Shown here: in pieces, positions 1-64,000 of the stretch
How positions within the stretch are numbered: the stretch's first letter is position 1
Layout: each line of letters begins with the position of its first letter
DNA from: Octopus sinensis
Taxonomy: Eukaryota
Assembly: GCF_006345805.1 (NCBI RefSeq)
Contig: NC_043001.1
Location: 85,374,001-85,438,000, forward strand
Reading direction: 5' to 3'
Length of the DNA stretch: 64,000 nt
Program-made: the position numbers and the translations under genes
Notes under the pieces: model-generated
Database searches by the model: none
What the model was told of the DNA's origin: nothing
The model's input: only the letters and a program-made list of their open reading frames with translations

Positions 1-3000
1 GTCATATCGACATGGCGTTCAGAGAGTCATTGGGTACATGAGGTAAATATAATTTATGTCGCCACACCGCACCAATAATCAACAATACGTTTGAGGGAAT
101 TATCTCTGGATACGATTTTTCAGCCAAATGCACCCGAGGTATTGATTTTAAAATTTCCTATAAACTTAAATTATCCGCACTCTCAGTAAAAAAATAACAT
201 TCTAGGAGTGTTTAGAATTAAAAACAAATGCAGCAGTCAAAGGATATGACTGGAATCTGATTCGGTTAACCATATTATTTAGAAAATAAAGGCGGTTTGA
301 CTCCTGTTGCTATTTATATTGTTAGTTTATTTTTAAACGCATACAAGGAACGTTTGTGTACTAGTGACTTTGGTAATCCCTGTTAATCAAAGTTTTCAAT
401 ACGAAATCCTACTCTATTGCGTTATTATATTCCTTCTCAATACATATAAACTAATCTTTTCTAACTCTAAGCCAACTGAGTGGAATATTTCCTACTGAGG
501 AGCTTTCAATATGAGCGAAACATATCTGTTACTTTAATCCATTCCCTTTTGCATCGTCTTTATATTCTGAAGATTTACGTTGCTTGAGTTAATCAGATTT
601 AGCTTCCAAACTGTTGTTTCTTTTTATATAGCACATATACATGTAATATGTTGCTTCCGCATAGCATGAATAAATAAATAACATTTTTAATTTCCTGTAA
701 AATTTCTACTTTTATACTATTCTAAGTACGTTGCTCCGAAATATCGTTTTAGCATATTGTCATATACATCCATCCATCCATCTATCCATACATACAAACA
801 TACGGATTTACCACACCAATATTTATTTCATTGTTATAAGTCATTGAAGTTTAACGATGAGTTAATAACTGAGCTATTAAATATAGTGGATATATTTCAT
901 GGTGCTTATACTTAATTTTAATAAATGAAAGCAATCTCAGTTAATTGAAGTTTTTCGATACACTGAGTTACATACGTGGGATCTTACAGACTAAGAATGG
1001 GTTTGCTGAAGATTGACAAACTTTCCCAGTTTGTTAAATAATATCTATGGTCAGCAGTTAATTATATTATGAGGATCGCAATCACTGGTACCCAATAATA
1101 TGTCTTCTGACATTACATGAATCAATAACTTATCACATAACCATCATGTGTTGAATCTTAAGTACCGAAATCCTTTTGAGCACAAGGTCATCAGTCTTAG
1201 AAAGAGTGTGTAAGTCGATGTTACCGACACTAGTAGTAAACTGGTACTCGACTTTATCTTCACAAGGGGCAAAACTAACGTTGGCAACACTCCTCCTTGA
1301 AAAATAAGAAGCCTGACGAAATTCCACAGACCATTTTTCCGATGCTCCTAACGAATATTGAAGCTCGGCGCCTCGTTTAAATTCCATATATTAAAATGTA
1401 TTTCTAACTTCAATCTAGTAATTTTATGTCTTAATGAACTAACGACTTACAAGTTCAATCCGAACATTTTAGTGTAATCCAACTCCGCATAAATCTGTTA
1501 TGCTGCAATGTAATGCGGAATGTAATACTTCCAATTTACAGGCGAAGAATGCTGAAGATTGTCCTTTGAGATTAAATTTTAAATGAAAAGTTATATGAAT
1601 GAAAATACCACCGAACATTTGATGGATTTCTACGGTCCCTCATCAAACATATAGTATTAGAGAAAGGGACATTGATATTGCGACTGAGGTATTCTGAAGA
1701 AAATTTCAGAGGAAGTCGAAACTGGACTGCGGCTATGTTGTGTTAAGAGCTTAAATTTAGCTCAATAACGCTTTCTAGTTCAGGTTATAGTATATTAATG
1801 AATCCCTGTATGATTAATCTACTGAAGAGAGTAGATTAAAAGGCTGCCAGATTAAATGAGTACCTGCCATCATTTACGGCTGCTAATTTGCTATCTTGTT
1901 CAGTTCAAATACAGCTTAAATTGACGTTATCTTTGGTTCTTCCTGCTCGGACAAACCGTGTAACACAACCATGTCGGATATTATAAATTTAATTAAGAAT
2001 TTCTCTTGTATCTACTCTTAAAGTCAAAAGTGAGTGTTGTATTTTATAAGTGTAGAATTAAAAGTATTAATGTATATCTAAATGTATATATGTTACCATA
2101 GACGGCAACATAATTTTACATGTTTTACCAATGTAGGATTCTTACACATGTGACGTCACCGGAAGCTCCATTTAGCTGCAGTGGCTCTATCATGGAGTAT
2201 ACGCATTGTATCCGACGAATTTATAACTCTCCTTATCTGTGTCTGTCGCTGAAACATTAGTTGTATACAGCTTTTTAGCTCTTCTGAGAGGTGAGCTGTA
2301 ATTCCACGGTTTTGTGGAATAAATTTCCATAAGTTACGCACTTTCATTTGGACAAGAGTATGGTATAGATTAATCTAGGACAATGTTATCGAATGTGGCA
2401 TCCCTAATTGAAAACGTTGGAGATTGATTTGAAGATGCTTTGAGGTGTTATTTCTAGCTGTACAACTGACAAAGAAGAGGCTTCCCATCTTGTAATTAAA
2501 TATTCGTCTTTTTAATGGATAGCTGGAGAAAATTAATAGCTTAGCAGTTGACGATATTATTTCGTTCAACTTAACAAAATGATTAACACTCACATACAAG
2601 CACATGTTCATACACATATACATTTGTGCATAAGCATACACGCATGCAAACACAGATGCATACATATGTACTTACACACACATACGCATATGCTAAAAAC
2701 AGATTCCTAAATACATATACACATGCAAACACAGGCAGATAGACACATTCAAGCAGATGCATAGACACATATATACGTGAAAACAAACCCGTACACGTAT
2801 AAAAAGGCACGAGAAGTAGACGTATGTAAAAGGAAAACAAATACAAAGAAACAAGGAAGAGAGAGGTAACTAGTCAGCGGAGAGTAAAAACGAAGTTAAA
2901 CCAGTCCAGCATACTTACAGAGATGTTCATACTGTTTGATCGTTGAAACTGAAAATAAAGAAACGATTATGTTATGAGTATATAAGTTTGATTAAAGTAA

Positions 3001-3122
3001 GCACGAAACATTTTCTAAGAAAGAAATGCCTTAAATACATGCAAAGCAATAAACCATCACAACCACTTACGAAATTTAAACTTATGATTTATTGGAGGAA
3101 GTGGAAAAGAGGATGTAGTTAG

Positions 3123-3198
<76 letters not shown>

Positions 3199-3959
3199 GT
3201 ATGCATGTATGTATGAATGTGTTAGTTGTTTGGAAACATAGATAGGCATTGCTGTTTGGGATAAGTAGCTTAACTTGAACCTCTCGTTTTCCCGTAGAGT
3301 TCTGTTGCGTAGCACCTTGAGCAAGTGGCTTTCACTATAATTCCCAGCAAAATTTTGTTGATAGAAACAGTGTAAAAACCTCTCTCTCTCTCTCTCTCTC
3401 TCTCAAATACACACGTACCAATGTGCGTATGTATTGAGTGTGGGTGTATATTTATGTCTATGGATGTAAATGAATGTTTGTACTTGTGTTCATCCTCCCA
3501 GCTATAAAACTAGTATTGATTTGTTTACGTTCCAGTGACCTAAGAGTTAAAATAAATGAGACTTAAAAATTCACAAAGAATATAATTTAAATAATTCCCA
3601 ATTTCCGTAAAAATCCCCAAATAAATTATTTTTTTAATTAGTAAAACGAATGATATGGGGTTAAGCTTAGTAATAACACAGTTATTATAACTATAGTTAT
3701 TACATTTTTAAATGACATTATCTCGGCAACAGCAATATGCCTCACTAATTCATGTTTAGTCAATTGTGTTACAATAACTATTTAATTATTGCTCTCATCA
3801 CATTACTTGAAACAACATCAAAACACCATATTAAATTCGCTTCAAAGAGAATTAGCAAGAATTTTGAATATTTTTATCAAATTTTATAGAATTAATTCAA
3901 TCAATGCTTTCATACATTCTCCCGTTTTATTTCATTATTAAATCGTTTTTTATACAAAC

Positions 3960-4075
3960 CATCATTCTTCCATTGTTGTCCTGGTACATTCTCATGTAGT
4001 CATCCATGATATCGTAGAAACAGTCTGAAATGTAGTCAACTCTGGCCATGTCCATGTTGTTCTTGCCATGGAATC
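3960..4075 (-). CDS. S-crystallin gene A, exon 3 (sigma-GST-derived lens crystallin)
   Basis: Acceptor tttgcag| and donor |gtttgt; 116 bp, phase 1 in, phase 0 out; encodes (G)[38 protein letters not shown], typical cephalopod S-crystallin. Exons 4-6 not found in 1..3959, presumably beyond the left edge. Confidence 0.96.
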
Positions 4076-4591
4076 CTGCAAAACGAATAATACAAGTAAA
4101 CAAAGAATCAAAATAAACACTCTTGCAATTGAAATATCATACAGTGTCAAAATTATCAGCAATTTAAAGAAACACAATTTATTGTGATCGTGTTTATGAA
4201 TACTTTGGAATCATTATCCATTGAGGAACCTTTACACATGACTGCTATATTTGCTTTAAAAAGCAGCCAGAAAATCCTATGAAAGAATAATTACATTATT
4301 CAGAAAAGAATAATACAGTATATAATATAGTCAATGCTGGTATTTTAACATATATCTCAGGTTATCTTAAGTCTAAATGCAGGATGTGGGTGGGCAAAAA
4401 TTTTTGATCAAATATCTGCACAATCATGATCGAACTTGACAATGGGATTAAATAAACCGACAGTTAAGTCTAATGTTGTATTTTATATTAACTACACGCA
4501 GCCCATGTAATTATGTAATTTCCTGTACTTATATTATTTTAACAATTCGTAAAGTGTTATACTCAATCAATGATTAATTAGTTTGTCACCG

Positions 4592-4624
<33 letters not shown>

Positions 4625-5081
4625 ATATTGATATTGATGTAATATGTAATTTATAATAATTATAATAAATCGCACCAATTCACACATATTTTGGTGTTTG
4701 TGCAGAGAAGAAAAAGATGATGCAAGCGACTCCGTTATTTGGCTAATATTTTGATTTCTCGATTCCTAAAGGATGAATGGTAAAATTTATGCAGGTGAAA
4801 TTTGAGAAAGCCATGTTGACCAGGAGAATCCATATCAGGAATGATGGAATGCGTAGGATTCTGAATTACAACTTTGATGTTTTCTGAGTTTAGTATTAGT
4901 CCAGGGTTGAAAAACTAATTATCAGTCAAGTCTTGGAGTCATTGAATCGCTCGATAGTATCGCCAAAACTTAGAATGTAGAAAATTCCGCTTTTAACAAT
5001 ATGCTGCTTCCCTCAGTTACAAGTGGCTCCAAAAGTCTTGTTCTCAGAGACTAGTCAGTGACGGTTATAGAAGTAGTAGTG

Positions 5082-5089
<8 letters not shown>

Positions 5090-5118
<29 letters not shown>

Positions 5119-5141
5119 AGTAGTAGTAGTAGTAGTAGTGA

Positions 5142-5198
<57 letters not shown>
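5090..5198. repeat. (TAG)n microsatellite
   Basis: Direct reading. Confidence 0.95.
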
Positions 5199-5599
5199 CA
5201 GTGGTGTTGATGTTAGTACAAATTTCTTTGAGGTAAGCAAAAATTACATTAACAGAAATGAACGAAAGGGGTAAGGAGAATTTCAACAAAATTTCCCCAG
5301 TTAAAAAGAAAGGCTGCTTAGTGTTATTTGGAGGAATATCCTTATAAACGCCCAGACTACTTCGTTACATCCACGGCGTCAAATGCGCGGTCTCCCTGTT
5401 TCTTTCCTCCTTCTCAGAAAAGGATATTAAGAGTGGGTTCATTTATCTTCACTGTTTCCACAACTTTCCCCTACTTTTCACTGAAAACTTTAGATAGAAG
5501 CAACTATCCTCTTGAAGAAATATTTGCATTGAGTTTGGTCAGGGAGGAAAATTCTCGTCCTCCACAACTCTCATATGAGTTCATATTACTACTTCGTTT

Positions 5600-6790
5600 A
5601 CGATAGTCGTGATTCCCTCTATCCAACGACAAAGATCACCACTGGCCAATGAATTTACTTCATCAGGAGATGTGTTGCAAACCCACAGAATTATTCCGAT
5701 TAGTATGTGCTCTCACAGAAGTTGATTATTCTCCGATGTGTCCGACATCATAACAATGACGTCTGCACGTAAGCAAGCCTGGCTTTCGTGTGCATCATTT
5801 AGAGCGGGATATCCTTTAAAGGCCCCATCCTCTGTAGCAATACATCCAGAAAAAAGAAACACATATAGAAAAAGCACCGACGGACCATTCTCGGTGCGAT
5901 CGTATTTTTTTGAACGGTTCGAGTGGTGGTCAGGTACTTTGACCACTGAACAGATATTAATTTATATTGTAGCAATCCAGCCTCCGAAAACGCGTCCGAA
6001 ACCAAATGCATAGCGGGAAACAGCGATGTTGTAACAGTCAATCCTGTTGAACTATTTGAACCAATCCAAATTAATATGTGCCCTATACGTTCTAAAATCT
6101 ATTTCATGGCTTTCAGATTTTAACGAAGTTAGGTCTGCTTGGATGGCACAAGTTTGTTCATCCCTAACAATGCTAACAACACAAGTGCCAGGTTCTCTTA
6201 TGAGCACTTCTGCAAACTTCTACATTCAGCATCCTTCCACAGCAGTGCGAACACTACTCAGCCAACTCGACAAAGTACTTCCAATTTCATACAGGAAGTA
6301 GCAGACAGCTACCATGTTAGGAGTAAACAAGTCCAGAATGTAGAGCAAAGAGCTCGTATGGCATGCCAACCAAGACCGGAGATCGGTGCCTCTGCAGAAT
6401 CTCTTCATATTTTCCAGTTAGTCTGCTAAAAGGGACTACATTGCCTCCTTGCTCAAGATTAGCAGCCAATGTGGAATTCCTAAATTCCTATCGACGAGCA
6501 GCACTATTGTTTGCCAAGAACATCTCGGCTCAATACTATTGGATAACTGCATTTCTCGATTTTCTGTTAGCAAACGCTAAGCTGAAAGGCCTCACAGTCC
6601 TCCTGAGACCGAAATCTCGCTTTTTTTCTACGCTGTGCTTCGGAAACTCGTGCCTACTGAATGGCTTTCATGTCCATGTGATATAGTGCGCTCTCCATGG
6701 CACAGACAACGCATCTGTCGTGTTTTGTGGCAGGGAAATAGTCGAGGGTCATTCCCACCGCTAACATGCCGTTTGCGACACTCCTTTTAT
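5600..6790 (-). mobile_element. GC-richer block, possibly a decayed LINE apurinic-endonuclease region
   Basis: YHMDMKAIQ*ARV resembles Y.IDIAALQE.R; ENG..L and ADVIV follow in the expected order; many stops. Confidence 0.3.
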
Positions 6791-8429
6791 TAGTCTTTTA
6801 TAAACTGCTAATTCATTCTCTTACTTCTCATTCACTAGATCTATCTCTTGAGTGTGCTCGAACACCTGCTGCTGATAGAGCTCACCAACACCAGCTTAAA
6901 TAATTCACTAATCAGGTCTCAGAAATATTTCCTTTATTGAAATGACGCATTCAACTTTCAGTAATATTTTTAATGTTTCTTATCTCATTTGTGGTTCTCA
7001 TCACAAATGTCCCTCGCAGAATTTTGATATTGTTACCTCGTCGATACCTTTACCTGAGTTAAAATTTTGCCTTTGCCCAACTCATCCCCTATCGAAAATC
7101 TTCGTTCTACAATTTTATCATATCCAAATATATTTAATCTATTCGACAGTGAGTAGATCTTGGTGTGTAAATTTTGCAGCTCTTGTTGCTTTTGTTATTA
7201 CACTAGTTGATCTTCCTCTTAGTATTTCTATTCTTATTGTTGGTGTTGTTCCTGTTACTCTTGTTGCTGTTCTTGGACTGTCTCTGACTGTTGAGGTTCT
7301 GCTGTAATAGTTGAGGTGATTTTCGTGTTTGTAAGTATTTCGATTGGTTTCACTGGATACCGCGCTTTACAAGCTTTTGTTCGACATGGCATATCTGACT
7401 CTTAAGATCTTTAGGCATCAAACCAGCAAATTATCTATTTGACATTTCTTCCATTTTAGCAGCCCTTCTACTATGTGCCAATCGTACCTATACTTGTTTA
7501 TCTCTAATAAATCAATGGGGACGTACAGTGTTTGAGAAGTACTAGCTTTGATTCGTTGCAGTTTTTATATGTTTATGTTGTAGTTGTTGTTGATGATGGT
7601 AGCATTGTGTAGATTTTCTATTCCACGCTGCTTACTTTTACAGTGGAAGGCTTTGGTGTATTTTTTTCTCTCTTGGTGCCTCTATTTCTGTTGTTTTAAT
7701 TGTAGAAGTTTCAGTATCAATCGTAGCAACAACGTGAGAGACACGGTCCCATAGAGTAGAATTTCATGAGATGGTCTGTTTTGTCACATTTCTCGCAATC
7801 TAACTTTCGGCCACCCAACTATAACAATTAAATTTGTTCGCGCTTTTTGGAAGTAATCCGGGATGAGAGCAAAATCTTCAGGTACGACAAAAACCTAGAA
7901 CTTATATCCAAAGATGTTCTATTTTGAATCTGTGTCTCATAATCCTACAGTGCCATTTCCACCACTTTGGCCTTATCCTTGATAGTTGGTATGTTGCAGA
8001 CCCTAGTTTTGTCACACCCTTTTTCATGTGAAATAGAATCAAGATAAAATCGTGGCACGTGCAAGTGTTACAACCCGCACTTGTGGAACGAATACAAACT
8101 CAGCAACATTCTTAATCAAATCTTGACTTTCAACTAGAGAATTCAAACCCAGTATTCAATGTTATGGTGGTGAATAGTTGTGCACAAGCGCTTATTTAGG
8201 ATTAAGTATTGTAACGCAAAAGGCAGCAATGTATTAAGGGCAACTAGGAATTTAGACGCGAATTAAATAGTAACTTAATTAGCTTCTTCTCAGATACTTT
8301 AAAACACCATTTCTCTATCCGTTTTAATGTTTCAGGAAAGTTTAATTATATTTATAATTTCATTTCCTATTGGATTATACCATTTAAAAACATATTAAGT
8401 TTGTGGATTTGCTTATTGAAAATTAGGCG

Positions 8430-8830
8430 TTGGTAACAGCAATGTTTAGAGGCGCTCTGCAGTTTTCTTTCCTATTGAGTAGAAATTCTTAAGGTAAACT
8501 GTTTTGTCACAAATGAAATATTTTAACGTTCTTCTTTTTCACCACTAGCATTTCTTCGCACTCCTTGAAATGAAGATAGATTGGGATTCCAACAGATCCC
8601 CGGGTTTAACCAACACTAAAACTCCAGAGACTTATCTGTTTTACTCTGCTTGAGATTGGATTTGTGTGCTATATCCTTTTCGTGATTTTCCAACATTGCT
8701 ACAAGTTTGACCTGGTTCCCGGAGAGTGGTCTGTTGGCGATCTGCATTTTCATCACCTGTCCTTCCAAATATTGTGAGTTCATAATAAACTACACCTTTT
8801 GTAGACCAAAGGACAACCAGAGCATAAGAA
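8430..8830 (-). mobile_element. Highly decayed mariner transposase fragment
   Basis: VLWSTKGVVYYEL resembles mariner VWW..GVIYYEL; weak later motifs; no TIRs seen. Confidence 0.4.
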
Positions 8831-9475
8831 ATGCTAAGATCATATAATTCAACCAAGAACCACCTTAAATGGTCATGGATAACTTTGAGATGGCAACAAC
8901 TCATGACATAGGCAACCCTTTAGCACATTTGCTAATCAATAATATTAGTAATTAAGCTTTAGAATCTTTCAGTTTAATGATTATTTTTCATTATACACTT
9001 GATAAGAATTGTAATTCTAGAGATATAAATTTAATAGCTTTGTCGATAAAATGAACTGCATAAATAAATCTGTGAACTGACAAACCAGTATACATTTCCT
9101 GCGGGGTTGTAAATGACGAATAAAAATATAATTGGAATTATTGTGTTAATTATTGTAAAATTCAGAAAATTTCTCATAAACATTGCTAAGTAGATTGCGT
9201 TATAGCAAGAGAGTAAGTAAAAGAATGACATTTTTCTTTTCAGTATCTCGTGAATTATCACTCGGGTTAAGCTGCTATATTATTACCATCGTAGTGCGCA
9301 CGAATTTGTTAACATTCATTGAGTATTGTGCTGAAGCTTAACATGGTAAAATATTTTTATTATATTTGCGAGATATTCATTATTATAATTACTCAGTCAA
9401 TCAATCATTCAATATCCTATTGTACGTTTACGCATACAAACACGCACACACATACACACATGTATGTATGTATAT

Positions 9476-9534
<59 letters not shown>

Positions 9535-9665
9535 GTATATATATATATGTATATATGAATATATATATGTATATACATATGTGTGTGTGTGTACGTGTGT
9601 GTGTGTGTTTTTGTGTGTGTGTATAGATACGCTGATATGTAATAATTTGAATAAACTGGTCTTAC

Positions 9666-9761
9666 CGAATTCTCTGGCAAGGTACATGGCAATAGCCATA
9701 CTCTGAGGAATTTGGTGCCTGTTATCGATTTCCAGCATTGGAACCATGTGGCAAGGCATCT
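9666..9761 (-). CDS. S-crystallin gene A, exon 2
   Basis: cttttgcag| ... |gtaaga; 96 bp, phase 1/1; encodes (K)[31 protein letters not shown](G) with the GST cis-Pro and QS motif; frame joins exons 1 and 3. Confidence 0.96.
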
Positions 9762-10249
9762 CTGCAAAAGCAAACATACATTTTGAAATGGGAGAATGAT
9801 AATATGTAAATATGAAGAAAACATGACGTGGTTTCGGATTGAGTAGAATATACTATAACAAATTAGTTGCCATGAAATAAGCTAACACAATGTTTTAGTG
9901 CAAATGCATACGGTAAACCGGAAAATTGGATACCAATTACATGTTATATTTTCAGTGGCTATAAAGAAATATTGAAGATATATTTAATGTGAAGTATTCA
10001 AAGTAAAATGAAATTAACTAAATAGAAAATGGAACGAATAACATAAAATAGAGATTATCGAATCAATTATTTATTTGGCTTGATTTATATTTAGTTAAAA
10101 CGAAAGAAGTATGTGGAATCGATATGTATTAAATGAGTATGTTCGGATATGATAAAATTATAGAACGAAGAAATGGAATATATAAAGTGATGGAAATTAA
10201 ATTGCCAAACGTAGAATTAAGTCCATATGTGATGATGGTGATGATGATG

Positions 10250-10291
10250 ATAATAATGATAATAAGGATAATAATGATAATAATAATAATA

Positions 10292-10376
<85 letters not shown>
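10250..10376. repeat. (TAA)n microsatellite
   Basis: Direct reading. Confidence 0.95.
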
Positions 10377-10377
10377 C

Positions 10378-10522
10378 CTTTCGACTATAGACACAAGGTC
10401 TGAAATTTGGTGGGAGGGGACTAGTCGATTTCATCGATCCCAGTGTTTCATTAGTACTTAATTTATCGACCCCGAATGGATGAAAGGCAATGTCGACCTC
10501 AGGATAATTTGAACTTAGAACG
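10378..10522 (-). mobile_element. SINE family 1 fragment
   Basis: Reverse complement of the same core, ending in a (TTA)n tail. Confidence 0.75.
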
Positions 10523-10670
10523 TTTTAGAAGGAGTGGGTAAGTCCATTACATCGATCTCATTACTAGACTGGTTCTTGTTTTATCGACCCCGAAAGTATA
10601 AAGTTCAAAGTACACTCAGACACACTCACATATGTACCACTTCTCTATTTAAATAATCTCTTACTTCTGT

Positions 10671-10980
10671 AAGCATCAGTTTATTAAACTCAGTTGACGT
10701 TAGTAATTAGTGCGTGGAGTGCTAAAACGTAAACTTTCGGTAATTGTACGAAAAGTAATCATTTATGTGAACTGTTCAATCGAATTGGTTAGTACACAAT
10801 GCGTGAAAGATGAATCGAAAGAACTGGAAGCATCGGTTTATTAAACTTGGTTGATGTTACTAATCGGTGCATATAATATGAAAAATGGAAAGATTTGATA
10901 TCTGTACGTAAGGAACCATTTCTGTGAACTATTTAATTGTTTTAATTTGGTTTGTATGCAATGCTTGAAAGATGAAGTGA
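10671..10980. repeat. Diverged two-copy tandem repeat, ~157-bp unit
   Basis: aagcatc.gtttattaaact...tgtacg...tgtgaact...aatgc.tgaaagatgaa at 10671 and 10828. Confidence 0.8.
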
Positions 10981-11251
10981 TAGAGGTTGAAAGGAAACGA
11001 AGACGTTAAGAGTAACAGTAAGTTTCTGTTTCACGATTCATTATATAAAATGCATCTTACATATTTCCAGTGGCCCACTTCATTTGTGATGCGTGTACGA
11101 GACAATGATAGGGCCATATGGACAGGAGAAATATCACTTGAGACTTCATAAAAAACACACGTATGTAGCTTTCATTCGTCTATATTTCTGTTTTTCTCCG
11201 AAAGATATACTCAAAGTCACAGACAACCATATTCACATTCGATATGATATG

Positions 11252-11301
<50 letters not shown>

Positions 11302-11328
11302 ATATCTATCTATCTATCTATCTATCTA

Positions 11329-11387
<59 letters not shown>

Positions 11388-11426
11388 CTATTTATTTATT
11401 TATCTGTCTGTCTGTCTGTCTGTTTG

Positions 11427-11468
<42 letters not shown>
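11252..11468. repeat. (TATC)n microsatellite
   Basis: Direct reading. Confidence 0.95.
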
Positions 11469-11480
<12 letters not shown>

Positions 11481-12979
11481 CTTCTATAAGTTGTGTTTGT
11501 TTGCTTGTATATATTTTAAATCATACATAATGCCAAATTTACTCAAAAGGCATTATTTGGCTCGGAGCTTTAGTAGAAGATATTTGTCAAAAAGGCCGCA
11601 TAGTGGGACTGAACCCGACACAGCATGTTTACAAAATGAGCTTCTTACCCACATAGGCATGCCTGATTCTTCAAGATTTATTCATAAGACAAATTATGCT
11701 GCTTGCTGTTTAGCTCCATAAAGGTAAAATAGAAGAATAGTCGTCTTTGTTGTTTACGTTTAAAACCAGATCAGTCTTAAACTCAAAATCTTATTAAGAA
11801 AAACTGTTTATCAAGCCGTTTAATATCTGGGGATACATTAATTAATAGAGCTCCTCACCAAATTGTCCAAAATTCTCTGAGTATATGGCATATCCATACC
11901 TTCTAAAATTGTAACCATAGCCATCTTCTACAGTAGGACTCAGTAAAATGTAAGATCAATAACAGGCGATACATCATATCGCAAGATACTACTTCACTGT
12001 TACACGGTGGTCAACAAAGCTAAACAATCTTCTACATAGTTTTCGCTTACCGATATGTGTACAAATTTCGTTGAGTTAGAGACTACGAGTGAAGGTGTCA
12101 CGCAAGGTAATCACACCTTGGCTCTGGTAGTTGCGAAGTAAACATCTTAGCAGTGAAGTTATACGTTTAACACACTTCTGACCGATGGACTGATTGTAAC
12201 TCTGTTAAGTTTAACAGTATATTAAAAACAATGCCGGATTTGATGGCATATAAGGCACACTTTTTCCCAATAATAATCTTTCAAAAAAATTGCCTCGGGC
12301 CTCATATACGAAGTTACGCCTCTCTAAAAATATTTTAGTCTGAAGATGCGATGCTGAGACTGGAGTGCGTCTAATATACCCGTACGTCTTTTACGCCATA
12401 AAATAAAGTAATTATTCTGAGAAAATAAAATGCGTTGAGTTATTGCTACATAAAAGTTCAGACGAAAATGAGATGTGACGTTAATTCATTATTTGAATAT
12501 CATGAGTGAAATAAGGTGATATGAAGTTTCTCTGCAGGGAATATGTTCACTTGAAGACCTCTAGATACTAAATCAATCACAGGTTATTTAAAATAATTGA
12601 TGAATGGCTATCTTTAGCTCGGTTCACTCTATTTAGCTCAATTTTCGACATCATATTCAAGTAATTTATATTATTTTTGAAGTTTTACAAACACAAAATT
12701 AATTATGCTAAATCAAGATGCAAATTACGCTTTCAACTCGGTTTCTTTCTGTTTGCTTGTATAATTAATTCTTTACATAGATGGTATAAAATAGGTGCAC
12801 TTAATTATACACCGGTTTTATGAATATATACGCATATTAAAATCTTCAGTAAGCATTACTTTAGTGTAAGGATCTATTCAAATATACAAACATACACACT
12901 CAGATGTGTATATATATGTGTGTGTGCGTGTGTGTGCGCGTGTACGTGTGTGTGTGCGTGTGTGCTCGTGTGCACGTTA

Positions 12980-13035
<56 letters not shown>

Positions 13036-13165
13036 TTATATATGTATATGGCCACACATATTTCAAGATGTATATTTGAGACTGTATTATTGATGCATTG
13101 AATATACATAGGTACATACATTAATACATATATACATATATAATGGTACACGTTTGTATGTGTAT

Positions 13166-13197
<32 letters not shown>

Positions 13198-13709
13198 TAA
13201 TTACTTAACTTTTCTGAAGTGTTAGACGGATGATGTCTGACCAGGAAAATTAGTTACCTTCTTTGTAAGTGAATATTATAAACAATATAAAACTTAGTAA
13301 ATTTTAAGAATTAGACATTTGTGTTTTGATTTCGATTCCAACAGGAATTCTACAAAGTAAAAGATTGTTTAAACTTTCTTTATCAATATCTTCCAAATAT
13401 TCGTAAGTCAACTGAATTTACAGTTTCCTCTCTTTGTTACCATTCATTATATAAGCGAGTTATTTTCTCAATCAGACAAAAAAGAGTAGGTAAATCCGCA
13501 ATGGTAACTGCAAGATGTTGACTAAGTAATTAGGTGTCACCTTCAAACCAATAATTCAAAGTACGTAGTTTATCGGCCATATTGGAAACAAATATGTTCA
13601 CGTAGAAATAGAATATGCAAACATATATGACTTCATGAAAATATATATATAAACGTTTGTGTTTTTGTGTGTGTATATGTACATAGATATATTTATACAT
13701 ATAACTACG

Positions 13710-13740
<31 letters not shown>

Positions 13741-13902
13741 GCATGTATGTATGTATGCACGTGTGTATGTATGCACGTATGTATGTATGCATGTATGTAT
13801 TAGAAATGGCCACACATGATTTCTTTCGAAAGATTCTGTTAAATTCGTTTCCCTGTGCAGATCTTAGGCCGACATGTATACATAGAGCTGATATAATGTG
13901 AA

Positions 13903-14124
13903 AGGCGGCGAGCTGGCAGAGACGTTAGCATGCCGGGCGAAGTGCTTCGCGGTATTTCGCTCGTCGCTACGTTCTGAGTGCAAATTCCGCCGAGGTCGAC
14001 TTTGCCTTTTGGGGTCGATAAATTAAGTACCAGTTACGCACTGGGGTCGATGTAATCGACTTAATCCGTTTGTCTGTCCTTGCTTGTCCCCTTATGTTTA
14101 GCCCCTTGTGGGTAATAAAGAAAC
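13903..14124 (+). mobile_element. tRNA-derived SINE (family 1)
   Basis: ggcggcgagctggcaga head; gttctgagt.caaattccgccgaggtcgactttgcc...ggggtcgataaattaagtaccag core recurs at ~10378, 17090, 45252, 47620, 50460 and 59040. Confidence 0.85.
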
Positions 14125-14499
14125 ATATAATGTGAAAGAACGCTTCGCGCTTTTCTAAGTGACGTCGAGAAACGTGAATTAACATTTAGTTGCACTTCTT
14201 TGCGAATCACTGAGCTGTGAAATCAACGTGTATTTTAGCTTACTCTGCTCAGTTAAAAGAAAAATTGAGTAGATTTTTAGAAGCATACTATATTTTAGAT
14301 ACACTACTGCGAATTGTCTTTGTTTTCACCTATGGCGATATGGGAATTCCATGTATACTAGGTACTACGACATTTTTCGTCTATATCTTCGCATGTAGCT
14401 TCTTTAAGAAGTTGTAATATTATGATGCGTGAAAATGATGAATATATGAATTAGTTTTAAATTAAAATAAATGTGAAAATGCAATTCTGCTTGACTTAC

Positions 14500-14632
14500 T
14501 GCTTCGCATGTTGTTCCATTCCGAATATTCGATCCTGCGGTCATTGTACTGGACACCAGCAGCTGCAAAGAGCATACGGCAGATTTCAGCACGGCCACGG
14601 TGGTTGAAGTAGTGGAGAGTGTAGGAAGGCAT
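14500..14632 (-). CDS. S-crystallin gene A, exon 1 (coding part)
   Basis: caaccATG start; encodes [44 protein letters not shown] +1 nt; donor |gtaagt; 133 bp. Not in the ORF track in this frame. Confidence 0.97.
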
Positions 14633-14730
14633 GGTTGATGTTGTTGTGGGTTGTTGTAAAAAGACAAAACAAGAGTCCTGGAGTTGACTGATTAGCAGGC
14701 TGAATCTGGCATCGTCAGATGTGCCGTGTC

Positions 14731-14741
14731 CTTATATATAA
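14731..14741 (-). promoter_or_regulatory. Candidate TATA box of S-crystallin gene A
   Basis: TTATATATAAG on the minus strand ~100 bp upstream of the ATG, followed by Inr-like TCAG (14703-14700) and TCAGTC (14691-14686). Confidence 0.6.
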
Positions 14742-16559
14742 CGGCAAACATTATATTTCATTGTTATCTCCCATTAACATCACAAAGACTTGACCTTCGC
14801 ATTACAAGATAATCACCCCACACACATATACATACAACACAATAAAAACATTATACCTACGCGCCACCGGAAATATACACAATTGCTAACAGACATGCAC
14901 TTACGCACATATACACACACACACAACATATAATAAAGTACTTATACAGTCTAAACATCAAATAGCTAATCAGACCCCTCCCCCACTTCTTTACCACCGA
15001 CTAAACTAATTATTCGTCTTGTATTGAAAATTACCACCTAGTGGCACTGATTCATTTTCTTCTTTAATTATTTGTTTATGTATTTTTTGTTCTTTGCAGG
15101 TAATTAGTATTTTGGTGATTAACATTTTCGCTACCCTGTACGAATTTAATCAAGTTCTACGTTGTATACTTTACTGGGGTAGAGTAGATCAGATAGATTC
15201 TAGTATGTAACTCTTTTTATCGATCTCTGAAGAATAAATGAGAGATCAAACCTAGAAGAATTTTAAATCAAGATATAAATGGAAAAAGTTCAATACTTAT
15301 TCCATATATTTCTCCCTCATTTTAATTGCCTTGTCATCCTTAAATGATGTAAAATTGCTTTTACTCCCGACATCAATATAAGATTCAAAGATTCAAGAAG
15401 ACAGAACTGTATAATACCATTTGTATGATTAATCTTTTATTCTGCACTCATTGATTTGTGATTCGCCTGTTTTTTTCTTTTTCTTACTACCTTGAACCAC
15501 GACGGATTCTTGCAATGCTATCGCTTGAAAATTAATAACGTTATGTAATATTTGTGGTATATTGTTCATATGTACATTATAATATATATTGTGCGTTTTG
15601 TACGTTCATGAAGGGAAGTATCTTCGTTACCCGATCATGGTTTACAAAATCATTAATTTGAGCACTGTTCCCCCATGTTTGCACAGCTCCCACGAATGGA
15701 TCCCTGAAATCAGAAGCTTATACCAGTAGTCTCCCTACGGTATCTTGCATCGACTCTGAAAATAAGCTAAATCGGGGACATCAGTTGTCTGGAAAAAATA
15801 ATTGTAAGGAGAACGTCACTTATCAAGTACACTTTAGCAGAAGATATAGAAGATCCGAATCAGATGCTAATGACTCTGAAGGCTTAAAAGTAAAATGTGT
15901 GGTACAATGTATTATCTTCAAATGTATTATCCTCAAATGCCAAGATTGTTAACCAGCTAATGAGGAAAGGACAAGACCGCTAATATGTTCAAATTCTTCA
16001 TTAACCGTGAATAGCATCATGTCGTAGAAAAAGAGCGGAAAAAGACTAGACATCTGTTACTAATCCATATATTAACTGCAAAGAGGAAGAGGCGATATAT
16101 TCAACTAAGATCATTGCTGTTGTTGTTCCTGTATTTGTTGTTGTTGTTGTTGTTGATGATGATGATGATGTTGATGATAATGATGATGATGATGATGATG
16201 ACGACGACGACGACGATGATCATGAACATGATGATCATGATCATGATTGTAGCCCAAATAAAAAAAAATGGAAGCTGGTCTCAGCTGTTGCTGTTCTGAA
16301 AACTAGGAGCAAGCACATACGTCTAGGAACTTGGAACAAAAGAATACTACAGTACTTTTGTTACTTTAATATAGAAAATAGTTGAAATAAATATTGACAT
16401 ACGAAAATATCTGAAATTACGTAGACGGATAATGGCAAGATTCAAACTATAAAATTATTATTTAATGGTGTTTGCTATTGGAAAAAAGCTAAGAAATTTA
16501 GTAATTACTTTTAAAAAAAGGTTACAGTCAAATCCTTATCTAAATCTTGGATTATTCGG

Positions 16560-16715
16560 ATTTCGGATAGATGTAACTACAAGGAGAGCTCAGTGTTGAT
16601 TCATTGCGCAAAAAGGCTCAAAGATTCATTGAAAGCAACTTTGAAAGATAGCGACATCGAACCAAATCAATAAGGGGATCTTGCTCATGATAGTTCTGCA
16701 TGGAAGGATGTTAAC
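16560..16715 (+). mobile_element. RTE-clade LINE 3' fragment
   Basis: KRLKDSLKATLKDSDIEPNQ*GDLAHDSSAWK matches the RTE C-terminal pattern. Confidence 0.55.
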
Positions 16716-17089
16716 ATCAGTGATTTGATGACGTTGGAATCTTTATGAATCTCTAAGCAGAGATGAAAATCGGAATTCAAAAGTCACACCATAACAAATA
16801 TGTTTGTAAGTGAATATAAATGAGTGCTCTGTGAGAAAGTTTTTCTCGGTTATAACATAATCAGCAAATTAACAGTTCCTTTTTATTTTCATGTTTTCTC
16901 TCATTTTCATGCTCTGCTTCTAATTTTCTTGCTATAGTATATTTTGCCACCGAATTATCATAATGAATTTTAGGGTAAAAACCAGCAAAGAATCGCCAAC
17001 GAGAATATAACTCAAACTTGATTAAAGAGAGAAATGAAAGAATGTGAGCGACTAGTCACTGTTTTTTCCAAATAAAGAATATAGTACTT

Positions 17090-17480
17090 AGCGGGCAGAA
17101 TCGTTAGCTCACCGGGCGAAATCCTTAGCGGTATTTCGTCTGTCGCTACGTTCTGAGTTCAAATTCCGCCGAGGTCGACTTTGCCTTTCATCATTTCAGG
17201 GTCGATAAATTAAGTACCAGTTACGCACTGGGGTCGATATAATCGACTTAATGCGTTTGTCTATCCATGTTTGTCCCTTCTGTGTTTAGCCCCTTGTGGG
17301 TAGTAAAGAAATAGGTATTTCGTCTGTCTTTATGTTGAGTTCAAATTCCGCCGAGGTCGACTTTGCCTTTCATGCTTTCGGGGTTGAAAAATTAAGTACA
17401 TGTTGCGTACTAGGGTCGCTCTAATCGACTGACCTCCTCCCCGAAAATTTCGGGCATTGTATCTAGAGTAGAAAAAAAGC
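17090..17480 (+). mobile_element. tRNA-derived SINE (family 1), composite with duplicated core
   Basis: Two tandem copies of the gttcaaattccgccgaggtcgactttgcctttcat core. Confidence 0.85.
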
Positions 17481-17599
17481 AAAAAGATACCTTCCTAGTA
17501 ACCATGAAAGAAAGTGTACTTCTGGAAAATTTCAGATGACATAACAAGAAATCATAGCGATTCTGTATTCTTTTCAATATCAGGGTAAACATATACTAG

Positions 17600-17928
17600 G
17601 AGGAGACACCCTTCGGTCATGAATGACAATGGCATTGCACCTAGGAAGTTACCTTCCGAGGTACAAATCAGGGCATGATTATTTGTGGAAGGCTAGCAGT
17701 CGCCCATACATACCAGCCTCTCCTCTCCACCCTACCAGTGTTATCCGAGGGAAAGGCAAAGGCTTGGCACCAGTGATGTCGCAACTCATTTCTACAGCTG
17801 AGTTAACTGGGGCAACGTGAAATAAAGTGTCTTGCTCAAGAACACAACACGCAACCCGGTCCGGGAATCGAACTCACAACCTCACGATCGTAAGCTCTAC
17901 GCTCTAACCACAGAGCCATGCGCCTTCA
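17600..17928 (-). mobile_element. tRNA-derived SINE (family 2)
   Basis: Minus-strand head with A box TGGCTCTGTGG and B box GTTCGATTCCC; homologous to 61331-61644, 54695-54908 and ~38830-39150. Confidence 0.85.
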
Positions 17929-18620
17929 CAGACATATACTAAATGGCATGAAATTGTCTATTTGTGTTCTATTATGCATAACACCCCAAACCTGAGACTG
18001 CAGGAAAATTAGGAGTAAAATACGACTAACCAAATGATAGATGATAATATTGCTAAGCAGTAACTAAAAATTCTACAAGAATGAACACATAGTATATAAG
18101 GAAATATCGCAAGTTTTTGAGATGTGGGTATATAGACTTTCGAGAATATCTTGGACAAAAAGAAAGCATTAATATTTTTTTTTTAGTCAACACTAGATTG
18201 AAAACTAAAATATCTATTATAAATATAGTCTGATTTTTAGTATTTCTATTCAGTCAATAGAATGCAAAGTCGTTGCCCAGCTACCAAATTTTTAGGAGCA
18301 CGCAATGACTTAAAACGTATTGAATTCCCATTCTGTATGTAACTTTCAATTTAATACATTTAGGATTGATATCATGTATATCAATTAAGGGCAAGAAAAT
18401 GTTTAGGCTTTCCACTTAAATTTCTATGGTATTGTTCAAGTAGTAGACATTAAAATTACAAATATTTCTTATTGATGGTTTTAAAGGGTTTCAGAAAAGT
18501 ATGCTTGTATGTAATTGGAGGATTAGAAATATTTCACTCTCGGTGAAAGGTCATAGTTCCATGCAAAGATAACCTTTCAGCACCAATACATTGAAACGTA
18601 CCGAACATGTTATATACATA

Positions 18621-19771
18621 CAAGGTTGAGTAAAAAGATTTTTCTGATTTTTCTTATGCTTTTTGGTAATTTGCATATTTATGGCATTAATTTCGAATAA
18701 TCTCTTTTTAATTAGATACATTTTACGCTACCTGGGAAATAAAGGACAGAGTGCAAGGGTATGAAATTAATGATATGGAATCCCCAGGAAATGCCAACAA
18801 ACGTGTGGCACAAATCTGGTTCACAGATTTAAAGGAAGGTGACACCAGCCTCAAAAACAAACCAACGTCTGAGAGACCATCCGATGTAGAAGATGTAGCC
18901 TTTCTTGTTGTGGTTGAATAACAGCCAAGGGCAAGCACACTTACATTGTCGACAGAACGTTGCACTTCACAAAGCACCATTAACTGACACCTCCATAAGC
19001 TTGGCTTTATGTAGAAACGCTGTCGAGAAGCTTCTTATGAAGTGACCAGCGGCCAGGCTCAACAGCGTATAAACGTTTGCAAACAACTGCTGGGAAATCG
19101 TCGAGATAGACGTTTCTAGTATCGAATTTGTAACCGGAGATGAAAAATAGATTCACCTACCTAAACCTAATACGTGGATTCGTTCTGGTCAGAATTCAGA
19201 ACCTGCTGTCAAACCAATGTGCTTTGAATAAAATGTTGTGTTTTTTGTATGGTAGAATTTACACTTTTAATTTTAACAGACGGTTATGCTTTGAACGCTA
19301 ACAATTAGATTAAAAAATTACAGCGACATATAACGATTCGAAAACCCGATACTCGGCATTGGTCACCCGAAGTCACGCACTCTTAGAGCATGATAATATC
19401 CCAGCCTACACTGCCAATGTCACCAAGTGCAACCCTAAGGGACTTGGAGATGTGGAAGTGCTGATCACCCTGTCTACAGTCCAGGCCTTGTGCCACCAGA
19501 TTACCACACCGAGTCCTTTTTCTCTTTTCCTGAAACCACAGAAGATCAAGTACATCGATGAAGTTGAAAATGAGCGGGAAACATTTTTTGCCACTAAGCC
19601 ACCCAAATGGTATAGGCGTGGGATTGCACTTCTGGAACAGCGATGATAACAGGCAATACAATATGATAGGATGCGTTGTGATGAAATAAAACCAGTTTGA
19701 GAGTTTGAATGCAATTTGTTTGAATTACAAGTCACAGCTTAAAATACGAAAAAACCTTTGACTCAACCTGG
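18621..19771 (+). mobile_element. Decayed mariner element
   Basis: TA|caaggttgagtaaaaagatttt ... aaaacctttgactcaacctgg|TA TIRs; relic motifs WF..LKEGDTSL, VTGDEK, HDNIPAY, YSP.L.PPDYH, WYRRGI..L..R. Confidence 0.85.
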
Positions 19772-19815
19772 TACATCTGGTGAGTGTGTGTATATACACA
19801 TCCATATATATGTAC

Positions 19816-19871
<56 letters not shown>

Positions 19872-20045
19872 AACGCGTGTGTGTGATCCATTGGATTACA
19901 CCGGAAGACGGGGTGACATGCGATAGCCGACGAGAAGCATAGAAGATTTTAAGAGCGTATTATGAGGCATTCGCCAAGGACAAATTAAACGGATATTTAA
20001 ATTAAACAGACAGAAAGACAGACCGATACACTCACATAGACAAAT

Positions 20046-20110
<65 letters not shown>

Positions 20111-20136
20111 ATATATAGATAGATAGATAGATAGAT

Positions 20137-20184
<48 letters not shown>

Positions 20185-20677
20185 AGCCACCTTATATCTA
20201 TTTAGCAGATTTTAGAATTAATGCTATTAGGTACGTTGCGTTAAGATGCTGAATATAGTTGTTAAGCTCTGGATGTAGTATGCTAAAGAATGTCATGCGT
20301 GTTTCAAGATGACTTGTACCAAGACTGAATGTCATAAAATCGTTACGTTCATGTGAAACCAAACTTCTGGATTCCAAATTCGCCAGATTTAAATCCTTTG
20401 CACAACTGCGTTTAGAGTGTTATTGGAAATGAGACCAATAAACATCCTCACCTCCGGACGCCGCAATTGTCTTCGTGATGTCCGAAATGTATAAGGGCCT
20501 TTTAGTATACGCATATTAATGATACCAGTCCCTCAATAAGACAGACATTGTTGCTGAAGATGGATTCATAAAAAAAAGATTTCATTGCAATACATCTGGT
20601 TTTTACTAGAACGTTGCTTTCTTTAATTAGCAAAAAATACCTCAAATACCTCTTGCACTCTACACGCATTCTGTTAA

Positions 20678-21794
20678 CACTAGAAGGACCGAATGCATCA
20701 ATTGATCCATTAAGAGATATTAATTGCATACAATTCAAAAACTATTGTAGATTTTGACATCATGGTCCTTGAGGTTTCATATTTTTATGATATCTATATA
20801 CACCATAAATTATAGGTTGTTTGCACCAACTGTAAAAAAAAATAATCCAAATACTACCTATAAGGATCAAACGCGTCAATTGACGCATTGACAACTTTTG
20901 GAACTTTCACCTACTTTTGTTTATAAATACAAGTGGAAATGTTTTAGATATTCACCAATTGCGTAGCCTTTACTGTTCGCAAAACAAAACTGTATTTTAG
21001 TTGGAAGAATATGTCATAACAGAAGGAAATTACCAGGAGCAGTAAAACAGGTGAAACCAGTTTATAAAACTGTACGTATGAAATCCACAGAGAAGCCTAC
21101 TGTCACACTTATATCGTACTAGTGCAAAAAAGTCAAAGTTTGTTGTTGTTTTGAGTACCTTAAATCAAATTGTAGAAGTTCCTTTTGCAAATAACCCCAA
21201 GAAGAAGCCTAACACTATACTTTTTTATAACAAAAATAATGTAGGCGTAGACGTGCTTCATCAAATATCATGGCTTTATTCAGTCAAAGCAAGCAGTAGA
21301 CCATGGCCAATGCATGATTTTTTGTAATATTTTGGATATTGCTCTTATAAACACTTATAAACACTAGTGTTTGCAACTCAGTCATAATTTAACGGGAATT
21401 TATTCAAAAAGTTGCTCAAGACCTTTGTGGTAATTCACCTCACGATCGTCCATGTATTGTCATAAAACCCTATTGAGGAAACATCTACTTCTAGAAATAA
21501 AGTCAGACGTACGTTTGTGAAAACAAAATGCCGAAACAGAAACACAGAAATGTATGGAGTTTATAAAAACCCTGTGTGGCAAATGGGCGCAAAAATACTG
21601 CGATGAATGTTTGGAATTTCAATAAATATCAAACTATTGCGACTAATATCACCGTGAAGTCATAAACTTCATATATTTAATAAAGGTTCTCTACTTCTTT
21701 TCTCTTTTTTCCCCTTTCAAATTGAAAAACATCTTTGTGTCAACTGACGCATTTTGGTCCTTAAAGATAGCTAAAACGTCCGATCCTTATAGTG
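20678..21794 (+). mobile_element. Internally deleted piggyBac element
   Basis: TTAA|cactagaaggaccg ... cgatccttatagtg|TTAG TIRs; subterminal gcgtcaattgacgc-type repeats; relic KKPNTILFYNKNNVGVDVL, YSVKASSRPWP and Cys-rich C-terminus. Confidence 0.82.
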
Positions 21795-22576
21795 TTAGTA
21801 TATCGAAATATTTTGATATAAGGCTAATGTAAAACAAAAATAAAGGCGAGCCACAAAATAAAGTATTTAAGACAAAGAAAAGTTTGGTTAATTTTTGTCG
21901 TCAATTTAAACACAGACAAGACATTACTTTAGGAGTGAGTCGCAGCTGTTAAAGTACGGAAGGCAGTAGTCCAGGCAATTGTCCAAGACGAACTGAAGTA
22001 ACATTGTTAATTGACGTGGTCATACGTTTTAATGCAATTTGCACTTTTCATACAAAGACAGTGTTTGGCAGAGGTTTCAATAGGAAATGTCGCCAGTCGT
22101 CGTGAAACACTAGCAATTTGAAGACTGACAACAATGGCGGCGAAAAACAATAGCAACAAAAACAACAATAATCTTTTGTTCATTTCTTTGTTTGCGTATT
22201 TATTTGCTTCTTGTTTATATTTGTCATGTTATGACTAATAATTGCATATATTATGTGCAGGTATATGTCTTCATAAACATACACACATATAAATATATAC
22301 ATACAAACATACGCACTTATATATATATATATATGTGTGTGTATACCTCATGTACAAAGCCATATGTATGTGTTTGTGTGTGTTTAATATTCATGGATGC
22401 AAATATATATATATATAAGTTTACCTATCTGTTTCGAAAAATTCTTCATGCGAAATAGTGTGATGAAACAGATATACTCATATATCGGGATCGTCATTTT
22501 TTAGTGCATGTGTGTTAATAGTTACCAAGAATTTCTATCCTGTTATATAGCAATAAATACATACACACATACATAC

Positions 22577-22582
<6 letters not shown>

Positions 22583-22672
<90 letters not shown>

Positions 22673-22689
22673 ATATATATATATCTATA

Positions 22690-22732
<43 letters not shown>
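22583..22732. repeat. (TA)n microsatellite (representative of dozens in the window)
   Basis: Direct reading. Confidence 0.95.
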
Positions 22733-22736
<4 letters not shown>

Positions 22737-22795
22737 GCAATACACACACACACACACACATGTATACATACTTATATTTATATATTTACATATAT

Positions 22796-23161
22796 ATTAG
22801 CAGTATTGCCAGGAGTTGCTTGGGTTTGTTTCGACACTTTAGAATTGGAATTTTTGAAAACTAAAAATTTTGCATTCTGTAGCTTGTTATTCTCTTTAAG
22901 TGAACATTTTGGGGTTGAAATACACCGAAAAATGGCAACACAGCAGTAAAAAAATCGTAAAGAATAGAGATTTTCATAGAAAAAAGCACCTTTTTGATGT
23001 AAATAATTTTTGGTGTTAACATGGTCCGATTTTCTTATATGTAATAAAGAACAAGTCTTCTTCTAGCATACTCTCAATTTTGGTCAACTTGCGCCGCAGG
23101 GTCTCGGAGGAGATAGTGTTAGTTGAAGGCTACCAAGCCTGCCATGCACAGACAGATTCTG

Positions 23162-23170
<9 letters not shown>
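22796..23170 (+). mobile_element. Short non-autonomous element, Helitron/Helentron-derived type (tentative)
   Basis: Starts attagcagtattgccaggagttgcttggg (imperfect hairpin), ends cagacagattctgctttatatata, between microsatellites; recognised by architecture only. Confidence 0.4.
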
Positions 23171-23237
<67 letters not shown>

Positions 23238-23251
23238 GCATACATATACAT

Positions 23252-23455
23252 ATTCTTTTATTCTTTTATGTTTCAATCATTTGACTGCGGCCATGCTGGA
23301 GGACCACCTTTAGTCGAAGAAAACAACTCCAGGACTTATTCTTTGTTAGCCTAGTACTTCTTCTATTGTTCTCTTTTTTGCCGAACCACTAGATTACAGG
23401 GATGTAAGCACAGCAGCATCGGTTGGCCAGCAATGTTGGCAGTGACAAACACAGG
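23252..23455 (-). mobile_element. SINE family 3 fragment
   Basis: catttgactgcggccatgctgga...ggacttattctttg repeated at 50676-50870 and 50955-51130; the latter carries a tRNA-like head on the minus strand. Confidence 0.7.
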
Positions 23456-23473
23456 CACACACACACAAACACG

Positions 23474-23504
<31 letters not shown>

Positions 23505-24002
23505 TTTTCTAATTTATATATATACTTCATGCAATTTACGCATGCTTGTACGCGTGCTGATCACAGTTCACATCAAACAGCTGACTGAGTAAAGTTCACT
23601 ATTCAATGCATGGGATAAGGCCTAAACAAACACATTATAGAATTTTGCACTTGCGAGATGAATTTGGGAACAGAAATACCGCAGTTCAATTTTCATTCGT
23701 CTAAACTTTAAGTGACCCATATTTGGTGGTTCTACGATTTGTTGGCTAGGAGGAGATGTGCCGGGAACCTAAACACACAGACACACACACATATACACAC
23801 ACAGACACACAAGTTGAGTTATATATATATAGATATGTATATGTATCTATATATATATAATTATATATATATATATACATATATATATATAATATATGTA
23901 GATAAAATACATACATACGCATATATATATATACTTATATATATATATATATTATATATATATTATATATATATATATAGAGAGGAGAGAGAGAGAGAGA
24001 GA

Positions 24003-24007
24003 GATAA

Positions 24008-24071
<64 letters not shown>

Positions 24072-24091
24072 GTAGATAGATAGATAGATAA

Positions 24092-24163
<72 letters not shown>

Positions 24164-24176
24164 GTAGATAGATAGA
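24003..24176. repeat. (GATA)n microsatellite
   Basis: Direct reading. Confidence 0.95.
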
Positions 24177-24195
24177 CAGATATACATATATATGC

Positions 24196-24783
24196 TTGTT
24201 TGGCATGGTGCAGAGTCCTGTTGTAAGACACACAGTGTTCCAGCAACCACCTTCTTGATCTAAAGCTGCACTACCTCCTCCGGGCACTTGACGTAGGACT
24301 CCTGCTGAGTCTGAGGCCCCGTGGAAAGAGGAATGGAGGCATAACGTGGCCATCACCAGTGATCACTCTAAACACCATGATGCTGCATCATGATGTGTTT
24401 CTTGTCATAGAGTGTGCCCAACTGACCCTACTATACTGTGTAGTGGACAAAATCAAAAATGAACAATGCTCATGCACGAAATTAAATATATAAAATGGTG
24501 ACAAGTTACCCATTGCACCTACCCTCACTTAGCAGTCATTCAAATAGCTATTTGAATAATAACGGTCAATCGCTCAGTAATGTCTCTTTGTATAACGGTC
24601 ATTTTTCATAGCATATTTACGATGGCCAGAGAACTGAAGAGATGGTAGCGTCGACTTCCACCTCGGCATCCGAAACTCGGAGTTTTATCATGACTACCGA
24701 ATAATTGTAACATATTGCATTTACAGATAAATTCCTCTATTTACATAATATCGAGGTCTCTTTCATTCTTTTGTTGGCTTACC

Positions 24784-24787
<4 letters not shown>
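24196..24787 (-). mobile_element. Tc1/mariner fragment (maT/DD37D-like)
   Basis: Relic SDGHVMPPFLFPRGLRL...YVKC.EEVV...VAG..CVLQQDSAPC; bounded by microsatellites on both sides. Confidence 0.65.
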
Positions 24788-24837
<50 letters not shown>

Positions 24838-24841
<4 letters not shown>

Positions 24842-25740
24842 AATATTAGGGAATAAATCCAAATTTACAGGGAAAAAATCAGATTTAGGATTAAATCCAA
24901 TTTTATAGTAAAATATTATAAAATATTATTAGAGACAAAACCACTATTTTGCAAAACAAACAAGGAAAGACTTAATCAATACATAAAATTTTAATAAATA
25001 GTCAAAAAAAACGCCACTACAATTGTTTCTTGTCTTGATCGACAATCTTCAGGTGGACTTCCAATCTAAAATATCAATATTTTAAAATATAAAAATAATA
25101 ATTTTAAAATAATTAAAGTATGAATGAAAAAATATAAATATATAATCCATATAACCTATATATAATCCATATATAATCAATATATAAACAATATATAAAC
25201 TAAAATAAACCTATCAACAATTAAATATAAAATATAAAATATAAAATATAAAACAAAACAAAAATAATAATAATATAATAATAAACTATATATACACCCA
25301 TACACATATACCTAATTATATATAACCATATCTAACTACATACACTAAATCACACACCTATATATAATCCCTATACATACACATAAAAACGTCTAGGCAA
25401 CTATAAATAAAATAGCTAAATACTTCAACACAATACTTATTCATACTCCCACACAACACACATACAACCCACATTCACGCTCTAGAAAACGGACATCACT
25501 TAAAATTATGAACGGAGAAATGGAATAAATGGAATTAAAAATTATATTCACTTGGTAAAACGAATACTACTTAAAAATTATGAATGAAACAATGCAATAA
25601 AACAACAGACATCGCAAATAGACACAAATTACTACGAATTCCTTAACAAACCTACCATGATAAACCAAAACTCATAAAAACATATAATGATAAAATCTCC
25701 CTTTACTAAACTCTATAACATACCTATATAGCAATCCCCC
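24838..25740 (-). repeat. PLE 3' terminal repeat (pLTR copy 1)
   Basis: Near-identical direct repeat of 31107-32016. Confidence 0.92.
25014..25056 (-). ncRNA. Minimal type-I hammerhead ribozyme motif (pLTR copy 1)
   Basis: ccac-CTGAAGA-ttgtc(gatcaa)gacaa-GAAA-caattg-TA-gtgg: complete core, stems I and II paired, palindromic stem III, GUA cleavage triplet. Confidence 0.88.
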
Positions 25741-28542
25741 TAACCTAAACATTCACACACAAATACACACACGTAAACCACACACCCACGACATATACAA
25801 ATACCCACACCACTTACACATACCTATACATACATATAAACCTCAACATATACTCCAAAAACCCACTCAACCCCACACAGACAAATAAACACAAAATTAT
25901 GAATGGATTCTTTTATAAAACTACCATGATAAGCTAAAACTCACAAAACATAAATGATAAAACCTCCCTTTACTAAACACTATAACATACTTATATAGCA
26001 ATCCCTTTAACCTATACATTCACACACAAATACACACACGTAAACCACACACCCATAACAAATACAAACACCCACCCCACACACACACACCCACAAGACA
26101 TATACGCCTCAACATATACACCAAACAAAATTACTTTACCAAGGAACTTAACATATGTATAAAAAGTATAACCGCTCTGGAAACGAACATCTTTTAAAAT
26201 AATGAATGGAGAAATGGAATAAATGGAATTAAAAATAATATTCACGTGGCAAAACGAACACCACTCAAAAATTATGAATGAAACAATGTAATAAAACAAC
26301 CAACATCGAAAATAGACAAATTACCACGAATTCCCTAAAAAAAAACCATGATAAACCAAAACTCTTAAAAACATATAACGATAAAATCTCCCTTTGCTAA
26401 ACTCTATAACAAACCTATATAGCAATCCCCCTAACCTAAACATTCACACACAAAAAACACACACGTAAACCACAGACCCACGACTTATACACATACCTAT
26501 ACTAACTTATAAACCTCAATAGCACCAAAGCCACTCCCTCCCCACACAGACAAATTAACACATACATCCCAAAACCTAAATAACAAACCCATATACACAT
26601 TCACACACAAACACACACACACGCAAAAAACACACACACAACAGATAATATACTCCCTCACATATACGCATATACATACTCACACTAAACTCGATATATA
26701 CAACAATATTTACACACCCACACTCATACAGATAAATAAATTATACAACTAAAAACTCACACACAATCTCATATACATAAACACTCCAATAAAAAACAAC
26801 ATTAAATACATCGTAATTAACCAGAATATCAAAAATAACAATATGACATAAGGAGAAATAAAATACATACTTACAAGTCAGTTTCAAATTATGAAGTGAA
26901 ATTAAATTCTTAGCCGTTAAAAAAATCAAACCAAAATTACGTTACCATAGAAATATAACTTATGTAAAAAAAGAATACGCGCCATGGAAAGTAAACGTCA
27001 TTTAAAATTATGAATGGAGAAATAGAATAAATGGAACTAAAAACTATATCCACGTGGCAAACCAACACTACTTAAAAAAAATTTATTATGAATGGATTCT
27101 TTAATAAAACTACCATAATAAATTATTATATACAATTATGAGCTTTAGCTCATCTTAGCAGCTCTAACAAACAACTTGCAGTAACCCAAATCTATTATCG
27201 ATGCCTGCCTTACTACTACACTATTCCATTCCCAATTCCAAGCAACGCTAGCCCACCACCGGTTACAATTCCCAACTCCACCCATTCATTCACAATTTCA
27301 ACGACGTTCACCTCCACAGCGCTACATATAAGCCTCAACATATACACCGGAGATTCACTTTCACATCCGTGCGGATGGGTGAGATTATACATTGAGTGTA
27401 GTGATGGGGCTCCCATTACTATACACATTTGTACCTGTGTGGTAGTCTCCATGTGTATATTCACGCACGGGTATAAATGCAGGGGGTACACGCGCACGGC
27501 ATGTAAGTGTACCCCCTCACATGTACATATGCATGCTAGTTGGGCTCGATATGTGCAACAATGTAATCGCGCCCGCATACATGCATATGGGCGAGTTGCA
27601 CAATCAAAATACGCACACGTGTGTGTGTGCGTTCCCTGGTTGTGCAATTCACCCATCTGGGTGTGAGTGGGTGTAAGCGTATTGCTGTGGATGTCGAGCT
27701 TGATACGTATGTATATGAGTGTGTATTGGGGGGTTGTACGTATTTATTGTGTGCATGTGCTTCACGCACGTGCATCCATGTAAGGATGAATATATTGGGA
27801 TTGCTATGTGGGTGTAAATTGGGTATGGAGGGGGAGTTTTGTCATTGTATGGGTGTAGGTTTCATTTGTGATGGTGGTTTGTTGGTGATTTTTAATATTT
27901 CTGTATATTTGGGTTAGTTATGTATCATTCTAGTGTGTATAATTGTATACATATGATTGGTGTGAGTGGGATTACGCCCATTTTTGGGGATGTATGTGTT
28001 TATTCGTACGTATGGGGCGGGAGTGGCCGTTTGGTGTATATGTTGAGTCTCACATGCAATTCCAGGTACGCGCGAATGAAGTGGGCACTTATATTTGTTA
28101 TGGGTGTGTATACTTTATTATAACAGACAATACCCAAATAAAATCTGTCAATTCAACATACCAAATAAAAAACCAAAAATCAAAGGGATCGTAAACATTC
28201 ACACATACATACAAAACTCAATAAAAACACCACTAAATAACACCCATCACATATAAATATATCCTCCAAAATACATATAACAAATGCATAATAAAAATAC
28301 ATAATAAAATAAAATAAAAATAAAAAAATATATAAATAAAGAAAATAAAAAATCTAATATAAATTATTAAAGTTTTAACATACCATAAACTGTTATATTA
28401 ATATACATTAAAAATGAACTAATTAAACAAAGAAATATCAATAAAGACTAACTATAATTAAAGCCTAGACTACATACCAAAAAATATATTATCTAAACTA
28501 ATTTAAACTAAACTAAAGTAACCTAATAGGGAACTATTATTG

Positions 28543-29029
28543 CTATTTATCATGAAACTTATTATATAGGTAAAGTAACTTATGTCTGCATTTTATTTTG
28601 CGCTCTTCACCAGTATTAAGTAAATTATCATACTTAAAATAAAATTCTTTAAACTCATTAGAGCATAAATAACAACAATTAGCTCCTATAGTATATGATT
28701 TAGTTTTACAAATTATTTCCCAAATTAAACTATAATTAATATTTAGTGATTTAAGACTCCAAATGTACTTATTAAGTCCAGTTGAGTTGATTAAGTTTTT
28801 ATTTTTAAAAGAATTCATATGTTGTGCGATTCTTAGTTTTATTTTTGAGGAAGTAGAACCTATATAAACCTTGTTTTGGGTAATTATTATTCTTAAAGTT
28901 ATTATCATGTAATGTAACTATACATTTATACACTACATCGTTAATATCACAATTATTATTTAATATACAATTAGATTTATCTCTACATGTACAATTAATA
29001 TAAGTCTTATCATTAAATATTATTATCAA
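28543..29029 (-). pseudogene. PLE GIY-YIG endonuclease region (two frames, one frameshift near 28870)
   Basis: CTCRDKSNC...VVYKC then VYIGST...KLRIAQH...STGLNKYIW...CYLC..E...LLN...KCRH. Confidence 0.88.
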
Positions 29030-29721
29030 ATAATTTCTTTTTATAAAAATTATTCAGTTTATATTTATTAAATGAAGAAATAATGTTACCAACATTATTA
29101 GTGGTAGAATAACCAACTCCAAAATTATTAAAAGAGAAAATGTTTCTATATTTACGATTAACTCTAATAAATAGTTCTATAACATCTAAAATCTCTTTAA
29201 TAATATTCGTTTTTACTTGATCTCCATAAGGAACTATTAACCAAATTTATTCTTAATAACCTTATTATTATTATCATTATTATAAATATATTTATAATTC
29301 TTTATTTTATTAAAATTATTATCAAAATTATATCTATGTACAGCATTTAAGGAATTATTAATATTATTAATTTATCAATATAATTATTATAATAATTATT
29401 AAATTTATTTTTATTTTTATTATTCTTATTTATATTATTATTATTATTATATTTATTATTATTATTATTATTCTTATTTATATTTTTATCATTTTTATTA
29501 TTTTTTTTATAATCTATTATTTTTACCACTAAACCTAAAAAATTATAATTATTATTAGAAGTATCTCGAAAATTATCAATTAAATCTTTATCACTAATAT
29601 TATAAAATTTAATATTCCTATTATAACCTGCCTCTCTAAGGCCTCATTATAATAATTAGCATGTTTATTAAAAATCTCTATATCATAAGAGAGTAATGAA
29701 ATACGTTTACTTATATTATTA

Positions 29722-31050
29722 TCAACGAGATTTTTTAATAGAAAATGGGTGATTACTATTAACATTTATATATCTAAGGTTCTCATTAAGTTTATGATAT
29801 GGTTGTGTTTTACCTGTAATAAGATTAAAATTAACATCTAAATAATTAACATTATAATTCTCCTTATATATAGTAATACTTAAACCATATCTTTTAAAGA
29901 AACTATATAGTTTTTTCTTATATACTTCTAGATTCCTATTAGTACAATTCTTTGCAACTAGTAGAAGATCGTCTCTATATAAACCACCCTCTATCTTAAG
30001 ATTTTCTAATTGGAGTTCAGATAAAAGAAAAATACCTACTAAATCAGTAGCCTGTGCAGAATCTGGTGCTCCCATAGGTATATCAAAACAATCTCTAGTA
30101 TCATTCCTAGCCCATAATTTATTTTTATATTTAATTAGCGATTTCCTAGCCATTTTAATTACATTAACTTCTTCCCGTGACATACCCACTTTATTCATTG
30201 CGAAAATAAGCGCTTTATTAAACACAATTTCATTAATAGAAGAATAATAATTATCTATATCTATTTGAATAAATTTATAACGATTTTTATCTTTAATATT
30301 ATTAAACCATTTCAATGTATTATCATTACTAAACCATAATTTTAAATAATTAAGTTTATTTAACTTAATATATTTATCTAAAATAAATTTACTTAATTTA
30401 CCTAGGTCCGATTTACATGGGCAAATTAATCTAACTTTAGGTTCTGAATAAAAATTATCTTTATGGTCTTTAAGAGTAATTCTGGGGTGCAAAGGTACAT
30501 AAGGTTCAGTTTTATTATCCAACTCATATTTTAACATTACTACTTTAGAGGCCTTATTAATATTATAAAGAATATCATCTGGAACAATTTTATATTTTTT
30601 AATTATTTCTTTTCCTAATAGTTTATCATATAATTTAACATCTAATTTATATAGGTTCCTTGTTTTATCAGATTGTACTATAATACCATCCATATTTCTC
30701 ATATCTTTAATTTTAATTGCTAAATTCCTTAAATATTCATTATTTCTATTTGGGTATTTATGGAATTCAATATTTTTTACCACCTTCCATATACTATCTT
30801 CAAGTAATTGTAATTCTTTATTAAATGGAGGTTCCTTTCTAGATTTAAATTTAGAGGTAAAATTATCATCCCTACTATCAATATCATTAAATAAAAAAAA
30901 ATTATAGTAAAAAGCTTTCCATTTAATTCTAGAAATAAAATCTTTAACATTATTAACAAGTTTCAAGATAAATTCCTTTCTAGAAGGAATAGGAATATCT
31001 TTCAAAGATGAATCCCAAAACAGCGGTTCTATCTTACCTGTAAAATCCAT
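29722..31050 (-). CDS. PLE reverse transcriptase (N-terminal 442 aa; reading continues through frameshifts)
   Basis: SLKDIPIP, SDKTRNLY, ITLKDHK, RLICP, DIDNYYSSI, PMGAPDSA, LYRDD, YLDV, PYHK, YINVNSNHP: PLE-type RT motifs. Confidence 0.9.
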   Translation of the reverse strand: MDFTGKIEPLFWDSSLKDIPIPSRKEFILKLVNNVKDFISRIKWKAFYYNFFLFNDIDSRDDNFTSKFKSRKEPPFNKELQLLEDSIWKVVKNIEFHKYPNRNNEYLRNLAIKIKDMRNMDGIIVQSDKTRNLYKLDVKLYDKLLGKEIIKKYKIVPDDILYNINKASKVVMLKYELDNKTEPYVPLHPRITLKDHKDNFYSEPKVRLICPCKSDLGKLSKFILDKYIKLNKLNYLKLWFSNDNTLKWFNNIKDKNRYKFIQIDIDNYYSSINEIVFNKALIFAMNKVGMSREEVNVIKMARKSLIKYKNKLWARNDTRDCFDIPMGAPDSAQATDLVGIFLLSELQLENLKIEGGLYRDDLLLVAKNCTNRNLEVYKKKLYSFFKRYGLSITIYKENYNVNYLDVNFNLITGKTQPYHKLNENLRYINVNSNHPFSIKKSR

Positions 31051-31106
31051 AATTTACGAAATTGAGGTATTACACTCAATATACAAAATTATCAATATAT
31101 ATAAAT

Positions 31107-32016
31107 AATAAATATTAGGGAATAAATCCAAATTTACAGGGAGAAAATCAGATTTAGGATTAAATCCAATTTTATAGTAAAAATTATAAAATATTATTAG
31201 AGACAAAACCACTATTTTGCAAAACAAACAAGGAAAGACTTAATCAATACATAAAATTTTAATAAATAGTCAAAAAACCGCCACTACAATTGTTTCTTGT
31301 CTTGATCGACAATCTTCAGGTGGACTTCCAATCTAAAATATCAATATTTTAAATATAAAATAATAATTTTAAATAATTAAAGTATGAATGAAAAAATATA
31401 AATATATAATCCATATATAACCTATATATAATCCATATATAATCAATATATAAACAATATATAAACTAAAATAAACTATCAACAATTAAATATAAAATAT
31501 AAAATATAAATATATAAAATATAAAACAAAACGAAAAAAATAATAATAATATAATAATAAACTATATATACACCCATACACATATACCTAATTATATATA
31601 ACCATATCTAACTACATACACTAAATCACACACCTATATATATATCCCTATACATACACATAAAAACGTCTAGGCAACTATAAATAAATAAAATAGCTAA
31701 ATACTTCAACACAATACTTATTCATACTCCCACACACACACATACAACCCACATTCACGCTCTAGAAAACGGACATCACTTAAAATTATGAACGGAGAAA
31801 TGAATAAATGGAATTAAAATTATATCACTTGGTAAAACGAACACTACTTAAAAATTATGAATGAAACATGCAATAAAACAACAGACATCGCAAATAGACA
31901 CAAATTACTACGAATTCCTTAACAAACCTACCATGATAAACCAAAACTCATAAAAACATATAATGATAAAATCTCCCTTTACTAAACTCTATAACATACC
32001 TATATAGCAATCCCCC
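31107..32016 (-). repeat. PLE upstream pseudo-LTR (copy 2)
   Basis: Direct repeat of 24838-25740, ending ~55 bp before the RT ATG. Confidence 0.92.
31281..31323 (-). ncRNA. Minimal type-I hammerhead ribozyme motif (pLTR copy 2)
   Basis: Identical to 25014-25056. Confidence 0.88.
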
Positions 32017-32632
32017 TTTTCTCCGTTCATAATTTTAAGTGATGTCCGTTTTCTAGAGCGTGAATGTGGGTTGTATGTGTGTGTGTGTGGGAGTATGAAT
32101 AAGTATTGTGTTGAAGTATTTAGCTATTTTATTTATTTATAGTTGCCTAGACGTTTTTATGTGTATGTATAGGGATATAATATAGGTGTGTGATTTAGTG
32201 TATGTAGTTAGATATAGTTATATATAATTAGGTATAGTGTATGGGTGTATATATAGTTTATTATTATATTATTATTTTTTTGTTTTGTTTTATATTTTAT
32301 ATTTTATATTTTATATTTTATATTTAATTGTTGATAGGTTATTTTAGTTTATATATTGTTTATATATTGATTATATATGGATTATATATAGGTTATATAT
32401 GGATTATATATTTATATTTTTTCATTCATACTTTAATTATTTTAAAATTATTATTTTTATATTTTAAAATATTGATATTTTAGATTGGAAGTCCACCTGA
32501 AGATTGTCGATCGAGACAAGAAACAATTGTAGTGGCGGTTTTTTTGACTATTTATTAAAATTTTATGTATTGATTAAGTCTTTCCTTGTTTGTTTTGCAA
32601 AATAGTGGTTTTGTCTCTAATAATATTTTATA
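32017..32632 (+). repeat. Inverted truncated pLTR (copy 3)
   Basis: Reverse complement of ~31186-31800. Confidence 0.92.
32493..32535 (+). ncRNA. Minimal type-I hammerhead ribozyme motif (inverted pLTR)
   Basis: ccacCTGAAGAttgtcgatcgagacaaGAAAcaattgTAgtgg; a single change, in loop II. Confidence 0.88.
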
Positions 32633-33100
32633 TATATATATATTCCCGTCTTAACGTGGGGGCTATCTCAGAACATAAAATACTACATTATTTACTGTGA
32701 TAGATTCTCTTATACGGACTCTTGGTACGTAAAAGCGCTCGAAATTACATCGTTGACAGAAAAGAATCGTCTGTTATTTTCACTGAATCTTCTAAATCAC
32801 GTTATTTCTTCTTCAATGCTCTCCTTCGAGACAGATATCCAGAGGCGTGATAAGAGCCTAATCTTCCGTCAGCAGTAAATAGGATCTCATTGTCTAACCA
32901 GGTACTGGTGTCGCAAATGGCCAGTGGGAATTTTTTATAAAATAACTAATATTGATACAACCAACACATTAAGTTGGTCAAGAGAATATTTTGTATTAAT
33001 GTTGTTTCTGTCGCTATTATTAATACATATGTGTGTGTGCTCGTTGTGTGTGTGTACATAAATAAATACATACATAGATACACATGCATACACACACACA

Positions 33101-33137
<37 letters not shown>

Positions 33138-33143
<6 letters not shown>

Positions 33144-34170
33144 CCACAGTGTACGTACGCCGTATATGTTTATATAAATAGGAAAAAATATATATAGGAC
33201 AAGAACGCAAAATATCCAGACCAGACAGATGGTAGAAAAAAGTGTGGAAGAGAGGAGAGGGAATAGATTTAGAGGCAGAATGATTGAAGAATAGGGAGGG
33301 ACGAGAAAAAAGAAAAGGGACAGAGTGAAGTGAAAGAGGAGGGAGGTGAGAATGAAGAGAAAACCAGGAAATATGAGAGAGGGGGAACGAAAGAAATAAG
33401 AGTAGAAAGAACGAAGTAAGTGTGAAGGCCTGATAAAAAGAAAGAAGAATGAAAAAATAAGAGTGTTGTACAAAATTTATATATATATATACATATAAGA
33501 TACCACAGTGTACGTACGCCGCCATATGTATATAAAACGGAATACAAAAAATGAGACAAGAACGCAAAATATCCAGACAGATGATACAAAGAAGGGAGAA
33601 GCAAAAACCAGGACGGGTCATTCGGAGTTTTCTTTCCTCAATCGAATTCCAGATTATTTTTGCAGTTTCTGCTAGTTATACACGAGATTGCTCCAATATG
33701 GCCACCCCCAAAGAAAAACTAAACTAAGAGCACTATATGATCTTTGCAATTTCGGCTGGTTATACTCAGGATTGCTCCAATCTGGTCAGCCCCAAAGAAA
33801 ATCTAAGATAAGAGTACTTGGAAGAAAGCAGCGAATGTATAAGAAAACAAGGACGAAAAAAACCGGAGAAATGGTCCTGTTATTTACATTTGTATTTGTG
33901 TACTATTTCTCCTTATTTTTCCGTCCTTATTTTCGTATACATTCGCTGCTTTCTTCCAAGGAATCTAGTGCTCTTAGCTTAGGTTTCTTTGGGGCTGACC
34001 AGATTGGAGCAATCCTGAGTATAACCAGCAGAAATTGCAAAGATAATCTAGAAAGCAACTGAGGAAAGAAAAACTCCGAATGACCAATCTTTGTTGTTTC
34101 CTGTCCCTTTTTTGTACCTTTTATCTGGATGGTTTGCGTTCTTGTCCTATTTCTTGCATTCCTTATATGA
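33138..34170. repeat. Composite repeat with nested direct and inverted arms
   Basis: Direct repeat 33138-33230 / 33498-33582; inverted arms 33616-33735 / 33966-34085; outer inverted match at ~34125-34170. Confidence 0.8.
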
Positions 34171-34290
34171 ATAAATAAATGAATAAATAAATAAATTTAT
34201 ATATATATATATTTATTGGCTAAACTGGCAAAATGACCATTCCGAAATATAACAATATATATATACAAATATATATATATACATATATAA

Positions 34291-34620
34291 ATTTAAGAGA
34301 GTTAACGTTAAGTGGCCAACTCCAGTGCTAGAAACAGCTCCTTATTCTGGTATAGCCACCGAAGATTGTTTCCACAGAAGAAATAACATTACCTTCAACG
34401 TAAGGGAAGCGAAATACAACTAATATGTGAGTATAATTGCATATTATGTTGATAAAGAAACAATTGTTCAGTATTAATCTATCTTTTCGTTGTATTTCGC
34501 TTCCCTTACGTTGCAGGTAATGCTATTTCTTCTGTGGAAACAATCTTCGGCGGCTATACCAGAATAAGGAGCTGTTTCTAGCACTAGAGTTGGTCACTTA
34601 ACGTTAACCCTCTTATATTT
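34291..34620. repeat. Long inverted repeat (~130-bp arms, ~68-bp spacer)
   Basis: 34291-34420 is the reverse complement of 34489-34620 with few mismatches. Confidence 0.9.
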
Positions 34621-35365
34621 ATGTATAAATTTGTACTGTCTCTCTGGTTTCTATGTGCTAGGCCACTTGGTGTTAAACTGACGGTATTATTAAATTAATA
34701 TCTAATTTTTCACCCTCATTTATGAATTTACAAATATCTCTTTCTCTCTATATATATATAAACACGACGGGCGTCTTTGTGTTACCGTCTACCAAATTCC
34801 CTCACGAGGTTTGCTCGGGCTTGATCTATAGCTGAAATGATTTACCCAAGATGTTGCACAGAAGAAATAAATCTAGAGCCAATGTAGTTGAGAATAAGCT
34901 TCTTACCACACACCAATCCCTTATGATTTCTTTTTTAAAGACATGAGAGAAAAATCCGTTCAGGCTGACTTTCTCTTTGGTTGGATTTCTCCCAGAAATA
35001 TGAGAGTCGTGTGTAAGATTCTATGAACTTTACTCACTAACCGAAACTATTTTGAAAATCATAAACAATTTGGTGATAGAACAGACAATCAAATTGTTCA
35101 ATATTTTCGGTTAGTTAAATGTAACGGTATCAATTCTAAAAAGGTTTTAGACTGGGGCTTCCGCTTGGAAGTGATAATGGAATGTTTCTTCTCGACTGAA
35201 TGTTGCTACCGTGAATAAGTGAATTTCAGGCATTGCTCCAGGCCTTATTGGTTAAGATTCAATAGCCAGCTTTGAAGCTCATTGAAACACTACAGAAAAC
35301 TGTTGCAACAATCAGTCACACGACATTGCTTCTTCCAGCTCAGAAAACAAAACAAAACAAAAATC

Positions 35366-35400
<35 letters not shown>

Positions 35401-35965
35401 GAGAGAGAGAAAGAGAGAGAGAGAGTGAGAGGGGCAGGCAGACAGACAGAAACTGAGACAGTGATAGATAGAGAATGGAAATACCTTTTCCATTTCGAGG
35501 ATACATTTTTTTTCTGAAACAAAGAGTAAAAACCGGAGAAAGCTAATAGAGAAATGGAAAGCACGTATAGAAAACTGCCATAAGATGCTGAAATGTCTAA
35601 AACCACCGACATTGCCGCATTGCTTACAAGAGACTGGGGTGCGTGAACGGAGTCCAATGACGAACTAGTGGTGTTATATAGAAAGGCAGTGTAATTCCAG
35701 TACAGAAGAAGGGTTTGGTGGGATTTGAACTCAGAACACTAAGTAACGGAAGAAGCATTGCAAAGGAGCCAGGCGGAAAAAGCACTGCAAGGGAGCCAGA
35801 GAATCAAATCTGAGACGATGTAAGCTAAACTACGAACGAATGAATGCCGGCTATAGACACAAATTATGAATACTAAAAAAATATCTATTTATCTATCCGA
35901 TTGTGTCTCATTTATGATGATATTTTATGTGATGTGTGTATAAGAACATACATAAATACATGCAC

Positions 35966-36016
<51 letters not shown>

Positions 36017-36204
36017 CATTTTATAAGGGCTTAGTAAAATAAATTACTTTGCCACATACTGAACTCATTAGAAATAGCAGCCAAAAAAAATTTTTTTTAG
36101 CCATTTCTAATACTTAAAGAAAATTTCTCTCAGATAGTGTTTACTCAAAATAGCCCACGAAGGTATGGGGGTAAAAACATTAAAAATCACAAGTGCAAAG
36201 ATTA

Positions 36205-36266
36205 TTTGAGAACGTACGTTTCTAGATCAGCCAAATACAATTCGACATTTCTTTCGTCAGCTCAAA
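36205..36266 (-). ncRNA. Hammerhead ribozyme-like motif (second family)
   Basis: tttgag-CTGACGA-(imperfect 31-nt stem II)-GAAA-cgtacg-TT-ctcaaa; 6-bp stem I, palindromic stem III, GUU triplet. Confidence 0.7.
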
Positions 36267-36564
36267 ATTCCTTAATTCGGATTTGTAAACACTGAAAGTA
36301 GGAGCATACCCTTTTGGCGACTTTTCACCTCCGAAGATCCGTTCAAACTAACAGTGCCAACAAATTCAAAATATGCAAGCGAAGAATTTCTGCTCTCCCC
36401 TTTCCACCCACGTGGGCTAACCTAGCAAACACCATAATTTTATCGGTGAAAACCGAAGCATTAAACAGAGAGAAATGAATTATAATTTCAACAATTGAGG
36501 GTAAAATTAATTAATTATTAATCAATTTCACCAAGTATTCAGTATGTAAAGGGACCAATTGTTG

Positions 36565-36623
<59 letters not shown>

Positions 36624-36899
36624 ATATATATACACAAAATACACTCAAATACATGTACATGAATACATATGTACATGCATGAATGCATATATAAACACAT
36701 AGGTACGTAGATACAGACTTATACATACATAAACACATATATATTGTTAAATAGAGAAAGAGAGAGGAGGAGGAGGAGGAGGAGGAGGGAGATAACCCAC
36801 ACACATGTAGATATATGCATATATACCTATGTATGTATATATATACACAAATACCTATAGAAGAATTACGTGCTCACACACATATATCAATACATATAT

Positions 36900-36962
<63 letters not shown>

Positions 36963-39900
36963 GTATGCATGTATGTATGTATATATGTATGTAGGTATGT
37001 ATATTTAGTAACGTAAAACACTTCCTCTGCCGATAAATATATATGCCAGGTGCTATGTCTACCAATCTACTTAAATTTTGTATTGGCAACGTTTCATTTT
37101 TTCCCAACAGTCGCCACATCTTTTCCCTTTCCGCACCCATGTAAAGCTAACAATCCTATATCGATCCTTCTCATATATCAATGGAAATCTCTACGGGCAA
37201 GTCTTAAAAAGTAACTATTTCAATGAAATATATCGTTGTTATATACAAGTATTATGTTTTCTCATGATTTTATTTCTGGGCATAAATCCATCTTATATAA
37301 CACCTGAAAATACAAACTAAAAGAAGCTCTAACAAACCAGTAAGTGTTAGAAAGAGCATTCAAATCATTTTCTAACCAAACTGTATGTTTGAGAATGTGT
37401 AGTGCGATACGAGTTATGTGAGGGGTCTAGTTAAACTGATTCACAAAATCAGACCCCTTTAATTTTGCTCAGAATGCTTTCAGTTTTGGTGTATCGATGC
37501 AACTCTGAATTTTGAATACAATCAACCAATTACTTTATTTTGTAAATTAAAGAAACTGATGCTATTTGGAATTAAATTTGGGAAACTTGGGTAATTTTAA
37601 CCAATCAATAGACAGCGAGGCATTAACAGCTTGTTACCATGACAATCGCTCGTGTTGTGTTTCACTTCACCCACGCAGCCACTCCTAAGGATGTACACAA
37701 ATACATGACAGGAATACATAAAGACAGATATATCAATATACAAAATTAAAAAAATAAAATCATACAAAACACTGTAGAAATGAATGAAGAAACAATAGAA
37801 ACAGTAAGATGATACATGTCGATTTTATTAGGTATTTCTGTTTACTTAGAAACGTACAATGAACAGGTCATTTCAAAGACGCTAAACTACACTTTTCACA
37901 GGGTACATCCTTAAAGTTGACACCGCTAAACGCAGAAATTTTCTGTCTCACTATTTACTCTTTTACTTGTTTCAGCCATTGGCTATAAATACACAATTTT
38001 TGTTTTCGATTTTTAAACCTCTGTAACTTTTTCCTCCATTTTTTTTCTCTACACAACATCATGTTTTCATACCGATATGAGTGGAAAACTACATTAATAT
38101 AGTCGATTTTTACCTTCTTTTAAAATATGCAGATTTTATGAATCATTTTAACCAGATTCTATCTAAGGACACAAGACAAGGATCTCAGATTTACAATTTT
38201 AAATCAAATCTATTCACAAGGTTTTGGTCAACCCGGGAACTACAGTAGCAGATATCTGTCCAAGTTGTTGTGCAATGGCACTGAACGCAAGACTATGTGG
38301 TTGGGAAGAAACCTTTTCGGACATCCAGGCACACCCTATACATGAGGTGTATGAATTGTATCTACTTTTTAAGCTATAGCCAACCGATTAACTTTTTAAA
38401 TATATATTTTTACTAAATTCAGCCAACCATGACGGAGACTCTTTCATTATCTATTTATATTTACTAGTTTTCATTCAAAGACATTTGTTAAAGCAATTCT
38501 TATTTCTGGAGATTTGGCACTATATCGTTTCAGTTCGCTCCGCCAAATATACTTTAGAGAAAAACAGTCAGGCACATACGCACACACACACACACTCACA
38601 CACACGCACACACACACAAACAAACACACGCACGCACACACAGCACCCATAACACACACGCACTGTGTACAACGACATTCCCTCTCCATTCTTTCTTTCA
38701 CAGACTGACATACAATCACAAACACATGCTCTTTCGTATATTTGGTATGTAGGCCGAACAAAGAGTATGTTTATTCATTGATGTAGAAAGTATTGAAGAT
38801 AGCGCTGGGAGGTAGGGAGGATTAATATAATTGGCTATCTGCTGGTTACGACGATGAAATTCTAGTTGATCCGATGAGTGGATCAGCTTCCCCGTAAAAT
38901 TAATGTGTTGATCGACTGAGCACTTCACAGACAGGCATACCCTTCAAATAAATCTCAGGGAGATTCAGCGCGACATACAATGTGATATGGCTGGCCCTTT
39001 CAAATACAGGTAACATTCATTCTTGCCAGCTGAATGAACAGGCTCAAGGTGAAATAAAGTGTTTTGTACAAGGGCACAACGCAACGCCGTGTATCGAACT
39101 CCCGGCCTTACATATCGTGATTCCATTGCCCTAATCACAAAGTCATGCACATTTAAGAGGATTGAGGTAGGTTGAAATCTGAAGGCCAAAAGCATATTTT
39201 AAGGGATAGGAGTATAATAGTCTTGGTGGGCAGCTCAAAATAATATTAATAATATTAAATAGGTTACATTTTATGTTGCCTTTCTTTCTGTCATTGCACT
39301 GTAGCCATACTAGATCTCCGGTTGGAGGGTTTTCGGCCAACGAATTGACCCCGTCCTCAGTAATTATATTCTAAACCGGATAATCCTTCTATAATTCCTC
39401 GTGGGAAAATGCTAGCCTATGCTGAGGTTAGCAAACCAATATATATATGTGTATGTATATATATATGTATGTGTGTGTGCATATATATATGAATATATAT
39501 AGGTTTTTGAGTGTGTGTGTGTGTGTATGTATTTCTATATGGTAATCGGTAATAAAGTCACAAGAAAAGAGTCACAAGCAATTTGTGGTATCCAGACCCC
39601 ACCATATCCGGGAAAAACACCCTGAGACAAAATCCTGCCGGACAAAACCTTTGTGACATTTATCCCGTGACATTTCTACTTGGATTCATATATATACTTA
39701 TGAGGGCGTACACACACACACAAACACACACATATGGGGGCGTACCCAAAAGTAACAGGAAACGTTTTCTGTAGGGCAAGCTTTCGCCGCTAGAAGCCAC
39801 TTAATGCAAACCTCAGGCACGAACCGGCGAGAAGCACTGCAAAACAAAAGCTCGACATGTGGCAGTACGACACGAACTAATGATGCCGGTCAGCTGACTG

Positions 39901-40181
39901 ATGCTTGAGGATTGATCCGGGTCTTTTTTCGAGGGGCATCACTGGTGACGAAAGATGGTGCTACGGAATTTGCTAATGTGGAAGAGATGAAGAAAAAACG
40001 ACGGAGGCATTAAAATGTGGAATGTATGTAATTCCCACACAGCACGTTCCTTGGATAACGGAGCAACAAATTTAACATCCAACGTATTTTTATTTTCATG
40101 CTTCCATTTATACTTCCTATATCTCTCCCTTTCCAAAATAACGAACTCAACTACTCCCTTCTATTGCAGCTCTCTTGACTC

Positions 40182-40230
40182 GGCCCTGATGATGGGATAT
40201 CGTTTATTTCGCTGAAACAGCTGTAAGACC
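40182..40230 (+). ncRNA. Degenerate hammerhead ribozyme-like motif (third family)
   Basis: CTGATGA-tgggatatcgtttatttcgct-GAAA-cagctg-TA; core and palindromic stem III intact, stems I and II poorly paired. Confidence 0.55.
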
Positions 40231-40307
40231 ACTTGTCACTTTATAAATGTCCTAAAAATATCTCATTGCTTTGGCCTTATCTTGTTATATTTCACATATA
40301 AATCTGT

Positions 40308-40408
<101 letters not shown>

Positions 40409-40610
40409 ATAGTGTTTGGTAAAATAGAAAGATGAATAATCTTGTTGCAGATTAATCAAAAGTTTAACCGATACCTTGGTAGCAAAAATCACAGCAGAAG
40501 AAAGCACGGTTGGAGATAAAACCTTTTGGTGTTGCAACCGTGCGTTGGTGCGGATAATTGAATTTTAATATTATTAGTAAATTGAAGAAATGGAGTTGAA
40601 CGAAGATTTT

Positions 40611-40690
40611 TTCCTGAAGAGAAAGCCGCAATATGGTATCCTTATTTAATCAGAATTTGGAAAATTGTGGCTTTTGAAACATGTGTAGAA
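40611..40690 (+). ncRNA. Hammerhead ribozyme-like motif with long stem II (fourth family)
   Basis: ttc-CTGAAGA-gaaagccgcaat...attgtggctttt-GAAA-catgtg-TA-gaa; ~12-bp stem II with G-U pairs, 3-bp stem I, GUA triplet. Confidence 0.72.
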
Positions 40691-40745
40691 TGCAATAAAA
40701 GGAATTCTGTTCAATCTTCGTTCAACTCCATTTCTTCAATTCACT

Positions 40746-40789
<44 letters not shown>

Positions 40790-40790
<1 letters not shown>

Positions 40791-41500
40791 TTATTACTAG
40801 TACTTTTATTAGTTCCTATCTAATGAAATTTAAGTGTATATTAGTCACTGATAATTTAATATTATACCCTGTGGTGTTTATATATCAATGAGTATGTAGT
40901 GTTTATTATTAACTCTTGAATAATAAAATAACGTACTTCACTCATAAAAATATTAGTTAAATAAAGTTTAGTCGTGTTTTGTTGTGGAAAAAAAATTATA
41001 TTGAACTTTCCTTATAGTAGTATCTATGGAAGACCGGTGGGATTATTATTTGTATGGACTTAAAGATGGATCGCAATTTAGCATATAATTTAGTTATTAC
41101 AGATTACTATTGATACCAATAAAATATACATTGGTTTAAATTTCGCTTGTAGTTTTAGTAAGGTTAGTGTTTAATCTTGCCTATATATTGATTCATTGAA
41201 ATAACGTGCTTATTAATCTATACATCAAAATACACTACGGAACACTGTAGGGATTATAATTATGACTCAATAGAGTTGTCGCTGTTCAGTTTAGTATTTA
41301 AGAGGGGTTGCAATTTACTTATGGAATTTATTTATCAATATGGTTCTACGTTGGGTAAATGTGTTTGAAAGTTGTGGTTTCTTTGGTTTGTTTGTTTGTT
41401 CCCAAACAATACTTATTTTAGGGCTGTTCAAATAATTATTTAAAAAATTCAGTATCAAACAAATCATACCAGTCTCACGAAAGTTTGTCGACGAATGTCG
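40790..41500 (-). mobile_element. Old decayed PLE endonuclease-region relic
   Basis: YFIGINSN, RSIFK and NPTGL relics in the same order as VYIGSTS, MNSFK and NSTGL of the younger element; flanked by (TA)n. Confidence 0.4.
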
Positions 41501-41584
41501 AAATTTGGTAATTTATATATATCTTATTTTTTTACGCGGCCACCTATGTAAATTGAAAGGATGCTGTTGGGAAACGAAAGCAAA

Positions 41585-44500
41585 AATGATCTCTGACAAC
41601 TATATCTGGTCTGTTGGCCTTAATTTCTCTATCTGTGTGTATCGGCATATCCCAGTGTATGGTTGCTTTCTCGTTTTCTGTGACCTTTTCTGGTGTGTGC
41701 CTATACCATCTTTTTTCTGTTGTTATTCCATAATGTTGGCATAGTTTCCAGTGTATATAGGTCCCAAATCTGTTGTGGCTGTGAATATATTCCTTCTTAG
41801 CCAGGACTGGGCAGCCAGAGATAATATGATTTATTGTTTCTTGTCCATCTCCACATATTCTGCAGTTACTTGTTATATTTCTTTTCGTTACATGTTTTTG
41901 GTAATTTCTGGTGGGTGAGGCTTTGGTCTCGTGCTGCAATTAAAAATCCTTCTGTCTCTGCTTTGAGTCCTGAGCTTCTCAACCATTGTTGGGATTTTTC
42001 TTTGTCTATTTCTTTTGCATTGAGTTTAGTCCAGTATTTACCATGAAGGGGTTTTTCTTGCCATCGTTTTATCATGGTTCGTTGCTGTTCTATTTTTAGT
42101 TTGGATTTCATTTGTTTTATAGCTTTTGTTGTTTCTTCATCTTCTTCTTCTTCTTCATATTTGTTAGGTGGTATGATTTCTTGTTTGTATTTAACAGCTT
42201 CCTTAAATACTGAGAACAGTCTTTTGTTTTGCTCGTGTTTTGCCGCTATTTGTATCAGTTTTCCTTCCTTATTTTTCTTGGTTTCCTATCTATATTGGTC
42301 AGTTCATTTAGTGTCCAGTTAAGGATATTGTAGCTGTAACTTATAACTGGGACGGCTAAAGTGTAAATACCTATTATCTTGTTTTTAGCATTGAGCTCTG
42401 TTTTCAGTATTGATCTAACTCGTCTATAATATTCTTTTTTTATTTTCTCTTTCATTTGTGTGTGTTGTGTCTTATCTAGTTCATGGTTTCCTAAGTATTT
42501 GTAAGTTTGGCTTTGGTCTAATTCTTTTATTTCATTTGTTTTATCTAGTGTGATGTTGCTTCTCTTAATTAGTTTTCCTCTTTTCATGGTTACTTTGGCG
42601 CATTTCCCTAATCCAAATTTCATATCTATTTCTTTGGTAAATCCATGAACTGTCTTTACTAATGTTTCCAGCTGTTTGTCATTTGTAGCGTATAGTTTTA
42701 GGTCATCCATATATAAAATGTGGCTGATCTTTTTGCTGTAACATTTATATCCGCATCCAGTTCGGTTTAGCATATCCGATAGAGATGACAGTGCTAAGCA
42801 GAAAAGGAGTGGAGAGAGTGTAGCTCCCTGGAATATTCCTCTTCTAATGAGGATGGCTTTGGTTTTCACAAGTCCCTCTTTTGTTTGGAGCTCTAGCACT
42901 GTTTGCCATTTATTCATAGAGTGTCCTATGTACTTTATAATTGTTGGTGCAACTTTGTTCATGGCTAGCGTTTCGAGAATCCATGTGTGGGGGATGCTAT
43001 ATAAACACCTTTTTGTAGTCGATCCAAGCCATACTGAGGCCTTTCTTCTTTCTGTGGTTGTCTTCAGTTATGGCTTTATTGATCATTAGTTGATCTTTAC
43101 AGCCATATGAGCCTTTGCGGCATCCTTTCTGTTCTTCTGGAAACAGGTTGTTTTCGTCCAGGTGCTTGTTCAATCTTTGCGATATTAATGCAGTACATTT
43201 GCGATATTACTGCAGTACATTTGCGATATTACTGAAGTACTCCCTACTTGTACATTGTAGGGAAACAGGTTATAGGTCTGTAGTTTTCTGCTTTTGCTGT
43301 CTCATTTGATTTGGGAATTAAGATGGTTTTCCCCTTTGTGAGCCATTCAGGCATTGTCTCTAGCTCTGCCAGGATGTTGTTAAAATTTTCAGCCAGCTTT
43401 TTGTGCATTCCTGTTAGATATTTCAAGCAGAAGTTGGGGATCTTGTCATGCCCAGGTGACTTCCAGTTGCTTAGTCTTTGCAGTGCCTGGGTGACCTCTT
43501 CAGTTGTTATGGGGTCCAAAGTTGCTCAGATGCTGAATTTGTTGTTTTAATACTCCTTTTTTTTGGTTGTTCGTTCGCCGACCATATTTCTCTCCAGAAT
43601 TCTTCCGCTTCTTCTGCCGTTGGTGCTGCAGTGATTTCTATTTTATTTTTGCCAAGTTCTTGGTAGAACTTTTTGGGGTTGGAGTTGAACTGTTTGTTTT
43701 GTTCAAAAAAACGTTGGCGTTTCTCGTACCGGCGGATCCTTTGTGTTTTGGCAAGGATATCTTGCTTCAGCTTATCTTTTATCTCAGGTAAATCTTTTTC
43801 TGTGGTGTTGTATTTGCGGAGTATTTTTGTTTTCTATTTGTTGCTCAGTAGCGTTGATTGTCTACTGATTTCATTAAGAATTGACATATCTTTTCTCATT
43901 TTTTGTATTTTGTTTTGGATGTTATTTATCCACAAGGTTTGTTTAGGTGGTGGTACTCCTGTTTGAATGGGTTTGAGTGAGTATGCAGCTTCTTTTGTGA
44001 CTGCAGTGGCTGCTGCGTATACTAAGTCATTTAGCTCAGTGACATCGCTTTTTGTTTCAGTGGCTATTAGTTCCGTGACAGCTTGTTTTATGCTGTTTAT
44101 TATTGATGTTGTTGTTTTGTCTATTTTGATTTTTGGGAGGTATGGTCGGTGGTCCATTTTGAGCTCTGTGGTTTTCAGTTCTTTGATTATTCTACTTTTT
44201 ATAGTTTCATAATCATTAGGCTCCCCTTCGTTGTTTCCAGGTTTTAGATTTGTGTCGCTTTTTATCTCATCCGTATGTTTGTTCGTCGTGTCTTGGCTTG
44301 CTGTTTGTCGTGTATTATTATGTATCCTTACGGTCTGGGTTTGTTGTTTTTTGTTTACATCGTTTTTGTCGGAAATGTTACGTTTGTCTTCGTGTTTTAC
44401 TGTTGTGGCTTCTATCTACATTTTCCTGATGTATTTTTTTCTTTTAAATGTTCTATTTCTATTTCTGATATTTTTTTTACGTTGAGAATATATCTCCGTA

Positions 44501-45188
44501 TATTTGCTAGTTTATTAGGTTTCATTGTTGTATCCAGGTCTTTAGTTATGTTATTTTTCTTCCATATTTTGTATGAATGTGTTGTTGTATTTTCATTCTT
44601 TGGGTAGAGCACTGCTGTAAAGTAAGCGTGTAGGATAGAAATGTATTCCTCACGTGTCCATTTATGTCTTTTGGTTTTTATTTGCGGGACACGAGGAACA
44701 ACGTCCGGCCCATTATTTTGACGGTCGTCATTTTCGTAGGGTACCGGTCCGTTCATTTCTGTTGTCACATTGTTTTGCACGTGTAGTTTTTCGTACATTT
44801 TATGTTGTAAGTTTACAGTACGTACTCCCGATTGTTATTCTTGGGTTCAATAATACCGGTATTATTTAATTTATTCGTAGCTTTTTTGTACATGGTGTTT
44901 GGGGCCGGAGATGATCTGGTGTTGATGGATCGTAATGTATCAAGCATGTTTACATGTGTTGTGTTAGAGGTGCAGATGATATCGAGTTAAAATACATCAT
45001 TTCGTTTTGAAAATAGTAATAAATTTCAATGAGTATTACTTACTCGTATATAGTCCAATCCTTTGTCAGTTATTTTTTAGCTCCATGCGATGTCTTTGTT
45101 TCCGATGTTTGTGGATAGATTTCGGAGCACTGTTTTATCGCTCTCACATGTTTAACGTCCCCAGTGTCTGTTTAAAGTCCCCAGTGTC

Positions 45189-45190
<2 letters not shown>
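41585..45190 (-). mobile_element. Non-LTR retrotransposon with restriction-like endonuclease (R4/Dong-like), frameshifted and 3'-truncated
   Basis: RHKWTREE N-terminus; NWKSPGHDKI, YRPITC, RRGIFQG..LSPLLF, LYMDD RT motifs; CRIC..ETINHIISGC zinc knuckle; HN...IHW and RPDIVV RLE motifs; 5' end abuts (TAA)n. Confidence 0.9.

Positions 45191-45251
<61 letters not shown>
45190..45251. repeat. (TAA)n tract at the LINE 5' junction
   Basis: Direct reading. Confidence 0.95.
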
Positions 45252-45252
<1 letters not shown>

Positions 45253-45410
45253 GGCCGTGACCTAGCAGAGTAGTTAGCTCTCCGGATAAGATGCTTAGCT
45301 GCATTTGTTCCGCCTTTACTTTCTAAAATAAAAAAGGCCGCCAAGATCGAATTTACCTTTCATTCTTCCGGGGTCGATAAAGTAAGCACCACTTGTGCAC
45401 TGGGAAAAAA
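45252..45410 (+). mobile_element. SINE family 1, diverged
   Basis: Diverged head and ggggtcgataaagtaagcacc core. Confidence 0.7.
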
Positions 45411-45420
45411 ATTGAAGGTG

Positions 45421-45426
45421 GTAGTG

Positions 45427-45464
<38 letters not shown>

Positions 45465-45465
45465 T

Positions 45466-45526
<61 letters not shown>

Positions 45527-45596
45527 CAGCAGCAGCAGTAATAGTAGTAGTAGTAGTAGATTTAGTAGTAGTAGTAGTAGTAGTAGTAGTAGCAGC
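45421..45596. repeat. (TAG)n/(CAG)n compound microsatellite
   Basis: Direct reading. Confidence 0.95.
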
Positions 45597-46335
45597 ATAC
45601 TTATTTTCATTATCATCAATTTCACGACTCGAATACAAGCTCGACGTCAAAGATCCTACATCCTTATAAGATAATAATATTAGGCTTCCTTTCAAATGTA
45701 CAATCTTCAGATTAAAATACAGATAATTTTTCCATTAGGAACGTCATCTTTAATAGGGTATTGTCAAATATTTCAACTTTTAACTAGAGGGGATATCAAT
45801 CTATTACATCTAAGAAGATTAAGTCAAATTTATAGGACTGTTAATAATAATTACAGGAATCTTTAAAGATATGAAATGGGAGCCATTTTTTTTCTTTTTC
45901 TATTATAATAGAATATCCAAATTATACTAAACAGAACAAAGTTAAATCGCAGAGACATCTCGAAACACTTTTAATCTGACAAGAAAACAATGAAATAATT
46001 GGTTTTAATGGCAGTAGATGTAGCTTCCTATATCTTTTTTTATTACATTAGCAGTTTCTTTTGCTTTCCCATCGTTGATATTTCATTCGTTCTCGACACA
46101 CTTCGAACTTTTAGTTAGATTATGATAGTTAAGTGTTCTTTGTACTGGTGCAGACGCACACATACACGCAAAGAGACGGTGACGAGGCATACATGTATAC
46201 ATAAGCACACGCGCACACACACAAACACACTCACACATTCACGCACATGCCCATATGGCGCACATTTCCTAGCCTTTCGAGTATGTGGCACACGTGTTCA
46301 TACACTTATTATATATATGTGTATCTATATATTCA

Positions 46336-46406
<71 letters not shown>

Positions 46407-46454
46407 CAAACACACACACACAAGCATATATATATATATATAATATATATATAT

Positions 46455-46531
<77 letters not shown>

Positions 46532-47227
46532 ATATAGCTTACTTTTTGTTTAACGTAAGATCAGTGCAACAAGAACTTCATGCACTGATAAATAATTATC
46601 ATTTAAAGTAGACAGTAGAAAAATACGTGTCACTAATAGTTACATGCACTGGACACGCAAGTCTATGCAGTTTTCTTTTTCTAACACACCTCATGTCACC
46701 AGTTTATTCAATTTACAAATCAAGACTTTAGAACAAAAGTAATTATGAGAAAAATAGTGAAGAATGTAAATGCAAAATCGGAATGGAGAGAATCCTTTTT
46801 AGAAGTTAGAACTAGCCATTCCACATCACTAAATTCCGGATGAGAAATCTACAGCAAATGCAAATGTACGGCCAAATTTCTTTGGCCGAATTGTAGAACA
46901 CAACCCTTTTCTGATCGGGCAGCTCCCTAGCGGAATTCAGAACCTTCTCCGTTCAATCATTCTACAATTAGCTGTATTATGGCTTTACGGTTGAAGAAGA
47001 CATAACTCTATTCACCCTTCAAATTTTGCGTCTCTCTTCGCTTTTTAATTCTCATGATTTCCTTTGTTTTAGCATCCTGGTTTTTAAAATCAATAGGCCA
47101 TGTCCTCGGACACTAAAGTTGCTTGGAAACTCAAAGCATGTTATAAAATACTTTTTCGTCATGAATGCATCAAACTATTATTGACTCAATCTTTATATTG
47201 TTTACATTAAATGGTATGTATGTATAT

Positions 47228-47281
<54 letters not shown>

Positions 47282-48375
47282 GCGATAATTACTTATAAAT
47301 ACGAAAACAAAATATCCACTATAGGTAAGAAAATAAGCATTGAAAAATGACTAAATCTTGCGTTCCTGAGAACGTTCAAGAGATGACTTTATCTATAACA
47401 GAAATTCACAGCATTTAAAAAGATGTGCATGTTAGATATAATTGAAAGTTTAGTTGATTCTTAGGACATGATGTTGCCAGTATTTGTACGTATTTATAAG
47501 TAATTATTTCTAGAGTAATAGCGATAAATGTCTGAAACTAAAGAGTAAGTTTTGAATATGGCATCGGGGTTTGTTTTCAGATACAGAGAAAATTAAATGT
47601 GACGCGTATAAAGTAATACTATTAGTTTCAAATTGTGGCCCAGGGCCAACATTTTCGGGTATTGCAGTAAGTCGATTACATCGGTCTTGGGGTTCCACTT
47701 CTACTCATTTTATTGACCCCGTGAGGGTAAAGGGTAAAATTGAACTCGGCGGAATTCGAACTCACACAGGTACAGACAGGTGGAATTCTGTTAAGCATTT
47801 TGGCACTTCTTTTATTTTTTATTTTAGACTTTTGTATTATCTTCAAACACTCTAACGTACACTATTTAGTGGAATCTATTCATGACAATTGTGTATGCCG
47901 TGTAAAGAAGAATTTGGATTTATCGTTATAGAAATGTTTCTTAGTCGTAAGCTTAGCAGTGTTGGTGACATGAACTTTATACACTCCAGAATCGGAAGCA
48001 GCCCACTGTGAATTGTTCGAAGAAGAATTCTAAAATAATATTTTCGTACTAAAATCTTTAAGAAATAAATTGTTTGTATAACACTAAAATGAATTAACCC
48101 CGATCATTTTCGACTCCAGTTGAGATTAACTCAAATAAATTTACGCAACTAAAAATATAGCCTTCGGGAAAATAAAAGTAAAGAACATAGGAAAAATACA
48201 AATATGCGAACTTTCAATTTTACTTCCCACTTGAATTAATGAAAAAATATCCATTGTGTATTGTCAAAACAAAACGAAGTAATGATTTTTTTAAAACATT
48301 TATTTTCTTAGTTTCGTTTTAAGGTTTTTATTTATTTATTGAACAAACCAAACATTTAAAATTTACAAAGCTTAA

Positions 48376-48381
48376 TTTATT
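48376..48381 (-). promoter_or_regulatory. Candidate polyadenylation signal of gene B
   Basis: AATAAA on the minus strand ~180 nt after the stop; further overlapping AATAAA at ~48327-48340. Background is AT-rich. Confidence 0.45.
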
Positions 48382-48560
48382 GGTTGCATTGCAATATTAC
48401 CTTTCTGTTTCGAAGACCTTATCCATATTTTCAACTGAAGGTGGAGTTAAAACTCCATTGTCATATATTTTCATACACATTACTTTGAAATGAAACAGTA
48501 ATATACTTCCTAGATTGAAAAAATTGTTTACATTCATCTTCGTCTTTGTTTTCTTGTCCT

Positions 48561-48725
48561 TTAAAAATCGGTGCGGGATCTCTTTTGAAGGTAGCTCGAC
48601 ATTTTCGGGTGGCTAATTACACGTTCCCTCAATGCTTGAAGTTTCGGATAGCTACGGAGGAGGGATTCATCTTCCATCAGTGGATTCTCCAGAGCGCAGA
48701 AACACATCATATCAGCCATGGTTAT
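48561..48725 (-). CDS. S-crystallin gene B, exon 6 (terminal)
   Basis: attactcag| then [54 protein letters not shown] (165 bp including TAA). Confidence 0.96.
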
Positions 48726-50209
48726 CTGAGTAATGAAGTAGATTCAAACATAAATTAATATATGCAAGTAAAAAAGCGTTAGTATTTGTATAACATTATG
48801 TGTGTAGAAATGTGAATTTTTATCTGAATTTTTACTTTTCTTGGCGGGAAAAAGCAGAGAGTCTTTTGTGTTATATTTACATGCACTCCAATGTTCTTAG
48901 CGAAGCACTGTTTGTAACACTCCATTCTCTTTGAGAAATTTTCTCTAAGGAAAATATTACCGCTAGTAATGTTCTCCATTTGTTAGTGCTGTTACACATT
49001 GTAAATATTATCCACACCGGTTCTTTAGATATATTTCATATAATTTCATTGAAGTGTCACTCATTTAAATATGCTAACTAACATACACACAATGGATTTA
49101 ATTTACGAATTGTACTTATTCCATTCATCTTAGTTTGATGAATGGGAGGAATTCACTAGGTACGATTTGAACTCATGTCGCTAAGGGACAACATTAAATT
49201 ACATAGATTATTTTTATCCAATGATCTGATTCTTTTAAAGATGACCAATTCTTGGAATTTATAAAATCTGGTGTGATAACCGCGAAAGTCGGAGAGAGAG
49301 CTATGACAACGTATCTTTGCAGGATTCCCCAACCAATGGACAATCTCCAACTATACAAGATGTTTCTCAGTCCAGTATTTACAGGCATATATTTATAACT
49401 TTAAGTACTTCGACAATCAATGTACCAAAAGAGGATTATTTCAGATTCCCTCGAAAGATTATAAAATGTTTATTTAAGATCTGTTTACCGACACTAAACT
49501 ACCTTCGACACTGTAAATATCTACACCTCATCTTACAGTACAGAAGTATCACACATGGATTATTTCCCCTCATCTAATGTGCAAATGTTTCTGTATTAAC
49601 TGATGATTGCTCTGTTAATTGGCTGCGTTGATTCAATTACTGCTAAGCATCACAATGTCTGTTCATTTAACTGGTCATATGTATTGCTTTCAAATATTTT
49701 GCAGCAATAGTGATGCCTTGTAACACTCATATGAATGAATAGAAAGCATTTCATTTTACTTTGGAATGTCTAATACAGCATTGCGTTTTTGGTTTAGGCA
49801 CAGGGCCAGCAATTGAGAGGAGATAAGATTAGTCGTCAACATCGAATTCTTTACTCTATGGTAACTCTTTTTATCGAGGATGTTTTATTTCTCTTGGACT
49901 CAGTGATTAACAGCTAGGTTTTAATTTTGTTAGGATCATAACAAAATTCGAAATAACTACATGAATATGTATGTCTTATTAGTTTCCTTAGCTGAGATTC
50001 AAATCAAACTTTTATGTAAAAATATACATTATAGACATGACAGCTATGCAAAACGAGATAAAGAGAAACTACACGGTGGTTTGTCTAGCAACAATTATTT
50101 AGTACTCCAGCAAATAAAAAGATACTGACTTAGAGGATAAAAGATCGCATGATGTGAGGATTAAAGACAAGTTGGTTATGGTAGGGATACTATTGACAAG
50201 TTTATTTAC

Positions 50210-50317
50210 CTGGTCACCCATGAAGAACTGGCTTCCATTGTTGTGCATCTCCAATGTTCTTTCCATGAAAGGCAGGATTCTGCGACAGGTTTCTTGGTAT
50301 CTCATGCGCTGCTCAGA
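50210..50317 (-). CDS. S-crystallin gene B, exon 5
   Basis: tggcag| ... |gtaaat; 108 bp, phase 0/0; [36 protein letters not shown]. Confidence 0.96.
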
Positions 50318-50610
50318 CTGCCACGATAAAGTTAATGGTATTTTTATACATGGTCATTTCAAAGGCCACTTATTTTTTTATATTTGTTCAAACAATCTCA
50401 CATACCCACACACATGCACACATATGCAAACAAACAAACACGCACACACAGAGATACTCATATTTCTTTACTGCCCACAAGGGGCTAAACATAGAGGGAA
50501 CAAACAACGATAGACAAAGGGATTAAGTTGATTACATCGACCCCACTGCGTAACAGGTACTTAATTTATGACTGAAACAAATAAAAGAGTAAAGAGTAAG
50601 AGTTTATATG

Positions 50611-50649
<39 letters not shown>

Positions 50650-50675
50650 TATATATATGTATATATATACATATA

Positions 50676-51130
50676 TCCTTTCTTCTCTTACTTGGTTCAC
50701 TTATTTGACTGCAGCCATAATGGAGTACCCAGTTAAAGGTGATTTTATTCGAAGAAATCGACTCCAGGACTTATTCTTTGTAAGCTTGGCATTTATTCTA
50801 TCGGTGTGTTTTGCCGAACTGCTTAATTACAAGGACCTTAACACATCAACATCGGCCGTCAAGTGAAGGTGATGGTGTTGGGGATGGGGGAGAAACATAG
50901 GCGCAATGACATACACATAACTATATAAATAGAATAATATATATATATATATATATTCTTTTACTTGTTTCTGTCATTTGACTGCAGCCATGCTGGAGCA
51001 CCGCCTTAGTCGAACAAATAGACCCGGGTACTTATTCTTTGTAAGCCCAGTATGGAACCAAGGTGCCACGCAGTGGGAGTGAACCCGGAACCATGTGGTT
51101 GGTAAGCAAGCTATTTACCACTCACCCACT
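50676..51130 (-). mobile_element. Two SINE family 3 fragments
   Basis: Homology to 23252-23455; tRNA-like head at ~51060-51130. Confidence 0.7.
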
Positions 51131-52599
51131 TCTATATAACGAAAACATGCCGACCGAGTGAAATTACTCTGCACTCCATGCAACCGTAGATCTACTCCCT
51201 TAAATCACAAGGAGTTTTCTTCGTAGTTCGTGGACCGTGTTACACAGCAAGAAATACTAAAACTGGGATAGTAAAATAAATGAAATAAATAAATAAATAA
51301 AGTAAATTAATAAATTGATCTCAGCTGATTTCGACGATGAGTATGCAGTTGTTTTATCAGCTGAACTACTACTTTATTAAATATTGTGCTCATTGTACAA
51401 GTAGGAGAGATGTGCACCCGTAATCTAATTCTCGATGCCAACAGCGTGACACCAATCGAAAATGACTTGTGGTTTATAATTGTAATCTGAGTGAGGGATA
51501 TTCACGAGGATTTTCCCGCAACCGAATTCAACTAGAAAGTCTTCAGTGTATTCCAGTCTATGTTAAATGTCACATAACTAAGATTCTACCTAGTGTGGTG
51601 GGATGCGAGATATCTTGATTGGTTGGTGAATATATAACCATCAATATATGCAGTTGTTACAATATATACAGTTGTAGATATGCTTCCATATGTATAACTG
51701 TATGCTCTCTAAAAGAATCTACAAATATTCCCTAGATTAGATTTCTACATTTACAGGAAAATATTATTCCGAACTAGCAAATATTAAAAACATTTTGGCA
51801 TTTTACTACGTCATATCACACCACGAGCAAGTATTAAAATATAGGATTATTGGAATAGCTAACTTTATATGTGACGCCAAACAATATTCCACTTAAATAG
51901 AAAAGTACAGGTCATTTATTAATCCTTTTCAATCCATAATCCTTTCCAATTTATCCTAAATTAGCCGCTAATGGGAATGGTAATTACATCGGTGGTTATA
52001 CAATATATTTTGAAGAATACATTATCCATAGTTCTCTTTGATAATGAATTAATTTAGATTAATATAAAAATCAGATATATTCCTTGTTTAATGTTAATAT
52101 TTCACGGGCCAATGAGATTAATTTTCGCATCATATAACATGGCATCAACACGCACACACACACACATACATATATACACACAGAGAAACACACTCATACA
52201 AGTGAGAGTGTGGTATCAGAAAGTACCAGGACTAGTTCTGTAGTACATCAACAGATGGCAGATTTGCTTTCCGACAGAAAATTGTGTACTTGTTGCACAC
52301 ACTCTTGAAATCATGCAATAGATTCTAAACAGCTTCTCACGCGCATCAAAGGGTTTTCGTCTGATCATCATCAGCAAGAAAACTGTGTTTGCCTATAAAC
52401 CCATTTGTGACCATGCTCCCGCCGTTGCCCCTACTGTATATGCTGATAGGAAAGCATTAAAACTGTTTCCTCCTTCACTTGTCTTGATGCAATTATGTCC
52501 AGTGTTGTTAAGATGAATAAAGAAATTGACCCCAGAATTGGGAAGGCTAGCACCACGTTCGCTAAGATATATCTCAGGTTTTGGGACAGCCCCCATATA

Positions 52600-53000
52600 T
52601 CGTTGAAGGTGAAAATTGATGTATAGAAGCCGTTGGTTTGTCATCATTGCTTTATGGCGCCGAATGTTGGAGTCTTTACCGAAAATACATCATCCAGTTT
52701 GATACTCTTTTTACGCCATTCTTGCGTATTATCTCCAACATAAAACCGAATGACCATATGAAGAACAGTGAGGTACTAACAAAATAAATACAACATATCA
52801 GGTATTGAAGCTATCATTATTACAATACAGCTTAGATAATCAGGTCATCTCTCACGTATGAGTGATATCAGAATTCCGAAGCAACTTCTCTTTGGCCAGT
52901 TACCAACAGGAAGGTCAGTTGGAAGGCCTCTTTTGCAGTTCAAAAGAAACTAAAAGTCAATCTGAAGCAATGCAAACATTCCCCTCCCCTTCTGAGAAAA
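52600..53000 (+). mobile_element. RTE-clade LINE 3' fragment in intron 4 of gene B
   Basis: SLLYGAECWSLYRK...NSEVL...QLR*SGHLSRMSDIRIPKQLLFGQL. Confidence 0.75.
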
Positions 53001-54542
53001 TAAAGCATCAGAACGCAGGACCTGGCTGCAGATCTACTTCTCAGTTCAAAGATTTGAGCAAAGTCGACTCCAACATCGGGACCAGTTCCGTGCAAGCAGG
53101 AAAGCACGGTGGCAAAATGCTACTCCTCTAAATATAAACCTTATCTGTCATTGTGGTTTTGTACCACGAAGCAACCTTGCCGTCCACTCAAGGAAACACA
53201 TAATAAATTATCTACAAACACTCGAGTCTTCAACTTGTTTAGTTTGCCAAAATTTTACTGAACACTGATTTGTCGTTCACAGCGAGAGAATCCATCATAA
53301 TATATATTATTGTTGTCGGTTTCGTGGCGTTGTTGTTCTTATACATGACAGATTTGTATATACGCCAAACCCTAGATACGACAGACTCGTACATATGACA
53401 GGATCTTGTACACTGATACACACACATACGCATGCACGTACACACATGTATATATGTACGTGTGTGTGTCTGTGTGAATCATAGTGTTTGTGTTTGTTCC
53501 CCACCATCTCTTGAGAACCAGTATCGACATATTTATGTTCCCATAAGTAAAAAGTTCAATAGAATAAATATTACACTTAAAATGATTACTGGTGCCAATT
53601 TTGTTCGTCTAAAAACTTTGAGTGGGTGTCAAAGCATGGTCGCAATGATTGAAGCAAGTAAAATAAATAGAAGAGAAAAGGATGTAGTCTAATACACATC
53701 CGAATATACCACAGGGGCATGTTTGAGATAATTCTCTAATAATTCTTAATCAGGGTTCACAATAACATGTTGGGGAATATAAATCTATTATGATTTATTA
53801 TGTTAAAATGTATATTTATTTGATGCAATTGTGTGGTATAGAGGCAGGCATGACATTTTGGAAAGAAACTTTCTTCTCAACAATATAGTTCCGGTTCAGT
53901 ACCATTGCGTGACACCTTGGGCATATGTCTTCAGATATAGCACCGGGGTGACTAAACTCTTGTAGGTGGATTTTATTGTGGCAAGCCAAAAGTAATACCT
54001 CGCGCGTACGCGCACGTGTATTGCGTGTATGTCATTGGTTTTCTCCCTCACCATAACTTGATAATCGGGTTCTATCAAGGTGGTGTCCCTAAAAAGGTGC
54101 AGTTCATTGATTGAAACATGCAAAAGAATACAATTTCACGTAGTATTTTACAAACTATGTATATCAGTATTTAACATCATTCTGGTGTCACTGGGGACTC
54201 TTGACGTCAAGAATAATGAATCATAACTTGGAACTTCCACGCGTAATATATTATTACTGGAGAGTGTTTAAGTCGAACTCAATGTGATAATTTGAATTGA
54301 ATTTCATAAGCTTTAAGATAATTCAATATATCGATGTGAAATAAAGATATATAAGTAATGTTCGTCTAAGATTATTTTCGTGTTATAATTAACAAAACCA
54401 TAATACGGTTATAATTAACAAAACCATCATGTCGGTTAGCGGGTCTAAGACTTGATCTAATATTTTGTTACGTATTTGAAAAGATGTTTTTAATTCATGA
54501 TGCTGTCACAGTTATGCATATATATATCTTAGTTAGATCGAT

Positions 54543-54655
<113 letters not shown>

Positions 54656-54694
54656 CATGAAGATATATATAAATAATAAATGCGCTCTTTTTTT

Positions 54695-54908
54695 TAAAGG
54701 CTCATGAGCCCGGTTTCCCGGTTTCAATGCCGTATGCGTTCTCCAGTTGAACAGGACGCCAGTGCATCGCAGCATTACTCATTATTGCCAGCTGAGCGGA
54801 CTGGAACAACGTGAAATGAAGTGTTTTGCTCAAGAACACAACGCGTCGCCCGGTCCATGAATCGAAACCACAATCTTACGATCACGATGCTGAGCCACGC
54901 GCCTCCAC
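54695..54908 (-). mobile_element. tRNA-derived SINE (family 2-related)
   Basis: Shares aacgtgaaatgaagtgttttgctcaagaacacaacgc and the tRNA-like head. Confidence 0.75.
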
Positions 54909-55102
54909 ATAGATATAGATATACAATATAGATAACACACACACACTCACACACACAAACACGCACACACACACATACACACACACACATATATATAGAT
55001 AGATAGATAGCAAATATATATATATACATACATTGGTATACGCATCCACTTTTGCACACATACGCAACTTGCACTCATAAAGCGAAAAGGACAGAGAGAA
55101 AC

Positions 55103-55104
<2 letters not shown>

Positions 55105-55178
<74 letters not shown>
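55105..55178. repeat. (GA)n microsatellite
   Basis: Direct reading. Confidence 0.95.
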
Positions 55179-55181
<3 letters not shown>

Positions 55182-55677
55182 ATATATCATGAAGCTGTGT
55201 AGATTTGATAATTAAACTAAAGAGAAATTAATGCTCAACTCCCTTCCAATTTCTGAAACAAATTAAGTTAATGGCTCTTCATGCAAGTATACCTTTCTCG
55301 TGTTTAAAAAGCTTTCCTATTTTGCTGCCATTTAAATTACTTAAGTTATTAAGTATATTTTGAAACCTATTAACTTCATAAACATATAGATCCTTTTATC
55401 ATAAACACTTCGAAAGTATTTATTACTCGTTTGCCTGTTAGCTGCCAAAATGTGCAAAGTGATATTTGGAAGGCACATATATATATTTTCCCGATTTTCG
55501 CTGCGATTGGGAGCATCGATTTTTTGTTAATTGATTAAGCTATGCGTCCTGTAGAAACGCTAGAATCGTCAAATAGCCGCAATTCTCTGTTACGTATTAG
55601 TATTATGATAATGTCAACGGTCAATACAAAAGCTTTATGTCTGTAAAAGACAAATATTTGAAAGTATTATTACTCAC

Positions 55678-55707
55678 TGAACCGTCCATTTCTTTGGATC
55701 TTTGGAA
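55678..55707 (-). CDS. S-crystallin gene B, exon 4 (30-bp microexon encoding the central loop insert)
   Basis: Strong acceptor tttctcttttcag| and donor |gtgagt; phase 0/0; FQRSKEMDGS bridges ...GRMM and SEQRMR... as in known S-crystallins. Confidence 0.9.
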
Positions 55708-57010
55708 CTGAAAAGAGAAATTATATACTATTATATAAACAATCAGCTTCGTATATCGTTTGCTATATATGAGTGAGCGCGTGTTTAAGTGTCTAAGTGT
55801 GTATGTTATTGCGTGTGTGTTTTGTGAAGTGTATGTGTGTGTGTGTGTGTGTGTGTGTCTGTGTGTGTGTGCATGTGTGTGCGTGTGTAACGGTTTTAGC
55901 TTCATTTTATCTCATGATTTCATGAGCGCTTGTAATGCACCTAATATATGTAAGTTTAAAAGAAATGAATACAATATAAATAAAACTCACGATTTGACAC
56001 AAAAAGACAAATATACATTATTTACTAAGGCGAAATTTACAACACTAAATTTGGTGAGATGAAGAAATATATTTCGATTGAGTGAAATAATAATAGTAAT
56101 ATAATGAAAACAATCATTTACTTTAAACAAAATTGATCTCCGAACGCTTGCATCCAAATGGAAGGCACTGAAGATAACCAATAGCTACAAGGCCTATATA
56201 GGAAATATAAACATAGTGAAAGATTAAATCCAACTTCCATGAATACAGTCCTTTATCAAGAGTTCAGTCTTATGGACTCGCTTGACATTTTCTCGGGATC
56301 CCAACGGGTTCAGGGACCCAATTCTGATTTATGTGTCTTGCTCTTATAGATGAATTCTATAGGGACCAAAAATCATTGATTTGCCAGAGTGGCTCATAAT
56401 GCTGCCAAGACGGCCATGTTTATAGCGCATAATTTTGCACAGTTTCTCTTACTGAGCTATGATCGATCTAAATCTATAGTATTCGTTCAATATGCATACA
56501 TTGGGAAGAAATGTAAAGCATTTAACTGAAAATCGTATCCTTCCAACATAAGATAATATCTGTGTCATTTAATATTGTGACACTTTTGTGTGACAGTATA
56601 TGTATTCGTCTGTACAGTTTTCTGCTGATCCTTTAGGAGATAACACATACAGTTAGCCTCAAAATATTGCTTGTAGATCTCTCACCAGAAATTATCTAAC
56701 AGGCTTACCAAATTATATATGTTTACTTACTTTCCAAATAGGTTGTGCTCAATGATAAAAAGATATAAAGAAGAGGAATAGAAATAAACAAGAGCAAATT
56801 CATATTTGCAGCAGAAGTCATAATCATATCTGAATATACAGACACATACATATAGATAAGCAGAAACAAAGAGAGATACGTTAATACATATATACATGAG
56901 TGTGAATGTAAATACATTTAAAAAAAAAAAAATATATATATATATATATACATACATAGACACACACATATATATATTTAAGCACACACACACACACACA
57001 TACTCACACA

Positions 57011-57052
<42 letters not shown>

Positions 57053-57218
57053 ATATATATATTAATGCATGCACACATATATATATATATGTACGCAGAC
57101 ATAAATTCACAGAGAGATATACACACAAAAACACAAATGTATCGATTTTTGTATTATAACATTACGCTTTATATCACGCATGAGATAATATATATGGAAA
57201 TAATATATTTTCTCTTAT

Positions 57219-57261
<43 letters not shown>

Positions 57262-59238
57262 CTAATACATATATACTTAGTTATATAGATGTAAATATAT
57301 ATGCATATATGTGTGTGTATATATATATGTATATGTGTGTATGTATGAACATATACGTGGATGGATATATTTGAATATCTGCGTGTATATATATATATAT
57401 ATATATAACACATGACACAGAGACAAGCTGATATATTTATAGCCCTTTATACACTCCGTTATTCTTCTCACATGACACCATATTGTCAATGTTCATCTAA
57501 GTGCAATATGCCTTTATGTGGCAACCAAAGAAATTATTTCAGCTTTTATTGCTCTCTAAGGAAATGTTTATTTTTCATATTTTATTACATTACGCCGATA
57601 CAGAGCCATTTTGTGAGTATTTTTGTACATTTTTTTTGTTTTAGTCTTTTCTTTCAACCTTTATATTTGTTGATAGATTTTTGCGTTGTTGTTTATGAGG
57701 GGACAGTTATTTTCGTTGCATTTGTACATTTAATTTTTTTTTCTTTTTACTTTTATATGTGTGTTTGTAATTTTCGTCTGTTTTGTTTCCGAATTATGTT
57801 TGTCTAATCAAGTGAACTTATCTATGTGAATTTGGATTGCAAAGCAGTAAAGCGGTAAGAGCGGCAGTCGTCATGTTGAACTCTCACAGACGTTCAAATA
57901 ATATAGAGTTTGATAACATCCAACTGGTGACAGAAATCTATGAAAATAATAGCACAAAATATTAGTGCATAAAATGGATGTTTAGCAGCGCCAACCGGAA
58001 TAAATATTATGGTTTAGGAACCCGTATCAAGTCACATGTAGATAGCTGGAGTTTTTACTCTAAGTATGTGCACCATAACGGACGTTTCTTCATATCCGAT
58101 GCAAGGTTAAGATTTGGCTCGAAAACTGCCAGTTATTTTAACGCTTCGTATTGATAAAATGATACTCTACCCGCAGTCCAAGTAAGCTCTCCTTTCAAAT
58201 TGTACTGGTTTGTTTATAGTTTGGATAAATAGAGTTTCAATAATTGAGAGATCGCACGTGAGAAAAATGCTTCGAAATCACGTGGTTCCAAGGGCAATAA
58301 CAATTCATACCATTTCTCGTACGTGGTTTTTAACTGCTTCTGATTTTATTTCTAGTCGAGCAATACGGAGTGACTGCATTTTGATAGACAATTCTATGCT
58401 AAAACGCATCGTTCATGCATAAGTATATGCATACAGGCACATATTCATACACATATACATACACACACATGGTTATGTGTGCACACGCGCGTGCGTGTGT
58501 GCGCTTGCTTGCGTGTGTGTGCGTATGTGTGTGTATGTGCGTGCGTGTGTGTGTGTGTGTGTGTGCGTGTGTGTGTTCGAGCGTGTGACATCGAGAAACT
58601 GGAGTTTCTGATAACATGCCGATGGCAGTCAGAAGGTTGACTTCGAAGACGCTCTAACACAACTTCTAAAATGTATGTATGTATGTGTGTATATACATAT
58701 ATATATATCTTTCTTTCTCTCTGTATCTCTGTCTCTCTATATATAGTATACCCGGGTTCACTCAGAATGCATATGTTGACTAAGACTGGTACAAATGTTA
58801 CAAATGTACACATACCGAAGGTGCCACGAAATGAGGACTTTGTCGTTTGTGAATGAAAGTTGTAAAACTTTCGGCCAAGCTTCACCTATACGACATACTT
58901 CACTTTCTATATAGTACGGTTTCCACTGCTACACAGCACACACACATCTACTACACAGTAAAATACAGTTACTACATAATCGTTTCTAATACCGGCATAA
59001 GACGTGAAATTTTGGGAGATGGAAGAAATAGGTTGCATTGATCCTAATGGTACTTATTTTATCGACCCCAAGTCGACCTTGCTGGAATTTGCACTCATAA
59101 TCTAAATCCTGAAGAAATGACGTGAAACGTCTAGTGCAGCGCAATAACGATTTTACCAGATCGCTACCTCTACATAATACGAATAAACCCGCAATGCATT
59201 TATGTAGTATTTACACCCCCCACACACACACACATATA

Positions 59239-59284
<46 letters not shown>

Positions 59285-59288
<4 letters not shown>

Positions 59289-59784
59289 GTTGTCGGGAAA
59301 GTTCATGCCGATTTATAGTAGCTTACATTTCCACTTATTTTAGGTCGTGGTTGTGTCCATAAAATAGGATTTGACTACACCTCCATTTAGAGCACAATTT
59401 AAGCTATCTTTTCGTGGAAGAAGGTTTATGTTCCTATAACCTGTGTTAATTCTGTAATCGTTTAAAATGGAAAATAAGAAAATTCATTTTCGGCACTTGA
59501 TGCTTTTCATTTCCGTAAAGGAAGGTCTTCGGATTTCCACTTATTCTGGTCTCTACAGAATAGTGTTAATGGTAAAAATTTCAATTCCTTGGATGACGTA
59601 AAAAGATAATTTGATTAATTCTTTGCCATGAAACTACCTCAATTCTGAGAAGAGAGCATTTTCAAGTTAAAGGAACGACGGAGACGCATTGTGTAAAATA
59701 TGGCTCATATTTGGTTGATTAAAAACGTAATGGCAAGCATTAATTGACCTTTTTCTTTCCGGCACGCACTTTCCGGACACCAAA
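59285..59784 (+). mobile_element. Internally deleted mariner (MITE-like)
   Basis: ttgggttgtcgggaaagttcatgccg versus cggcacgcactttccggacaccaa TIRs; MENKKIHFRHLML start fused to SDFHLFWSLQN C-terminal relic. Confidence 0.75.
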
Positions 59785-59876
59785 CCTCAACCGTGCATTT
59801 TCTGTTGTGATTTTCGCTACCCAGGTGTCGGTTATCATTTGAATAATCCGTAATAAGATAATTCATTTATCTACTT

Positions 59877-59918
<42 letters not shown>

Positions 59919-60786
59919 AAGTGTACACGCAGAGAACCTTCTCCTGCGTAATTTTCCCTGAAGAAAAACTATCGAGCTTGTAACTGCACCAAACTGGAAT
60001 ATAAATTACGTCATTGGACTGATAAATTAATGTTTCGTATGGTAACGTTATTCATAGCCTGACTTGGTGTGTTTTCATGAAAATTGTAGATATGGCGAAT
60101 TGCTCCGAGAGAGTTACCGTAGCGAAATTCCTTCATCTATGCATGTATATAAGCGTCTGAAATACAATGTATACAGTTTTATTGTATTCTAGAAAACAGC
60201 GCATTTCTTCAGGTATGGAGACACAGATCGACATATATATATATATATAAACAAAACACGGAGACAAGTGAACGAGCCATAAACAAGAATATTAGTTTAA
60301 CGCTCGGAAGAATGGAGACGTCTTTGACGTTCCGAGCCTACGTTCTTTGCCCAAAAAGAATTGAGAGAAAAAAAAAAACTGGACAGAAAAATGAACATTT
60401 ATAAATTTTGAGAGAATGTGAATAATTCTCTTTGGAACGATGGAACTTGAAGCAGGTAAATCTATAAATAATTGTGTATTAATACTATGTCAATAGCACA
60501 CAGTTCTCTCTGGTAAGAGAAAAATCTCTGAAATGAATGAATTCGTTCAAAGGACTACATTGGTCCAGCTTCAGAGCGCTTGTCATACTTACAGATGCAG
60601 CTGTGAATCCTACGGGCAAACTTCCACCTTTTCTATCCAGAGGGATTTTTAACCCAATATTTACAAGTCAATAGTTAAAACTTTATCTGCTTCGAGATCT
60701 ACCGCCCCAAAACAAATTGTTCACGCACACACACACACTCACATATGCACATACATACATTTATGTTTATATCCAGGACTACTCAC

Positions 60787-60902
60787 CATCATTCTTCCAT
60801 CTTTGTCATGATACATCCTCAAATAGTCATCCAAGATGTCATAGAAGCAATCTGAGATGAAGTCAACTCTGGCCATTTCTACGTTGCTCCTTCCATAGAA
60901 AC
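60787..60902 (-). CDS. S-crystallin gene B, exon 3
   Basis: tctaatag| ... |gtgagt; 116 bp, same length and phases as gene A exon 3; (G)[38 protein letters not shown]. Confidence 0.96.
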
Positions 60903-61041
60903 CTATTAGAAAAGATAAGACAAACACGAAATTATATATATATATAATTTATTATAAAAGTTGTTTTTATGAATACTTGGTATTCGAGTACTATTTCTCC
61001 CATATTGTTTTGCATTTATGTACCTACCTTTGTATATATAT

Positions 61042-61119
<78 letters not shown>

Positions 61120-61330
61120 TATGGAGTTCACAGATGTGTGACGAAAGATTTCTGGACAATGAACATGAGTTAAAAAAGAATATTGATAAATGAGTGAAGA
61201 ACGAATATATAATGTGTGTTTGTCAAAACAAAAAAATTGACCAACCCGAATAACAACAATATACGTGTGTATGTATGTATGTGTGTGTGTGTGTGTATGA
61301 GTGTGTGTGTGTATGTGTGTGTAAAGGTAC

Positions 61331-61644
61331 AGACCCTTTTCAGTCAAGACTAACCATGGGATTGCGCCTTGAAAGTATGGGCAAGTTTCTTTCTGAAAGT
61401 TCAACGGTCGCCCATGCATAACAGTTTCTCCTCTTGGCGTCACCGATACTGTCTAAAGGGAAGGGGAAGACGGATACAAGTTGGCACCAGTGACGTTACA
61501 ACTTATTTCTAGTACTGAGTGGACTGTAGCAACGTGAAATATAGTGTCATGCTCAAGAACACAGCAAGCAACCCACTCCGGGAATCGGATGTACAGCCTG
61601 GTGATTGTAAGCTTGACGCTCTAACCACCGAGCAAGCACCTTCA
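61331..61644 (-). mobile_element. tRNA-derived SINE (family 2)
   Basis: Colinear with 17600-17928. Confidence 0.8.
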
Positions 61645-61681
61645 TACATACATACGTACAAACACACACAAAGCTAGCTAG

Positions 61682-61740
<59 letters not shown>

Positions 61741-61745
<5 letters not shown>

Positions 61746-63375
61746 GCGGCCAAAATGTTCAGAACGGCATTGTTTTCGTCAGAAAAGTAGATATAATTTT
61801 TTTATCAAAGTAGTTTTATATTCTATAATTTTCACAGACAATAAATACAATATTAATTGTTATTGTCTGAGATTTTCTTGTAATTTAAGAGGATAATGCA
61901 AATGTTATGGATGATTTAGTGATTTACTGCAAAACCCATGGCGGCCAAAATTATCAGAACGGTTGAAAAAATGACAAAATAATCAAAAATGATAGAGAAT
62001 ACTGGAATTATTTAACATTTAGTGTGAAGCCCTTTAGCTTCAATCACACTCTAACATCTTTGACTGCATGAGGAAATTAAATTTTCAATTTCTTGTTGGG
62101 TGATCTTATTCCATTCTTCCTGAAGGGCATTCCATAATTGCTCAGTTGTTTTAGGATTTCTGGCTTTCGAACGTTCTCCTGGAATATTCCATACATTTTC
62201 AATAGGATTGAAATCTGGGCTTTGAGCAGGCCAATCCATAACAATAACCTTTTCAACCTTAAGGAAGTTCATGACCACCTTAGCCTTGTGACATGGGGCA
62301 TTGTCGCTTAATTGAATTTCATGGGTGGTCGCTTAATTGAATTTCTCAGCACAGGCAAGACATGATCTTTTACAAGTTGTTTATAAACTCCTGCATTTAC
62401 CTTTCCATGTAATCGCACCAAAGGGCCCACACCATCTCCAGATATCAACCCCCAAACCATGACACTTCCTCCACCGAATTTAACACCAGTCTTAAAGCAT
62501 TTAGGCGACAATTTTTCACCTACTTTTCTACGAACGTACATTTTCCCATCTGAGCCAAATAACATAAACTTAGATTCATCACTGAAATGCACCGTTTGCC
62601 ATTTTTCTTGAGACCACAACACATGTTTGGTTGCAAAGGTAAGACGACACTTTTTATTCTTGGAGCTGATCAGTGGCTTCACTGCAGGTGCTCTTGCTTG
62701 TAGGTCATGTTCAACTAAACGACGAGACACAGTTTTTCAAGATAAAGTTTTCTTCAATACAATGCTCATTTTCCGAGAAACAGCAGCAGCAGTTTTAAAT
62801 CTGTCCTTTTTAACCAACTTTACCATAGCACGATCTTCTCTCTTGGTCGTTTTTCTTGGCCTACCTATGAACTTTCTTACTTCACACGAACCACAATCAT
62901 AGTAGACCTTAAGAATACCGTGTACAACACTTTTTGAATTGTTAACAATCTTTGCAATAGATCCAATACTTAAATTATCCTTCTTTCGAAGCTTAATAAT
63001 CTGCTGACGAATTGGTAACGGAGTAAGTGGCATTATATTAACAAAGTACACTGCAAATATTCTTTCTAATGTTTAGTAAACGAACCGTCACGTAAACAAA
63101 TTCAAAACATTAGAGTTCGCCGGTTAAATATACTAAAACACGGAGTAAAAGCAACCGTTCTGTTCATTATGGCCGCCATGGGTTTTGCAGTAAATCACTA
63201 AATCATTCATAACTTTTGTAGTATCCTCTCAAATTACACCAAAATCTCAGGCAATAACAAATAATATTGTATATATTGTCTGTGAAAATTATAGAATATA
63301 AAACAACTTTTCTAAAAAAGTATATCTACTTTTCTGACGAAAACAATGCCGTTCTGAACATTTTGGCCGCCACTG
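61741..63375 (-). mobile_element. Tc1-family DNA transposon, IR/DR type, full length, in intron 2 of gene B
   Basis: ~223-bp TIRs (61741-61964 and 63152-63375), right end cactg|TA, left end in (TA)n; outer and inner direct repeats gcggccaaaat..tcagaacgg. Confidence 0.93.
62012..63033 (-). pseudogene. Tc1 transposase (DD34E), disrupted
   Basis: HTH plus GRPRKT, FSDESKF, DNAPCH, WPAQSPDFNPIENVW with 34 residues between second D and E; frameshift ~62735, duplication 62303-62345, premature TAG at 62051. Confidence 0.92.
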
Positions 63376-64000
63376 TATATATCAAAGCGATGTGTTATAA
63401 TACTATTACACATATAAAAAAGCAGCCATACCAACAATCCAACATACCTCCATCACACGGATATCATTATTGCTTCGACACCCGGGCAGTACCACTAAAA
63501 TAATTGTTCTTTGGGGTCAAACATGCATATGCTATTGTATAGAGTTCATGCATTATTACACTTTTATTATTATATTTAACAATAGTGACTCAGGAACGCA
63601 TGACTTTTATCACACTGGCTTTAAATCTGGCGGCTTGTTTCATAAGTTATAGTTATTTTGTAACATTCTGTTGATGAAAAATATTTCTATAAAAATATCT
63701 GTGCATATGAATAAGTTCAAGTTCTCGTGTTTGTTCTAATAAACCTGCATTAAATATCACAATTATGTGTCTTTTTTTTTAAATATATAAAATCTATGTA
63801 AATACTACGTAATGAATCAGTATTTATATTGGAGTTTTATAGAAGTTAAATTACACTAATGTTAATATGGAGTCAACATATTTATCGACTTTATATGGGG
63901 TATGTATTGCATTTACCTAATAAAATCGCGTTTAAATTGAAATTATGTATGATATATTAAACTCGAGTATTAAAATTATATTTCTTAAATAATAATGATA

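What the first reader, a model, noticed from the sequence alone, without database searches (positions are those of the whole stretch)
25014..32535. Three minimal hammerhead ribozymes in the pLTRs, suited to dimeric cleavage
Seen: a 43-nt motif with full CUGAnGA/GAAA/GUA core at 25014 (-), 31281 (-) and 32493 (+); stem III is only the palindrome CAAUUG; the one difference among copies lies in loop II. Established: PLE pLTRs carry minimal type-I hammerheads proposed to act as dimers through palindromic stem III. Inference: the two same-strand copies could excise a ~6.27 kb unit-length RNA from any read-through transcript, and they are in the same sense as the crystallin genes.
Basis: partly seen in the sequence, partly recalled or inferred. 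Interest (0 to 1): 0.75.

Follow-up and report, generated by a model that had tools for sequence, protein, structure and literature searches.

The report
Penelope hammerheads copied mostly uncut
The three self-cutting-RNA motifs are real, but they are the usual ends of a young Penelope-type jumping gene lying between two likely lens-protein genes; about 1,400 short copies in this genome lack its intron exactly yet keep the cut site whole, so the element likely copies itself mostly from uncut RNA, not from a ribozyme-excised unit.

Summary
The three 43-nt minimal type I hammerheads are exactly as reported. They lie in the pLTRs of a young, Hydra-like Penelope element (24836-32632), a known arrangement. 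The palindrome keeps self-pairing across sister families (A-U, G-U, G-C), which fits dimer folding. Excision from crystallin read-through is unlikely: the element is intergenic, and a 615-bp inverted repeat would bury the upstream hammerhead. The genomic copies are more informative. A 1,809-nt GT-AG intron ends 9 nt before stem I. 1,420 copies have it precisely removed and 1,177 keep the acceptor. Spliced copies are short, start at or just inside one initiator-like site, and often stand head-to-head, copied from one template. Only 27 of 2,153 copies start at the cleavage site, about twice the control rate. So sense, spliced, uncut RNA is likely a main template. This bears on the open questions of PLE intron retention and hammerhead function. 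Six literature searches did not show such copies. The scan noted them before on other DNA (unreviewed notes, read after my own tests). Cleavage itself is untested.

The parts
24836..32632 (-). Whole insertion: Hydra-like C-terminal-EN Penelope-like element (inverted pLTR, truncated 5' pLTR, ORF, 3' pLTR, tail), inserted in a (TA)n tract
   Evidence: Self-BLAST; copy ends pile up at 24836 and 24913; TA runs on both sides
25014..25056 (-). Minimal type I hammerhead in the 3' pLTR; predicted cut after 25018
31281..31323 (-). Minimal type I hammerhead in the 5' pLTR; predicted cut after 31285; predicted to be buried by the inverted pLTR in read-through RNA
32493..32535 (+). Minimal type I hammerhead in the inverted pLTR (loop II GAUCGA)
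25066..26874 (-). 1,809-nt intron of the pLTR, GTAAGT donor to TTTTAG acceptor, ending 9 nt before stem I; a second GT donor lies 4 nt inside
   Evidence: Precisely missing in 1,420 genomic copies; acceptor kept in 1,177; ends read; +4 donor copies L097, L115
26875..26897 (-). 23-nt first exon; its first base is the likely transcription start, in an initiator-like TCACTTC (Inr consensus recalled)
   Evidence: 10 of 54 spliced arms start exactly here, 41 inside it, 3 (one locus) further up; 14 of 1,420 spliced copies genome-wide have 8 or more upstream bases
24913..25065 (-). Second exon up to the short 3' end (inferred reverse-transcription start site 1), 105 nt past the cut site
24836..24912 (-). 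77-nt optional tail up to the long 3' end (inferred start site 2)
   Evidence: on exactly one arm in 28 of 29 head-to-head rows
31104..32017 (-). 5' pLTR, 5'-truncated inside the intron: it lacks exon 1 and the start site
   Evidence: 2 mismatches in 815 paired columns against the 3' pLTR, plus 32 gap columns
32018..32632 (+). Inverted, 5'-truncated, tail-less pLTR (615 nt), head-to-head with the 5' pLTR
   Evidence: 97% to 31185-31800
28546..31050 (-). RT plus C-terminal GIY-YIG ORF, broken in this assembly (frame breaks near 29730, in the asparagine-rich linker and near 28900; some may be assembly indels)
   Evidence: motifs compared with the Craig 2021 text and supplement rows
14498..14740 (-). 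TATA box and first coding exon of the downstream S-crystallin-like gene (context; the name is recalled)
   Evidence: GST_N weak hit on its next exon, E 0.025
48300..48725 (-). Last exon, stop and AATAAA signals of the upstream S-crystallin-like gene (context)

Best explanation
The three hammerheads are the standard motif of the pseudo-LTRs of a young Hydra-like Penelope retrotransposon that sits between two likely S-crystallin genes; they are predicted to fold only as dimers and likely cut rarely, because the element's copies were likely made mostly from uncut sense RNA. Shown: a GT-AG intron ends 9 nt before stem I; over half of the copies with an exact junction lack it precisely; these start at or inside a 23-nt first exon and end at one of two fixed points 105 and 182 nt past the cut site; head-to-head pairs share rare variants and carry the tail on one arm only. 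Inferred: the RT starts internally at those two points, as shown in vitro for the anole Poseidon element. On a transcript begun at the pLTR start and spliced, it can make only a 176- or 253-nt copy. A long copy needs a template in which ORF sequence lies upstream of those points (read-through into the next pLTR, or a circle), and there the intron is seldom removed. This would explain why long PLE copies keep introns, without an antisense template. The window's insertion is such a long, unspliced copy; its 5' pLTR lacks the start site and its ORF is broken here, so it is likely a dead end. The roughly 1% of copies that start at the cut site may be the trace of occasional cleavage.
For: Motifs and chance control. 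2,919 core copies. Spliced 1,420 versus acceptor kept 1,177. Two GT donors joined to one AG acceptor. In 29 sister-family loci the AG lies 9 nt before stem I in 28 and 10 nt in 1; 22 look exon-joined and 7 intron-bearing. Only 14 of 1,420 spliced copies extend upstream of the start; 12 of these 14 were examined, they reach at most 359 nt further and none reaches the ORF. Of 472 exon-1 copies with upstream flank, about 3% are spliced. Cut site intact in 2,102 copies; 27 of the other 51 start there. Pairs: one tailed arm in 28 of 29 rows (26 loci); exon variant shared in 20 of 20 readable rows; both +4-donor loci concordant; 0.86 versus 2.19 substitutions within versus between pairs. The dimer is the co-fold minimum for CAAUUG, CGAUUG and CGAUCG; that palindrome pair is A-U 5, G-U 3, G-C 3 in 11 sequences. 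With 100 nt or more of exon 2 present, stem I is predicted in at most 5% of molecules at 37 C. Frangieh 2024 (PMC11167929, parts 1-2 of 4 read): two internal RT start sites define the tail, and unprocessed RNA is the main substrate.
Against: No cleavage, RNA end or splicing was observed directly. 5' ends are about 2-fold enriched at the cut site over controls (27 versus 13 and about 14; p about 0.01-0.02), so some cleavage may occur. Cleavage followed by re-ligation would restore the site and look uncut, so long copies could come from circles. Some subfamilies carry exon 1 twice, so the 3% figure could be up to about 6%. Pattern counts need exact matches, have different lengths and are lower bounds. 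The covariation set is 11 related sequences (15 of 500 shuffles reach the score), which is weak on its own. Spliced mini-copies could have amplified from one another, inflating 1,420. 'Exon-joined' in the sister families rests on absence of the acceptor context; their donors were not located.
Confidence: 0.7

Rival explanations
1. Circle model (Cervera and de la Pena 2014): the two same-strand hammerheads of a pLTR-initiated transcript cleave as a dimer, the unit re-ligates, and the circle is the template for long copies. Cutting 48 nt past the acceptor could also block splicing and so keep the intron.
For: Core invariant and palindrome self-pairing kept across families; the dimer is the co-fold minimum; about 2-fold excess of 5' ends at the cut site; re-ligation leaves no scar.
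Against: It cannot give the 1,420 copies bounded by the transcription start. The hammerhead fold is predicted to be minor in context. Pair 10.1-11.1 is U-A, and unpaired in 6 of 11 aligned sequences, not the usual G-C. In PMC11167929 cleavage was not needed and no RNA-seq reads ended at the cut site.
Confidence: 0.2
2. One reading: this locus is processed from crystallin read-through RNA, releasing a 6.27-kb unit or affecting crystallin expression.
For: Same strand as both genes; cut sites 6,267 nt apart.
Against: Intergenic: about 15.7 kb past several AATAAA signals and 10 kb before the next TATA box. The inverted pLTR would pair 42 of 43 nt of the upstream hammerhead. The insertion is very young (2 mismatches in 815 columns) and one of thousands.
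Confidence: 0.04
3. The short intron-less copies are a separate non-autonomous family born from one or a few DNA deletions or splicing events, then amplified as a MITE or retrozyme, so they say little about the template.
For: The copies are nearly identical and palindromic, like MITEs; non-autonomous HHR derivatives of PLEs are described (bioRxiv 10.64898/2026.07.22.740005, part 1 of 5 and passages read).
Against: The 5' junctions differ from copy to copy (6-23 nt of exon 1). The loss is exact at GT and AG, with two donors. It recurs on at least three exon-1 variants and in several sister families. The copies are not tandem, and both ends fall in (TA)n at the parent's two 3' ends.
Confidence: 0.12
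4. The palindrome serves to pair two different PLE RNAs for packaging, like a retroviral dimerisation signal, and the two arms of head-to-head insertions come from two molecules.
For: Strongly conserved self-complementary stretch; head-to-head two-arm insertions; the PLE protein is predicted to be dimeric (PMC11167929).
Against: The arms agree in subfamily marks, rare point variants and the rare +4 donor: 27 of 29 rows match at the A/G palindrome site, versus 0.51 between pairs, and the two misses are a point change and a gap, not A versus G. That points to one template.
Confidence: 0.08

Closest known systems
Hydra clade of C-terminal EN+ Penelope-like elements, including Hydra-1_Obim (Craig et al. 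2021, PMC8557442; passages, section 11 and supplement rows seen)
   Same: DKT, CxCx5C linker, CxxC and CxH around the conserved E and N, C-terminal GIY-YIG, (TA)n targets, hammerhead near the 3' end, inverted truncated pLTR and tail; RT motifs read alike by eye.
   Different: RWK reads KWK in 26 of 26 copies. The unit is 6.3 kb against 'generally <3 kb'. The tail is 77 nt against 30-40. The hammerhead sequence differs from Hydra-1_Obim's. The passages and supplement rows seen record no pLTR intron or spliced copies for Hydra ('splic' 0 hits in supplementary file 1).
Minimal type I hammerheads of metazoan PLEs (Cervera and de la Pena 2014, PMC4209133; parts 1-2 of 4 read)
   Same: Short stem I, full core, palindromic stem III region, dimer model; an intron ending beside helix I, as they note for D. 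virilis Penelope.
   Different: No G10.1-C11.1 pair; stem II is 5 bp; copies are highly uniform; the spliced form is fixed in the genome in over a thousand copies.
Poseidon of Anolis, PAc (Frangieh et al. 2024, PMC11167929; parts 1-2 of 4 read)
   Same: Two fixed 3' ends with an optional tail between them; the hammerhead lies upstream of them; uncut RNA as template.
   Different: There the start sites lie in the ORF and lack homology to the target. Here they lie in the 5' UTR at TA-rich spots matching the (TA)n target, and the evidence is genomic, not biochemical.
Penelope of Drosophila virilis (Schostak et al. 2008, PMC2377424; passages seen) and Adineta vaga Penelopes (Arkhipova et al. 2013, PMC3846280; passages and Discussion read)
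   Same: Start site in the pLTR, 5'-UTR intron, head-to-head inverted junctions, asparagine-rich linker.
   Different: Intron 1,809 nt versus 75 nt. Those papers describe intron retention, and the 2013 paper proposes an antisense template; here precisely spliced head-to-head copies are abundant.
Non-LTR retrozymes (bioRxiv 10.64898/2026.07.22.740005; part 1 of 5 and passages seen)
   Same: Small non-coding HHR-bearing derivatives of PLE ends.
   Different: Retrozymes are head-to-tail tandem units; these are single or head-to-head copies bounded by the transcription start.

Membership tests
Penelope-like elements (EN+) | RT domain with a C-terminal GIY-YIG endonuclease in one ORF | tested here: met
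   Motifs read and matched by eye to Hydra alignments; open frames of 710-761 aa in other copies. Pfam gave no RT or GIY-YIG hit for this ORF, and the window's ORF is broken.
Penelope-like elements (EN+) | Direct pLTRs, inverted 5'-truncated pLTR, optional tail | tested here: met
Penelope-like elements (EN+) | Hammerhead in the pLTR | tested here: met
Hydra clade | DKT in place of DKG | tested here: met
   QSDKT in 27 of 28 matches in 30 loci
Hydra clade | CxCx5C linker; CxxC and CxH around E and N; no CCHH | tested here: met
   CTCRDKSNC or close variants in 25 matches; CYLC...E...N...CRH
Hydra clade | RWK motif | tested here: not met
   KWK in 26 of 26 copies; a conservative change, so filed as Hydra-like, not as a plain member
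Hydra clade | Insertion into (TA)n | tested here: met
Hydra clade | Placement in the Hydra clade of an RT tree | not tested
   No tree was built
Minimal type I hammerhead | CUGANGA and GAAA core, NUH site, stems I and II | tested here: met
Minimal type I hammerhead | Palindromic stem III region allowing a dimer | tested here: met
   Co-fold; A-U, G-U, G-C states
Minimal type I hammerhead | Conserved G10.1-C11.1 pair | tested here: not met
   U-A in this family; A-U 3, U-A 2, unpaired 6 of 11
Minimal type I hammerhead | Self-cleavage as a dimer | not testable with these tools
   Only an indirect 2-fold excess of copy 5' ends at the site
Non-LTR retrozyme | Head-to-tail tandem non-coding units, each with an HHR | tested here: not met
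   Copies are single, head-to-head or ORF-linked

The most novel reading that the evidence does not exclude
This family gives a genomic record of the whole PLE copying cycle. The RT starts inside a sense RNA at two sites just past the hammerhead and copies the same molecule twice to make head-to-head insertions. Splicing happens only when the intron is first in a pLTR-started transcript, which can yield only mini-copies, so intron retention in full-length PLEs is a by-product and needs no antisense template. The hammerhead does cut in vivo, but in about 1% of templates, leaving copies that begin exactly at its site.
Probability: 0.5. Interest if true: 0.75.

Novelty: new variant of a known kind. 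Interest (0 to 1): 0.55.

Why it matters
Hammerheads in pLTRs are known, but their role, and the reason PLEs keep introns, are stated as unknown in Craig 2021 (passages), and Arkhipova 2013 left sense versus antisense template open. This young family has thousands of near-identical copies whose ends record where transcription started, whether the RNA was spliced, where reverse transcription began and whether the ribozyme had cut. That makes those questions testable from one genome and gives a defined RNA for assays. For the crystallin cluster the insertion is probably incidental.

Tried and rejected
Rfam: no hammerhead family among 98 matches. Pfam: no RT or endonuclease hit for the element ORF. 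Searches used a wrong-frame translation of a crystallin exon and found nothing; they carry no evidence. Splicing as a switch of hammerhead folding: no consistent difference between spliced and unspliced leaders at 37 or 20 C (the difference came from unequal lengths). Cap-derived G: 6 of 10 start-site arms have G before the start and none has the templated C, but in 5 of the 6 the other arm can supply the G, so it is not claimed. Which arm was made first: mixed, undecided. Two-RNA packaging: rejected by arm concordance. RNA data: no RNA holder listed. Contigs of 4 runs guessed to be RNA cover 24860-25067; 3 contigs of one run (X6) continue into exon 1 at 25065, but contigs show no ends or strand and may come from transcribed spliced copies. 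In 94 anchored arms from 68 loci none began at the cut site (by eye). An extra crystallin exon near the element: none by motif scan or tblastn of 6 exons. Lunse et al. 2017 is not held and was seen only as cited in a review (PMC6765202, passages); Arkhipova 2003 was not seen. Searches for prior report of spliced PLE copies; none showed it, but subscription papers, Repbase entries and bioRxiv supplements are outside the library.
Full report
Observation. The three 43-nt motifs are at 25014-25056 (-), 31281-31323 (-) and 32493-32535 (+), and differ only in loop II. A generic type I descriptor finds these 3 loci only, against 0.01 per shuffle in 100 shuffles. Rfam does not detect them (98 matches, none a hammerhead). 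The two minus-strand cut sites are 6,267 nt apart.

The element. Self-comparison shows direct repeats 24836-25741 and 31104-32017 and an inverted copy 32018-32632, with (TA)n on both sides. Between the repeats lies an RT plus C-terminal GIY-YIG frame, broken in this assembly; other copies have open frames of 710-761 aa. DKT, CxCx5C and the CxxC/CxH pattern match the Hydra clade as defined in Craig 2021 (section 11; supplement rows). RWK reads KWK in 26 of 26 copies, Pfam gives no RT hit and no tree was built, so I file it as a Hydra-like PLE. The pLTRs differ by 2 mismatches in 815 paired columns, plus 32 gap columns: a very young insertion. The core occurs 2,919 times exactly, and sister families add 970.

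Is the dimer reading right? In prediction, yes. A monomer gains nothing from stem III (-5.4 versus -6.2 kcal/mol), while the active dimer is the co-fold minimum for the three natural palindromes CAAUUG, CGAUUG and CGAUCG. In 11 aligned sequences the varying palindrome pair is A-U 5, G-U 3, G-C 3 and never broken; 15 of 500 shuffles reach the covariation score, weak evidence for related sequences. Pair 10.1-11.1 is not G-C. With 100 nt or more of exon 2 present, stem I is predicted in at most 5% of molecules at 37 C and up to 20% at 20 C. Low activity of such ribozymes is reported in Cervera 2014 (parts 1-2 of 4).

The crystallin link. The genes (named S-crystallin from recall; weak GST_N hit) are on the minus strand, but the element is between them. 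The upstream gene stops at about 48561 with several AATAAA signals near 48300-48380. The downstream gene has its TATA box at about 14740 and its ATG in the first exon. No exon lies between. A read-through RNA would first carry the inverted pLTR, predicted to pair 42 of 43 nt of the 31281 hammerhead.

What the copies show. Many copies have a different sequence just before stem I. It is window 26897-26875 joined exactly to 25065, removing 1,809 nt that begin GTAAGT and end TTTTAG. Exact counts: 1,420 joined and 1,177 with the acceptor. Two sampled loci use a second GT donor 4 nt further in, which is typical of spliceosomal splicing and hard to get by DNA deletion. In 29 sister-family loci an AG lies 9 nt (once 10) before stem I; 22 look exon-joined and 7 intron-bearing, though their donors were not located. 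Of 54 spliced arms from 90 loci, 10 start exactly at 26897, 41 inside the exon and 3 (one locus) upstream. Genome-wide only 14 spliced copies have upstream flank; 12 were examined and none reaches the ORF. Of 472 exon-1 copies with upstream flank, 14 are spliced, 3% or up to about 6% because some subfamilies repeat exon 1.

3' ends and pairs. Copies end at 24913 or 24836, 105 and 182 nt past the cut site. Of 29 head-to-head rows (26 loci; three loci counted twice), 28 have the 77-nt tail on one arm only. Exon variants agree in 20 of 20 readable rows, both +4-donor loci agree, and arms differ by 0.86 substitutions against 2.19 between pairs. Both arms thus likely come from one template, by double copying or by fold-back of the cDNA.

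Was the RNA cut? 2,102 copies have GTA before the 3' half and 51 do not. All 51 were read: 27 start at the site (25 after removing two repeats) and 24 keep upstream sequence. Controls of the same design: 13 of 28 upstream, and 10 of the 30 examined of 43 downstream, about 14 if extrapolated. The excess is about 2-fold, p about 0.01-0.02, with patterns of unequal length. So about 99% of copies span the site, and cleavage is at most weakly hinted. Re-ligated circles would also span it, so this excludes cleavage only for the start-bounded spliced copies.

Mechanism. Shown: the intron, its precise loss, the two 3' ends, arm concordance. Taken from Frangieh 2024 (parts 1-2 of 4): internal RT starts define the tail, and uncut RNA is the main substrate. 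Inferred: a pLTR-started spliced RNA yields only 176- or 253-nt copies; long copies need ORF upstream of the start points, where the intron is seldom removed, perhaps because the upstream exon is then over 4 kb long or because cleavage near the acceptor pre-empts splicing. A linear unit cut out between the two hammerheads would have the RT start points at its 5' end and could give only 105-182-nt copies, so it could not rebuild the element unless circularised.

Comparison and novelty. pLTR hammerheads, the dimer model, a 5'-UTR intron (Schostak 2008, passages) and Hydra elements in octopus are in print. Arkhipova 2013 (Discussion) proposed an antisense template to explain head-to-head junctions and intron retention; spliced head-to-head copies argue for a sense template, at least for short copies. 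Searches showed no report of such copies; coverage is limited, and bioRxiv supplements were not seen. Four earlier unreviewed notes of this scan describe such inverted copies on other DNA, three of them as spliced. I read them after my tests, and they are not independent support. This window adds the unspliced parent that fixes the intron's ends, plus the counts.

Verdict. Observation confirmed; interpretation partly supported; new variant of a known kind; interest 0.55.

Noticed in passing
window 34297-34614: A palindrome of about 318 bp with arms of about 125 nt, after a TA-rich run; no hammerhead core by my descriptor; origin unexplained.
   Followed up: partly
window about 41500-44830 (-): Broken non-LTR retrotransposon: RVT_1 hit, E 3.8e-16, followed by a CCHC and restriction-like endonuclease-type segment (type recalled).
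   Followed up: no
window 61798-63319: Tc1/mariner-type transposon with 168-nt inverted ends and an HTH_Tnp_Tc3_2 hit, inside an intron of the upstream crystallin-like gene.
   Followed up: no
window 29250-29540 (-): Asparagine-rich low-complexity linker between RT and endonuclease, like the N-rich inserts described for Adineta Penelopes (PMC3846280).
   Followed up: partly
window 26897 (-) towards 14740: The 3' pLTR holds the element's only likely start site and points into the 12 kb upstream of the next crystallin-like gene; any effect on that gene is untested.
   Followed up: no
window 25478-27115: The pLTR intron is built of several diverged 250-420-nt internal repeats (78-85% alike); some subfamilies carry exon 1 twice, 0.8-1.2 kb apart.
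   Followed up: partly
L145:1501-1525 and L248:1501-1528: Copies in which the hammerhead core is deleted between the two arms of stem I.
   Followed up: no
L144:1501-1525: Fold-back copy in which both arms begin at the predicted cut site, 1 nt apart.
   Followed up: partly
window 13967-14061, 17154-17430, 45326-45420; 17764-17916, 54758-54910, 61481-61633: Two short dispersed repeat families (D20, D18), probably SINE-like.
   Followed up: no
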